Shown here: piece by piece, positions 1 to 64,000 of the stretch
Numbering within the stretch: the first letter of the stretch is position 1
How the letters are laid out: each line of letters opens with the position of its first letter
DNA from: Anaeramoeba ignava BMAN
Taxonomy: Eukaryota > Protista > Anaeramoebae
NCBI GenBank assembly: GCA_028826165.1
Contig: JAPDFW010000061.1
Span: 124,001 to 188,000, forward strand
Reading direction: 5' to 3'
Length of the DNA: 64,000 nt
Program-made: the position numbers and the translations under genes
Notes under the pieces: model-generated
Seen by the model: only the letters and a program-made list of their open reading frames with translations
Databases searched by the model: none
Told to the model about the DNA's origin: nothing

Positions 1-2998
1 ATTTAAAAAAATTAGCTCTTCATCTTCTTGCATAAACCATGCTATTTAACAGAATTATCCCTTACAATTAAAAATTCCATAGAAAATGCATACCCACCAG
101 CTTTTATTGATGTTTTTATTGGAAATTATATGGATAATGTTAGAATTATCTTCCATCATCTTCCAATCCCAATTTGTTCTGATGGAACAAAATTATTTTT
201 TCAACTTTCATCAAGTGAAAACCAAAATTTACTTTATGATTTTGAAGGAACATCTTTTGATTCTGAATTATTATCAAGAGTTATTCTAATTACTTTCCAT
301 TGTAGCAGCATTAAACAAACTCAAAACCAAATTCAAATCCAAAATACAAATCAAAATGAAAATCAAAATTCAAAATCAAAAAAGGAGCAAAAAAAAATTC
401 ATCAAATCAAAACAAATTCAGATCCTGATTTTTATACAACAATGTCTTTAGGAAAAATTGATGTTTATGGAGTTGTTCCACGTTCAATTCCAGATTTTTT
501 TTCTCGAATTAAATATTCAGGAAATATTCCAAATGATGGAAGAAATAATCGTTTAACATTATTTGAAAGTTGCAGTCGTTCTTTATTTGATCAAGGAAAA
601 AAAGATTCAGGCAAAAATATGCTTGAAGTTCAACGCGGAAAAATTGATTTTGAATTAACAACTGATTCTCCAACTTTTACAATTGTTTCACACAATGATT
701 TTGGAAATGAATCTGATCAAAATTCTAAAAATTTAAATCAATCCACAAAATTCAATCCAAATCTTGATTTCATGAGATTATCTTATAATGTTCTTACTCA
801 TTATATTGATGGAGTGAAATTTTTAGATATAAATTCTAATTTGGGATTAAATTTAAAATCAAGTTCAAATTTAACAAAAACAGTTTCAAATTCAACGAAT
901 TCAAATTTAGATTTAATTGAAAATGTGGATGATAGTTTATATGAAAATAATCAAAATGAAAATAATCAAAATGAAAATAATCAAAATGAAAATCAACATG
1001 AAAATCAAAATGAAAATCAAAATGAAAAAAAAATTAGTGAATCAAAAAAGAAATCAAAAGGAAAATCAAAAATCAAAAATTTTGATAAACAAACACTAAG
1101 ATTAAGTTTATCAAGAAAATCTCTTAATAATATTTCTGATAATTCTATTGAAGGAACATCACCTAATTCAAAAGAATATCAACTTCATGTAAAGCATCTT
1201 CTTAAAGAAGCAAAACAAAAAAATAGAAGTTTTACATTTCTTGATACTTTACAATTAGAATTAACAAGAATACAATTATCAATATCAGCAAGTGATAGAG
1301 ATACAATTTTATTAAATTTTGGATGTAGAATTAATGATTTTAATCCACATAGATTTATTTTTCCAAGAGATGAAAAAATGTTTCAAGGTAGAAAATAATA
1401 TTTAAATTAAATCAATTTTTTTTGAATTTAATTTAATATAAATTTAATTTAATTTAATTTAATAATAAGCTATGATGAAAAGTAAAAAATTGAGAACTAA
1501 TACTTGTTCAAATCCAAATTGCAAATTAAAATTAAAAAACAATAAACATCAGTGTTATTATTGTTTAAAATATTTTTGTTCTAAATGCATGTCATTAACA
1601 AAAATGAGGGTAAAAATTAAAATCAAATTTAAAATTATTTATAAAATTAAAATTAAAATTAAAATTAAAATTATTTATAAAAATTAAAATTTATATTAAT
1701 ATTAAAAGATAACGGAATATATGTGGAATAAACCATTACCAGTTTGTCAAAATTGTTCTGTTTTTCTTACACAACAAGAATTTGCAATCAAAAAAATACA
1801 AGAATTAGAAGATCGAAAAAATTTCCAAGTTTTCAATTCAAATTTCATTCAAACACATGAATTATTATCATTTATGGAAAAAGTAGATTTTCTAAAAAAA
1901 AGAAGATGGAAAAGAAATAATCGACAAGAAAATATAGCAAAATTTCCAGAAGCAGGAATTTTACGATCAGTTTTAACAGATCCTCGTTCATCTTCTATTG
2001 AAAGTATTTTATTTCCTTCAAGATCAATCCAAAAATATTTTTGGTTTTCACAAGAAAATGTTCAAGAAGTTGAAGTTATGATTGCTTTAAATTTTCAAAC
2101 TAAAATTCAAAGTTTATCTATTTTTGTTGATAAATTTGGTTATACAATTAAAGATGCTCCTTTGATTACAATTTTAACTGGTCTTTCTTTTTCTGAAATT
2201 GAACAAAAAGGAATTTGGGATTTAAGGAAAATCAAACAAGAAATTCCAAAAAAAAAATCAATTCCAAATCAAAATATTTCAAATCAAAATAATCAAAATC
2301 AAAAAGAAAATATTCAAAAAGAAAATATTCAAAATCAAAATATTCAAAAAGAAAACTTAATTATTCATCACAAACCAAAGCATTTAATTATTCAACCAAA
2401 TTCAACAATTACTTATAAATTTGACAAGATGATTAATTGCAAAATAATTTCACTTATTTTCCAACTTCCTAATTTAAAAATATCCAAATCGAAATCAAAA
2501 AATTCAAAAAAGAAGAACAAAAAAGGATCAGAAAGAATTCATATTGGAAGAATTTTTGTAAATGGAGAGTATGAAATTATGGAAACAAAAGATTCAATAT
2601 TAACATTATCTAGTTTAAGTCAATATACTCAAATCAAAGAAATGAAATTTGAACCTTTAAAAATTGTAGTATATCAATATCGACCAACAATAAGAATTCT
2701 TGATATTGTAATCGAAAATTCTACTAAAGTTAATGGTTTTTCTTTCTTTGTTCTTCATGGAGAAGAAGGTTATTCTTCTCAAATTCGAAAATTAATGATA
2801 ACTGCAATAATTGTTGATGAAAATTCAGATATTGTTACTCAAACAATGATTGGTAGTTTTGTAATTCCAAGAACTGAAAAACGTTCCACTTTAAATTATT
2901 ATTTTGAAAATCCAATAGAAGCAAATAGATTTGCTGTTGAATTTCTTTCTAATTATGGAGGAAAAGAATATTGTCCAGGAAAAATTACTTTTTTTTAA
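1..2998 (+). CDS. SAC9: SAC9-like phosphoinositide phosphatase, 3' portion (5' end outside window); exons <1..1387, 1470..1609, 1709..2998
   Basis: Blocks resemble the plant SAC9 C-terminal region: KPCYLTELSLTI, FLDTLQLELTRIQLSISASDRDTILL, IAKFPEAGILRSV, VDKFGYTIKDAPLITI. GT-AG introns 1388..1469 and 1610..1708 join three ORFs in frame and build a FYVE-like Cys cluster (CSNPNC..HQCYYC..CSKC..VCQNC). Confidence 0.8.
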
Positions 2999-3140
2999 AA
3001 AATCAAATTTAAATCGAAAATCAAATTTAAATCGTAAAATTCTTTTCCTTTTTCTTTTTCTTTTTCTTTTTTTATTATTAAACTTCAAAATTCAAAAATT
3101 AATTATTAAAAATTAACTATTAAAAATTTTTCTTATTTTC

Positions 3141-6100
3141 TCATTTTAAATCCATTAAATCATCAAAAGAAGATTTTTCATTATTATTTTGTGAATTATT
3201 ATTTTGTGAATTATTATTTTTTGAATTATTATTTTGTGAAGATGTATTTGATTTTGAAATTGGATTAAAATCACTTAAAAAATCAATTAAATCAATATTT
3301 TGAGATTTTTCATTTAAATTTTCTTTTTTTTCAACAATTCTTGATTTTTTTTTAATTGAGAATCCTGGAAAAATTTCAATTTCTGGAATTAAAGGTTGAA
3401 TTGAAACAGTTTCTGGAAGATCATCATCAATTGAAATTGGTTTTTTTAATGTATTTTTACCAATATTAACAGAAGTTTCAATAGGAATTAATAAATTATT
3501 ATTATTTAAATTTTTTTCAATCTTTTCTTTTGGATTTAAATCTTTTTGAATTTTTTCTTTTGGATTTAAATCCTTTTCAATCTTTCTTCTTCTACTTTTT
3601 CTATGATGTTTTTTATGTGTTTTTTTCCTTTTTTCTTCATTTATATTATTCTTTTTTTCATTTTTTGAATCTTCAATTGATTTTTCATTTATTTTTTCTG
3701 TTAATAAATAATTCCCATTCATTTTTTGTTTAATTTTTTCAACTTCTTGATTTATTCTATCAAGATTTTCTGAAATTTCAGAATCAATAAATTTTTCATT
3801 TGATTGTTTTTCTTCTTTTTTTAACTTTTTTTGTTTTTCAACTTGACTATCATTTACTTTTAAATTATAACTAATTTTTGAATTTGATTTTTCTTGATCA
3901 TTTTCCTTTTTGTTTTGATTTATTTCTTCATCTTTTAAAATATTTTCCTCATTAGTTTCTGTTTTTGAATCTTTTTCATTTTTTGATTTTTTTCTTCTTG
4001 TTTTTCTTTTTTCTTTTGTTAAATTATGTGAATCTTTGGTTAAATTAGAATTTTCTTCGAAATGATTTTGATTTGAATCTTTTGATTTTGATTCTTTTTC
4101 AAGTTGATGTTTTGATTTTGATTCAATATTTTTTTGATTTTCAATATGATTTTGATTTTGATTTTGAATTTCATTTTGATTTTGATTTTGATTTTGATTT
4201 TGATTTTGATTTTGATTTTCAATATGATTTTGATTTTCTTTAATTTGTGGTTTTTCTTCTGGACTTTTTCTAATTTCCATATCTAATTTAGATTTATGTT
4301 TTGATTTAGATTTTGATTTTGATTTTGATTTTGATTTTGAAATCTGATTTGAATTTTTTGATTTTGATTCTTTTTCAAGTTGATGTTTTGATTTTGATTC
4401 AATATTTTTTTGATTTTCTTTTTGATTTTGATTTTGATTTTCAATTTCATTTTGATTTTCAATTTCATTTTGATTTTGATTTTCATTTTGATTTTCATTT
4501 TGATTTTGATTTTGATTTTGATTTTGATTTTGATTTTGATTTTGATTTTCTTTAATTTGTGGTTTTTCTTCTGGACTTTTTCTAATTTCCATATCTAATT
4601 TAGATTTATGTTTTGATTTAGATTTTGATTTTGATTTTGATTTTGATTTTGAAATTTGATTTGAATTTGAATCTTTTGATTTTGATTCTTTTTCAAGTTG
4701 ATGTTTTGATTTTGATTCAATATGATTTTGATTTTGATTTTGATTTTGATTTTGATTTTGATTTTGATTTTGATTTTGATTTTGATTTTGATTTTGATTT
4801 TGATTTTGATTTTGATTTTGATTTTGATTTTGATTTTGATTTTGATTTTGATTTTGATTTTGATTTTGATTTTGATTTTGAATATTTTGATTTTCATTTT
4901 GATTTTGATTTTGATTTTGATTTTGATTTTGATTTTGATTTTGAATATTTTGATTTTCATTTTGATTTTGATTTTGATTTTGATTTTGATTTTGATTTTG
5001 ATTTTGATTTTGATTTTCAATTTCATTTTGATTTTCATTTTGATTTTCAATATGAATTTGTGGTTTTTCTTCTGGACTTTTTCTAATTTCCATATCTAAT
5101 TTAGATTTATGTTTTGATTTTGATTTAGATTTTGATTTTGATTTTGATTTTGATTTTGAAATTGAATTTGAATTTGAATCTTTTGATTTTGATTCTTTTT
5201 CAAGTTGATGTTTTGATTTTGATTCAATATGTTTTTGTGTTTCTTTTTCCTTTTCAATTTCTTGAGATTTTAGCTTTTCTTCTGTATTTTTTCTAGTTTC
5301 AATATCTAATTTGGATTTAGATTTTTGTGTAATTTGTGAATTTGGTTTTGGATTCGGTTTTGGTTTTGGTTTTGTATTTGTATTTGAATTTGTATTTTTT
5401 CTTTCTGATTCTAATTTTGGTTTTGGTTTTGGATTCGGTTTTGGTTTTGTATTTGTATTTGGATTTGTATTTGGATTTGTATTTGGATTTATATTTATAT
5501 TTAAATTTTTATTTGTATTTGGATTTTGTTCGGTTTCTTGATTTTGATTATTTGATTCCATATTTTTTCTAAATATCAAAATAAATAATATAAAAATAAG
5601 CGAAATTTTCTTTAATGTTTTAATTGAATAATTTACGTAATTTCTTCATAACATTTATCACAAACACGAACATCCTTATTTGAAACATAAGAAAGTAATA
5701 ATTTTCTTGAGCTACAAGCACTACAAATAATATCACCACAATTTCTACAATGATGCTAAATTTGAATAACAAAATTTCATTGAAAAAAAAAGAGATAAAA
5801 TTTTTTTTGATAAATCTTGTTTAAAATTGAATAAATAAATGAATAATTAAAAAAACAATCTACCCTTCTTTTGGAAAAAGTGAATTTACATCCACAAGAA
5901 ATACAATTTAATACTTCTTTGTCTTGTTTCCAAATTGGAGCTTCTTTTGCCAATGAATGATTATTTCCTTTTTTTTCAATTATTTGAGTTATTTGTTTAT
6001 TTATAGTTTGAATCCATTGATTTTTCATTTTTTTTTCATTTGTAAAAACTGTAAAACTTTTTCCTTGTGTTTTAATATCAAATCCATTTTTGACAAATTT

Positions 6101-9100
6101 TCTATTGATTGTTTCAGAAATTTTAATTGTTTCAAGTGGAATTATTTTATTTATCATCAATTTTTTCTTTTTTAATATATGATAAGATGCGACTAAAAGT
6201 ATATCATTAAAGAGTAATAAATATCTTTTTTGATTTTTTTTGCGACTCATTTTCATTACTTCTCCTTCCAAAATTAATATTCTTTTTGGATCTTCAATTT
6301 GCTTTTTTTTATAAATGAAAATATTTTCCAATTTAATTTAATTTTAATTTTAATTTTAATTTTAAATATTTTCTACAGGTTTTTTTCCTGCAAATCTATT
6401 TAATATTTCTTCAAAATTTGTTGAATTTTCTTGTTCTTCCTTTTTAGTTTCATAATCATATAAAATTTTTAATAACATTTCAACTTTGATTTGAATTTTA
6501 TTTTTATATTCTTGAATTTTTTCTTTATCAGAATGATTTAATGGTGTAACTTGATAAATTTTCTAAGATAAAATAAAGAATAAAAAGGTGAATCAAAAAG
6601 AATGATTATAATAAAATGAATTATATTTGGGAATTAAAGAAATAAAAAAAAACTACATCAATCATTTCTAAATAAAAAGAAGGTTTTTTTAAAGGTTTTT
6701 GTAATAAATTTCTAAATGTTAATCCATGACAAGCTGGAGAACTTTCAATATCTCGACAAAATTCAATAAATGAAGTTACTTTTTCGCATTCATTTATTGC
6801 TTGAATAACATTTGAATAATTATTAAAATATTCTGTATATTGATCCATTATTGGAATCTATATTTAATTTTATTAATAATTTAATTAATAATTTAATTAA
6901 TAATTTTATAAATAATTTTATTAATAATTTTATAAATAATTTTATTAATAATTTTATAAATAATTTTATTAATAATTTTATAAATAATTTTATTAATAAT
7001 TTTATAAATAATTTTATAAATAATTTTATAAATAATTTTATAATTAATTTTATATATAATTTTATAAATAATTTTATAAATAATTTTATAAATAATTTTA
7101 TAAATAATTTTATAAATAATTTTATAATTAATTTTATAAATAATTTTATAAATAATTTAATAAATAATTTTATAAATAATTTTATAAATAATTTTATAAA
7201 TAATTTTATAAATAATTTTATAAATAATTTTATAAATAATTTTATAAATAATTTTATAAATAATTATATAAATAATTTTATAAATAATTTTATAAATAAT
7301 TTTATAAATAATTTTATAAATAATTTTATAAATAATTTTATAAATAATTTTATATTTAATTTTATAAATAATTTTATAAATAATTTTTATATTTAATTTT
7401 ATATATAATTTTATTAATAATTTTATATTTAATTTTATATTTAATTTAATAAATAATTTTATAAATAATTTTATATATAATTTTATAAATAATTTTATAA
7501 ATAATTTTATATTTAATTTTATATTTAATTTTATAAATAATTTTATAATTAATTTAATTAATAATTTTATAAATAATTTTATAAATAATTTTATATTTAA
7601 TTTTATAAATAATTTTATAATTAATTTTAATTAATAATTTTATAAATAATTTTATAAATAATTTAATAATTAATTTAATAATTAATTTTTATAATTAATT
7701 TTATAAATTAATTTTATTAATAATTTTATAAATAATTTTATAAATAATTTTATAATTAATTTTTATATATAATTTTATAAATAATTTTATAATTAATTTT
7801 ATAATTAATTTTATATTTAATTTTATATATAATTTTTATATATAATTTTATATATAATTTTATAAATAATTTTATAATTAATTTATAAATAATTTAATAT
7901 TTAATTTTATATATAATTTTATAATTAATTTTATATATAATTTTATAATTAATTTTTATAAATAATTTTATAATTAATTTTATAAATAATTTTATAAATA
8001 ATTTTATATTTAATTTTATAAATAATTTAATAATTAATTTTATAATAATTTTTATAATTAATTTTATAATTAATTTTATAATTAATTTTATATATAATTT
8101 TATAAATAATTTTATATATAATTTTATATATAATTTTATATTTAATTTTATATTTAATTTTATAAATAATTTTATATATAATTTTATAATTAATTTTATA
8201 TATAATTTTATAATTAATTTTATTAATAATTTTATAAATAATTTTATATTTAATTTTATAAATAATTTTATAAATAATTTAATAAATAATTTAATTAATA
8301 ATTTTATAATTAATTTTATAAATAATTTTATAAATAATTTTATAAATAATTATATAAATAATTTTATAAATAATTTTATATTTAATTTTATAATTAATTT
8401 TATAATTAATTTAATAAATAATTTTATAATTAATTTTATATATAATTTTATATATAATTTTATAAATAATTTTATAAATAATTTTATAAATAATTTTATA
8501 AATAATTTTATAAATAATTTTATAAATAATTTTATAAATAATTTTATAAATAATTTTATTAATTTTATTAATAATTTTATTAATAATTTTATAAATAATT
8601 TTATAAATAATTTTATATTTAATTTTATAATTAATTTTATAATTAATTTTATAATTAATTTTATAATTAATTTTATAATTAATTTTATAATTAATTTTAT
8701 TAATAATTTTATATATAATTTTATAAATAATTTTATAAATAATTTTATAATTAATTTTATAAATAATTTTATAATTAATTTTATATATAATTTTATAAAT
8801 AATTTTATATTTAATTTTATAATTAATTTTATATTTAATTTTATAATTAATTTTATAAATAATTTTATAAATAATTTTGAAATAAATTGTTGCATTGAAT
8901 TAAAAGAAAATAAAAGATTTTGTAATTACAAGCTCTGAAATTGATTTTGATAATTCAACATTTTCTGACCTAAATACAATAAAAGAAAATAAAAGAAAAT
9001 AAATTTTTTAAAATTAAAATTTCGTTTTTTACCAAGTTAATAATAGAAATTCAAGTTGATGTATAAATTCTGATGTTGAAACATAAATTGTTTTTGTATT

Positions 9101-9349
9101 TGAAAATATTATTGGTATTTTTGATGGATGAACTATTGGATCCTCCAATTTTGATGCTTCTTCAATACTATTTAAAAAAAATTTTATCAAAATATCAAGT
9201 TCATTTATATAAATTTGTTCTTTTTTTAAAAGTTCTTTTGCAACTTTTTCTCTTTGATTTTGTTTTTGATTTTCATTTTCATTTTGATTTTCATTTTGAA
9301 TTTGAATTTCATTTTCATTTTCATTTTCATTTTCATTTTGTTCATTCAT
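3141..9349 (-). CDS. FGD/frabin-like RhoGEF (DH-PH-FYVE) with long low-complexity C-terminus; exons 9349..9033, 8969..8930, 6857..6657, 6562..6377, 6301..5864, 5755..5637, 5568..3141
   Basis: DH motifs ([34 protein letters not shown]), PH motifs ([18 protein letters not shown]) and FYVE motifs ([30 protein letters not shown]). All six GT-AG introns preserve the frame. Confidence 0.88.
6862..8880. repeat. 12-bp A/T-only satellite (TAATTTTATAAA)n filling intron 2 (6858..8929) of the RhoGEF gene
   Basis: Visible 12-nt periodicity; explains the spurious NNFI/KLFI ORFs. Confidence 0.95.
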
Positions 9350-9489
9350 TTTTAAAAAAGAAAAAAGAAAAAAATGAAAAAATTTATTTTTTATTTTTAA
9401 TTTTCATTTGTAATTTTTTTGTAAGAAAAAAAATGTCAAAATTATCAAGAAAAAAATGTCAAAATTATCAAGGAAAAAAAAGAAAGAAT

Positions 9490-9776
9490 TTAAATGATAT
9501 AATTTGGTTCGCCTCTTTGTTTCATTGAATTCATAATACATTCTTCATTATAACGAGCAAAATCTTGAAATTGTTGAGATAATCTAAAACTTAAATATTC
9601 TTGAAAATCATCAGTCATTTTCCTTCTTTGTTTTGTTAATGCTTTCTCAATAATTTCTATTACTTCTTTTGATGTAAATAAATGTTCTTCTAAATCTGGT
9701 ATTAATTTTCGATATTTTTCTTGTTTTTGTAAATGTTGTCTTCTTTCTTTTATTGGTAAATTTCTTAATAAATCCT
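9490..9776 (-). CDS. AKIRIN: Akirin homolog, last exon (not in ORF track); upstream exon(s) unresolved, probably within ~10140-10990
   Basis: Manual translation after the AG at 9778-9777: DLLRNLPIKERRQHLQKQEKYRKLIPDLEEHLFTSKEVIEIIEKALTKQRRKMTDDFQEYLSFRLSQQFQDFARYNEECIMNSMKQRGEPNYII*. This matches the Akirin C-terminal pattern LFT..QV..I.E..L.......Y...L...L.EQY..F..F..D.I.......SYVS. Confidence 0.78.
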
Positions 9777-9779
9777 CTA

Positions 9780-10140
9780 ATTTTAATTTTAATTTTAATT
9801 TTGAATTTAATTTTAATTTTAATTTTAATTTTAATTTAAATTTTAATTTTAATTTTAATTTTAATTTTAATTTTGATTTTAATTTTAATTTTAATTTTAA
9901 TTTTAATTTTAATTTTAATTTTAATTTTAATTTTAGTTTTAATATTAATTTTTATTTTAATTTTAATTTTAATTTTAATTTTAATTTTAATTTTAATTTT
10001 GATTTTTAACATTAATTTTAATTTTAAATATTGATTTTAATTTTAATTTTAATTTTAATTTTAATTTTAATTTTAATTTTAATTTTAATTTTAATTTTAA
10101 TTTTTTAATTTTGATTTTAATTTAAATTTAAATTTTAATT
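9780..10140. repeat. (TTTTAA)n hexamer microsatellite, in the Akirin intron
   Basis: Direct periodicity. Confidence 0.9.
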
Positions 10141-11119
10141 TTTAAAGGAGAAATTGGTGTTGTTAATTTTTATATTTAAAAATGGAGAAAATTTTTATTG
10201 TTCTTTTTTAATTCTTGTTTTGTCTTTTTAATTTTAATTTTTAATAAAATAAAAATAATTTTAATTTTAAATAGTTAAATTTTTCTGAATTATTTAATTT
10301 TAATTTTAATTTTAATTTTAATTTTAATTTTAATTTTAATTTTTATTGGGAATATTTTTAAATTTTCATTTTTAATTTAAATTTAAATTTAATTTTAATG
10401 TTAAAGGATTTAAATGAGTTTTGTTTGTTAATGTTTTATATTTCAAAAAGGATTTGTTTTAAAATTTTTGAGGTTGTTTTTAATCATCATTTTTTAAGTT
10501 TATTCTTGATTTTCAACTTTTTCCTTTTATTTTTAATAAAATAAAAATGGATCAACCTTCTTTTTGAAATAGAGCTATTGAAATTTTATATAAAAATAAA
10601 TTAAAGAAATTCAAAGTAATAAATTTTTAATTTTTGAAAAATGAAAAATGATTTTAAAAATTTTTCCCTTTTATTTTTAAATTTCAATTAACAAAAATTA
10701 AGTTTTTTTCATTTAATCAATATTTTTAAATTTTCATTAATTTGATTTAATTAATTTATTAAATAAAATTTAATTTTTGAATTTTAATGTAATTTTCTAA
10801 ATAAAATTTAATTAATTTTGTTAATGTCGATATGTTGCAAAAATTTAATTTTTTTTAAATATTTTTTAGGTAATTTTTAAATATCATTTTTCTAAGTTCT
10901 TTGCTTGGATATTCAACTATTTTTCCTCGTTTCATTTTCTAAATAAAATTCTGTTGGAAATGGATCAATCCTTAATTTTTTTAAATAAAATTCCAATAAA
11001 AATAAAATTTAATTAAGAAATTCAAATAAAATTAAATTTTTGTTTTAATCAATAAAATGAAAAATAAAAGAAAAATGATTTTAAAAATTTTTCCCTTTTT
11101 ATTTTTAAAAAAAGATAAT

Positions 11120-12290
11120 TTATTAAATAAAATTTTCAATTTAAAAAAAATTTAATTAACCGTTTTTGGAAAAAAATTTAATTAATTTATTAAATAAAAT
11201 TTAATTAATAAAATGTGGAATAAAATTTAATTAATTTATTAAATAAAATTTAATTAATTTATTAAATAAAATTTAATTAATTTATTAAATAAAATTTAAT
11301 TAATTTATTAAATAAAATTTAATTAATAAAATGTGGAATAAAATTTAATTAATTTATTAAATAAAATTTTAAATTAAATAAAATTTAATTAATTTTCTAA
11401 ATAAAATTTAATTAATTTTCTAAATAAAATTTAATTAATAAAATGTGGAATAAAATTTAATTAATTTATTAAATAAAATTTAATTAATTTTCTAAATAAA
11501 ATTTAATTAATTTATTAAATAAAATTTAATTAATAAAAGAAAGGATGTGGAATAAAAATTTAATTAATTTAATTAAATAAAAAATTTAATCAATAAAATG
11601 TGGAATAAAATTTAATTAAATAAAATTTATTAATAAAATAAATTTAATTAATTTTTCTAAATAAAATTTAATTAATTTTTATTAAATAAAATTTAATTAA
11701 TTTTTAAATAAAATTTAATTAATTTATTAAATAAAATTTAATTAATTTATTAAATAAAATTTAATCAATAAAATGTGGAATAAAATTTAATTAATTTATT
11801 AAATAAAATTTAATTAATTTATTAAATAAAAAATTAAATAAAAATTTTAATTAATTTATTAAATAAAAATTTAATTAATAAAATGTGGAATAAAATTTAA
11901 TTAATTTATTAAATAAAATTTAATTAATTTATTAAATAAAATTTAATTAATTTCTTAAATAAAAATTTAATTAATTTATTAAATAAAATTTAATTAATTT
12001 CTTAAATAAAATTTAATTAATTTATTAAATAAAATTTAATTAATAAAATGTGGAATAAAATTTAATTAATTTTCTAAATAAAATTTAATTAATTTTCTAA
12101 ATAAAATTTAATTAATTTATTAAATAAAATTTAATTAATTTATTAAATAAAATTTAATTAATAAAATGTGGAATAAATTTTAATTAATTTATTAAATAAA
12201 ATTTAATCAATAAAATGTGGAATAAAATTTAATTAATTTATTAAATAAAATTTATTAAATAAAATTTAATTAATAAGATTTAATTAAAAA
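11120..12290. repeat. Compound intergenic minisatellite: ~23-bp TAAAATTTAATTAATTTATTAAA units mixed with ~26-bp units carrying ATGTGGAA
   Basis: About 10 GTGGAATAAA copies between ~11215 and ~12225 among repeated 23-mers. Confidence 0.9.
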
Positions 12291-12437
12291 AATAATTGAA
12301 AAATAGAAATGATGTGAAAAAAAAACTTGATCAAAATTTCCCTTTTTTTTTTGTGATTTTTTTTTTTTCATTTTTTTGCTTTTTCAATTTATTTTTTTTT
12401 TCATTTTTGTTTTTCTTTTTTTGATCAAACGCTCTGA

Positions 12438-15400
12438 ATGGGAACACCACAATCAAAAATACAGACAATAACAGAGCGACTAGAAACACAATCCAAAAAT
12501 GCGGAATTATGGAATGCAAGAGGACAAGAATATATGAAAATAAACAAACCAAATGAAGCAATATCAGATTTTAATAAAGCAATCTCACTATCTCCAAATA
12601 GCGTTCAATTCTACATGAACAGAGCCAATGCATACATTCAAACACACGATTTTCTCCGCGCAGAAACGGATCTCAACAAATCTATCAAGCTAGACCCTTC
12701 ATCTCAACAACTCAAAAACCAAAAAAAGGAATTTGAGAGTTTTTTCAATGATTTTCTTCAATCAATCAAAAAAAATATCCAGTTGGTCACTTTATCCCAT
12801 GATTCAATCACTATCGGATTGATTGACCAAAGTTTTTATTCCTCAATCAATATCTTTTTGTTATCGGAATCTCAAGAAAAAAAATCGGAAAATTTCAATA
12901 AAGCAGTTACTTTTAAAAATTTGATTCCAAACAAAAAATATAAAATTTTCTTGATGGATACAAACGAGAAAAATCTGTGCTTGGAAGTTTCCACAAAGGA
13001 AGTTCCTGAAGCAAAAGCAGAAATCAAAAACTGCTCTTATTGTAGTGCTGAAGTTGAAATTTTGTGGGATGGATATGATCAAAAAAACACTGAGTTTTCT
13101 GTTTCTTGTGCAAATAATCGCTCCATTCTGTTCCATTATCATGTCGAGCCTTTGGATTTATCAAGAATTCTTTTGGTTCTTCGCGGTTTGGCGTTGAATC
13201 AAAAGCATCAAGTATCAATTTTAATTCAGGATAAGCGTTGGAATTTTCACCAAAATTTTCACATCAGTTTCTCAACTAAAAATGTTGATTTGAGTTTGTT
13301 TCAAGTTGTTATTGATAAGAAAAATGAGTTTTTCAGAATAATTGCTATTGATTTTTGGATGCAAAAAAGAACAACAATTTCAAATCAAAATGAATTGAAT
13401 TTTGTTAATTCTCAGTTTGCAAAAATTGGCAAAAAAATTGAATCAAGCAAAAATACTCAAAATACTATCAAATATTTAGTTCAATGGCTTGAGATATATG
13501 ATTCTATCAAGTCAGCAATATCTGAATATAAACAATTAAAAGAAGGACATGAAAATTTCCAAAAGAAAATTGAAGAATATTACACTCAATATTTTGACAC
13601 AAATCAAAAACAATTTTTAGTTGATGGAAATGAAAATTCAAATCAAAATCAAAATCAAAATCAAAATTCAAATCAAAATCAAAATCAAAATCAAAATCAA
13701 AATCAAAATCAAAATTCAGACCAAATTCCTTATAATCCAAATTTACATTCTCTTCAAGCAAAACAACTCGTTTCAAAATTCTTCCATTTCTACAATTCTT
13801 TTCTTGATTTAATCAAACATTTTATTGACCAAACTCAATGGGAAAACCAAAAAACTCAAAATAATTTACAGGATATGTTTCTTGAATTCGATTCCTTTTT
13901 ATCTTCTTGTGCGCAAATTCTTGATGGATATTCGGCAAAATTAATTGAATTTCGTGATTTTTATTCACGTTTTTTTGGAGAATTTGAAAAACAAGCTTTT
14001 CGTTTTCAAACTTTAAGAAATAATTATTCTATTCTTGAAGAAAGTCAAAAATCATTTGAAACACTGAAAAAAATTGATAAGGAACTCGAACAACCAGAAA
14101 TTTTTCATTTCATTTCTCTTTTGAAGAAGGATATTTCAAGAAATAGAATTATTAATGGTTATAAAGAAGAAAAACAAGTTTTGGATAAAATTTCAGATAA
14201 AATTCGAAATTTAGTCATTGGAATTGCAACTCAAAATCAAAACCAAAATTTTTCAAATCAAGATGAAAAAAAAAGAAATTCTTTAATCCCTTCAAATAAC
14301 GTTAATATAAGCAACGAAAAAAACCAGAAACCAAAATCACAACCAAATATAAAGAAAAATTTCCGAAGAAGAAAAAAAATTAATCAAAATCAAAATCAAA
14401 ATCAAAATTTAAATCAAAATTTAAATCAAAATCAAAATCAAAATCAAAATCAAAATCAAAATATTATTCAAGAAAATGATGAAAAAAATCAAAACTCAAA
14501 AAAGGAATTGAAAGATTTGATTGAAATTCGTGATCAAAAAAGAAGAGAATCACATAAAAATGCAAAACTTATTTTGGAAATGATTTATCAAGATTTAAAA
14601 GAATGGCATAGATTATATGAAACAAGAGAACGTTACCAATGGCAATTATATCATCAAGAAAAAGAGAAAGAAAAAGAAAAGGAAAAGGAAAAAGAAGAAG
14701 AAAAAGAAAAAGAAAAAGAAAAAAAACCGAAAAGAAAAAAAAACAAAAATCATCAAATCCAAAAAATCAAAAAATATCCCAGTGTTGTTTCTCCCAAAAA
14801 ACGTAGTCTTTCAGTAAATGTTCTGCATAAAACAAAATCACAAAAATTGTTGGTAAAAGATCGACATAAAAAAAGCAATTTAAACAAAAGTTCAAATGGG
14901 AAAAATAAAGAAACAAAACAGAAAACAAAAAATAACTTAGTAAAAACATTATCTTCAACAATTATTAAATTATACAATGATCTTGTTGAAGCTTCCACAA
15001 AATTTAAGGATGAAATGGAAAATATCAAAAAGGATATTGCAGAAAAAAAAGGGAAAATGAATACCAAAGAAGAAGAAAATAAAAATGAAAATGAAAATGA
15101 AGAATTTCAACAGAAAAAAATGCCAAAAAATTGGATCGAAACATTCATTTTAAATCGAGATAATTTTATGAAGAATTTTGACGAACTATGGGGAGTTCTT
15201 CTTCAGAGAAAAGAAACAAAAATAGGGAATTTATCAAAAAAAATGGTTGAATTTGATTCTCAAGTGAAATATTTTGAGGATTGTTTTGAAAAACTAGGAA
15301 TTCTAGAAAAATATTCAGAAGAAATCAACGAAATTAATGAGAAAATTGATCAAGTTGAAATCAAGCAATTTGAATTGAAAAAATGGTACAAACGAGCAAA

Positions 15401-17231
15401 AAGCAATTTGGAGAAAAGAAAGGAGTTGCAAGTACAGATGAATGAGAAGAAGGAAGAAAAACGGGTTTTAAAGCGAGCAAAAGAAGAAATAGGGAATAAA
15501 ATCAAAAGAGTGTGTCTTGCAGATTATCCTGAAAGAATTCTTTTCACGGATGATTTTGAGCTTGAATTTGGCGGGATTTATGTGGAGAATTCAGTCGAAG
15601 ATTACCGACAATTACAAGAACTTTGGTTCATTGATTATCAAGGAATGTTTGTGAATCGGACACTTGAAAAGGATTACACAATCATCAACGATCCTGAGAA
15701 GAAACTCAAAGGAAGACACACAATTCACTTATGCAAACTCAATCCACGAACACTGGAAAATGCAAATCAAAAAGCATTGAAATTTGAGGAGGATTTATGT
15801 GTTGTCAAAGTGATTCCACTTTCTAAAATTAGTTATTTGAAGCGAACACTTGTTCCTTTAATGGAACTAAAACACCCTTCAATTATCAAACTTGACGCCA
15901 TTTTCATACATAATAATTCCATCCATCTCCAGTTCCCTTTCTATCAAAACGGAGATTTAAAGCACTTCTTATCAACTCATCCAAAAGTGCGAACTGAAGA
16001 TATCATCACTATTCTCCGGCAAATACTTCTTGCCATCGAATATCTCCACTCGAAAAACGTGATCCATCGCGATATCAAACCTGAAAATGTTCTTGTCAAC
16101 CAGAGCTCAAGGGCTGTTCTCAGCGATCTTGAACTATGCAAACATTCTGAGTGGGAAAATATTTACACTCAAACTTTAACTACAAATTTAAAAGGTTCAA
16201 TCGGTTATATTGCGCCGGAATTACTTCAAACTCACGAAAAAAAACAACCATTAATTTACAACGAAAAAACCGACATGTTCGCCTTCGGAAAGTTAATGGA
16301 AAATATTGCCCTCATGCACAAAAAACTCCTCAAAATTCCCCAATACAAAATATTGCTCAATCAACTTACAAATAAGGATCCTGAACAAAGACCTTTAAGT
16401 ACAGACGTGCTTACAAGCTCACTTTTTATTTGGGGAATCCAATCAAATAAATTCTTCGCAAAAATACCCCAGAATTGGGTTCTTTATCAGGAAATCAAGA
16501 ACAAAAAGAAAAATCCTGATGATCTTGAGAATTGGAAAAAATCAATTGAAATTACAAATTCTGACTTTTTCAAAAAAATATCAAATTGGATCAATTCCAC
16601 TTTTGCCGATTCAAGTGATTTGGGTTTTTCAAAAATGAACGTGACGAGCATTTACAGGAACGAGAACATTCCGCTTTGGAACGATTATCTAGAAGCAAAA
16701 AATCGGTTAAAAAGAAAAATCAAGTATTTAAAAAGTGTGAATTTTGCAGTTGAAGGAATAAGTGGAAAATCGATACCATTGGATTGTTTAGATAGTGAGA
16801 TGAACGAGTATTATTTGTTCCACGGGACGAAGCACACCTTAATAGACATCATATGCGAGAGCGGATTTGACGAGCGAGTGTCGCGACAAGGCATGTATGG
16901 AAACGGTATTTACTTTGCGCAAAACTCGTCCAAGTCTGCCCAGTACTGTAGCAGTCCTAACGGTCGCGATTATTATCTTCTTGTTTGCCGTGTTCTTCTA
17001 GGTGTTGTCTTCTATGAATCCCATCAGGCTCGTCCTGATTTAAGAAGACCTCCTCTTATAGATCTTCCTGACTCCTCCGGTCTTATTTTTGATTCTATTT
17101 TTGTCAGAGGTAGACACAAAAAATTCGCTGATAATATCCCAACTGCTCCGGTTAATTTTCGTGAGTTTGTTGTTTATGACCGTTTTGCTGTTTATCCTGA
17201 ATTTAAAATTTCTTTTCAAAAAGTGGATTGA
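12438..17231 (+). CDS. Multidomain protein: TPR - FN3-like - coiled coil - Ser/Thr kinase - tankyrase-like PARP catalytic domain (1597 aa, intronless)
   Basis: TPR (NAELWNARG..EAISDFNKAISLSP..FYMNRA..AETDLNKSIKLDP); FN3-like (VTFKNLIPNKKY); kinase (VVKVI, HRDIKPEN, GYIAPE, DMFAFG); PARP (YLFHGT, GFDER, GMYGNGIYFAQNSSKSAQY, REFVVY..YPEF). Confidence 0.9.
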   Translation: MGTPQSKIQTITERLETQSKNAELWNARGQEYMKINKPNEAISDFNKAISLSPNSVQFYMNRANAYIQTHDFLRAETDLNKSIKLDPSSQQLKNQKKEFESFFNDFLQSIKKNIQLVTLSHDSITIGLIDQSFYSSINIFLLSESQEKKSENFNKAVTFKNLIPNKKYKIFLMDTNEKNLCLEVSTKEVPEAKAEIKNCSYCSAEVEILWDGYDQKNTEFSVSCANNRSILFHYHVEPLDLSRILLVLRGLALNQKHQVSILIQDKRWNFHQNFHISFSTKNVDLSLFQVVIDKKNEFFRIIAIDFWMQKRTTISNQNELNFVNSQFAKIGKKIESSKNTQNTIKYLVQWLEIYDSIKSAISEYKQLKEGHENFQKKIEEYYTQYFDTNQKQFLVDGNENSNQNQNQNQNSNQNQNQNQNQNQNQNSDQIPYNPNLHSLQAKQLVSKFFHFYNSFLDLIKHFIDQTQWENQKTQNNLQDMFLEFDSFLSSCAQILDGYSAKLIEFRDFYSRFFGEFEKQAFRFQTLRNNYSILEESQKSFETLKKIDKELEQPEIFHFISLLKKDISRNRIINGYKEEKQVLDKISDKIRNLVIGIATQNQNQNFSNQDEKKRNSLIPSNNVNISNEKNQKPKSQPNIKKNFRRRKKINQNQNQNQNLNQNLNQNQNQNQNQNQNIIQENDEKNQNSKKELKDLIEIRDQKRRESHKNAKLILEMIYQDLKEWHRLYETRERYQWQLYHQEKEKEKEKEKEKEEEKEKEKEKKPKRKKNKNHQIQKIKKYPSVVSPKKRSLSVNVLHKTKSQKLLVKDRHKKSNLNKSSNGKNKETKQKTKNNLVKTLSSTIIKLYNDLVEASTKFKDEMENIKKDIAEKKGKMNTKEEENKNENENEEFQQKKMPKNWIETFILNRDNFMKNFDELWGVLLQRKETKIGNLSKKMVEFDSQVKYFEDCFEKLGILEKYSEEINEINEKIDQVEIKQFELKKWYKRAKSNLEKRKELQVQMNEKKEEKRVLKRAKEEIGNKIKRVCLADYPERILFTDDFELEFGGIYVENSVEDYRQLQELWFIDYQGMFVNRTLEKDYTIINDPEKKLKGRHTIHLCKLNPRTLENANQKALKFEEDLCVVKVIPLSKISYLKRTLVPLMELKHPSIIKLDAIFIHNNSIHLQFPFYQNGDLKHFLSTHPKVRTEDIITILRQILLAIEYLHSKNVIHRDIKPENVLVNQSSRAVLSDLELCKHSEWENIYTQTLTTNLKGSIGYIAPELLQTHEKKQPLIYNEKTDMFAFGKLMENIALMHKKLLKIPQYKILLNQLTNKDPEQRPLSTDVLTSSLFIWGIQSNKFFAKIPQNWVLYQEIKNKKKNPDDLENWKKSIEITNSDFFKKISNWINSTFADSSDLGFSKMNVTSIYRNENIPLWNDYLEAKNRLKRKIKYLKSVNFAVEGISGKSIPLDCLDSEMNEYYLFHGTKHTLIDIICESGFDERVSRQGMYGNGIYFAQNSSKSAQYCSSPNGRDYYLLVCRVLLGVVFYESHQARPDLRRPPLIDLPDSSGLIFDSIFVRGRHKKFADNIPTAPVNFREFVVYDRFAVYPEFKISFQKVD

Positions 17232-17239
17232 GAAAAACT

Positions 17240-17284
17240 TTTTTTTTCATTTTTCATTTTTCATTTTTCATTTTTCATTTTTTT
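17240..17284 (+). promoter_or_regulatory. Tandem TCATTTT initiator-like motif directly upstream of the THOC2 ATG; the same motif precedes most genes in the window
   Basis: TTTTTCATTTTTCATTTTTCATTTTTCATTTTTCATTTTTTTATG; also seen upstream of the ATGs at 12438, 38763, 40153, 42236, 49335, 52235 and the minus-strand starts. Confidence 0.6.
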
Positions 17285-20200
17285 ATGAAATCTCAACAAA
17301 ATAAATATTTTACAACTGAATTTTGTGAAAATCTTGATAAAGCCAAAATTGATGAATGGTTTAAATTTTTTTATTTACAAAATTATAAATAAAAATATAA
17401 ATAAAATATAAATAAAAATATAAATAAAAATATAATTTAAATTATAAATAAAATTATAAATTAAAATATAAATTAAATTATAAATAAAATTATAAATTAA
17501 ATTATAAATAAAATTATAAATAAAAATATAAATTAAATTATAAATTAAATTATAAATTAAATTATAAATAAAATTATAAATTAAATTATAAATTAAATTA
17601 TAAATTAAATTATAAATAAAATTATAAATAAAATTATAAATAAAATTATAAATAAAATTATAAATAAAATTATAAATAATATTATAAATAAAATTATAAA
17701 TTAAATTATAAATTAACTTTATAAATTAAAATTATAAATTAAATTATAAATTAAATAATAAATTAAATTATAAATTAAATTATAAATAAAATTATATATA
17801 AAATTATAAATAAAAATATAAATAAAATTATAAATTAAATTATAAATTAAATAATAAATTAAATTATAAATAAAATTATAAATAAAATTATAAATAAAAT
17901 TATTAATTAAATTATAAATTAAATTATAAATTAAATTATAAATTAAATTATAAATAAAATTATAAATAAAATTATAAATAAAATTATAAATAAAAATATA
18001 AATAAAATTATAAATAAAAATATAAATTAAAATATAAATAAAATTATAAATTAAATTATAAATAAAATTATAAATTAAATTATAAATTAAAATTATAAAT
18101 AAAATTATAAATTAAATTATAAATTAAATTATAAATTAAAATTATAAATTAAATTATAAATTAAATTATAATTTAAATTTATAAAATTAAATTATAAATT
18201 AAATTATAAATTAAATTATAAATAAAATTATAAATAAAAATATAAAAATAAAATTATAAATAAAAATATAAATTAAAAATATAAATAAAATTATAAATTA
18301 AATTATAAATAAAAATTATAAATTAAATTATAAAATTATAAATTAAATAATAAATTAAATTATAAATAAAATTATAAATAAAATTATTAATAAAATTATA
18401 AATAAAATTATAAATAAAAATATAAATAAAATTATAAATAAAAATATAAATAAAATTATAAATAAAATTATAAATAAAATTATAAATAAAATTATAAATA
18501 AAATTATAAATTAAAATTATAAATAAAATTATAAATAAAAATTATAAATAAAATTATAAATAAAATTCATAAATAAAATTATAAATAAAAATTATAAATA
18601 AAAATATAAATAAAATTATAAATAAAAATTATAAATAAAAATTATAAATAAAATTATAAATAAAAATTATAAATAAAATTATAAATAAAATTATAAATAA
18701 AATTATAAATAAAAATTATAAATAAAATTATAAAAAAAAATAAATAAAAATAAAATAAAAATTATAAATAAAATTATAAATAAAATTATAAATTAAATTA
18801 TAAACAAAAATTATAAATAAAATTATAAATAAAAAATAAAAAATTATAAATAAAAATAAAATATAAATAAAAATTATAAATAAAAATATAAAAATAAAAA
18901 AAATAAAAATATAAATAAAATTATAAATTTAAAATATAAATAAAAATTATAAATAAAATTATAAATTAAAATATAAATTAAATTATAAATTAAAAATTAT
19001 AAATAAAAATTATAAATTAAATTATAAATAAAAATTATAAATAAAATTATAAATTAAAATTATAAATAAAAATTATAAATTAAAAATATAAATAAAATTA
19101 TAAATTAAATTATAAATAAAAATTATAAATTAAAAATATAAATAAAATTATAAATAAAATTATAAATAAAATTATAAATAAATAAAATTATAAATTAAAT
19201 TATAAATTAAATTATAAATTAAATTATAAATAAAAAATATAAATAAAAATTATAAATAAAATTATAAAATAAAAATTATAAATAAAATTATAAATAAAAT
19301 TATAAATAAAAATTATAAATAAAAATTATAAATAAAATTATAAAAATAAAATTATAAATAAAATTATAAAATAAAATTATAAATAAAATTATAAATAAAA
19401 ATTATAAATTAAAATATAAAATAAAAATTATAAATTAAAATTATAAATTAAAATTATAAAATAAAAATTATAAATAAAATTATAAATAAAAATATAAATT
19501 AAATTATAAATAAAATTATAAATAAAAAAATAATAAAATTATAAATAAAATTATAAAATAAAATTATAAATAAAATTATAAATAAAATTATAAATAAAAT
19601 ATAAATAAAATTATAAATAAAATTATAAATAAAATTATTAATAAAATTATAAATAAAATTATAAATAAAAATATAAATAAAATTATAAATAAAATATAAA
19701 TTAAAATATAAATAAAATTATAAAATTAAAATTATAAATAAAATTATAAATTAAATTATAAATAAAATTATAAATAAAATTATAAATAAAATTATAAAAT
19801 AAAATTATAAATAAAATTATAAATAAAATTATAAATAAAATTATAAATAAAATTATAAATTAAAATTATAAATAAAAATTATAAATAAAATTATAAATTA
19901 AAATTATAAATAAAAATTATAAATAAAATTATAAATAAAATTATAAATAAAATTATAAATAAAAATTATAAATTAAATTAAATATTATAAATAAAATTAT
20001 AAATAAAATTATCAATTAAATTATAAATAAAATTATAAATTAAATTATAAATTAAATTATAAATAAAATTATAAAATAAAATTATAAATAAAATTATAAA
20101 TTAAATTATAAATTAAATTATAAATAAAAATATTAATTAAATTATAAATTAAATTATAAATAAAATTATAAATAAAATTATAAATTAAATTATAAAATTA

Positions 20201-23200
20201 AATTATAAATTAAATTATAAATAAAATTATAAATTAAAATTATAAATTAAATTATAAATAAAATTATAAATTAAATTATAAATTAAATTATAAATAAAAT
20301 TATAAATAAAATTATAAATAAAAATTATAAATTAAATTATAAATAAAAATATAAATAAAATAAAATTATAAATAAAATTATAAATTAAATTATAATTATA
20401 ATTAAATTAAATTATAAATAAAATTATAAATAAAATTATAAATAAAATTATAAATAAAAAATATAAATTAAAATTATAAACAAAATTATAAAATTAAAAT
20501 ATAAATTAAATTATAAATTAAATTATAAATAAAATTATAAATTAAAATTATAAATAAAATTATAAATAAAATTATAAATAAAATTATAAATTAAATTATA
20601 AATTAAATTATAAATTAAATTATAAATAAAATTATAAATAAAATTATAAATAAAATTATAAATAAAATTATAAATAAAATTATAAATAAAATTATAAATA
20701 AAATTATAAATAAAATTATAAATTAAAATATAAATTAAAATTATAAATAAAATTATAAATAAAATTATAAATAAAATTATAAATAAAATTATAAATAAAA
20801 TTATAAATAAAATTATAAATAAAATTATAAATAAAATTATAAATTAAATTATAAATAAAATTATAAATAAAATTATAAATAAAAATTATAAATAAAATTA
20901 TAAATTAAAAATATAAATAAAATTATAAATAAAATTATAAATAAAATTATAAATTAAATTATAAATAAAAATTATAAATTAAATTATAAATAAAATTATA
21001 AAATAAAATTATAAATAAAATTATAAATAAAAATTATAAATTAAATTATAAATTAAATTATAAATTAAATTATAAATAAAATTATAAATAAAATTATATA
21101 TTAAATTATATATAAAATTATAAATAAAATAATAAAATTATAAATTAAATTATAAATTAAATTATAATTAAAATTATAAATAAAATTATAAATTAAATTA
21201 TAAATAAAATTATAAATAAAATTATAAATAAAATTATAAATAAAATTATAAATAAAATTATAAATTAAATTATAAATTAAATTATAAATTAAATTATAAA
21301 TTAAATTATAAATAAAATTATAAATAAAATTATAAATAAAATTATAAATAAAATTATAAATTAAATTATAAATTAAATTATAAATAAAAATATAAATTAA
21401 ATTATAAATTAAATTATAAATAAAATTATAAATAAAATTATAAATAAAATTATATATTAAATTATAAATAAAATAATAAATTAAATTATAAATAAAATAA
21501 TAAATAAAATTATAAATAAAATTATATATAAAAATATAAATAAAATTATTAAAATTAATAAAATTATATATTTATATTTTGTTCATTTTAGTGTCCAAAA
21601 ATGCTTCAAAGATACCCAAAACTTCCAAGAAAAAAATAATGAAACTCATCCATTAAACACATTCATCTTCGAAATGTTTCTGGAAATGATCGAAAAACAA
21701 AAACTCACAATTAATAACGCAATAACAATGATAAATCATGAACAATTCAATGAATTCCAAGAAATTCTTCGTTCAAAATTAGCAGACACATTATGGATTT
21801 TTGGAATCAATTATTTGCAAACTAAAAAAACTCAAGAAAAAGAAGAATCAAAAAATCAAAAAGAAAAAATTCTTATCGATTTTATCAAAAAATTAATTCG
21901 ACATAAATTTTTAAACGAAGAATTTTTATTAGAAAGATTAGAACCAGAAAGTCTTCAGAAAATAGGAATTATAAACTCAACCGTTTTCAAAAGGAGAGAA
22001 GTTAGAATTAAAACAAGACTTGTTTACAAACAACCCAAATTTAATCTTTTTGAAGAAGAAAGTGAAGGTTATTCTAAAATTATCACTTATTTTATCCAAC
22101 TTGAAAATCAAAAAGAAAAAAACAACATCCAAAAAATTAATCAAAATATTCTCTCTTTAATTGGCCAATTTAATCTCGATCCAAATCGAGTTGTTGATAT
22201 TATTCTGGATTGTTTTGAAGATAACATCCTTTTTGATTCTTATATCCAAATTTTAAAATCATTTCCTATTGAATTTATTGCTCCTCTTTTGGGTTTTAAA
22301 TTTCAATTTTACCAGAAAAATCGAGAAAAAACCCCGCAATCTCTTTATAAATTAGCAGCAATCTTATTTAAAGAAAAAATGTTTTCTTATAAAGAATTTT
22401 CAAATTATGTAAGAAATATTTTCAAAAGAAAAATTCTCTTTCAATTAATTTTTCATCATTTTATTTATTTTTTTTTTTTGAAATTTTTAAAGTTGCTTCC
22501 TTCTGATCAATCTTTATTGAATGAATTCAAACTCAAAAATCAAGCCATTATAAACGTTGCAAAAACTACTAATAAAATGGATCTTTTGGCAACTTCAAAA
22601 CCAGATCAAGCTTTTAACCTAAATTTAACTTCACCTGAAATTACTGAAAATAATATTATTGAAGAAGAAAAAAAACTGCGTAAAATTGAAGAAAAAAATG
22701 AAAATCCAAACGATGAAAAAAATCCAAATGAAAAAAATCAAAATAATTTGGAAATTATGGATGAATACAATCAAAAATTTGGATTTTTTGAAGCAGTTAT
22801 TGAAAATGGAGATCTTGAAGGAATGAATGAATTATTTACTCATTTCCAAAGTATTGATCCATGCTCAAACAAAAAAATTGGATCATCTTTATGCGAATAT
22901 CTAAACAATAATATATCAAGTTTATATGATAGATTATATCCATCTTTATTTTCCAAAAAACAGAAACAACAAAAAAGACATCACAATCAAAATGAAAATG
23001 AAAATGTAAATGTGAATGAAAATGAAATTCAAAATGAAAATCAAAACGAAATTGAAATGAATAATGAAAATAATGAGAATGATAATTCTTCTTTTAAAAT
23101 GAAGCAAATTGATAGTTTTGGGAAATTATTTTCGGACATTTTCCCGCTTCTTTTTCATCTGAAAATACATCTTAGTCAAGATGTGAAATTATTTATGAAA

Positions 23201-26200
23201 ATTTGCAGATTATTGAAGAAATATCTGCAAGCAAAATGTGTTCAAAACAAGAAAAAACCAACATTTTTAAATGATATTTCAACAATTTCAAACCGAAATA
23301 TTCGGTCAATTGATCCAAGAATATATAATATGATGGAGGATGTCAATACAGAGAATGACGAGGATATCATCAAAAAATTATTTGAAAATGTGCTTCTTCC
23401 AAGCACAACACAAATTGAATCAAACCCACCAGTTATTTATGAGCTTTGGGATTGTTTGAAGTTAATAAAATACCAAGAAAGATATGTCTTGTATTCCAAA
23501 TTGAAGGACGAGCAATACAACCAAAACCCCAAAATGTTTCTTTCAAAATGTCTATCTTTGGATGACACAAAAAAAATATTGCGCAGACTTTCCGAAGAAA
23601 ATATCAAGGAATTTGGAAGACTTGTTGGGAAGGTTGCGCATTCAAATTGCATCATAGTTTTTGAACAAATTATTGAGCAGATTCAATTTTATGACAATAT
23701 GATCAACCCTGTTATTGAAAGTTTCAAATATTTAACACCGCTTGAACATGATATATTAGCATTTATAATTGTTGAAAAAATGAGTCGAAACTCATCCTCT
23801 TTAAATTATAATTACTCACGAACACAACCTTTAAATCCCGCACTTCGTTTGCAAAGAATTGGACAATTTTGCGGTGTTTTTTTCAGAAAATATCCCAATA
23901 TTGAACTTTCAGGAATTTTGCAATATATTCTAAAACAATTATTCTATGAAACAACTGAAGATCTTGTTGTTCTTCAAGAGCTGATCAAAAACATGGGAGG
24001 AATTGATCCTTCTGAAAATATTTCAGAAGCAGCTCTTGCTGTAAAATCTGCAGGTCCTGTTCTGCAAAAAGAACTTTCACCTTCAATTGGAAATTTAAAT
24101 AGAATTAGCAGAAGAAGCATTTCCAAATTGAAGAACAATTTGATTACTTCTGGACTTGCTGTTCCGTTGTTAATTTTGATTGCAAATCAACGCAGCAGGC
24201 TAGTTTTTAATTCAGATACTCCTTTAAAAGTGACAAGTTCACTTTTTGATATATCTCATGATGTTTTTTATCAATATAGCAGTTTTTTGATCCAAAAACT
24301 TCCTCTTGAAACTTATTCTTCTTTAGTTCCATCTTTTTCAGATTTGTGCAAAAAATATCATTTAGAACAAGAAGTTGCTTGGGAAATTTTCCGACCAATA
24401 ATTCCTTTAATTTATGAAAGAAAGCAAAATATAATCAAAGAAAATTTAAAAGAAAATCAAAAAGAAAATCAAATGGAAATTGAAAAAGAAAATCAAATGG
24501 AAATTGAAAATAAAAATCAAAAAGAAAAGAAAAATTTCGCTCCTTTAAGTGCTAATGAACAAAACATGAAAAATAATCTAACACTAAATCTTTATAGAGA
24601 AGTTGAAAGTATTTTCCCAATGAAATTTCAAAGATATTATAGATCATCAATAAATCCAATCAAAGCAGATGAAAAAGAAGAAAAAGAAGAAAAGGAAAAA
24701 GAAAAGGAAAAAGAAAAGGAAAAAGAAGAAGAAAAAGAATTCAATCTCGATATTGATCTATATCTCATTTTTTGGTCTCTAGATATTCAAGATATTCATG
24801 TTCCTTTTGAACTTTATAAACAAGAAATTGAAAAAAAAGAAAATCAATTAAAAATAGAAAGTAATACTAACAGCAACATAAATGGAAATTTAACATCAGC
24901 AAATCAACCTTCACAAACAACATCAGAAACATCAAATACTCATGGACACAATAGCGCAAATCTTGGGAATGAAAAGGAATCAAATATTTTTTTAGAACTC
25001 AAAAAGGAATTTGATGATAAAAAAAAGAAACAGGAAGAAATCATTTCCAAAATCAAAAAACATAGTGATTTTTGGAAGAAAAACATTCGAGATCACACAA
25101 ATTCAGAAAAATTATTTTATCTCAGTTTCCTTGAGAATTGCATAATTCCAAGATGTCTCTTTACACACAAAGATGCTCTTTATTGCAGTGAATTTGTTTC
25201 ACTGATGGCAAGGCATATTTCTTGGTTTGATACATTAAAACTACTTGAATCGCTCATTGATATCAATTTTTTGGAACAATTTATTTTTAGTTCAACTCAA
25301 AATGAAATGATGAGATTTTCGCATTTAATCAATAACATATTCAAACAGGCATATTCAATAACATCAAAAGAAAGGGAAAAGGAAAAGGAAAAGGATCAAG
25401 AACACAGGCTTTTTATTGTCGAATTTAAACTTTATTATGTTGCTCAAAAACATTTGCGTTCAAATGAATTTATGGCAATTAAAAATTCAATTGTTTTTTT
25501 GAATGGAATCATTGATGTTTTTCCAACGCTAAAAGAATTGGGCGAAAAATTGGAAGAAATTTCAAAAGAAATTAAAGAAAAAGATGCCAGAGAAGATATC
25601 AAATTGCTTGCATCAAGTTATTACAATGCAATCACTTCTGAAAAAAGAAAGTTGAAAGAAGCTCCTAAAAAAATACTTTATTGGCTGAGAAAAATTGATT
25701 CTGAAAAAGAAATTTCATTTGAAATTCACAAAAAAAGTGATAATCCAAAAAATCATGAACATCCAAAAAGAAAAAAGAAAGACAGAGAAAATAGTAATGA
25801 AAAAAGAGCACGTTCATCATCTCAAAACAAGAGAAGTTCTTCTCGTGATTCTCGACATTATGAGCAAGGAAACACTGCATTAATTCAAAGCAGAATGAGA
25901 AGTAGACACGAAGAAAAAGAATATGATAAAAATAAACCAAGAGAAGAAAATCCAATTCAAAACTCAAATCAAAATTCAACCCAAAATCCAAATTTAAATC
26001 ATCATTCTCATTCTCATTCTCATTCTCATTCTCATCATGAAATGAAAGAAGAAAATGACAAAAAACCAAATGAAATTAATAAATCAATTTTGGATCCAAA
26101 TATTTCTTTGAACCAAAAATCTCACCATTCTCGTTCTCGTTCACATTCAAAAGAAAACAAAAGTTCAATCACTCCAACTTTAAACATAACTAATTTACAA

Positions 26201-26569
26201 CATAAAAATCAAATTGAAAATCCAAATCAACAAATTCAAGAATCCACTCAAAGATATTCAAAAGAAGATCAAGAAAGAAGAAGACATTATCATCAACCAA
26301 AAGATTCATCACTAAATTATCCAACTCATCATAGCAGAGAAACAAGAACATTTAATTTGCAAAGAGAAAGAACTTCGAATAAAGATCCACAAATTAATCC
26401 AATTCAAAAAAATTCTCAAAGAATAATTAGTTTAGATCAAGAGCATAATTTGAAGAATCGAGTCAGTTCTCGAATTTCAAAGTTTTCTACTTCTTCTGCT
26501 CATTCTCCAAAATATGAAAGAGAAAGACCAAAAGATCCTTATAAAAGATCTGGAGTTTTAAGAAAATAA
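17285..26569 (+). CDS. THOC2: THO complex subunit 2; exons 17285..17358, 21592..22408, 22493..26569
   Basis: Hallmark motifs KTRLVYKQPKFNLFEEESEGYSK, SLIGQFNLDPNRVVDIILDCFE, LLGFKFQFY, YDNMINPVIESFKYLT, FLENCIIPRC, REDIKLLASSY. Short exon 1 (MKSQQNKYFTTEFCENL..) splices in frame across intron 17359..21591. The stop-free 84-nt intron 22409..22492 (GTAAG..AAAG) is removed to restore NY|LLPSD. Confidence 0.93.
17385..21570. repeat. 12-bp A/T satellite (AAATTATAAATA)n, ~4.2 kb, filling THOC2 intron 1
   Basis: 12-nt periodicity, clearest at 20600-20880; essentially no G and only isolated C. Confidence 0.95.
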
Positions 26570-26649
26570 AACAAAAAGCAAATCAATAAACATTAAAAGA
26601 AAAAAAACCATTAACATTTTAATTACCAAATCTAAAAAATAAATTTTTA

Positions 26650-29000
26650 AATTAATTTGAAATAAAAATAAAATTAAATAAAATTGATTTAATTATTAAT
26701 ATTTATTTATTAAAATATTTTTATTATTTAGATTAATTTGAAATAAAATCCAAAAATAAAATTAAATAAAATAAAATTAATTATTAATATTTATTAATTA
26801 AAATATTTTTATTCCACTTTTTTTTAAATTAAAAAATATATTTAAAATTTAATTAAATTTATTTATAATATTTAATTATTTTTATTATTTAAATTAATTT
26901 GAAATTAAATCAAAAATAAAATTAAATAAAATAAATTTAATTATTAATATTTATTAATTAAAATATTTTTATTCCACTTTTTTTTGAATTAAAAATATAT
27001 TTAAAATTAAATTAAATTTATTAATAATATTTAATTATTTTTATTATTTAGATTAATTTGAAATTAAATCAAAAAATAAAATTAAATAAAATAAATTTAA
27101 TTATTAATATTTATTTATTAAAATATTTTTATTCCACTTTTTTTTAAATTAAAAATATATTTAAAATTAAATTAAATTTATTTATAATATTTAATTATTT
27201 TTATTATTTAGATTAATTTGAAATTAAAATCAAAAAATAAAATTGAATAAAATTGATTTAATTATTAATATTTATTTATTAAAATATTTTTATTCCACTT
27301 TTTTTTGAATTAAAAATATATTTAAAATTAAATTATATTTATTAATAATATTTAATTATTTTTATTATTTAGATTAATTTGAAATTAAAATCAAAAAATA
27401 AAATTAAATAAAATAAATTTAAATATTAATATTTATTTATTAAAAATATTTTTATTCCACTTTTTTTTAATTAAAAATATATTTAAAATTAAATTATATT
27501 TATTAATAATATTTAATTATTTTTATTATTTACATTAATTTGAAATAAAATCAAAAATAAAATTAAATAAAATTGATTTAATTATTAATATTTATTAATT
27601 AAAATATTTTTATTCCACTTTTTTTTAAATTAAAAAATATATTTAAAATTAAATTATATTTATTAATAATATTTAATTATTTTTATTATTTATATTAATT
27701 TGGAATTAAATCCAAAAATAAAATTGAATAAAATAAATTTAATTATTAATATTTATTTATTAAAATATTTTTATTCCACTTTTTTTTAATTAAAAAATAT
27801 ATTTAAAATTAAATTATATTTATTTATAATATTTAATTATTTTTATTATTTAGATTAATTTGAAATAAAATCCAAAAATAAAATTGAATAAAATAAATTT
27901 AAATATTAATATTTATTTATTAAAATATTTTTATTCCACTTTTTTTTAAATTAAAAAATATATTTAAAATTAAATTATATTTATTAATAATATTTAATTA
28001 TTTTTATTATTTAGATTAATTTGAAATTAAATCCAAAAATGAAATTAAATAAAATAAATTTAATTATTAATATTTATTAATTAAAATATTTTTATTCCAC
28101 TTTTTTTTTGAATTAAAAAATATATTTAAAATTAAATTAAATTTATTAATAATATTTAATTATTTTTATTATTTAAATTAATTTGAATTAAAATCAAAAA
28201 TAAAATTAAATAAAATAAATTTAAATATTAATATTTATTAATTAAAATATTTTTATTCCACTTTTTTTGAATTAAAAATATATTTAAAATTAAATTATAT
28301 TTATTAATAATATTTAATTATTTTTATTATTTAGATTAATTTAATTTAAAATCCAAAAATAAAATTAAATAAAATAAATTTAATTATTAATATTTATTTA
28401 TTAAAATATTTTTATTCCACTTTTTTTTAAATTAAAAAATATATTTAAAATTAAATTAAATTTATTAATAATATTTAATTATTTTTATTATTTAGATTAA
28501 TTTAATTTAAAATCCAAAAAATAAAATTAAATAAAATAAATTTAATTATTAATATTTATTTATTAAAATATTTTTATTCCACTTTTTGAATTAAAAATAT
28601 ATTTAAAATTAAATTAAATTTATTAATAATATTTAATTATTTTTATTATTTAGATTAATTTGAAATAAAATCCAAAAAATAAAATTAAATAAAATAAAAT
28701 TAATTATTTTTATTTATTTATTAAAATATTTTTATTCCACTTTTTTTTAAATTAAAAAATATATTTAAAATTAAATTATATTTATTAATAATATTTAATT
28801 ATTTTTATTATTTAGATTAATTTGAAATAAAATCCAAAAATAAAATTAAATAAAATAAATTTAATTATTAATATTTATTTATTAAAATATTTTTATTCCA
28901 CTTTTTTTTGAATTAAAAATATATTTAAAATTAAATTATATTTATTAATAATATTTAATTATTTTTATTATTTAGATTAATTTGAAATAAAATCCAAAAA
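26650..29000. repeat. ~160-bp tandem repeat, ~14-15 copies, each with TTTTATTCCACTTTTTT
   Basis: TTCCAC recurs at about 26812, 26972, 27132, 27293, 27455, 27613, 27774, 27934, 28095, 28256, 28415, 28577, 28735 and 28895. Confidence 0.95.
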
Positions 29001-29051
29001 AAAAAGTGGAATAAAAAAATAAATAAAAACAAAAAAATAAAAATAAAATAA

Positions 29052-29124
29052 CTCTCGGGGGAGGGATCGAACCTCCAACCTTTTGATTAACAGTCAAACG
29101 CGCTGCCGATTACGCTACCCAAGA
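29052..29124 (-). tRNA. tRNA-Asn (GTT)
   Basis: Minus strand TCTTGGGTAGCGTAATCGGCAGCGCGTTTGACTGTTAATCAAAAGGTTGGAGGTTCGATCCCTCCCCCGAGAG: 7-bp acceptor stem, TTTGA/TCAAA anticodon stem with GTT, GGTTCGA T-loop, G73 discriminator, downstream T-runs (Pol III terminator). Confidence 0.96.
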
Positions 29125-29763
29125 TAATTTAATTTAATTTAATTTAAATTATTTTTTTTTTCTTATTTTTTTTTTTAAAAAGTGGGTTATTTAAATTATT
29201 AAAAATATAAAATTCTTTTTTTTTTTAATTTTTTTTTTATTAATTAAAATTAAATTATTTAAATCAATTCTTTTAATAAATTCCTTTCTTTTTCTTTTAA
29301 ACTTTTTCTAAAGATTAAAAATCAATGTCTAATTTATTCTTTTCTTTTTCTCTTTTTTTAATAAAAAAGTGGAATAAATTTTTTGATCTTTAACATATAA
29401 ATATAAAAAATGGGAATAGATTTAATTTAATATTTAATTTATAAATTAATTTGAAAATATAATTTAATATTTAATTTTATGTTTAAAATAATAATTTAAT
29501 GTTTTAAATTTAAATATTTTATTATTTAAATATTTAACATAAAAATATAAAAAATAAGAATAGATTTAATTTAATATTTAATTTATAAATTAATTTAAAA
29601 ATATAATTTAATATTTAATTTTATTATTAAAATAATAATTTAATGTTTTAAATTTAAATATTTTATTTTAATTTTAATTTTAATTTTAATTTTAATTTTA
29701 ATTTTGATTTTAATTTTAATTTGAATTTTGATTTTGATTTTAATTTTAATTTTAATTTTAATT

Positions 29764-31524
29764 TTAATTTTGATTATTAAATTTGTTAATTAATAAATCA
29801 AATAAATTTGGATTTGTTTGATTTAATTGAAAATAATCAATTCCAATTTGAATTTCATTAATCATTTCTTGTGTAATTTGAATTTCATTTTTAATTTGAT
29901 TTGAATAAATCCAATATTCAAATATTTGAAATGATTTATTACTTAATTCACTATAATCTGTAACTTTATTAGATTTATCTTCAGTTACAGATAAAAACAT
30001 TCCTCGATATAATTCACTTCTCATTATTAATATTAATTTTGGAAATTTATATTTCTTTTCTTTTCTTTCAATTATAAAATCTTTTCCATTTTCATTTAAA
30101 TAAATTCTTTTCATTGTTTCTTCAATTTTTTCATTTAAATTTATAATTTCTTTAATTTTTGAATATAATTTTGGATTTATAATTCTGTTTGAATAAATCA
30201 TTTCAAATATTTGATTTGATTCTTTAATTGATTTTTTTGAAATAATTTCTCGAAGTTTTTCAATTTGATTTTCATTTTGATTTTGATTTAATCTATATTT
30301 CAATATTAATTTATGAGCTTCAATTATTTCTCCATTTTTGGTTTTAAATGAAATATCACAAAATTCTTTTCTTTCAAATAATTTTATCAAATCTTCTTCA
30401 AGATTGGAAAAAGAAGGTGAATAATAAAGAAATGATTTAAATTCTCCACAAGAAATATGATAATTAGAAATATTTTCATTAAATCTTAATTTAGGAAGTT
30501 CAATTTGAATTGGAATTGATTGATATTCTGCATCTCCAGTTCCTAATTGACCATAAAAATTATCTCCAAATACTATTAATTTTGATTTAGAAGTTAAAAT
30601 CAAAGTATGATCGAATCCAACAGAAAAATCAAGAATATCATCATCATTTTCAAATAAAGATGATTTGATTTCAGTAAATTCATAAGTATTTTCATCTTTA
30701 CCAAGTCCATTATATAGATAATTCCCACATGAATAAAGTTTTCTTTTTGGATTTTCATTTTCATTTTCATTTTCAATCAACATTATTGAATAGGAATCTC
30801 CACATTTAATATCAATTATTTTGCCTTTTGGAATATTTTGGATTTTAGTTAATTTATGGATTTTTGTTTCTTCTTTTCTTGATTCTCCTAATCCAAGTTG
30901 ACCATAATAATTATATCCGCATCCAAATAATTCTTGATTTGAATTTAAAAGAAAAACATATATTGAAGTATTTCCTGAAAATATTTTAGAAACATTTTTC
31001 ATCATTAAAATTGGTTTTTCTGTTTTTTTAAATGTTTTAGAATCAAAAACAAGTTGACTATGTTGATTTGAACCAATTCCATAAGCATTTTGATTTGAAG
31101 TTAATAAGTAAATTGAATTGAATCCAGAAACAATATCTTGAATTATTCTATCATTTGTATCTTCAATTAATGATGAAATATTGATAAATTCTTTTTTATT
31201 TTTTGGATTAATATCAATTCCTTTTGCAAATACATTTCCTTCTATTGTTAAAATAGCTTCATTTCGATAATCAACAGATACTTTTTGAATATTTTCAATT
31301 TGGATTTTTTCAGGTTTTTGATTTGGATCATTTTCTTTTGAATATTCTATTGCTTTTCCATTTTCAAAAAGGAAAATTATTACAAATTTTCCTGATGAAA
31401 TTTGTTTAATTTGTTTTTCATTTTCATTTTCAAATTTAAATTGAATTGGTTTTATTATTAAATTTGGTTCATTTTTGATAATAATTGGAGATTGATTTAA
31501 ACCAAAAAATAAACAATCATTCAT
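29764..31524 (-). CDS. RCC1-repeat + tandem BTB/POZ protein, array A copy 1 (intact)
   Basis: RCC1 motifs GCGYNYYGQLGLG, VGFDHTLILT, GDNFYGQLGTG; BTB motifs FCDISF..AHKLILKYR and DFII..PKLILIMRSELYRGMF. Confidence 0.92.
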   Translation of the reverse strand: MNDCLFFGLNQSPIIIKNEPNLIIKPIQFKFENENEKQIKQISSGKFVIIFLFENGKAIEYSKENDPNQKPEKIQIENIQKVSVDYRNEAILTIEGNVFAKGIDINPKNKKEFINISSLIEDTNDRIIQDIVSGFNSIYLLTSNQNAYGIGSNQHSQLVFDSKTFKKTEKPILMMKNVSKIFSGNTSIYVFLLNSNQELFGCGYNYYGQLGLGESRKEETKIHKLTKIQNIPKGKIIDIKCGDSYSIMLIENENENENPKRKLYSCGNYLYNGLGKDENTYEFTEIKSSLFENDDDILDFSVGFDHTLILTSKSKLIVFGDNFYGQLGTGDAEYQSIPIQIELPKLRFNENISNYHISCGEFKSFLYYSPSFSNLEEDLIKLFERKEFCDISFKTKNGEIIEAHKLILKYRLNQNQNENQIEKLREIISKKSIKESNQIFEMIYSNRIINPKLYSKIKEIINLNEKIEETMKRIYLNENGKDFIIERKEKKYKFPKLILIMRSELYRGMFLSVTEDKSNKVTDYSELSNKSFQIFEYWIYSNQIKNEIQITQEMINEIQIGIDYFQLNQTNPNLFDLLINKFNNQN

Positions 31525-31639
31525 TTTTGAAAAGAAAAAAATGAAAAAATGAAAAAATAAAAAAATAATTTTTGGAATTTTAATTTAAATTTTAATTTGA
31601 ATTTTAATTTTGATTATTAAATTTGTTAATTAATAAATT

Positions 31640-32080
31640 TTAATTTTTAATTTTAATTTTAAATATAATTTTAAATTTAAATTTTGATTTTAATTTTAAT
31701 TTTAATTTTAATTTTAATTTTAATTTTGATTTTAATTTTAATTTTGATTTTAATTTTAATTTTAATTTTAATTTTAATTTTAATTTTAATTTTAATTTTA
31801 ATTTTAATTTTAATTTTAATTTTAATTTTAATTTTAATTTTAATTAATAAATTTTAATTTTTAATTTTAATTTTAAATTTTAATTTTTGATTTTTTAATT
31901 TAATTTTAATTTTAATTTTAATTTTAATTTTAATTTTGATTTTAATTTTAATTTTAATTTTAATTTTAATTTTAATTTTAATTTTAATTTTAATTTTGAT
32001 TTTAATTTTGATTTTTAATTTTAATTTTAATTTTAATTTTAATTTTAATTTTAATTTTAATTTTGATTTTAATTTTAATT
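31640..32080. repeat. (TTTTAA)n hexamer spacer between RCC1-BTB paralogs; similar tracts at ~29660-29763, 33910-34036, 59440-59646, 61460-61812 and 63670-64000
   Basis: Direct periodicity. Confidence 0.9.
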
Positions 32081-33860
32081 TTAATTTTGATTTTGATTAT
32101 TAAATTTGTTAATTAATAAATCAAATAAATTTGGATTTGTTTGATTTAATTGAAAATAATCAATTCCAATTTCAATTTCATTAATAATTTGTTGTGTAAT
32201 TTGAATTTCTTCTTTAATTTGATTTGAATAAATCCAATATTCAAATATTTCAAATGATTTATTACTTAATTCACTATAATCTGTAACTTTATTTGATTTA
32301 TCTTCAGTTACAGATAAAAACATTCCTCGATATAATTCACTTCTCATTATTAATATTAATTTTGGAAATTTATATTGTTTTTCTTTTCTTTCAATTATAA
32401 AATCTTTTTCATTTTCATTTTCATTTAAATAAATTCTTTTCATTGTTTCTTCAATTTTTTCATTTGAATTTATAATTTCTTTAATTTCAGAATATAATTT
32501 TGGATTTATTATTCTGTTTGAATAAATCATTTCAAATATTTGATTTGATTCTTTAATTGATTTTTTTGAAATAATTTCTTGAAGTTTTTCAATTTGATTT
32601 TCATTTTGATTTTGATTTAATCTATATTTCAATATTAATTTATGAGCTTCAATTATTTCTCCATTTTTGGTTTTAAATGAAATATCACAAAATTCTTTTC
32701 TTTCAAATAATTTTATCAAATCTTCTTCAAGATTGGAAAAAGAAGGTGAATAATAAAGAAATGATTTATGATAACCACAAGAAATATGATAATTTGAAAT
32801 ATTTTCATTAAATCTTAATTTAGGAAGTTCGATTTGAATTGGAATTAATTGTTCTTCTGTATCTCCAGTTCCTAATGGGCCATAAAAATTATCTCCAAAT
32901 CCAATTAATTTTGAATTGGAGGTTAAAATCAAAGTATGATCGAATCCAACAGAAAAATCAATAATATCATCATTTTCAAATAAAGATGATTTGATTTCAG
33001 TAAATTCATAAATATTTTCATCTTTGCCAAGTCCATTATATTCATAATATCCACATGAATAAAGTTTTCTTTTTGGATTTTCATTTTGATTTTCAATCAA
33101 CATTATTGAATACGGATGCCCACATTGAATATCAATTATTTTGCCCTTTTGGAATATTTTGTATTTTGGTTAATTTTTGAACGTTTGTTTCTTCTTTTCT
33201 TGATTCTCCTAATCCAAGTTGACCATAATAATTATATCCGCATCCAAATAATTCTTGATTTGAATTTAAAAGAAAAATGTATCTTGAACAATTTCCTGAA
33301 AATATTTTAGAAACATTTTTCATCATTAAAATTGGTTTTTCTGTTTTTTTAAATGTTTTAGAATCAAAACCAAGTTGACTATGTTCATTTAAACCAATTC
33401 CATAAGCATTTTGATTTGAAGTTAATAAGTAAATTGAATTGAATCCAGAAACAACATCTTCAATTATTCTATCATTTGTATCTTCAATTAATGATGAAAT
33501 ATTGATAAATTCTTTTGGATTTTTTGGATTAATATCAATCCCTTTTGCAAATAAATTTCCTTCTAATGTTAAAATAGCTTCATTTCGATAGCCAACAGTT
33601 ACTTTTTGAATATTTTCTTCAATTTGGATTTTTTGAGGATTTTGTTTTGAATCATTTTCTTTTGGATATTCTATTGCTTTTCCATTTTTAAAAAGGAAAA
33701 TTGTTGAAAATAAACTTGTTGAAATTTGTTTAATTTGTTTTTCATTTTCATTTTCATTTTCATTTTCAAATTTAAATTGAATTGGTTTTATTATTTTATC
33801 TTGTTCATTTTTGATAAGAATTGGAGATTGATTTAAACCAAAAAATAAAATTTCATTCAT
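32081..33860 (-). CDS. RCC1-BTB-BTB protein, array A copy 2 (one +1 frameshift near 33145; sequencing error or pseudogene)
   Basis: ORFs 33132..33860 and 32081..33103 are collinear halves of copy 1, with an extra G at the PKG codon. Confidence 0.85.
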
Positions 33861-34036
33861 TTTTGAAAAGAAAAAAATGAAAAAAATGAAAAATGATTTT
33901 TATTTTTATTTTTTGAATTTTAATTTTAATTTTGATTTTAATTGTAAATTTTAATTTTAATTTTAATTTTAATTTTAATTTTAATTTTAATTTTAGATTT
34001 TAATTTTAATTTTGAATTTTAATTTTAATTTTAATT

Positions 34037-35811
34037 TTAATTTTGATTATTAAATTTGTTAATTAATAAATCAAATAAATTTGGATTTGTTTGATTTAAT
34101 TGAAAATAATCAATTCCAATTTCAATTTCATTAATAATTTGTTGTGTAATTTGAATTTCATCTTTTAATTTGATTTGAATAAATCCAATATTCAAATATT
34201 TCAAATGATTTATTACTTAATTCACTATAATCTGTAACTTTATTTAGATTTATCTTCTGTTACAGATAAAAACATTCCTCGATATAATTCACTTCTCATT
34301 ATTAATATTAATTTTGGAAATTTATATTGTTTTTCTTTTCTTTCAATTATAAAATCTTTTTCATTTTCATTTAAATAAATTCTTTTCATTGTTTCTTCAA
34401 TTTTTTCATTTGAATTTATAATTTCTTTAATTTCAGAATATAATATTGGATTTATTATTCTGTTTGAATAAATCATTTCAAATATTTGATTTGATTCTTT
34501 AATTGATTTTTTTGAAATAATTTCTCGAAGTTTTTCAATTTGATTTTGATTTTGATTTAATCTATATTTCAATATTAATTTGTGAGCTGAGATTATTTCT
34601 CCATTTTCTGTTTTAAATGAAATATCACAAAATTCTTTTCTTCTAAATAGTTTTATCAAATCTTCTTCAAGATTGGAAAAAGAAGAATAATAATAAAGAA
34701 ATGATTTATGAAATCCACAAGAAATATGATAATTTGAAATATTTTCATTAAATCTTAATTTAGGAAGTTCAATTTGAATTGGAATTAATTGTTCTTCTGC
34801 ATCTCCAGTTCCTAATTGACCATGTTCATTATCTCCAAATCCAATTAATTTTGAATTAGAAGTTAAAATCAAAGTATGATCGAATCCAACAGAAATATCA
34901 AGAATATCATCATTTTCAAATAAAGATGATTTGATTTCAGTAAATTCATAAGTATTTTCATCTTTGCCAAGTCCATTATATTCATAATATCCACATGAAT
35001 AAAGTTTTCTTTTTGGATTTTCATTTTCATTTTCATTTTCATTTTCAATCAACATTATTGAATACGGATGCCCACATTTAATATCAATTATTTTGCCTTT
35101 TGGAATATTTTGGATTTTGGTTAATTTTTGAACATTTGTTTCTTCTTTTCTTGATTCTCCTAATCCAAGTTGACCATAATAATTATATCCGCATACAAAT
35201 AATTCTTGATTTGAATTTAAAAGAAAAACATATCTTGAACAATTTCCTGAAAATATTTTAGAAACATTTTTCATCATTAAAATTGGTTTTTCTGTTTTTT
35301 TAAGTGTTTTAGAATCAAAACCAAGTTGACCAAATTGATTTGAGCCAATACCATAAACATTATGATTTGAAGTTAATAAGTAAATTGAATTGAATCCAGA
35401 AACAACATCTTCAATTATTCTATCATTTGTATCTTCAATTAATGATGAAATATTGATAAATTCATTTGGATTTTTTAGATTAATATCAATTCCTTTTGCA
35501 AATACATTTCCTTCTATTGTTAAAATAGCTTCATTTCGATAGCCAACAGTTACTTTTTGAATATTTTCTTCAATTTGGATTTTTTGAGGATTTTGTTTTG
35601 AATCTTCTTCATTTAAATATTCTATTGCTTTTCCATTTTCAAAAAGGAAAATTGTTGAAAATAAACTTGTTGAAATTTGTTTAATTTGTTTTTCATTTTC
35701 ATTTTCATTTTCATTTTCAAATTTAAATTGAATTGGTTTTGTTATTTTATCTTGTTCATTTTTGATAAGAATTGGAGATTGATTTAAACCAAAAAATATA
35801 ATTTCATTCAT
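34037..35811 (-). CDS. RCC1-BTB-BTB protein, array A copy 3 (homopolymer frameshifts near 34243 and 34165)
   Basis: 523-aa ORF, with the homologous C-terminal sequence continuing to a TAA at 34037..34039. Confidence 0.85.
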
Positions 35812-35873
35812 TTTTGGAAAAGAAAAAAATGAAAAAAATAATTTTGGAATTTTTATTTATTTTGATTTTGATT

Positions 35874-37635
35874 TTAATTTTGATTATTAAATTTGTTAAT
35901 TAATAAATCAAATAAATTTGGATATGTTTGATTTAATTGAAAATAATCAATTCCAATTTCAATTTCATTAATAATTTGTTGTGTAATTTGAATTTCATCT
36001 TTAATTTGATTTGAATAAATCCAATATTCAAATATTTGAAATGATTTATTACTTAATTCACTATAATCTGTAACTTTATTAGATTTATCTTCAGTTACAG
36101 ATAAAAACATTCCTCGATATAATTCACTTCTCATTATTAATATTAATTTTGGGAAATTTATATTGTTTTTCTTTTCTTTCAATTATAAAATCTTTTTCAT
36201 TTTCATTTAAATAAATTCTTTTCATTGTTTCTTCAATTTTTTCATTTAAATTTATAATTTCTTTAATTTCAGAATATAATATTGGATTTATTTTGGAATT
36301 GTTTGAATAAATCATTTCAAATATTTGATTTGATTCTTTAATTGATTTTTTTGAAATAATTTCTTTAAGTTTTTCAATTTGATTTTCATTTTGATTTAAT
36401 CTATATTTCAATATTAATTTATGAGCTTCAATTATTTCTCCATTTTTGGTTTTAAATGAAATATCACAAAATTCTTTTCTTTTAAATAATTTTATCAAAT
36501 CTTCTTCAAGATTGGAAAAAGAAGGAGAATAATAAAGAAATGATTTAAATTCTCCACAAGAAATATGATAATTAGAAATATCTTCATTAAATCTTAATTT
36601 AGGAAGTTCAATTTGAATTGGAATTAATTGATCTTCTGTATTTCCGGTTCCTAATTCACCATAATTATTACTTCCAAATCCAATTAATTTTGAATTGGAG
36701 GTTAAAATCAAAGTATGTTCACTTCCACAAGAAATTTCTTGAATATTATCATTTTCAAATAAAGATGATTTGATTTCAGTAAATTCATAAGTATTTTCTT
36801 TTTTGCCAAGTCCATTACATCCAGAATACCCACATGAATAAAGTTTTCTGTTTTCATTTTCATCTTCAATCAACATTATTGAATGTGAATTTCCGCATTG
36901 AATATCAGTAATTGTTCCTTTTGGAATATTTTGGATTTTGGTTAATTTATCGATTTTCCAATCTTTTATTGATTCTCCTAATCCAAGTTGACCATAATAA
37001 TTATTACCACATCCAAATAATTCTCGATTTGAATTTAAAAGAAAAACAGAATTCGAGCAACTTCCTGAAAATATTTTAGAAACATTTTTCATCATTAAAA
37101 TTGGTTTGTGTGGTTTATATAGATATTTATCAACAACTTCGTTATAGAATTCTGGACCATTTCCATAAGCATTTTGATTTGAAGTTAATAAGTAAATTGA
37201 TTCTCTTCCACAAACAATATCTTCAATTATTCTATCATTTATATCTTCAATTAATGATGAAATATTGATAAATTCATTTGTATTTTCTGGATTAATATCA
37301 ATTCCTTTTGCAAATACATTTCCTTTAAAAGTTAACATAATTTTATTCTGAAAACCAATAGATATTTTTTTGATATTTTTATTTTGTATTTGGTAAGGAT
37401 TTTTATCTAGTTCATCTTCTTCTAAGTATTCTATTGCTTTTCCATTTTCAAAAAGGAAAATTGTTGAAGATTCACTTGTTGAAATTTGTTTAATTTGTTT
37501 TTCATTTTCATTTTCATTTTCAAATTTAAATTGAATAGGTTTTGTTATTTTATTTGATTTAGATAAAAAGTGAAATTTTATATTTAAACCAAAAAATAAA
37601 ATTTTCTGTTGTTTTTGTTGTTGTTTTTTTTTCAT
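35874..37635 (-). CDS. RCC1-BTB-BTB protein, array A copy 4 (frameshift near 36151)
   Basis: ORFs 36124..37635 and 35874..36182 are consecutive parts of one paralog; it has the most divergent propeller of the array. Confidence 0.85.
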
Positions 37636-37664
37636 TTTGTAAAGAAAAAAAATGAAAAAAATGG

Positions 37665-38680
37665 AAATAGATTTGATTTATTATTTAATTTGGAATTAAG
37701 TTTAAAATATAATTTAATTAATATTTTTATTATTAATTTAATATTTTTTAATTCAATATTTTTTATATTTTTTTTTTTTATTTAATTTTTTATTTAATTT
37801 TTTATTTAATTTTTTATTTAAATTTTTAATTAATTTTTTAAATATTTTTAATTTTAATTTATTTTTATTTAATTTTTGAATTAATTTTTAAAATATAATT
37901 TAATTAATATTTTTATTATTAATTTAATATTTTTTTAATTTAATATTTTTTTTATATTTGTTTATTTTTATTTAATTTTTATTTAATTTTTATTTAATTT
38001 TTAATAGATTTAATTTATTATTTAATTTGGAATTAAGTTTAAAATATAATTTAATTAACATTTTTATTATTAATTTAATATTTTTATATTTTTATTTAAT
38101 TTTTATTTAATTTTTAATTAATTTTTATTTAATTTTTAATAGATTTGATTTATTATTTAATTTTGGAATTAAGTTTAAAATATAATTTAATTAACATTTT
38201 TATTATTAATTTAATATTTTTAATTCAAAATATTTTTATATTTTTTTATTTAATTTTTTATTTAATTTTTATTTAATTTTTTTAATAGATTTGATTTATT
38301 ATTTAATTCGGAATTAAGTTTAAAATATAATTTAATTAACATTTTTATTATTAATTTAATATTTTTAATTCAAAATTATTTATATCTGTTTATTTAATTT
38401 TTTATTTAATTTTTTAATTAATTTTTTAATAGATTTGATTTATAATTTATTTTGGAATTAAGTTTAAAATATAATTTAATTAACATTTTTATTATTAATT
38501 TAATATTTTTTAATTTAAAATTTTTTATATTTGTTTATTTAATTTTTTATTTAATTTTTTAATTAATTTTTTAATAGATTTGATTTATAATTTAATTTGT
38601 GAATTAAGTTTAAAATATAATTTAATTAACATTTTTATTATTAATTTAATATTTTTTAATAGATTTAATTGTTTATTTAA
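37665..38680. repeat. Degenerate ~140-bp A/T-rich tandem repeat (core ATAGATTTGATTTATTATTTAATTTGGAATTAAGTTTAAAATATAAT), ~6-7 copies, in a divergent intergenic region
   Basis: GAATTAAGTTTAAAATATAATTTAATTAA recurs near 37695, 38030, 38165, 38310, 38455 and 38600. Confidence 0.85.
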
Positions 38681-38762
38681 TTTGTTTTAAATTAAATCAA
38701 AAATTCTCACAAAAATTATTGATTTCTTTTTTTCATTTTTTTTCCAAAACAAAGCAAAATAA

Positions 38763-39989
38763 ATGCTTACAGATAATAAAGAAGAAGAAGGACAAATTAT
38801 AATAGGAATATTTGGAGCAGGAGCAACAGGAAGAGAAAATATTGCATTAAGATTCAATCAAGATTTTTTCAGTGAAGTTTATGATCCAGTTATTGAAGAT
38901 ACATTTAGAAAAACAATTGAAATTCAAGGAGAGCAAGTGACAATTCAAACAATAGTAACAGCAGGACAAGAAGAATACGAATCTTTTTGGCCTCCTATTG
39001 CTCATATTTCTAATTGCTTGTTCTTTGTTTATGCAATCAACTCAGAAACTTCTTTTAAAGATATTCCTTCTCGATATTCAATTCTCCAAAAATCATTTGA
39101 TAATCAAGAAAAATTTGATTTAATTCCAAAATTTCTTATTGGAAATAAAATTGATTTGGAAAATGAAAGAGAAATTAGTTTCCAAAAAGGCCAAGATTTA
39201 GCAAATAAATATCAAATGAATTTTTTTGAAGTTAGTGCTAAAACTGGTCAAAATGTCCAAGAATTATTCGAAAATGCTGTTTTGGAAGTTTTGAAAACTA
39301 GAAATTATTTATTTAAATTTTTACAAACTTTTCAACAAGAAATGATCCAATTTTTTGAAAGAAAAGAATTTAGTGATTTTTCATTCGATTTTCAAGATAC
39401 AAATCAAGAATCAATTCCTTTGCATTCATTAATATTAAAATATAGAATTGGAAAAGATTATCAACAAAAACTTGAGAAATTAAAAAACAAAGAAAGAAAA
39501 GATGTTATTGTTTTTCTCCAATTAATTTATTCAGGTTTAGACAAACTTAAGAGTATAAAAACTCGAGAATTATCTCACGAAAGCGGAATTAAAATTAAAA
39601 TTGGGAGAGAAAAATTAATTGAAGATATGAAAAAACTTTATTCAGAAGAAGAAACCAAAGATTTTTCAATTATTGTTCAAAACAAAGAAATCAAAGTTCA
39701 TAAAATTATTTTGGCTTTAAGAAGTGAAGTTTATCGAGAAATGTTCAATCAAGTCAAAGATAATTCGGGAAAAGTTAAAGATTATACAAATTCTAAATTC
39801 AAGACTTTTAAAACATTAATTCAATTTTTTTACACAGATACTATTAAAGAATCAATTTCTTTGGAAACAATCCAAGAATTAAAAGAAGCAGAAGATTTTT
39901 ATCAATTACATCCAAAATCATCTCTTTCAGCACAATTAGAATATTTTGAATCAAAAAAGAACAAAAACAAAAAATGTTCTATTTTTTAA
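38763..39989 (+). CDS. Ras-family GTPase-like domain + tandem BTB + polybasic-CAAX tail
   Basis: Ras-type effector loop YDPVIEDTF, TAGQEEY, GNKID, EVSAK; BTB motifs FSDFSF..HSLILKYR and DFSII..VHKIILALRSEVYREMF; C-terminus KKNKNKKCSIF. Confidence 0.9.
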   Translation: MLTDNKEEEGQIIIGIFGAGATGRENIALRFNQDFFSEVYDPVIEDTFRKTIEIQGEQVTIQTIVTAGQEEYESFWPPIAHISNCLFFVYAINSETSFKDIPSRYSILQKSFDNQEKFDLIPKFLIGNKIDLENEREISFQKGQDLANKYQMNFFEVSAKTGQNVQELFENAVLEVLKTRNYLFKFLQTFQQEMIQFFERKEFSDFSFDFQDTNQESIPLHSLILKYRIGKDYQQKLEKLKNKERKDVIVFLQLIYSGLDKLKSIKTRELSHESGIKIKIGREKLIEDMKKLYSEEETKDFSIIVQNKEIKVHKIILALRSEVYREMFNQVKDNSGKVKDYTNSKFKTFKTLIQFFYTDTIKESISLETIQELKEAEDFYQLHPKSSLSAQLEYFESKKNKNKKCSIF

Positions 39990-40152
39990 AAACCAAAACA
40001 AATTTTGATCCAATTTTTATTTTATTTTAATTTTATCCACTTTTTTTATTCATTTTTTTTTTAATTATTTTTCAACCAACCAAAAAAAAACAACTAAAAA
40101 ACAAAAAAAACAAATTTATTCTTTTCATTTTTTTTACTTTCCAAAAAGAAAA

Positions 40153-42043
40153 ATGAGTGAAAAAATGTCTGCTTTTAAATGTTCAATTTGCTTTGAAAGA
40201 TTTAATTCAAAAAGAAAACCAATTATAATATGTTCAAATGGTCATTCAATTTGTGAAAAATGTGTTGAAAATGTGAAAATTGTCCTTTTTGTCGTTTAAG
40301 ATTGGATAAATCAAAATTCATCACAAATATTTCACTTTTACAAATTGCTGAAGAAATTGGGAAAAGAATAAGTGATGTTCCTGTTATTCCTTTAGAAGAA
40401 ATTATGATTGATCCACAACCTTTTCAAACAGGTGCTTCAGCTGATATTTTCAAAGCTAAATGGGGAAATCAAAATATTGTAGTTAAGAAATTAAGAGTTG
40501 GTGGTGATAAAGATGCTGAAAAACAATTAAAAGATGAAATCAATTTATCAATAGGTCTTTCCCATCCAAATATTATCCAAATTTATGGAATTGTGAAATT
40601 TGAAATTACATCAGGAATTATAATGGAATTTGCAGAACAAGGAAGTTTATTAGATTCAATCTCAAATTTAACAAAATATGAATTAATCACTATTGGATTA
40701 GGGATAATTAATGGATTAAAGTTTCTTCACAGAAAAAAAATTGCACATCGAGATTTAAAACCAGCAAATATTCTTCTTACAAAAGGAAATCCAAAAATAA
40801 CTGATTTTGGAATCTCAAGAGTTCTTCAAACAATTAATAGAAACTCAGCAGTTGCTGGAACTATTGCTTATACAGCACCAGAATTATTAGATGAAGGAAC
40901 TAATTATGGAAGTTCATGTGATGTTTATAGTTTATCAATGATTTTTTATCAAATGTTTTCCAAACAAGAACCTTATAAAGGGATTTCAGTTGGAAGACTT
41001 GTTTTGAAAATTATGAAAGGAGAAAGACCTGATATTGAAAAAGATTTTCCAAACGATATGAATGATTTGAAAGAATTAATCAAAAAAGGATGGGATGAAA
41101 AACAAGAAAATAGACCTACTTTGGAAGAATTTGAGAAATGTTTCAGAAAAATGGAAGTTGAAAGTGGAATGAAAAATTTAACATTAACTTCTAAAATGAA
41201 CATGAAACCTAATTATGAACAAAGTCCATCAAAATCGCCCAAAATCACAACAACAACAGAAATTTCCAATCAAGTCAAAAGTAAAATTTTTCCAGTTAAA
41301 ACTATTGGAATAAAATGGAAAGATTCTCTTGATACTGAAGAAACCAAGAGACTCAGATTGGAAATGATTGAAGATTTAAAAGCCAAATCAAATTTTCGGA
41401 ACATTTTCAATTCATCAATATTACAAGCAATGGAAGTAGTTCCAAGACATTTATTTATATATCCTTCTCTTTTGAGTAGTTGGACACGGAAGGAAACACA
41501 TACCCAACAAGAAATTTATTCCCATTGTTATGCTTATCACAATTCAATGCCTGTTTCAACACAATCTATTTCAAGTTCACCTGAAATTATTGGAGCGCAA
41601 TTATCACTTGTTCAATTATCACCTGGATTTTCAGTTTTATTTGTTGGAGCCAAAGGAGGATATGTTCAAAGCATTGCAGCTCAAATTGTTGGATTGAATG
41701 GAAGTATTGTTGTGTATTCATCACAAAAACGAAGCATTAGAAAAAGCGAAAAGAATTTGTGAAGAGAATACTCCACTTTCTAATATTATGGAATGGATTT
41801 ATAACGAAGATATTGAAGATGTTAAACCAATTAAAGATAAAGGACCATTTGATGCAATTTTATTTGGAGGATATGTTACTGAAATTAAACAAGATTATCA
41901 AGATTTATTAGAAGATAATGGAACTTTATTAATTCCTTTGGAATCTAATCGGTTCACAAAGATTTACAACTGTTAAAAGAGAAGGAGGTTTTCATCAAAA
42001 ACAGATTACTGATTGGGGAGTTATTTTTGGGAAATTAGCTTAA
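40153..42043 (+). CDS. RING (C3HC4) - TKL-type kinase - PCMT/PIMT-like methyltransferase fusion, copy 1 (frameshifts near 40278, 41728 and 41945-42028)
   Basis: ATG at 40153 then CSICFERF..CSNGHSICEKC..CPFC; kinase HRDLKPAN, DFG, YTAPE; PCMT motifs AMEVVPRHLF, SSPEII, PGFSVLFVGAKGGY, GPFDAILFGG. Collinear with copy 2 to GKLA*. Confidence 0.85.
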
Positions 42044-42235
42044 TTTTCTCTTTTTTTTTTTTTCAAATCAAAAACCAAAACAAAATTTGATCATTTTTTT
42101 TTTACTCATTCAATTCTATTTTTAATTCAATTCTTTTTTTTTTAATTATTTTTCAACCAACCAAAAAAAAAACAACTAAAAAGTAAAAAAAACAAATTTA
42201 TTCTTTTCATTTTTTTTTACTTTCCAAAAATCAAA

Positions 42236-44116
42236 ATGGATACAGTTAAATGTTCAATTTGTTTTGAAAGATTTGATTCAAAAAGAAAACCAATTATAAT
42301 ATGTTCAAATGGTCATTCAATTTGTGAAAAATGTGTTGAAAATGTGAAAAATTGTCCTTTTTGTCGTTTAAGATTGGATAAATCAAAATTCATTACAAAT
42401 ATTTCACTTTTACAACTTTCTGAAGAAATTGGGGAAAGAATAAGTGATGTTCCTGTTATTCCTTTAGAAGAAATTATGATTGATCCACAACCTTTTCAAA
42501 CAGGTGCTTCAGCTGATATTTTCAAAGCTAAATGGGGAAACCAAAGATTGTAGTTAAGAAATTAAGAGTTGGTGGTGATGAAAGATGCTGAAAAACAATT
42601 AAAAGATGAAATCAATTTATCAATAGGTCTTTCTCATCCAAATATTATCCAAATTTATGGAATTGTGAAATTTGAAAATACATCAGGAATTATAATGGAA
42701 TTTGCAGAACAAGGAAGTTTATTAGATTCAATCTCAAATTTAACAAAACATGAATTAATCACTATTGGATTAGGAATAATTAATGGATTAAAGTTTCTTC
42801 ACAGAAAAAAAATTGCACATCGAGATTTAAAACCAGCAAATATTCTTCTTACAAAAGGAAATCCAAAAATAACTGATTTTGGAATCTCAAGAGTTCTTCA
42901 AACAGTTAATAGAAACACAACAGTTGCTGGAACTATTGCTTATACAGCACCAGAATTATTAGATGAAGGAACTAATTATGGAAGTTCATGTGATGTTTAT
43001 AGTTTATCAATGATTTTTTATCAAATGTTTTCCAAACAAGAACCTTATAAAGGAATGCCAGTTGGAAGACTTGTTTTGAAAATTATGAAAGGAGAAAGAC
43101 CTGATATTGAAAAAGATTTTCCAAACGATATGAATGATTTGAAAGAATTAATCAAAAAAGGATGGGATGAAACACCAGAAAATAGACCTAGTTTGGAAGA
43201 ATTTGAGAAATGTTTCAGAAAAATGGAAGTTGAAAGTGGAATGAAAGATTTAACATTACCTTCTAAAATGAACATGAAACCTAATTATGAACAAAGTCCA
43301 TCAAAATCGCCCAAAATCACAACAACAACAGAAATTTCCAATCAAGTCAAAAGTAAAATTATTCCAGTTAAAACTATTGGAATAAAATGGAAGGATGATA
43401 CTGATACTGAAGAAACCAAGAGACTCAGATCGAAAATGGTTGAAGATTTAAAAGCGAGATCAACATTTCAAAACATTTTCAATTCATCAATATTACAAGC
43501 AATGGAAGTAGTTCCAAGACATTTATTTATTTTTTCAGAAAGAAGAATAGGATGGAATCAAACCTCACAAATTCAATCAAATGAGATTCGAGAATCTTAT
43601 ACATATTCACGGCCTATTCGAGCATCAACTCAATCTAATTCGAGTTCACCTGAAATTATTGGAGCGCAATTATCACTTGTTCAATTATCACCTGGATTTT
43701 CAGTTTTATTTGTTGGAGCCAAAGGAGGATATATCCAAAGCATTGCAGCTCAAATTGTTGGATTGAATGGAAGTATTGTTGTGTATTCATCACAAAACGA
43801 AGCATTAGAAAAAGCGAAAGGAATTTGCCAGCATAATACTCCACTTTCTAATATTATGGAATGGATTTATAACGAAGATATTGAAGATGTTAAACCAATT
43901 AAAAATAAAGGACCATTTGATGCAATTTTATTTGGAGGATATGTTACTGAAATTAAACAAGATTATAAGGATTTATTAAGTGATAATGGAACTTTATTAG
44001 CTCCTTTGGAAATTAATGGTTCACAAAGATTAACAACTGTTTATCGAGAAAGTGGATCTTCTTTTCGAGTTAATATTATCAAAGATTGGGGAGTTATTTT
44101 TGGGAAATTAGCTTAA
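42236..44116 (+). CDS. RING - TKL kinase - PCMT-like fusion, copy 2 (frameshift(s) at ~42545-42582)
   Basis: ORFs 42236..42553 (RING + kinase start) and 42569..44116 (kinase + PCMT). Copy 1 reads through this junction, and copy 2 reads through copy 1's breaks, so the fused frame is reconstructable. Confidence 0.88.
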
Positions 44117-44245
44117 TTTTCTCTTTTTTTTTTTCAAATCAAAAACGAAAACAAATTTTTTTTTTTTTTTTCGATCAAACAAATTTTTCATTTTTTGAAA
44201 AAGAAAAAAAAAACGAAACAAAAAGTAAAAAGAAAAAAGAAGAAT

Positions 44246-47200
44246 TTAAAAATGTCTTGATTTTCTGAAAATCATTTGCTTTCTTTTGTCAACAATTTTC
44301 TCGAAATCCGAACTTGCAATATTATTTCTAATTTGTTCAACCCAATCTTCCAATTCTTCTTTTGTATTTGCTGAAATGACATATTTTTCATGATTTCCAG
44401 AAACAAGTTCTCCTTTTCCAGTAAATTTAGCACCTTTAGTATGATTTGTGTTTGGTTGTTTAATTTGGAAAATGAATTTTTTCTTTTTTGGATTTGGTTC
44501 AACTTCCACAATAACTCCATCTAAAGGGATAATTCCTCTTGGGTTTGTATCCTATTTATTATTTTATTTATTTTAATTATTTTTTTGATTTATTTTTTAT
44601 TTCTATAAAAATTTACTTTGTTGCTTTTGAAATAGTATAAACAATTATATGAAAGTAAAAACCATCTTTTTTTCCAAGATTTGAAATGTCCACCCTTATT
44701 TAATTTTTATTTAATTTTAAATTAATTTTGAATTAATTTTGAATTAATTTTGAATTTGGATTAATTTTTAATTTGGATTAATTTTGGATTTTGAATTAAT
44801 TTTGAATTAATTTTGAATTAATTTTGAATTAATTTTGAATTAATTTTGAATTGATTTTGAATTAATTTTGGATTAATTTGAATTTTGAATTAATTTTGAA
44901 TTAATTTTGAATTAATTTTGAATTAATTTTGAATTAATTTTGAATTAATTTTGAATTAATTTTGAATTAATTTTGGATTAATTTTGAATTAATTTTGAAT
45001 TAATTTTGAATTAATTTTGAATTAATTTTGAATTTATTTTTGAATTAGTTTTGAATTGAATTTTGAATTAATTTTGAATTAATTTTGAATTAATTTTGAA
45101 TTAATTTTGAATTAATTTTGGATTTAATTTTGAATTAATTTTGAATTAATTTTTGAAATTTTTGAATTAATTTTGAATTAATTTTGAATTAATTTTGAAT
45201 TAATTTTGATTTAATTTGAATTAATTTTGAATTAATTTTGAATTAATTTTTGAATTAATTTTGAATTAATTTTGAATTAATTTTGAATTAATTTTGAATT
45301 AATTTTGAATTAATTTTGAATTAATTTTGAATTAATTTTGAATTAATTTTGAATTAATTTTGGATTAATTTTGAATTAATTTTGAATTAATTTTGAATTA
45401 ATTTTGAATTAATTTTGAATTAATTTTGAATTAATTTTGATTTAATTTTGAATTAATTTTGAATTAATTTTGAATTAATTTTGAATTAATTTTGAATTAA
45501 TTTTGAATTAATTTTGAATTAATTTTGAATTAATTTTGAATTAATTTTGAATTAATTTTGAATTAATTTTGAATTAATTTTGAATTTTGAATTAATTTTG
45601 AATTAATTTTGAATTAATTTTGAATTAATTTTGAATTAATTTTGAATTAATTTTGGATTAATTTTGATTTTGAATTAATTTTGGATTAATTTTGATTTAA
45701 TTTTGAATTAATTTTGGATTAATTTTGGATTAATTTTGAATTAATTTTGAATTAATTTTGAATTAATTTTGAATTAATTTTGAATTAATTTTTGAATTAA
45801 TTAAATTTAATTTTGATTAATTTTGAATTAATTTTGATTGGATTAATTTTGAATTAATTTTGAATTAATTTTGAATTAATTTTGAATTAATTTTGAATTA
45901 ATTTTTGAATTAATTTTGAATTAAATTTGAATTAAATTTTGAATTAATTTTGAATTAATAAATTTGAATTAATTTTGAATTAATTTTGAATTTTTTGAAT
46001 TAATTTTGGATTAATTTTGGATTAATTTTGGATTAATTTTGAATTAATTTTTGATTTTTTGGATTAATTTTGGATTAATTTTGGATTAATTTTGAATTAA
46101 TTTTTGAATTAATTTGAATTTTTGAAAATTTTTGAATTAATTTTGAATAAATTTTTAAATTTTGAATTAAATTTGAATTAAATTTTTGAATAATTTTGAT
46201 TTAATTTTGATTTAATTTTGATTTAATTTTGATTTAATTTTGAATTAATTTTGAATTAATTTTGAATTAATTTTGAATTAATTTTGATTTAATTTTGAAT
46301 TAATTTTGATTTAATTTTGAATTAATTTTGAATTAATTTTGAATTAATTTTGAATTAATTTTGAATTAATTTTGAATTAATTTTGAATTAATTTTGAATT
46401 AATTTTGAATTAATTTTGAATAAATTTGAATTAATTTTGAATAAATTTGAATTAATTTTGATTTAATTTTGAATTAATTTTGAATTAATTTTGAATTAAT
46501 TTTGAATTAATTTTGAATTAATTTTGAATTAATTTTGGATTAATTTTGAATTAATTTTGAATTTTGAATTTTGAATTAATTTTGAATTTAATTTTGAATT
46601 AATTTTGAATTTTGAATTTTGAATTAATTTTGGATTTGATTTTGAATTAATTTTGATTTTGATTTGAATTTAATTTTGATTTAATTTTGAATTAATTTTG
46701 AATTAATATTTTACTTGTTTTGTTAACCAACCCCTTTTTTCTGGATTTACAAATGTAATAATCTCTTCTTGTCCACCTTCATTTGTAACTGTGATTTCAT
46801 TATGAACTATTCTTTCATAAATTGCAGAAAGAAGATCAGGAGAAATATCTTTTCCATCATCAATTCCACTACAATTTCTTAAGAATTCTGCTTTTGTCAT
46901 TTTATTTTTCACCATTGAATTATGAGAATCTGTATTCAACATAATAATACTAAAAGCAAGAACATAAGCAGTATCTAATTTTCAAAATCAAAATCAAAAT
47001 CAAAATCAATATAAAAATCAAAATCAAAATCAAAATCAAAATAAAAATCAAAATCAAAATCAAAATCAAAATCAAAAATTGAAAAAAAAAGAAACCTGAA
47101 GAAGAAAAAACTGTTGGATTAGAAAAATGATATTGATTTGCAAATGCTTCCATAATTCGATCAATTTTTTGTGCTTCTCCTGGAATTCTAAATTTGGAAA

Positions 47201-49107
47201 GATAAACTCTATACATATATATATATATATAACAAAATATTAAGATATTTTAAATTCATTTTTATTTTGGAATTGAATTGAATTGAGATTTACCTTAAAG
47301 CATCATCAATAGTCATATCAGAAAAATCAAAAAGTTGTACATATTCAAACATAACTTTTAAAGGAAATTCAGTTCTAATTAATTTCAAATCAAAAAGATA
47401 TAAATTACAAATAAATTATCCTTATTAATTTTCAATTTAAAACTAACTCCATTCCAAGATAATCTCCAATAGCTCTTTTTCCAAGTCCTTCACAAGTATG
47501 CAAAAAAATAGCAACAGAAAGAGGTGAATTGAGGATAAATTTGTGTTTAATGCAATAAAGAATTCCTCTTTTTGGATTTTTGTTAAATTGAAAAATAGCT
47601 TCTTTTAAAGCTTGACTTTGTTCTTTAGGTTTTGGAACTAATTTTTGGATTTATTATTATTATTATTACATTAATAAACATTATTTTTCCGAATTAAATA
47701 TTTTTTACGTTTTTCTTCATTTTCCTTTTCAATTGGTTTTTTTTCCATAATTTCCTTCAATAATTTTTTTCCTGAAATAATATAAGAAGTATAATATTCA
47801 TATTCAAATCCATCTATTTCTTCATCATCAGAACTATATTCCTCAAAAGGACCAAAATCATAAGAAACGGATTCAATATCTTCTCCATCTTCTAATTCTT
47901 GAGCAAGAAGATAAGGAGAAAAAAGTGAATTTTCATCAAGACGTTTTCTACGTTTGCGTCTTCTTTTTGAGTTTACTCTTTGGAATTCTGGTTTTTTTGG
48001 GATATCTTTCTTTTCTCTTAATTCTGGTTCTTCTATCTTTTCGTTTATAATATTATTTTCCTTTTCTTTTTCATTTTCATTTTCTTTTTCATTTTTTTCA
48101 TTTTCATTTTCATTTTCATTTTCATTTGGAATTGAAATTTGTGGAATAATTTGTGGTTCATTTCCTATTTTTTCTTGTTCATTATTACTTCTTTCAATTT
48201 CTTTAACCTCTAAAGTATTCTCAACATTTTCATTCGAAAAATATTCGATTTTTAATTTTGTGGATTGATTACTTTGAATATTATCTTTTGATTTATTCTG
48301 ATTAACATTCAATTCTTCTGATTGAATTTTAGGAGAAAGAGATTCATCTTCAAAAACAATTAATTTTTCCAATTCAAGTTTTTCTTCATAAGAAAGTGGA
48401 ATCAAATCCAATTCTTCATGAGTATCTGGAAGTGGGAGTGAGAAAGCAAAATGTTCATTAATAACTGGAGGAGGAATAAAGTTTTCAAAATTTTGTATAT
48501 TTTGCAAATTTTCTGATTTTTTTTGATGATCTTTTTTCTTGTTCGGAATATCTATTGGATTTGATTTTTTTTCAATTTGTTTTAGTTTTTCAATTTCTTT
48601 TTGTTTTTCAATTTCTTTTTGTTTTTCTTTTTGAATTTGTATTTGCATTTGAATTTGCTTTTCAATTTCTTTTTGTTTCTGAATTTGAATTTGTTTTTGT
48701 TTTTCAATTTCTTTTTCTTTTTCCTTTTCTTTTTCTTTATCAATTTGAATTTGTTTTTGTTTTTGTTTTTCAATTTCAATTTCTTTTTCCTTTTCAATTT
48801 GAATTTGAATTTGTTTTTGTTTTTCAATTTCTTTTTGTTTTTGGTATTCAATTAATTTTCTATTAATTTTTTCCTCTTCTGTTTCTTTTATTTCGCCAAA
48901 TGTTGTATCAACTAATTGTTTTATTTGTTGAAAAAGCTCAAAATTGGGTTTTTCTATTGTTGGATCATCATAACTAAAGCTTGAATTATGTTTTTTATAT
49001 TTGTAAAGTTTTGGATTTGTTGAATCGATTTCTTGTACTTTTCTTTTAGTTTTTGGTTGTGATTTCTTTAAATTTTTTCTGTTTTGTTGATTTTTTTGGG
49101 GTTTCAT
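44246..49107 (-). CDS. Cytohesin-like Arf GEF (low-complexity N-terminus - Sec7 - PH); exons 49107..47709, 47637..47448, 47374..47294, 47208..47096, 46974..46715, 44694..44617, 44551..44246
   Basis: [26 protein letters not shown]|[20 protein letters not shown] (glutamic finger), [30 protein letters not shown]|[19 protein letters not shown]. All introns are GT-AG and in frame. Confidence 0.93.
44720..46705. repeat. 11-bp satellite (GAATTAATTTT)n filling the 2020-nt PH-domain intron (44695..46714) of the ArfGEF
   Basis: Direct 11-nt periodicity. Confidence 0.95.
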
Positions 49108-49334
49108 TTATTATTATTAAAAAAAAAATGAAAGAAAAAAATGAAAGAAAAAAATGAAAAAAAAATGAAAAAAAAAAACAAAAACAAAAACAAAAACAAA
49201 AACAAAAACAAAATGAAAAACAAAAAAAGAAAAACAAAAACAAAACAAAAACAAAAACAAAAACAAAAACAAGATCAATTTTTAAATTTTCCTTTTTTTA
49301 TTTTTTCATTTTTCTTTCTAATAAACAAAAAAAA

Positions 49335-50126
49335 ATGGAAAAAAATTTTGATCTAAAAAAAGAATTCCAATTAATAATTCCAAATGAAAATTCACAAGAA
49401 AATAATTTAAATTTTAATTTTAATTTATTTTCTTCTTCTAAAAACAAAAACAAAAACAAACAATTAAAAAATCCATTTAATTCTTTTTCAAATTTAAATG
49501 AAAAAAAAGAAGATCAAAAAAAGAAAAGAAAAAAAAGTCTTCCTTTTAATTTTTTTCAATCAAAAGAAGCTTTTAAAACAAGAAAAGTTGAAAAATTAAA
49601 TAAGAATCAAAAAGAATCAAAAAATCCAAAAAATCCAAAAAAAGTTAAATTTCTTCTTCCACAAAAAAATCATTTAGAAAATCATTTAGAAAACCAAATT
49701 CAAATTGAAAATGAAAATCAAAATTATTTAGAAAATCAAAATCAAAATCAAAATCAAAATGAAAATCAAAATCAAAATCGAAATGAAAATCAAAATCAAA
49801 ATCAAAATCAAAATCAAAATCAAATTCAAATTCAAAATGAAAATCAAATTCAAAATCAAAATCAAAATCAAAATCAAAATCAAAATCAAAATCAAAATCA
49901 AAATCAAAATCAAATTCAAATTCAAAATCAAAATAAAAATCAAAATCAAAATCAAATTGAAAATCAAAATCAAATTGAAAATAAAAATCAAATTGAAAAT
50001 CAAAATCAATATCAAAATCAAAATCAAAATCAAAATCAAAATCAAAATCAAAATCAAAATCAAAATCAAATGAAAATAAAATTCAAAATCAAAATCAAAT
50101 TGAAAATGTTTTTGATGATTCTGTAA
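49335..50126 (+). CDS. Low-complexity K/N/Q-rich ORF, possibly the 5' exon of the downstream RhoGDI gene
   Basis: ATG preceded by a TCATTTT motif; in-frame NQ tract; the 3' continuation is garbled. Confidence 0.45.
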   Translation: MEKNFDLKKEFQLIIPNENSQENNLNFNFNLFSSSKNKNKNKQLKNPFNSFSNLNEKKEDQKKKRKKSLPFNFFQSKEAFKTRKVEKLNKNQKESKNPKNPKKVKFLLPQKNHLENHLENQIQIENENQNYLENQNQNQNQNENQNQNRNENQNQNQNQNQNQIQIQNENQIQNQNQNQNQNQNQNQNQNQNQIQIQNQNKNQNQNQIENQNQIENKNQIENQNQYQNQNQNQNQNQNQNQNQNQMKIKFKIKIKLKMFLMIL

Positions 50127-51149
50127 AAATCAAAATCAAAATCAAAATCAAAATCAAAATCAAAAATGAATTCTTCAAAATCAAAAGAAAATGAATTTGA
50201 AAAGAAAAATTTCAAAATCAAAATCAAAATTTTCAAATAAAAATCAAAATTACAAGAAAAATTTTAAAAATAAAATCAAATCTCGAAAAATTTTCAATTT
50301 AAAAAATCAAAATCAAAAAAAAATTGAAAATAAAAATAAAAATCAAAAAAAAGAAAATGTTTTTGATTTTGATTTTTCATTTTTCTTTTACTTCTATGAA
50401 TTTGAATTACAAAAATGAATGAATACCTCCAAAACTTGATAAAGAAGAAATTAAAAAGTCTTGAAGAGAAATTTGTTTTGAAAAATGGAAAGAAAATTTT
50501 GTTTATAAACTCCAAAATTACAAGAAAAATTTTTATTTTTAAAATCAAATCTCGAAAGATTTTCAATTTAAAATTTTTAAACAAAAATAGAATGAAAAAT
50601 AAAAAGCAAAATTCAAAAATAATTTTATTTTTAATTTTTCATTTTTCTTTTCACTTTTATTTATTTGAAATGAAAAAAATTTGGGAATTAAAAAGGGTGT
50701 TTTTATCAATTTAAAACTTGTTAAAAGATAAATTAAAAAGTCTTGGTGGAAATGATAAGAATATTGAAAAATGGAAAGAAAGATTAGTTGAACTGATATT
50801 TACAATGAAAAAGGCAAATTAATTTTATTTTTAAATTTTAATTTTTAATTTTTAATTTTTAACTTTCAAAATTCTTTAAATTTAAAATTTTTAATCCTAA
50901 ATGATGGTGATAAATAAAAATATAAATATAAATATAAATTCGTGTTTTAATATAAAAATAGACTAAATATTGTTATTTCTAAATGGAAAATTTAAAGCAA
51001 AAATCAAAAAAAACAACTTGGGAATTAAAAAATATGTTTCTAAATCAATTTAAAATTAATTTTAAAAATTAAACATGAAATTATTTATAAATATTAAATA
51101 AAATTAAATAAAATATTTTATAAAGATAAATTAAATAAAAAAATAAAAA

Positions 51150-51730
51150 TATAAAAATAAATATAAAATAAATATAAATATAAATATAAATATAAAATAT
51201 AAAAATCTAAAATCTAAATCTAAATCTAAATCTAAATATAAATATAAATATAAATATAAATATAAATCTAAATCTAAAATATAAATATAAATATAAATAT
51301 AAATATAAATATAAATATAAATCTAAATATAAATATAAATATAAATCTAAATCTAAATCTAAATAAAAATCTAAATATAAATATAAATATAAATATAAAT
51401 ATAAATCTAAATATAAATATAAATCTAAATCTAAATTTAAATATAAATATAAATATAAATCTAAATCTAAATATAAATATAAATATAAATATAATTCTAA
51501 ATATAAATATAAATCCAAATCAAAATCAAATTCAAATTCAAAATCAAAATCAAATTCAAATTCAAAATCAAAATCAAATTCAAATTCAAAATCAAATTCA
51601 AAATCAAATTCAAATTCAAAATCAAATTCAAAATCAAATTCAAATTCAAATTCAAATTCAAATTCAAATTCAAATTCAAAATATAAATATCAATCTAAAT
51701 ATCAATATCAAAATCTAAATATAAATATAA
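51150..51730. repeat. Hexamer microsatellite mosaic (AAATAT / AAATCT / AAATTC / AAAATC), probably intronic
   Basis: Direct 6-nt periodicity with changing unit. Confidence 0.85.
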
Positions 51731-51761
51731 TTGAAATTAAATGAAAAAAAAAAAAGTAAAT

Positions 51762-52034
51762 GAAACTGTTCAAATGATTGGATCATTTCCACCAAAAAAA
51801 GAAATTTTTGAATTTACAAGTCCTTATGAAGAAGTTTTAACTGGAGAAGCTAATACGAAACCTTACAAAGGAATTGCACAAGTAAATCCAAAATAAAATT
51901 AAAATTTAATCAAAAATAAAATTAATAAAATTTTAATCCAAAATAAAAAAATAATTTAGTTCAGTGACGATGATGGAAGAATTCTTTTGGATCTTAATTA
52001 TACATTCCAATTAGTCAAAGAATGGAAAGATTAA
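51762..52034 (+). CDS. Rho GDP-dissociation inhibitor, last two exons (~51762..51881, 51960..52034); not in ORF track
   Basis: ETVQMIGSFPPKKEIFEFTSPYEEVLTGEANTKPYKGIAQ|FSDDDGRILLDLNYTFQLVKEWKD* matches the RhoGDI pattern M.GSY.P....YEF..P.EE.P.G......Y.....F.DDD....L.......I.K.W. A fragment KSLGGNDKNIEKWKERL at ~50735-50790 resembles the GDI regulatory arm. Confidence 0.85.
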
Positions 52035-52234
52035 AAGAAAAAAAAGAAAAGAAAAGAAAAGAAAAGAAAGGAATTTTTTTTGATATTTTTTTTTGATATT
52101 TTTTTTTTAAATTCCTTTTCAATTTCAAATGATCGAAAAGAACACAAAAAAAAAGATTAAATAAAAAGGAAAGAAAGAAAGAAAAAAAAAATTAAAAAAT
52201 TTTTTCATTTTTTTTTCATTTTTCATTTTTTAAT

Positions 52235-55200
52235 ATGAATTGTTTTGATTCAAATCTCAAAACCTGGTTAGTAATTACTAGTGACCACAAATTAAAACTT
52301 TGGGATACAAACACAGGGAAAATAATTCACGACTTTACATTGCCATCTCATTTATCAACAACAATTACAGCCTTGGCATGGACAAACCAACATGAATCAC
52401 GATTTATAAACAAGGTAAACAAAAATAAATATACAAATTCCCACATAAACTTTTCATACCATTTACTCCTGTTATCAAAATATGCGCCTTGTTTTATACT
52501 TAGCTTGGTGGTCTTGGAACTGCTGTTTTGGGAACTCAAAAAGGAAAAATAATTTTGTTTAATCTTTCTTCTCAAGAAATTATCACAGAAATTCAAGATG
52601 AAACAACTTCTAATTTTGGAAAAATTAATGATATTAAATTATCTCAAGATTCTGCTTATATTTACTCCTCTTATGAAGCTGGTTTTGTTTGTATTTGGAA
52701 TTTTCCAAACTCGAGCATTATTCAAGTAAATTAAAATTAAAAATTAAATATAAATTAAAATTAAAATTAAAAATTAAATCAAAATTAAATTAAAATTAAA
52801 ATTCAATATAAATTAAAATTAAAAATTAAAATTAAAATTAAAATTAAAAATTAAAATTAAAATTAAAATTAAATTTAAAATTAAAATTAAAATTAAAATT
52901 AAAATTAAAATTAAAATTAAAATTAAAATTAAAATTAAAATTAAAATTAAAAATTAAAATTAAAAATTAAAATTAAAATTCAAATTAAAATTAAAAATTA
53001 AAATTAAAATTAAAATTAAAAATTAAAATTAAAATTAAAATTAAAATTAAAATTAAAAAAATTAAAATTAAAATTAAAATTAAAATTAAAATTAAAATTA
53101 AAATTAAAATTAAAATTAAAATTAAAATTAAAATTAAAAATTAAAAATTAAAATCAAAATCAAAATTAAATTAATTATTTTTTTAATTAGAGTTTTTAAA
53201 GCAAGTTCAAGATCAGTTACAAGAATTGAAATTAGTAATAATCAAAAAATTATTTTAACAACTACTGCTAGTATTAAAAATGGGAAATAAAAAACCAAGT
53301 TGTAAATTTTAAAATCAAAATTGAAAAAAATCAAAATTGAAAAATTTGAATGAAAATTTGAATGAAAAATTAAAAAGGTTTTGGATAAATATGCTGGACA
53401 TCAAAATGCTATCCAATTTATTCAATTTTTTCCAAATGAAAAATATTTTATTACATTAGCAGGGGAATTATATGCAAATTTATGGGAAACAAACAAATCC
53501 TCAAACCCAAATCGTATATATAAATTTAATAATAATTTTAATAATAATTTAATAATAATTTTAATAATAATTTTAATAATAATTTTAATAATAATTTTAA
53601 TAATAATTTTAATAATAATTTAATAATAATTTTAATAATAATTTTAATAATAATTTTATAAATAATTTTAATAATAATTTTATTAATAATTTTATAAATA
53701 ATTTTAATAATAATTTTATAAATAATTTTTAATAATAATTTTAATAATAATTTTAATAACTAATATAATTAAAAAAATAAAATAAAAAAAATAATAAATT
53801 TTAAAAAAATTGAAAAATAAAATTTTTAATAATAATTTTAATAATAATTTTAATAATAATTTTTAATAATAATTTTAATAATCAATTTTAATAAAATAAT
53901 AATTTTAATAATAATTTTATAATAAATTTTAATAATAATTTTAATAATAATTTTAATAATAAATTTAAATAATAAATTTAATAATAAATTTAATAATAAA
54001 TTTAATAATAATTTTTAATAATAATTTTAATAATAATTACATTAAAGGGGAATTTTATGCAAATTTATAAATAATTTTAAAACAATTTTAATAATAATTT
54101 TAATAATAATTTTAATAAATAATTTTAATAATAATTTTAATAATAAATTTAATAATAAATTTAATAATAATTTTAATAATAAATTTAATAATAAATTTAA
54201 TAATAATTTTAATAATAAATTTAATAATAATCTTATAAATAATTTTAATAATAATTTTTAATAATAATTTTAATAATAATTTTAATAATAATTTTAATAA
54301 TAATTTTAATAATAATTTTAATAATAATTTTAATAATAATTTTAATAATAATTTTAATAATAATTTTAATAATAATAATTTTACAAATAATTTTAATAAT
54401 AATTTTAATAATAAATATAATAATTTTAATAATAATTTTAATAATAATTTTAATAATAATTTTAATAATAATTTTTAATAATAATTTTAATAATAATTTT
54501 TAATAATTTTAATAATAATTTTAATAATAAATATAAAACAAATTAATAAATTTAATAATAATAATAAATTTAATAATAAATTTTAATAAATTTTAATAAT
54601 AATTTTAATAATAATTTTAATAATAATTTTAATAATAATTTTATAATAATTTTAATAATAATTTTAATAATAAATTTAATAATAAATTTAATAATAAATT
54701 TAATAATAAATATAATAATAAATATAATAATAATTTTAATAATAATTTTAATAATAATTTTAATAATAATTTTAATAATAATTTTAATAATCAATTTAAT
54801 AATAATTTTATAAATAATTTAATAATAATTTTAATAATAATTTTTATAATAATTTTAATATTATTTTTTTCAGCTTTGATATCAGATTCACCAACAAAAA
54901 CAGCAGAATTTTATCACATCCCTAAAAAAAATGAAACAAGAATTCTTCTTATTGCAGATCAAGCTTGTTATCTTTATAATTATAATGAAAATCAAAATTT
55001 AAATATGAATGATAAACAAAAAATTATGGATCAAAAATATAAGATAAAAATTACAAGAAATCAAAAAGAAGGCAAAATTATTGCCTGCAAATTTTTAACT
55101 AGCAAAAAAATTTTACTTGTTCATGGAACTCCAGATAATCCATTTTTTGAAACAATTGTAATCAGTTTTTCCTTTTAATAATGAAAAAAAAATGATAAAA

Positions 55201-56206
55201 TCTTCGTTTTTATTAAATAATCAAAATTTTATTTATTTATTTAGATTTTTTATTCTCATAAAAAAGGAGGTTTTTTTGATTCTATAATTCCAATAAGAAC
55301 ATTAACTTTAACTGAGAAAAAAAAGGAAGTTGTATGTGAATGAATTGATTGATAAAATTAAAATTAAAAATTAAAATTCATTTATAAAATTAAAATTAAA
55401 ATTAAAATTAAAATTAAAATTAAAATTAAAATTTAAATTTAAAATCTAAATTTTCAGGGCGAAGATCCAATGGAAATTGAAAAGGAAATGAAACAAAGAG
55501 AAAATGAAACTCATTTATTACTTTCCCAAAATGTTGCTTTTTCAATTCCTCAATCAAAATTTCAACAAGATCAATTAATTTTTCAAAAAGAAGATTTTTA
55601 TGAAACTTTTACTTATCCAAAAGCAACAGAAAAACAAATAAAATCATTAGGACAAAAAATAGAAAATGATTTTATGGAATTAGAAAAGAAAAATTTACAA
55701 ATTCAAACACCAAAAATTATTGTAAAAAAAAAATAATTTTCCAAAAACATGAAATTTAAAAAAAATTCAAAAATAATTTCCTTAAACATGAAATTTAAAA
55801 ATATTTTAAAAATAATTTTTCTTTTCATTAGAAAAAATCAAAACTCATTTCAATTATTAAGAAAAATATTTCAGAAAATCAAACAATTATTGCAATTAAT
55901 CATCTTCTTTACTTGAAAAACCAACAAAAAATTCTCAATATTATTCAAGAAATTCCAACAGATTGTGTTGTTCCTTTAATTTTAGAAATGATTTCACTTT
56001 CAAAATCAAATACAAAAACATTTAATAAACTATATTTTTGGATTCAAAATTTACTTATAATAAGAACTAAAGACGCTCTTTCAAATAAAATTGTTAATGA
56101 AAGTTTAATTGAATTTAATAAACTTTGTGAAGAAAGAACAGAAAATCTAAGAAATCTTTTCAAATTAAATGGAAAAATTTCACATTCATTAACAAAAAGA
56201 AAATAG
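52235..56206 (+). CDS. WDR43: WD40 + Utp12-domain SSU processome protein (WDR43/UTP5-like), multi-exon; some internal junctions imperfect
   Basis: WLVITSDHKLKLWDT..PSHLSTTITALAW, AVLGTQKGKIILFN and YAGHQNAI resemble WDR43; the C-terminal helical region (IQEIPTDCVVPLI..FWIQNLL..LFKLNGKI) resembles the Utp12 domain. Introns include 52415..52503, 52726..~53190 and 53514..54873. Confidence 0.75.
52735..53170. repeat. (TAAAAT)n intronic microsatellite
   Basis: Direct periodicity. Confidence 0.9.
53525..54860. repeat. 12-bp (AATAATAATTTT)n intronic satellite in the WDR43-like gene
   Basis: Direct periodicity between the GT at 53514 and the CAG at 54871-54873. Confidence 0.9.
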
Positions 56207-56350
56207 AAGAAAAAGAAATAGAAAAATTAATAGAAAAAACAAATTTTTTTTTTCAATAAAGAATTTAAAAAAAAAAAGCAAAAAAAAATTTTTTGAATTT
56301 TTGTTCCACTTTTTTTTATTTTAATTTTTAAATTTAATTTTAATTTAATT

Positions 56351-57547
56351 TTAATAATCTTCTTTTTCATGTTTTGCAAATAAATCTCTTAAAAATAAAG
56401 CAAAATAAAAAAATACAGAAATGCAACATTGAGCAATATACCAAGTTGGAGAAATAGCAACTGAAACAGAAGACAAATAATAAGCAAGACCAAGATACAT
56501 AATTGCACGAACCAAGCAATTTCCCGCAACTTTAGAAGCGTTTTTTTCATTTTCAATGAAATGATTTTGTGCATCTTTATTGAAGATCAAACGAAAATAT
56601 TTTGAATAAGCCAAATTAAAGGGAATATAACTAATGGTGAGATAGAAAATAAGAATTGAAAAGACGGGCTCAATATTATTCACGAAGGGGATTATGCTAT
56701 TCAAGTTGTTTTTATTGAAGAAAATTTTGATTTTTTCCTTTATAAGTGACTGAAGTTGCTCACGCGAAATGTTTTGAGGATGAAGTCCAAAATCAAGGAT
56801 ATCTTTCAAACCAAACGAGACATTTTGATTCAAACCAATCCCGTGTTTTTCCGGTTCTAGCTCTAGTTTTGTTTCTTCGTAAATTGTGTTTGAGAAGAAA
56901 GTGCAATTTTTGACAAACGAATTTTTAAATGTTTTTTTTAACAGAAATAAAAGGAATAAACCAAACATTGCCGCGTCTAAAATGTTTCTTTTTTTTGAGA
57001 CCAATGAGAATATTAGCGACAAAACAATCAAACCGATGACGAAATAGAAAAAAAGTTTTTGGTTGTGATCCAAAACTGAGCATTTTAAGATCTGGAAAAA
57101 AAACACACTTGCAACTGCAAAACATAAAATGGAAACGATAATCTTCACAAAGAAAAACTGGAGATTTGAACGTATAAATTGGAAGGATAATTTTCTATTG
57201 AAAAACAAAATCAATCGAGTGATTTGAATTGATTCAAAAATGAGCAGCACAGGAAAAAAATAAGAAAGAATATAATCATTGTAATATTTGGTGATTGAAT
57301 CGGGAAGAAATGTAAAAGAAAAGTATGTGACTAGAAGTGTCCATACAATGTTTAGTAAAGGAAAGAAAATGATTTTGTATAAAAAATTATTTGACATAAA
57401 AAGTGCCAAAATTGATGAAATTATTTCAAGTGTAATTAATCCTATTGATTGTTTTTGTGATGCTGTAATTCCATACAAAAATTGAAAAAGAATTATTGAA
57501 ATGAATGAAAGAGTAAATGTAATTGTTTTAATTATGAAAGAAATCAT
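56351..57547 (-). CDS. Multi-pass membrane protein, possibly ICE2/Serinc superfamily
   Basis: Intronless 398-aa ORF with about 8-10 hydrophobic segments. ILSYFFPVLLIFESIQITRLI, RNILDAAMFG and TWYIAQCCISVFFY loosely recall ICE2 helices; the family call is tentative. Confidence 0.55.
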   Translation of the reverse strand: MISFIIKTITFTLSFISIILFQFLYGITASQKQSIGLITLEIISSILALFMSNNFLYKIIFFPLLNIVWTLLVTYFSFTFLPDSITKYYNDYILSYFFPVLLIFESIQITRLILFFNRKLSFQFIRSNLQFFFVKIIVSILCFAVASVFFFQILKCSVLDHNQKLFFYFVIGLIVLSLIFSLVSKKRNILDAAMFGLFLLFLLKKTFKNSFVKNCTFFSNTIYEETKLELEPEKHGIGLNQNVSFGLKDILDFGLHPQNISREQLQSLIKEKIKIFFNKNNLNSIIPFVNNIEPVFSILIFYLTISYIPFNLAYSKYFRLIFNKDAQNHFIENEKNASKVAGNCLVRAIMYLGLAYYLSSVSVAISPTWYIAQCCISVFFYFALFLRDLFAKHEKEDY

Positions 57548-57619
57548 TTTGATAAGAAGAAAATGAAAAATGAAAAATTTGAAAAAAATTTTTTAATTTT
57601 AATTTTGATTTTTAAATTG

Positions 57620-59381
57620 TTAAATTAATAAATCAAATAAATTTGGATTTGTTTGATTTAATTGAAAATAATCAATTCCTCTTTTAATTTCATTAATAAT
57701 TTCTTGTGTAATTTGAATTTCATCTTTAATTTGATTTGAATAAATCCAATATTCAAATATTTGAAATGATTTATTACTTAATTCACTATAATCTGTAACT
57801 TTATTTGATTTATCTTCAGTTACAGATAAAAACATTCCTCGATATAATTCACTTCTCATTATTAATATTAATTTGGGAAATTTATATTGTTTTTCTTTTC
57901 TTTCAATTATAAAATCTTTTTCATTTTCATTTTCATTTTCATTTAAATAAATTCTTTTCATTGTTTCTTCAATTTTTTCATTTGAATTTATAATTTCTTT
58001 AATTTCAGAATATAATTTTGGATTTATTATGGAATTGTTTGAATAAATCATTTCAAATATTTGATTAGATTCTTTAATTGATTTTTTTGAAATAATTTCT
58101 TGAAGTTTTTCAATTTCATTTTCATCTTTTAATCTATATTTCAATATTAATTTATGAGCTTCGATTATTTCTCCATTTTTGGTTTTAAATGAAATATCAC
58201 AAAATTCTTTTCTTTCAAATAATTTTATCAAATCTTCTTCAAGATTGGAAAAAGGAGAAAGGAAAGGTGAATAATAAAGAAATGATTTATAATCTCCACA
58301 AAGAACATGATAATTAGAAATATCTTCATTAAATCTTAATTTAGGAAGTTTAATTTGGATTGGAATTAATTGATCATTTATGGTATTTTCAGTTCCTAAT
58401 TCTCCAGAATAATTAGCTCCAAATCCAATTAATTTCGCTTTAGTTGTTAAAATCAAAGTATGCTCATTTCCAACAGAAAAATCAAGAATATTTTCATTTT
58501 CAAATAAAGATGATTTGATTTCAGTAAATTCATTAGTATTTTGATATTTACCAAGTCCATTATATTCATAATCTCCACATGAATAAAGTTTTCTTTTTGG
58601 ATTTCTATCTTTGATCAGAATTAGTGAATGAGTAGCTCCACATTGAATATCAATTATTTTACCCTTTTGGAATATTTTGGATTTTGGTTAATTTTTGGAT
58701 TGTTATTTCTTCTTTTCTTGATTCTCCTAATCCAAGTTGACCATATTTGTTATATCCGCATCCAAATAATTCTTGATTTGAATTCAAAAGAAAAACATGA
58801 TTTGAAGAATTTCCTGAAAATATTTTAGAAATATTTTTCATCATTAAAATTGGTTTTTCTGTTCTTTTAAGTGTTTCAGAATCAAAACCAAGTTGACCAA
58901 ATTGATTTGAACCAATTCCATAAGCATTTTGATTTGAAGTTAATAAGTAAATTGAATAAGCTCCAGAAACAATATTTTGAATTATTCTATCATTTGTATC
59001 TTCAATTAATGATGAAATATTGATAAATTCATTTTGATTTCTTGGATTAATATCATATCCTTTTGCAAATACATTTCCTTCTGTTGTTAAAATAGCTTCA
59101 TTTTGATAACCAACAGTTACTTTTTGAATATTTTCAATTTGGATTTTTGAAGGATTTTGATTTGAATCATTTTCATTTAAATATTCTATTGCTTTTCCAT
59201 TTTTAAAAAGGAAAATTGTTGAATAATTTCCTGATGAAATTTGTTTAATTTGATTTTCATTTTCATTTTCATTTTCATTTTCATTTTCAAATTTAAATTG
59301 AATTGGTTTTGTTATTTTTTCTGGTTCATTTTTAATAAGAATTGGTGTTTTATTTCTTCCAAAAAATAAACAATCATTCAT
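57620..59381 (-). CDS. RCC1-BTB-BTB protein, array B copy 1 (+1 frameshift near 58662)
   Basis: ORFs 58659..59381 and 57620..58456 plus the intervening in-frame homologous sequence. Confidence 0.85.
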
Positions 59382-59646
59382 TTTTGAAAAGAAAAAAATG
59401 AAAAAAAATGAAAAATGATTTTTATTTTTATTTTTTGAATTTTAATTTTAAATTTAATTTTAATTTTGATTTAAATTTTAATTTTAATTTTAATTTTAAT
59501 TTTAATTTTAATTTTAATTTTAATTTTAATTTTAATTTTAATTTTAATTTTAATTTTAATTTTTAATTTAATTTTAATTTTTAATTTGATTTTAAATTTT
59601 AATTTTTATTTTAATTTTAATTTTAATTTTAATTTTAATTTTAATT

Positions 59647-61420
59647 TTAATTTTGATTTTTAAATTTGTTAATTAATAAATCAAATAAATTTGGATTTGT
59701 TTGATTTAATTGAAAATAATCAATTCCAGTTTCTAATTCATCAATAATTTCTTGAGTAATTTGAATTTCATCTTTAATTTGATTTGAATAAATCCAATAT
59801 TCAAATATTTGAAATGATTTATTACTTAATTCACTATAATCTGTAACTTTATTAGAAGTATCTTCTGTTACAGATAAAAACATTCCTCGATATAATTCAC
59901 TTCTCATTATTAATATTAATTTGGGAAATTTATATTGTTTTTCTTTTCTTTCAATTATAAAATCTTTTTCATTTTCATTTTCATTTTCATTTAAATAAAT
60001 TCTTTTCATTGTTTCTTCAATTTTTTCATTTGAATTTATAATTTCTTTAATTTCAGAATATAATTTTGGATTTATTTTGGAATTGTTTGAATAAATCATT
60101 TCAAATATTTGATTTGATTCTTGAATTGATTTATTTGAAATAATTTCTTGAAGTTTCTCAATTTCATTTTCATTTTGATTTAATCTATATTTCAATATTA
60201 ATTTATGAGCTGAGATTATTTCTCCATTTTTTGTTTTAAATGAAATATCACAAAATTCTTTTCTTTCAAATAATTTTATCAAATCTTCTTCAAGATTGGA
60301 AAAAGGAGAAAGGAAAGGTGAATAATAAAGAAATGATTTGTTAAATCCACAAGAAATATGATAATTGTAAATATTTTCATTAAATCTTAATTTAGGAAGT
60401 TCAATTTGAATTGGAATTAATTGATTATTTGTATCTCTAGTTCCTAATTGACCATGTTCATTATTCCCAAATATTATTAATTTTGAATTGGAAGTTAAAA
60501 TCAAAGTATGCTCATTTCCAACAGAAAAATCAATAATATTATCATTATTATTTTCAAATAAAGGTGATTTGATTTCAGTAAATTCATTAGTATCTTCATC
60601 TTCACCTTTGCCAAGTCCATTATATTTACAATCACCACATGAATAAAGTTTTCTTTTTGGATTTTCATCTTGATTTTCAATCAACATTATTGAATGATTA
60701 AATCCACCTTGAATATCAATTATTTTACCTTTTGGAATATTTTTGAATTTGGTTAATTTGTAAACTTTTGCTTCTGTTTTTGATTTTTGTAGTCCAAGTT
60801 GACCATGATAATTATATCCGCATCCAAATAATTCTTGATTTGAATTCAAAAGAAAAATACAATCTGAAGAATTTCCTGAAAATATTTTAGAAATATTTTT
60901 CATCATTAAAATTGGTTTTTCTGTTTTATTAAGTGTTTTTAGAATCTAAAACCAAGTTGACCATAATTATTTGATCCAATTCCATAAACATTTTGATTTG
61001 AAGTTAATAAGTAAATTGAACTATATCCAGAAATAACATCTTGAATTATTCTATCATTTGTATCTTCAATTAATGATGAAATATTGATAAACTCTTTTTG
61101 ATTTTTGGATTAATATTTCTTCCTTTGGCAAATACATTTCCTTCTATTGTTAAAATAGCTTCATTTTGATAACCAACAGTTACTTTTTGAATATTTTCAA
61201 TTTGGATTTTTGAAGGATTTAGTTTTGAATTTTTTAAATATTCTATTGCTTTTCCATTTTCAAAAAGGAAAATTGTTGAATAATTTCCTGTTGAAATTTG
61301 TTTAATTTGTTTTTCATTTTCATTTTCAAATTTAAATTGAATTGGTTTTGTTATTTTATCTTGTTCATTTTTTAAAAATTTTGGATATTTATTTAAACCA
61401 AAAAATAAAATTTCATTCAT
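59647..61420 (-). CDS. RCC1-BTB-BTB protein, array B copy 2 (frameshifts at ~60935-61105)
   Basis: ORFs 61070..61420 and 59647..60906 are collinear with intact copy A1. Confidence 0.85.
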
Positions 61421-61812
61421 TTTTGAAATGAAAAAAATGAAAAATGATTTTTGGAATTTTTATTTTTTGAATTTTAATTTTGAATTTTAATTTTAATTTT
61501 AATTTTGATTTTAATTTTAATTTTAATTTTAATTTTAATTTTAATTTTAATTTTGATTTTAATTTTAATTTTAAATTTTAATTTTAATTTTAATTTTAAT
61601 TTTAATTTTAATTTTAATTTTAATTTGAATTTTAATTTTAATTTTGATTTTAATTTTAATTTTAATTTTAATTTTAATTTTGATTTTAATTTTAATTTTA
61701 ATTTTGATTTTGATTTTAATTTTTATTTTAATTTTGATTTTAATTTTAATTTTAATTTTAATTTTGATTTTAATTTTGATTTTAATTTTAAATTTTAATT
61801 TAAATTTTAATT

Positions 61813-63634
61813 TTAATTTTGATTTTGATTATTAAATTTGTTAATTAATAAATCAAATAAATTTGGATTTGTTTGATTTAATTGAAAATAATCAATTCCA
61901 GTTTCTAATTCATCAATAATTTCTTGAGTAATTTGAATTTCATCTTTAATTTGATTTGAATAAATCCAATATTCAAATATTTGAAATGATTTATTACTTA
62001 ATTCACTATAATCTGTAACTTTATTAGATTTATCTTCAGTTACAGATAAAAACATTCCTCGATATAATTCACTTCTCATTATTAATATTAATTTATGAAA
62101 TTTGTATTGTTTTTCTTTTCTTTCAATTATAAAATCTTTTTCATTTTCATTTTCATTTAAATAAATTCTTTTCATTGTTTCTTCAATTTTTTCATTTGAA
62201 TTTATAATTTCTTTAATTTCAGAATATAATTTTGGATTTATTTTTGAATTGTTTGAATAAATCATTTCAAATATTTGATTTGATTCTTTAATTGATTTTT
62301 TTGAAATAATTTCTTTAAGTTTTTCAATTTGATTTTGATTTTGATTTAATCTATATTTCAATATTAATTTATGAGCTTCAATTATTTCTCTATTTTCTGT
62401 TTTAAATGAAATATCACAAAATTCTTTTCTTCTAAATAATTTTATCAAATCTTCTTCAAGATTGGAAAAAGGAGAAAGAGAAGGAGAATAATAAAGAAAT
62501 GATTTGTTAAATCCACAAGAAAGATGATAATTGTAAATATTTTCATTAAATCTTAATTTAGGAAGTTCAATTTGAATTGGAATTAATTGATTATTTGTAT
62601 CTCCAGTTCCTAATTGACCATGTTCATTATTCCCAAATATTATTAATTTTGAATTGGATGTTAAAATCAAATTATGCTCATTTCCAACAGAAAAATCAAG
62701 AATATTTTCATTTTCAAATAAAGATGATTTGATTTCAGTAAATTCATTAGTATCTTCATCTTCACCTTTGCCAAGTCCATTATATCTCCAATCTCCACAT
62801 GAATAAAATTTTCTTTTTGGATTTTCATCTTCATCTTCATCTTCATTTTCATTTTCAATCAACATGATTGAATGATTAAATCCACCTTGAATATCAATTA
62901 TTTTGCCTTTTGGAATATTTTTGAATTTGGTTAATTTGTAAACTTTTGCTTCTGTTTTTGATTTTTGTAGTCCAAGTTGACCATGATAATTATATCCGCA
63001 TCCAAATAATTCTTGATTTGAATTTAAAAGAAAAATACAATCTGAAGAATTTCCTGAAAATATTTTAGAAATATTTTTCATCATTGAAATTGGTTTTTCT
63101 GTTTTATTAAGTGTATCATGACTAAAACCAAGTTGACCCCAACCATTTGAACCAATTCCATAAACATTTATGATTTGAAGTTAATAAGTAAATTGAACTG
63201 TATCCAGAAACAATATCTTGAATTATTCTATCATTTGTATCTTCAATTAATGATGAAATATTGATAAATTCATTTGGATTATTTGGATTAATATTTCTTC
63301 CTTTGGCAAATAAATTTCCTTCTATTGTTAAAATAGCTTCATTAAAATAACCAACAGTTACTTTTTGAATATTTTCAATTTGAATTTTTGAAGGATTTTG
63401 TTTTGAATATCTTGAATATTCTATTGCTTTTCCATTTTTGAAAAGGAAAATTGTTGAAAAATTTCCTGATGAAATTTGTTTAATTTGATTTTCATTTTCA
63501 TTTTCATTTTCATTTTCATTTTCATTTTCATTTTCATTTTCAAATTTAAATTGAATTGGTTTTTTTATTTCTTTTGGTTCATTTTTGATAAGAGTTGGAT
63601 ATTCATTTAAACCAAAAAATAAACAATCATTCAT
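61813..63634 (-). CDS. RCC1-BTB-BTB protein, array B copy 3 (frameshift near 63168)
   Basis: ORFs 63122..63634 and 61813..63084 are collinear with A1. Confidence 0.85.
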
Positions 63635-64000
63635 TTTTAAAAAATGAAAAAAATGAAAAATGATTTTTGGAATTTTAATTTTTATTTTAATTTTAATTTT
63701 AATTTTAATTTTTATTTTAATTTTAATTTTAATTTTAATTTTAATTTTAATTTTAATTTTAATTTTAATTTTGATTTTAATTTTAATTTTAATTTTAATT
63801 TTAATTTTAATTTGAATTTTAATTTGAATTTTAATTTTAATTTTAATTTTAATTATGATTTTAATTTTAATTTTAATTTTAATTTTAATTTTAATTTTAA
63901 TTTTAATTTTAATTTTAATTTTAATTTTAATTTTGATTTTAATTTTGATTTTAATTTTAATTTTAATTTTGATTTTAATTTTAATTTTGATTTTAATTTT

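Follow-up and report, generated by a model that had tools for sequence, protein, structure and literature searches.

Anaeramoeba ignava BMAN contains a tandem duplication at positions 40153-44116 of the window analyzed here (the whole stretch of 64,000 nucleotides, positions 124,001 to 188,000 of contig JAPDFW010000061.1), each unit of which encodes a RING finger, a TKL-type protein kinase and a C-terminal domain with the fold of isoaspartyl methyltransferase (PIMT, PCMT) in a single chain. This architecture and the clade formed by its PIMT-like domain are real, conserved and apparently undescribed. The cofactor motifs of the domain are replaced throughout the family, and its closest prokaryotic relatives are rare proteins from Lokiarchaeota in which the same domain follows different N-termini.

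Two tandem genes for RING, kinase and PIMT-fold domains

The two units are spaced by approximately 2.07 kb and share 94% DNA identity. A preliminary description had proposed two tandem genes each combining RING, TKL kinase and PCMT, and this is borne out by Pfam, which returned Sina_RING (1e-9), Pkinase (1e-46 to 1e-48) and PCMT (6e-16) on both units (Table 1). The expectation that each gene forms one open reading frame did not hold for the assembly, where neither gene is a single ORF and both are frameshifted, but it is largely restored by contigs from public short reads, which fix four of the five indels (41725, 41950/1, 42542 and 42584); the homopolymer site at 40276-80 in gene 1 lies outside all short-read contigs listed. 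With the indels adjusted, neither the 629- nor the 626-residue reading contains internal stops. In addition, a third A. ignava paralog (P0001, contig C86) is an intact, intronless ORF of 626 amino acids with all three domains, and an A. flamelloides orthologue is present as a complete ORF in a EukProt transcriptome entry. Given the short-read corrections and the existence of an intact paralog and orthologues, a pseudogene or assembly artefact can be discarded as an explanation.

Table 1. Positions of the tandem genes and their domains within the window
Feature	Position	Strand	Remarks
Gene 1: RING–TKL kinase–pseudo-PIMT	40153..42043	+	629 aa read through; assembly indels ~40276-80, 41725, 41950
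Gene 1 C3HC4 RING	40180..40292	+	Pfam; includes homopolymer indel site 40276-80
Gene 1 TKL-type kinase domain	40398..41153	+	catalytic motifs complete
Gene 1 PIMT-fold domain	41289..42040	+	AdoMet motifs degenerate
Gene 1 divergent loop	41457..41567	+	immediately N-terminal of pre-motif I, rim of peptide cleft; shares 9/36 aa with gene 2
Gene 2: RING–TKL kinase–pseudo-PIMT	42236..44116	+	626 aa read through; compensating -1/+1 indels 42542, 42584
Gene 2 C3HC4 RING	42251..42364	+	Pro and linchpin-position Arg around last Cys pair
Gene 2 TKL-type kinase domain	42470..43225	+	Pfam; PDB sequence and fold matches
Gene 2 PIMT-fold domain	43361..44113	+	motif I ~43697-43735; Pfam, AF2, Foldseek
Gene 2 variable loop, cleft rim	43529..43636	+	counterpart of gene 1 loop

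All eight ligands of the RING pattern C-x2-C...C-x3-H-x2-C-x2-C...C-x2-C are present (C6, C9, C23, H27, C30, C33, C40 and C43) and the domain scores above the Pfam cut-off for Sina_RING/zf-RING_5; the fusion protein is predicted to have E3 activity. The A. ignava kinase possesses the catalytic Lys, the alphaC Glu, HRD, DFG and APE, and the motifs quoted earlier (VVKK, HRDLKPAN, DFG, APE) were found as claimed. Its best sequence matches in the PDB include TAK1, DLK and one EGFR chain, and among the matches by fold RAF, ZAK and RIPK1 are intermixed with tyrosine kinases. Assignment to the TKL group, as originally proposed, is reasonable because the nearest solved sequence relatives include TAK1 and DLK. 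The A. flamelloides orthologues, several paralogs, are all pseudokinases that lack the catalytic Asp and the alphaC Glu but retain the RING ligands, and the RING is therefore probably the conserved output. Judging by these pseudokinases, kinase activity appears to be dispensable in the family, and the kinase domain may in part serve as a switch.

RING and kinase in one chain together with further interaction modules are also known from plant KEG and animal MAP3K1. The likeness in architecture is limited to the N-terminal half, as the additional modules of KEG and MAP3K1 are ankyrin and HERC2-like repeats or SWIM and TOG domains and not a PIMT fold. Within A. ignava itself, approximately 37 genes encode a RING-TKL kinase cassette followed by other C-termini or none. 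In a tree, 26 of the 27 cassette kinases that could be placed form a clade of their own, separate from the PIMT-bearing ones, and RING-kinase is thus a reusable output module. Some of the cassette genes reside in tandem arrays (contigs C128 and C61), many apparently end at an intron, and one (L047) runs on into a ubiquitin-like and a Cys-rich domain.

Several other features of the window were recorded. Gene 1 is directly preceded by a gene for a fusion of a Ras-family GTPase and BTB (38763-39989, plus strand), with several RCC1-BTB genes close by; BTB-containing genes also adjoin the related loci in rotifers and Skoliomonas, possibly by chance. An ORF of 1597 amino acids (12438-17231, plus strand) encodes N-terminal TPR, a kinase domain and a C-terminal PARP catalytic domain. 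The region 18001-22000 has a near-zero GC content, and long AT-rich tandem repeats with a period of 11 bp, apparently intronic, occupy 44650-45500.

A PIMT fold with replaced cofactor motifs

That the C-terminal domain has the PCMT fold (PF01135) was corroborated by a Pfam score above cut-off and by an AF2 model (pLDDT 92.7, pTM 0.91), for which Foldseek returned 2yxe and 4o29 as best matches (TM 0.74-0.76); the first 14 PDB matches listed all belong to the PIMT family. Besides the fold, the domain shares with PIMT/PCMT1 (PF01135, TIGR00080) the helical N-subdomain, the pre-motif-I Ser (kept in 39 of 44 family members), motif III and the post-III Phe (39 of 39 aligned members). It differs in having lost the cofactor motifs and in scoring far below the threshold of the NCBIfam pimt equivalog TIGR00080 (46 bits versus a cut-off of 159, compared with 205 for the canonical PIMT of the same genome).

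The degenerate motif I (VLFVGAKGGY) and the post-I sequence without acid (VVYSS) noted in the preliminary description were both confirmed, and loss of the SAM motifs holds family-wide when 44 members are compared with 27 canonical PIMTs. None of the 44 has the motif-I acid, which is replaced by F or L, and in 41 the second Gly of motif I is a Lys (G-A-K-G-G). The post-I acid, present in 27/27 canonical comparators, is likewise missing from every family member, 43 of which carry S or T instead. The GDG of motif II is absent across the family, the position of the pre-motif-I His is mostly Glu (34/44) and the Thr of TISAP mostly Asn. Since these substitutions are conserved, the domain must be under selection for something. 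In human PIMT, the counterparts of the retained Ser and Phe line the cleft for isoaspartate, which is formed by residues 57-59 and 212-216 (PMC8275801). Taken at the level of sequence, the pattern is that of a remodelled cofactor site adjoining a retained peptide cleft, and the pseudo-PIMT is probably inactive as a methyltransferase. A. ignava retains two canonical PIMTs, such that the pseudo-PIMT copy would have been free to lose catalysis. A further protein of 720 amino acids (contig C104, minus strand, 1381-3540 of L010) contains two PCMT domains, the first of which is degenerate; for the second, human PCMTD1 is the second-best PDB match, and A. ignava may thus also have a PCMTD-like protein.

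The full-length protein was modelled by AF2 as a compact structure with an ordered strand-helix linker (360-372) and a pTM of 0.79. Packed domains are compatible with this model but suggestive only, because the pTM of the corresponding ESM Atlas model is just 0.46, which leaves the packing uncertain.

Genes 1 and 2 differ unevenly. Their kinases are 94% identical at the amino acid level, the C-terminal strands of the PIMT-fold domain 74% and a 36-residue loop 25%; loop and strands flank the peptide cleft, and the loop sequence of gene 1 is verified by short-read contigs. Synonymous sites in the loop have diverged as well (pS 0.53, pN 0.36), and other pairs of paralogs or orthologues are 53-95% identical in the loop, near their own background. 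Family-wide hypervariability is therefore unsupported, the contrast being mainly one of gene 1, and at most a different specificity of gene 1 may be concluded, not diversifying selection across the family.

Distribution and origin of the PIMT-like domain

The family is small, with 35 representatives at E<1e-30 among 1.84 billion sequences. Full RING-kinase-PIMT-like proteins were found in A. flamelloides, in three Skoliomonas isolates, in bdelloid rotifers (Adineta), in several further eukaryotic contigs and in a further EukProt transcriptome entry, and a novelty confined to Anaeramoeba is thus refuted. The Adineta loci stem from metagenomes and contain introns. The PIMT-like domain is always C-terminal, and the N-termini are swapped: in addition to RING-kinase, they comprise TIR, helical coiled coils, MoxR AAA, ubiquitin, UBA and RING alone. 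Proteins from Promethearchaeia/Lokiarchaeota carry it behind a helical coiled coil or a bpMoxR AAA domain; the helical N-terminus had no atlas match above 0.82. It also terminates TIR–coiled-coil fusions, in which the Glu at the catalytic position of TIR is retained. One TIR-fusion locus adjoins genes for profilin, SBDS, proteasome and TFIIB, neighbours that point to an Asgard host. Only two of 161 Promethearchaeia genomes were found to carry the domain, with none other among 400 in the phylum, counts that refer to incomplete genomes and a limited number of scored candidates. The majority of Loki neighbourhoods consist of housekeeping or metabolic genes, and one contains genes for ParE and a Zc3h12a-RNase.

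At one eukaryotic locus (L096:1954-6048) the fusion gene is arranged head-to-head with a canonical animal-like PIMT, the ATGs being about 205 bp apart. No such linkage was seen at the loci of A. ignava, rotifers and Skoliomonas or at two others that were checked, and a general linkage to canonical PIMT was discarded. The fusion gene at L096:1954-6048 apparently has extra spliced 5' exons encoding a helical domain and SAM. A viral origin was dismissed as a single pattern-based scan of viral contigs yielded no relative.

Maximum likelihood analysis of 52 sequences, rooted on canonical PIMTs, was used to trace the origin of the domain. Short fragments, rotifer rows that nearly duplicate others and the long-branch rows P0082, P0083, P0085 and P0099 were omitted from the careful tree; PCMTD1 lies outside the trees. 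The eukaryotic PIMT-like domains form one clade (98/93) that is sister to the TIR-fused proteins (98/93). Lokiarchaeal and eukaryotic sequences together make up a clade with 100/100 support among prokaryotic GAK-motif relatives of PIMT that keep the post-I acid. Grouping with eukaryotic PIMT was rejected (AU p=8e-5), which excludes an origin from the eukaryotic enzyme and agrees with the convergence postulated earlier. In the maximum likelihood tree the eukaryotes are nested within the Loki group, although monophyly of the Loki sequences is not rejected (AU p=0.13). Tree and AU tests thus indicate a prokaryotic origin of the domain, with Loki sequences as its nearest relatives. It may have reached eukaryotes by vertical descent followed by numerous losses, or by lateral transfer between organisms sharing anoxic habitats.

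The prokaryotic group with G-A-K-G-G in motif I (P0098, P0115, P0150, P0186 and kin) keeps TISAPH and the post-I acid; its nearest atlas cluster is mostly archaeal, with Thermoplasmatota the commonest. It may represent an intermediate with a changed cofactor.

RING-kinase-PIMT proteins, which the preliminary description could not match to any described protein, were likewise not encountered in a limited literature search with most subscription journals outside its coverage, and the architecture is absent from the conflict-system paper of Kaur et al. 2020 (PMC7159879). The fusion itself, as originally described, is real; what has to be revised is its extent, as the family spans multiple lineages and has Loki relatives under swapped N-termini.

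Candidate functions of the pseudo-PIMT and their meaning

A constant, catalytically crippled C-terminal domain beneath interchangeable N-terminal outputs makes a sensor role in general likely. A more specific reading, which we favor tentatively and at somewhat less than even chance, is that of a single-chain receptor whose dead pseudo-PIMT binds an isoaspartyl or similarly kinked peptide and thereby drives kinase and RING output. The pseudo-PIMT, catalytically dead and probably AdoMet-free, would use the former substrate cleft to take up a peptide, with isoaspartyl or comparably kinked peptides as the likeliest ligands; binding would toggle the packed TKL domain, be it kinase or pseudokinase, together with the RING at the N-terminus, and bound or neighbouring proteins would be ubiquitylated and/or a stress signal relayed. 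Sensor role, ligand and coupling of kinase to RING are what we infer from sequences and models. Speculatively, the near-invariant Lys of G-A-K-G-G and the pre-motif-I Glu could fill the methionine pocket or replace the positive charge that AdoMet provides in PCMTD1.

That a dead PIMT domain can act as substrate receptor of an E3 ligase (CRL5) has a precedent in PCMTD1, in which GxGxG and the post-I Glu are intact and AdoMet is required for binding of isoaspartate (PMC12590147). As in PCMTD1 and PCMTD2, a PIMT-fold domain without methyltransferase activity (predicted in our case) is tied to RING-type ubiquitylation, and the TISAP Thr is substituted in both, by His in PCMTD1. In contrast, GxGxG and post-I Glu are absent from the fusion family by sequence, and PCMTD1 matches the family profile with a score of only 30 bits. 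PCMTD1 works through a SOCS box with CUL5-RBX2, whereas the fusion protein brings its own RING and kinase and ends with the PIMT fold; Pfam returned no SOCS box match for it. The fusion protein thus seems analogous to PCMTD1 in concept but of separate origin. In favor of a ligand of the isoaspartyl type are the preserved cleft, the example of PCMTD1 and the one head-to-head arrangement with canonical PIMT; against it are the AdoMet requirement of PCMTD1 and the failure of that linkage to recur.

The pseudo-PIMT might instead act in innate defence, recognizing a peptide or protein that is non-self or stems from infection and triggering an effector, i.e. a TIR NADase or helical domain in Loki archaea and RING-kinase in eukaryotes, with paralogs diversifying at the binding face. 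Such a ligand is favored by the TIR fusions, the patchiness and the expansion of the RING-kinase family in A. ignava, and a defence receptor would account no less well for patchy distribution, effector swapping and the divergent cleft rim of gene 1. The catalytic-position Glu of the Loki TIR domains, the coiled coils and bpMoxR AAA, the domain's rarity among Promethearchaeia genomes, the ParE and Zc3h12a-RNase neighbours and the loop contrast between the two tandem genes speak for it. Loki relatives with a TIR, a coiled coil and a constant C-terminal domain in patchy occurrence recall TIR-STING and TIR-SAVED, but here the sensor is a pseudo-PIMT and the defence function putative. Hypervariability of the loop is seen in gene 1 only, its pS and pN values fit gene conversion elsewhere rather than positive selection, and the predominantly housekeeping or metabolic Loki neighbourhoods speak against it. 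PADLOC has no model for the PIMT-like architecture and returned only generic kinase, TIR, coiled-coil and weak methylase matches. Altogether we regard a defence receptor as possible but rather unlikely.

Conserved rather than random substitutions could also mean that the remodelled cofactor pocket, with its Gly-loop Lys and Ser/Thr in place of the ribose-binding acid, senses an adenosine-related phosphorylated metabolite or second messenger. Rossmann folds classically come to admit a 2'-phosphate through exchange of an acid for Ser/Thr where the second strand ends, and TIR-STING and TIR-SAVED as TIR-sensor fusions provide an architectural parallel. Yet the GDG of motif II, which contacts adenine, is lost as well and no gene for a signal synthase adjoins any Loki locus seen, and small-molecule or nucleotide sensing is improbable. 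It is quite improbable that the domain is a structural or dimerization module that only regulates the kinase and has no external ligand: the ordered linker, the compact AF2 model and the lost SAM motifs would agree with that, but conserved polar residues of the cleft (Asn, Ser, Glu, Lys) are also retained by Loki proteins lacking a kinase. Even a still-active methyltransferase with an atypical cofactor site has arguments in its favor, namely the complete fold, the retained pre-motif-I Ser and the TISAPH and post-I acid of the prokaryotic GAK-type relatives. This is very improbable, as the Loki/eukaryote clade has other residues in place of the motif-I acid, the second Gly, the post-I acid, the pre-motif-I His and GDG, and the score on the pimt equivalog is so low.

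To our knowledge, few E3 ligases read spontaneous chemical damage of proteins, PCMTD1 being the main example. If the peptide-binding receptor proposed here is correct, it would add to PCMTD1 a pseudo-PIMT of independent derivation, probably free of AdoMet and wired directly to RING and kinase; damage recognition would have evolved twice and could lead to signalling in addition to degradation. With RING, kinase and sensor all in a single chain of 626 amino acids, binding and output are testable with one protein, and the Loki TIR fusions offer a simple NADase read-out for ligand finding. The same fusions are a candidate link between archaea and eukaryotes in stress or immune sensing. It is conceivable, though doubtful as a complete scenario, that a pseudo-PIMT sensor of prokaryotic origin was linked in Asgard (Loki) archaea to TIR and further effectors, passed to early eukaryotes, was joined there to RING–TKL, and persisted in metamonads, rotifers and other scattered lineages as a receptor that needs no cofactor and binds damaged or foreign peptides. 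If so, it would constitute an unrecognized Asgard-derived module of eukaryotic signalling or immunity; our observations suggest an undescribed and possibly old sensor module.
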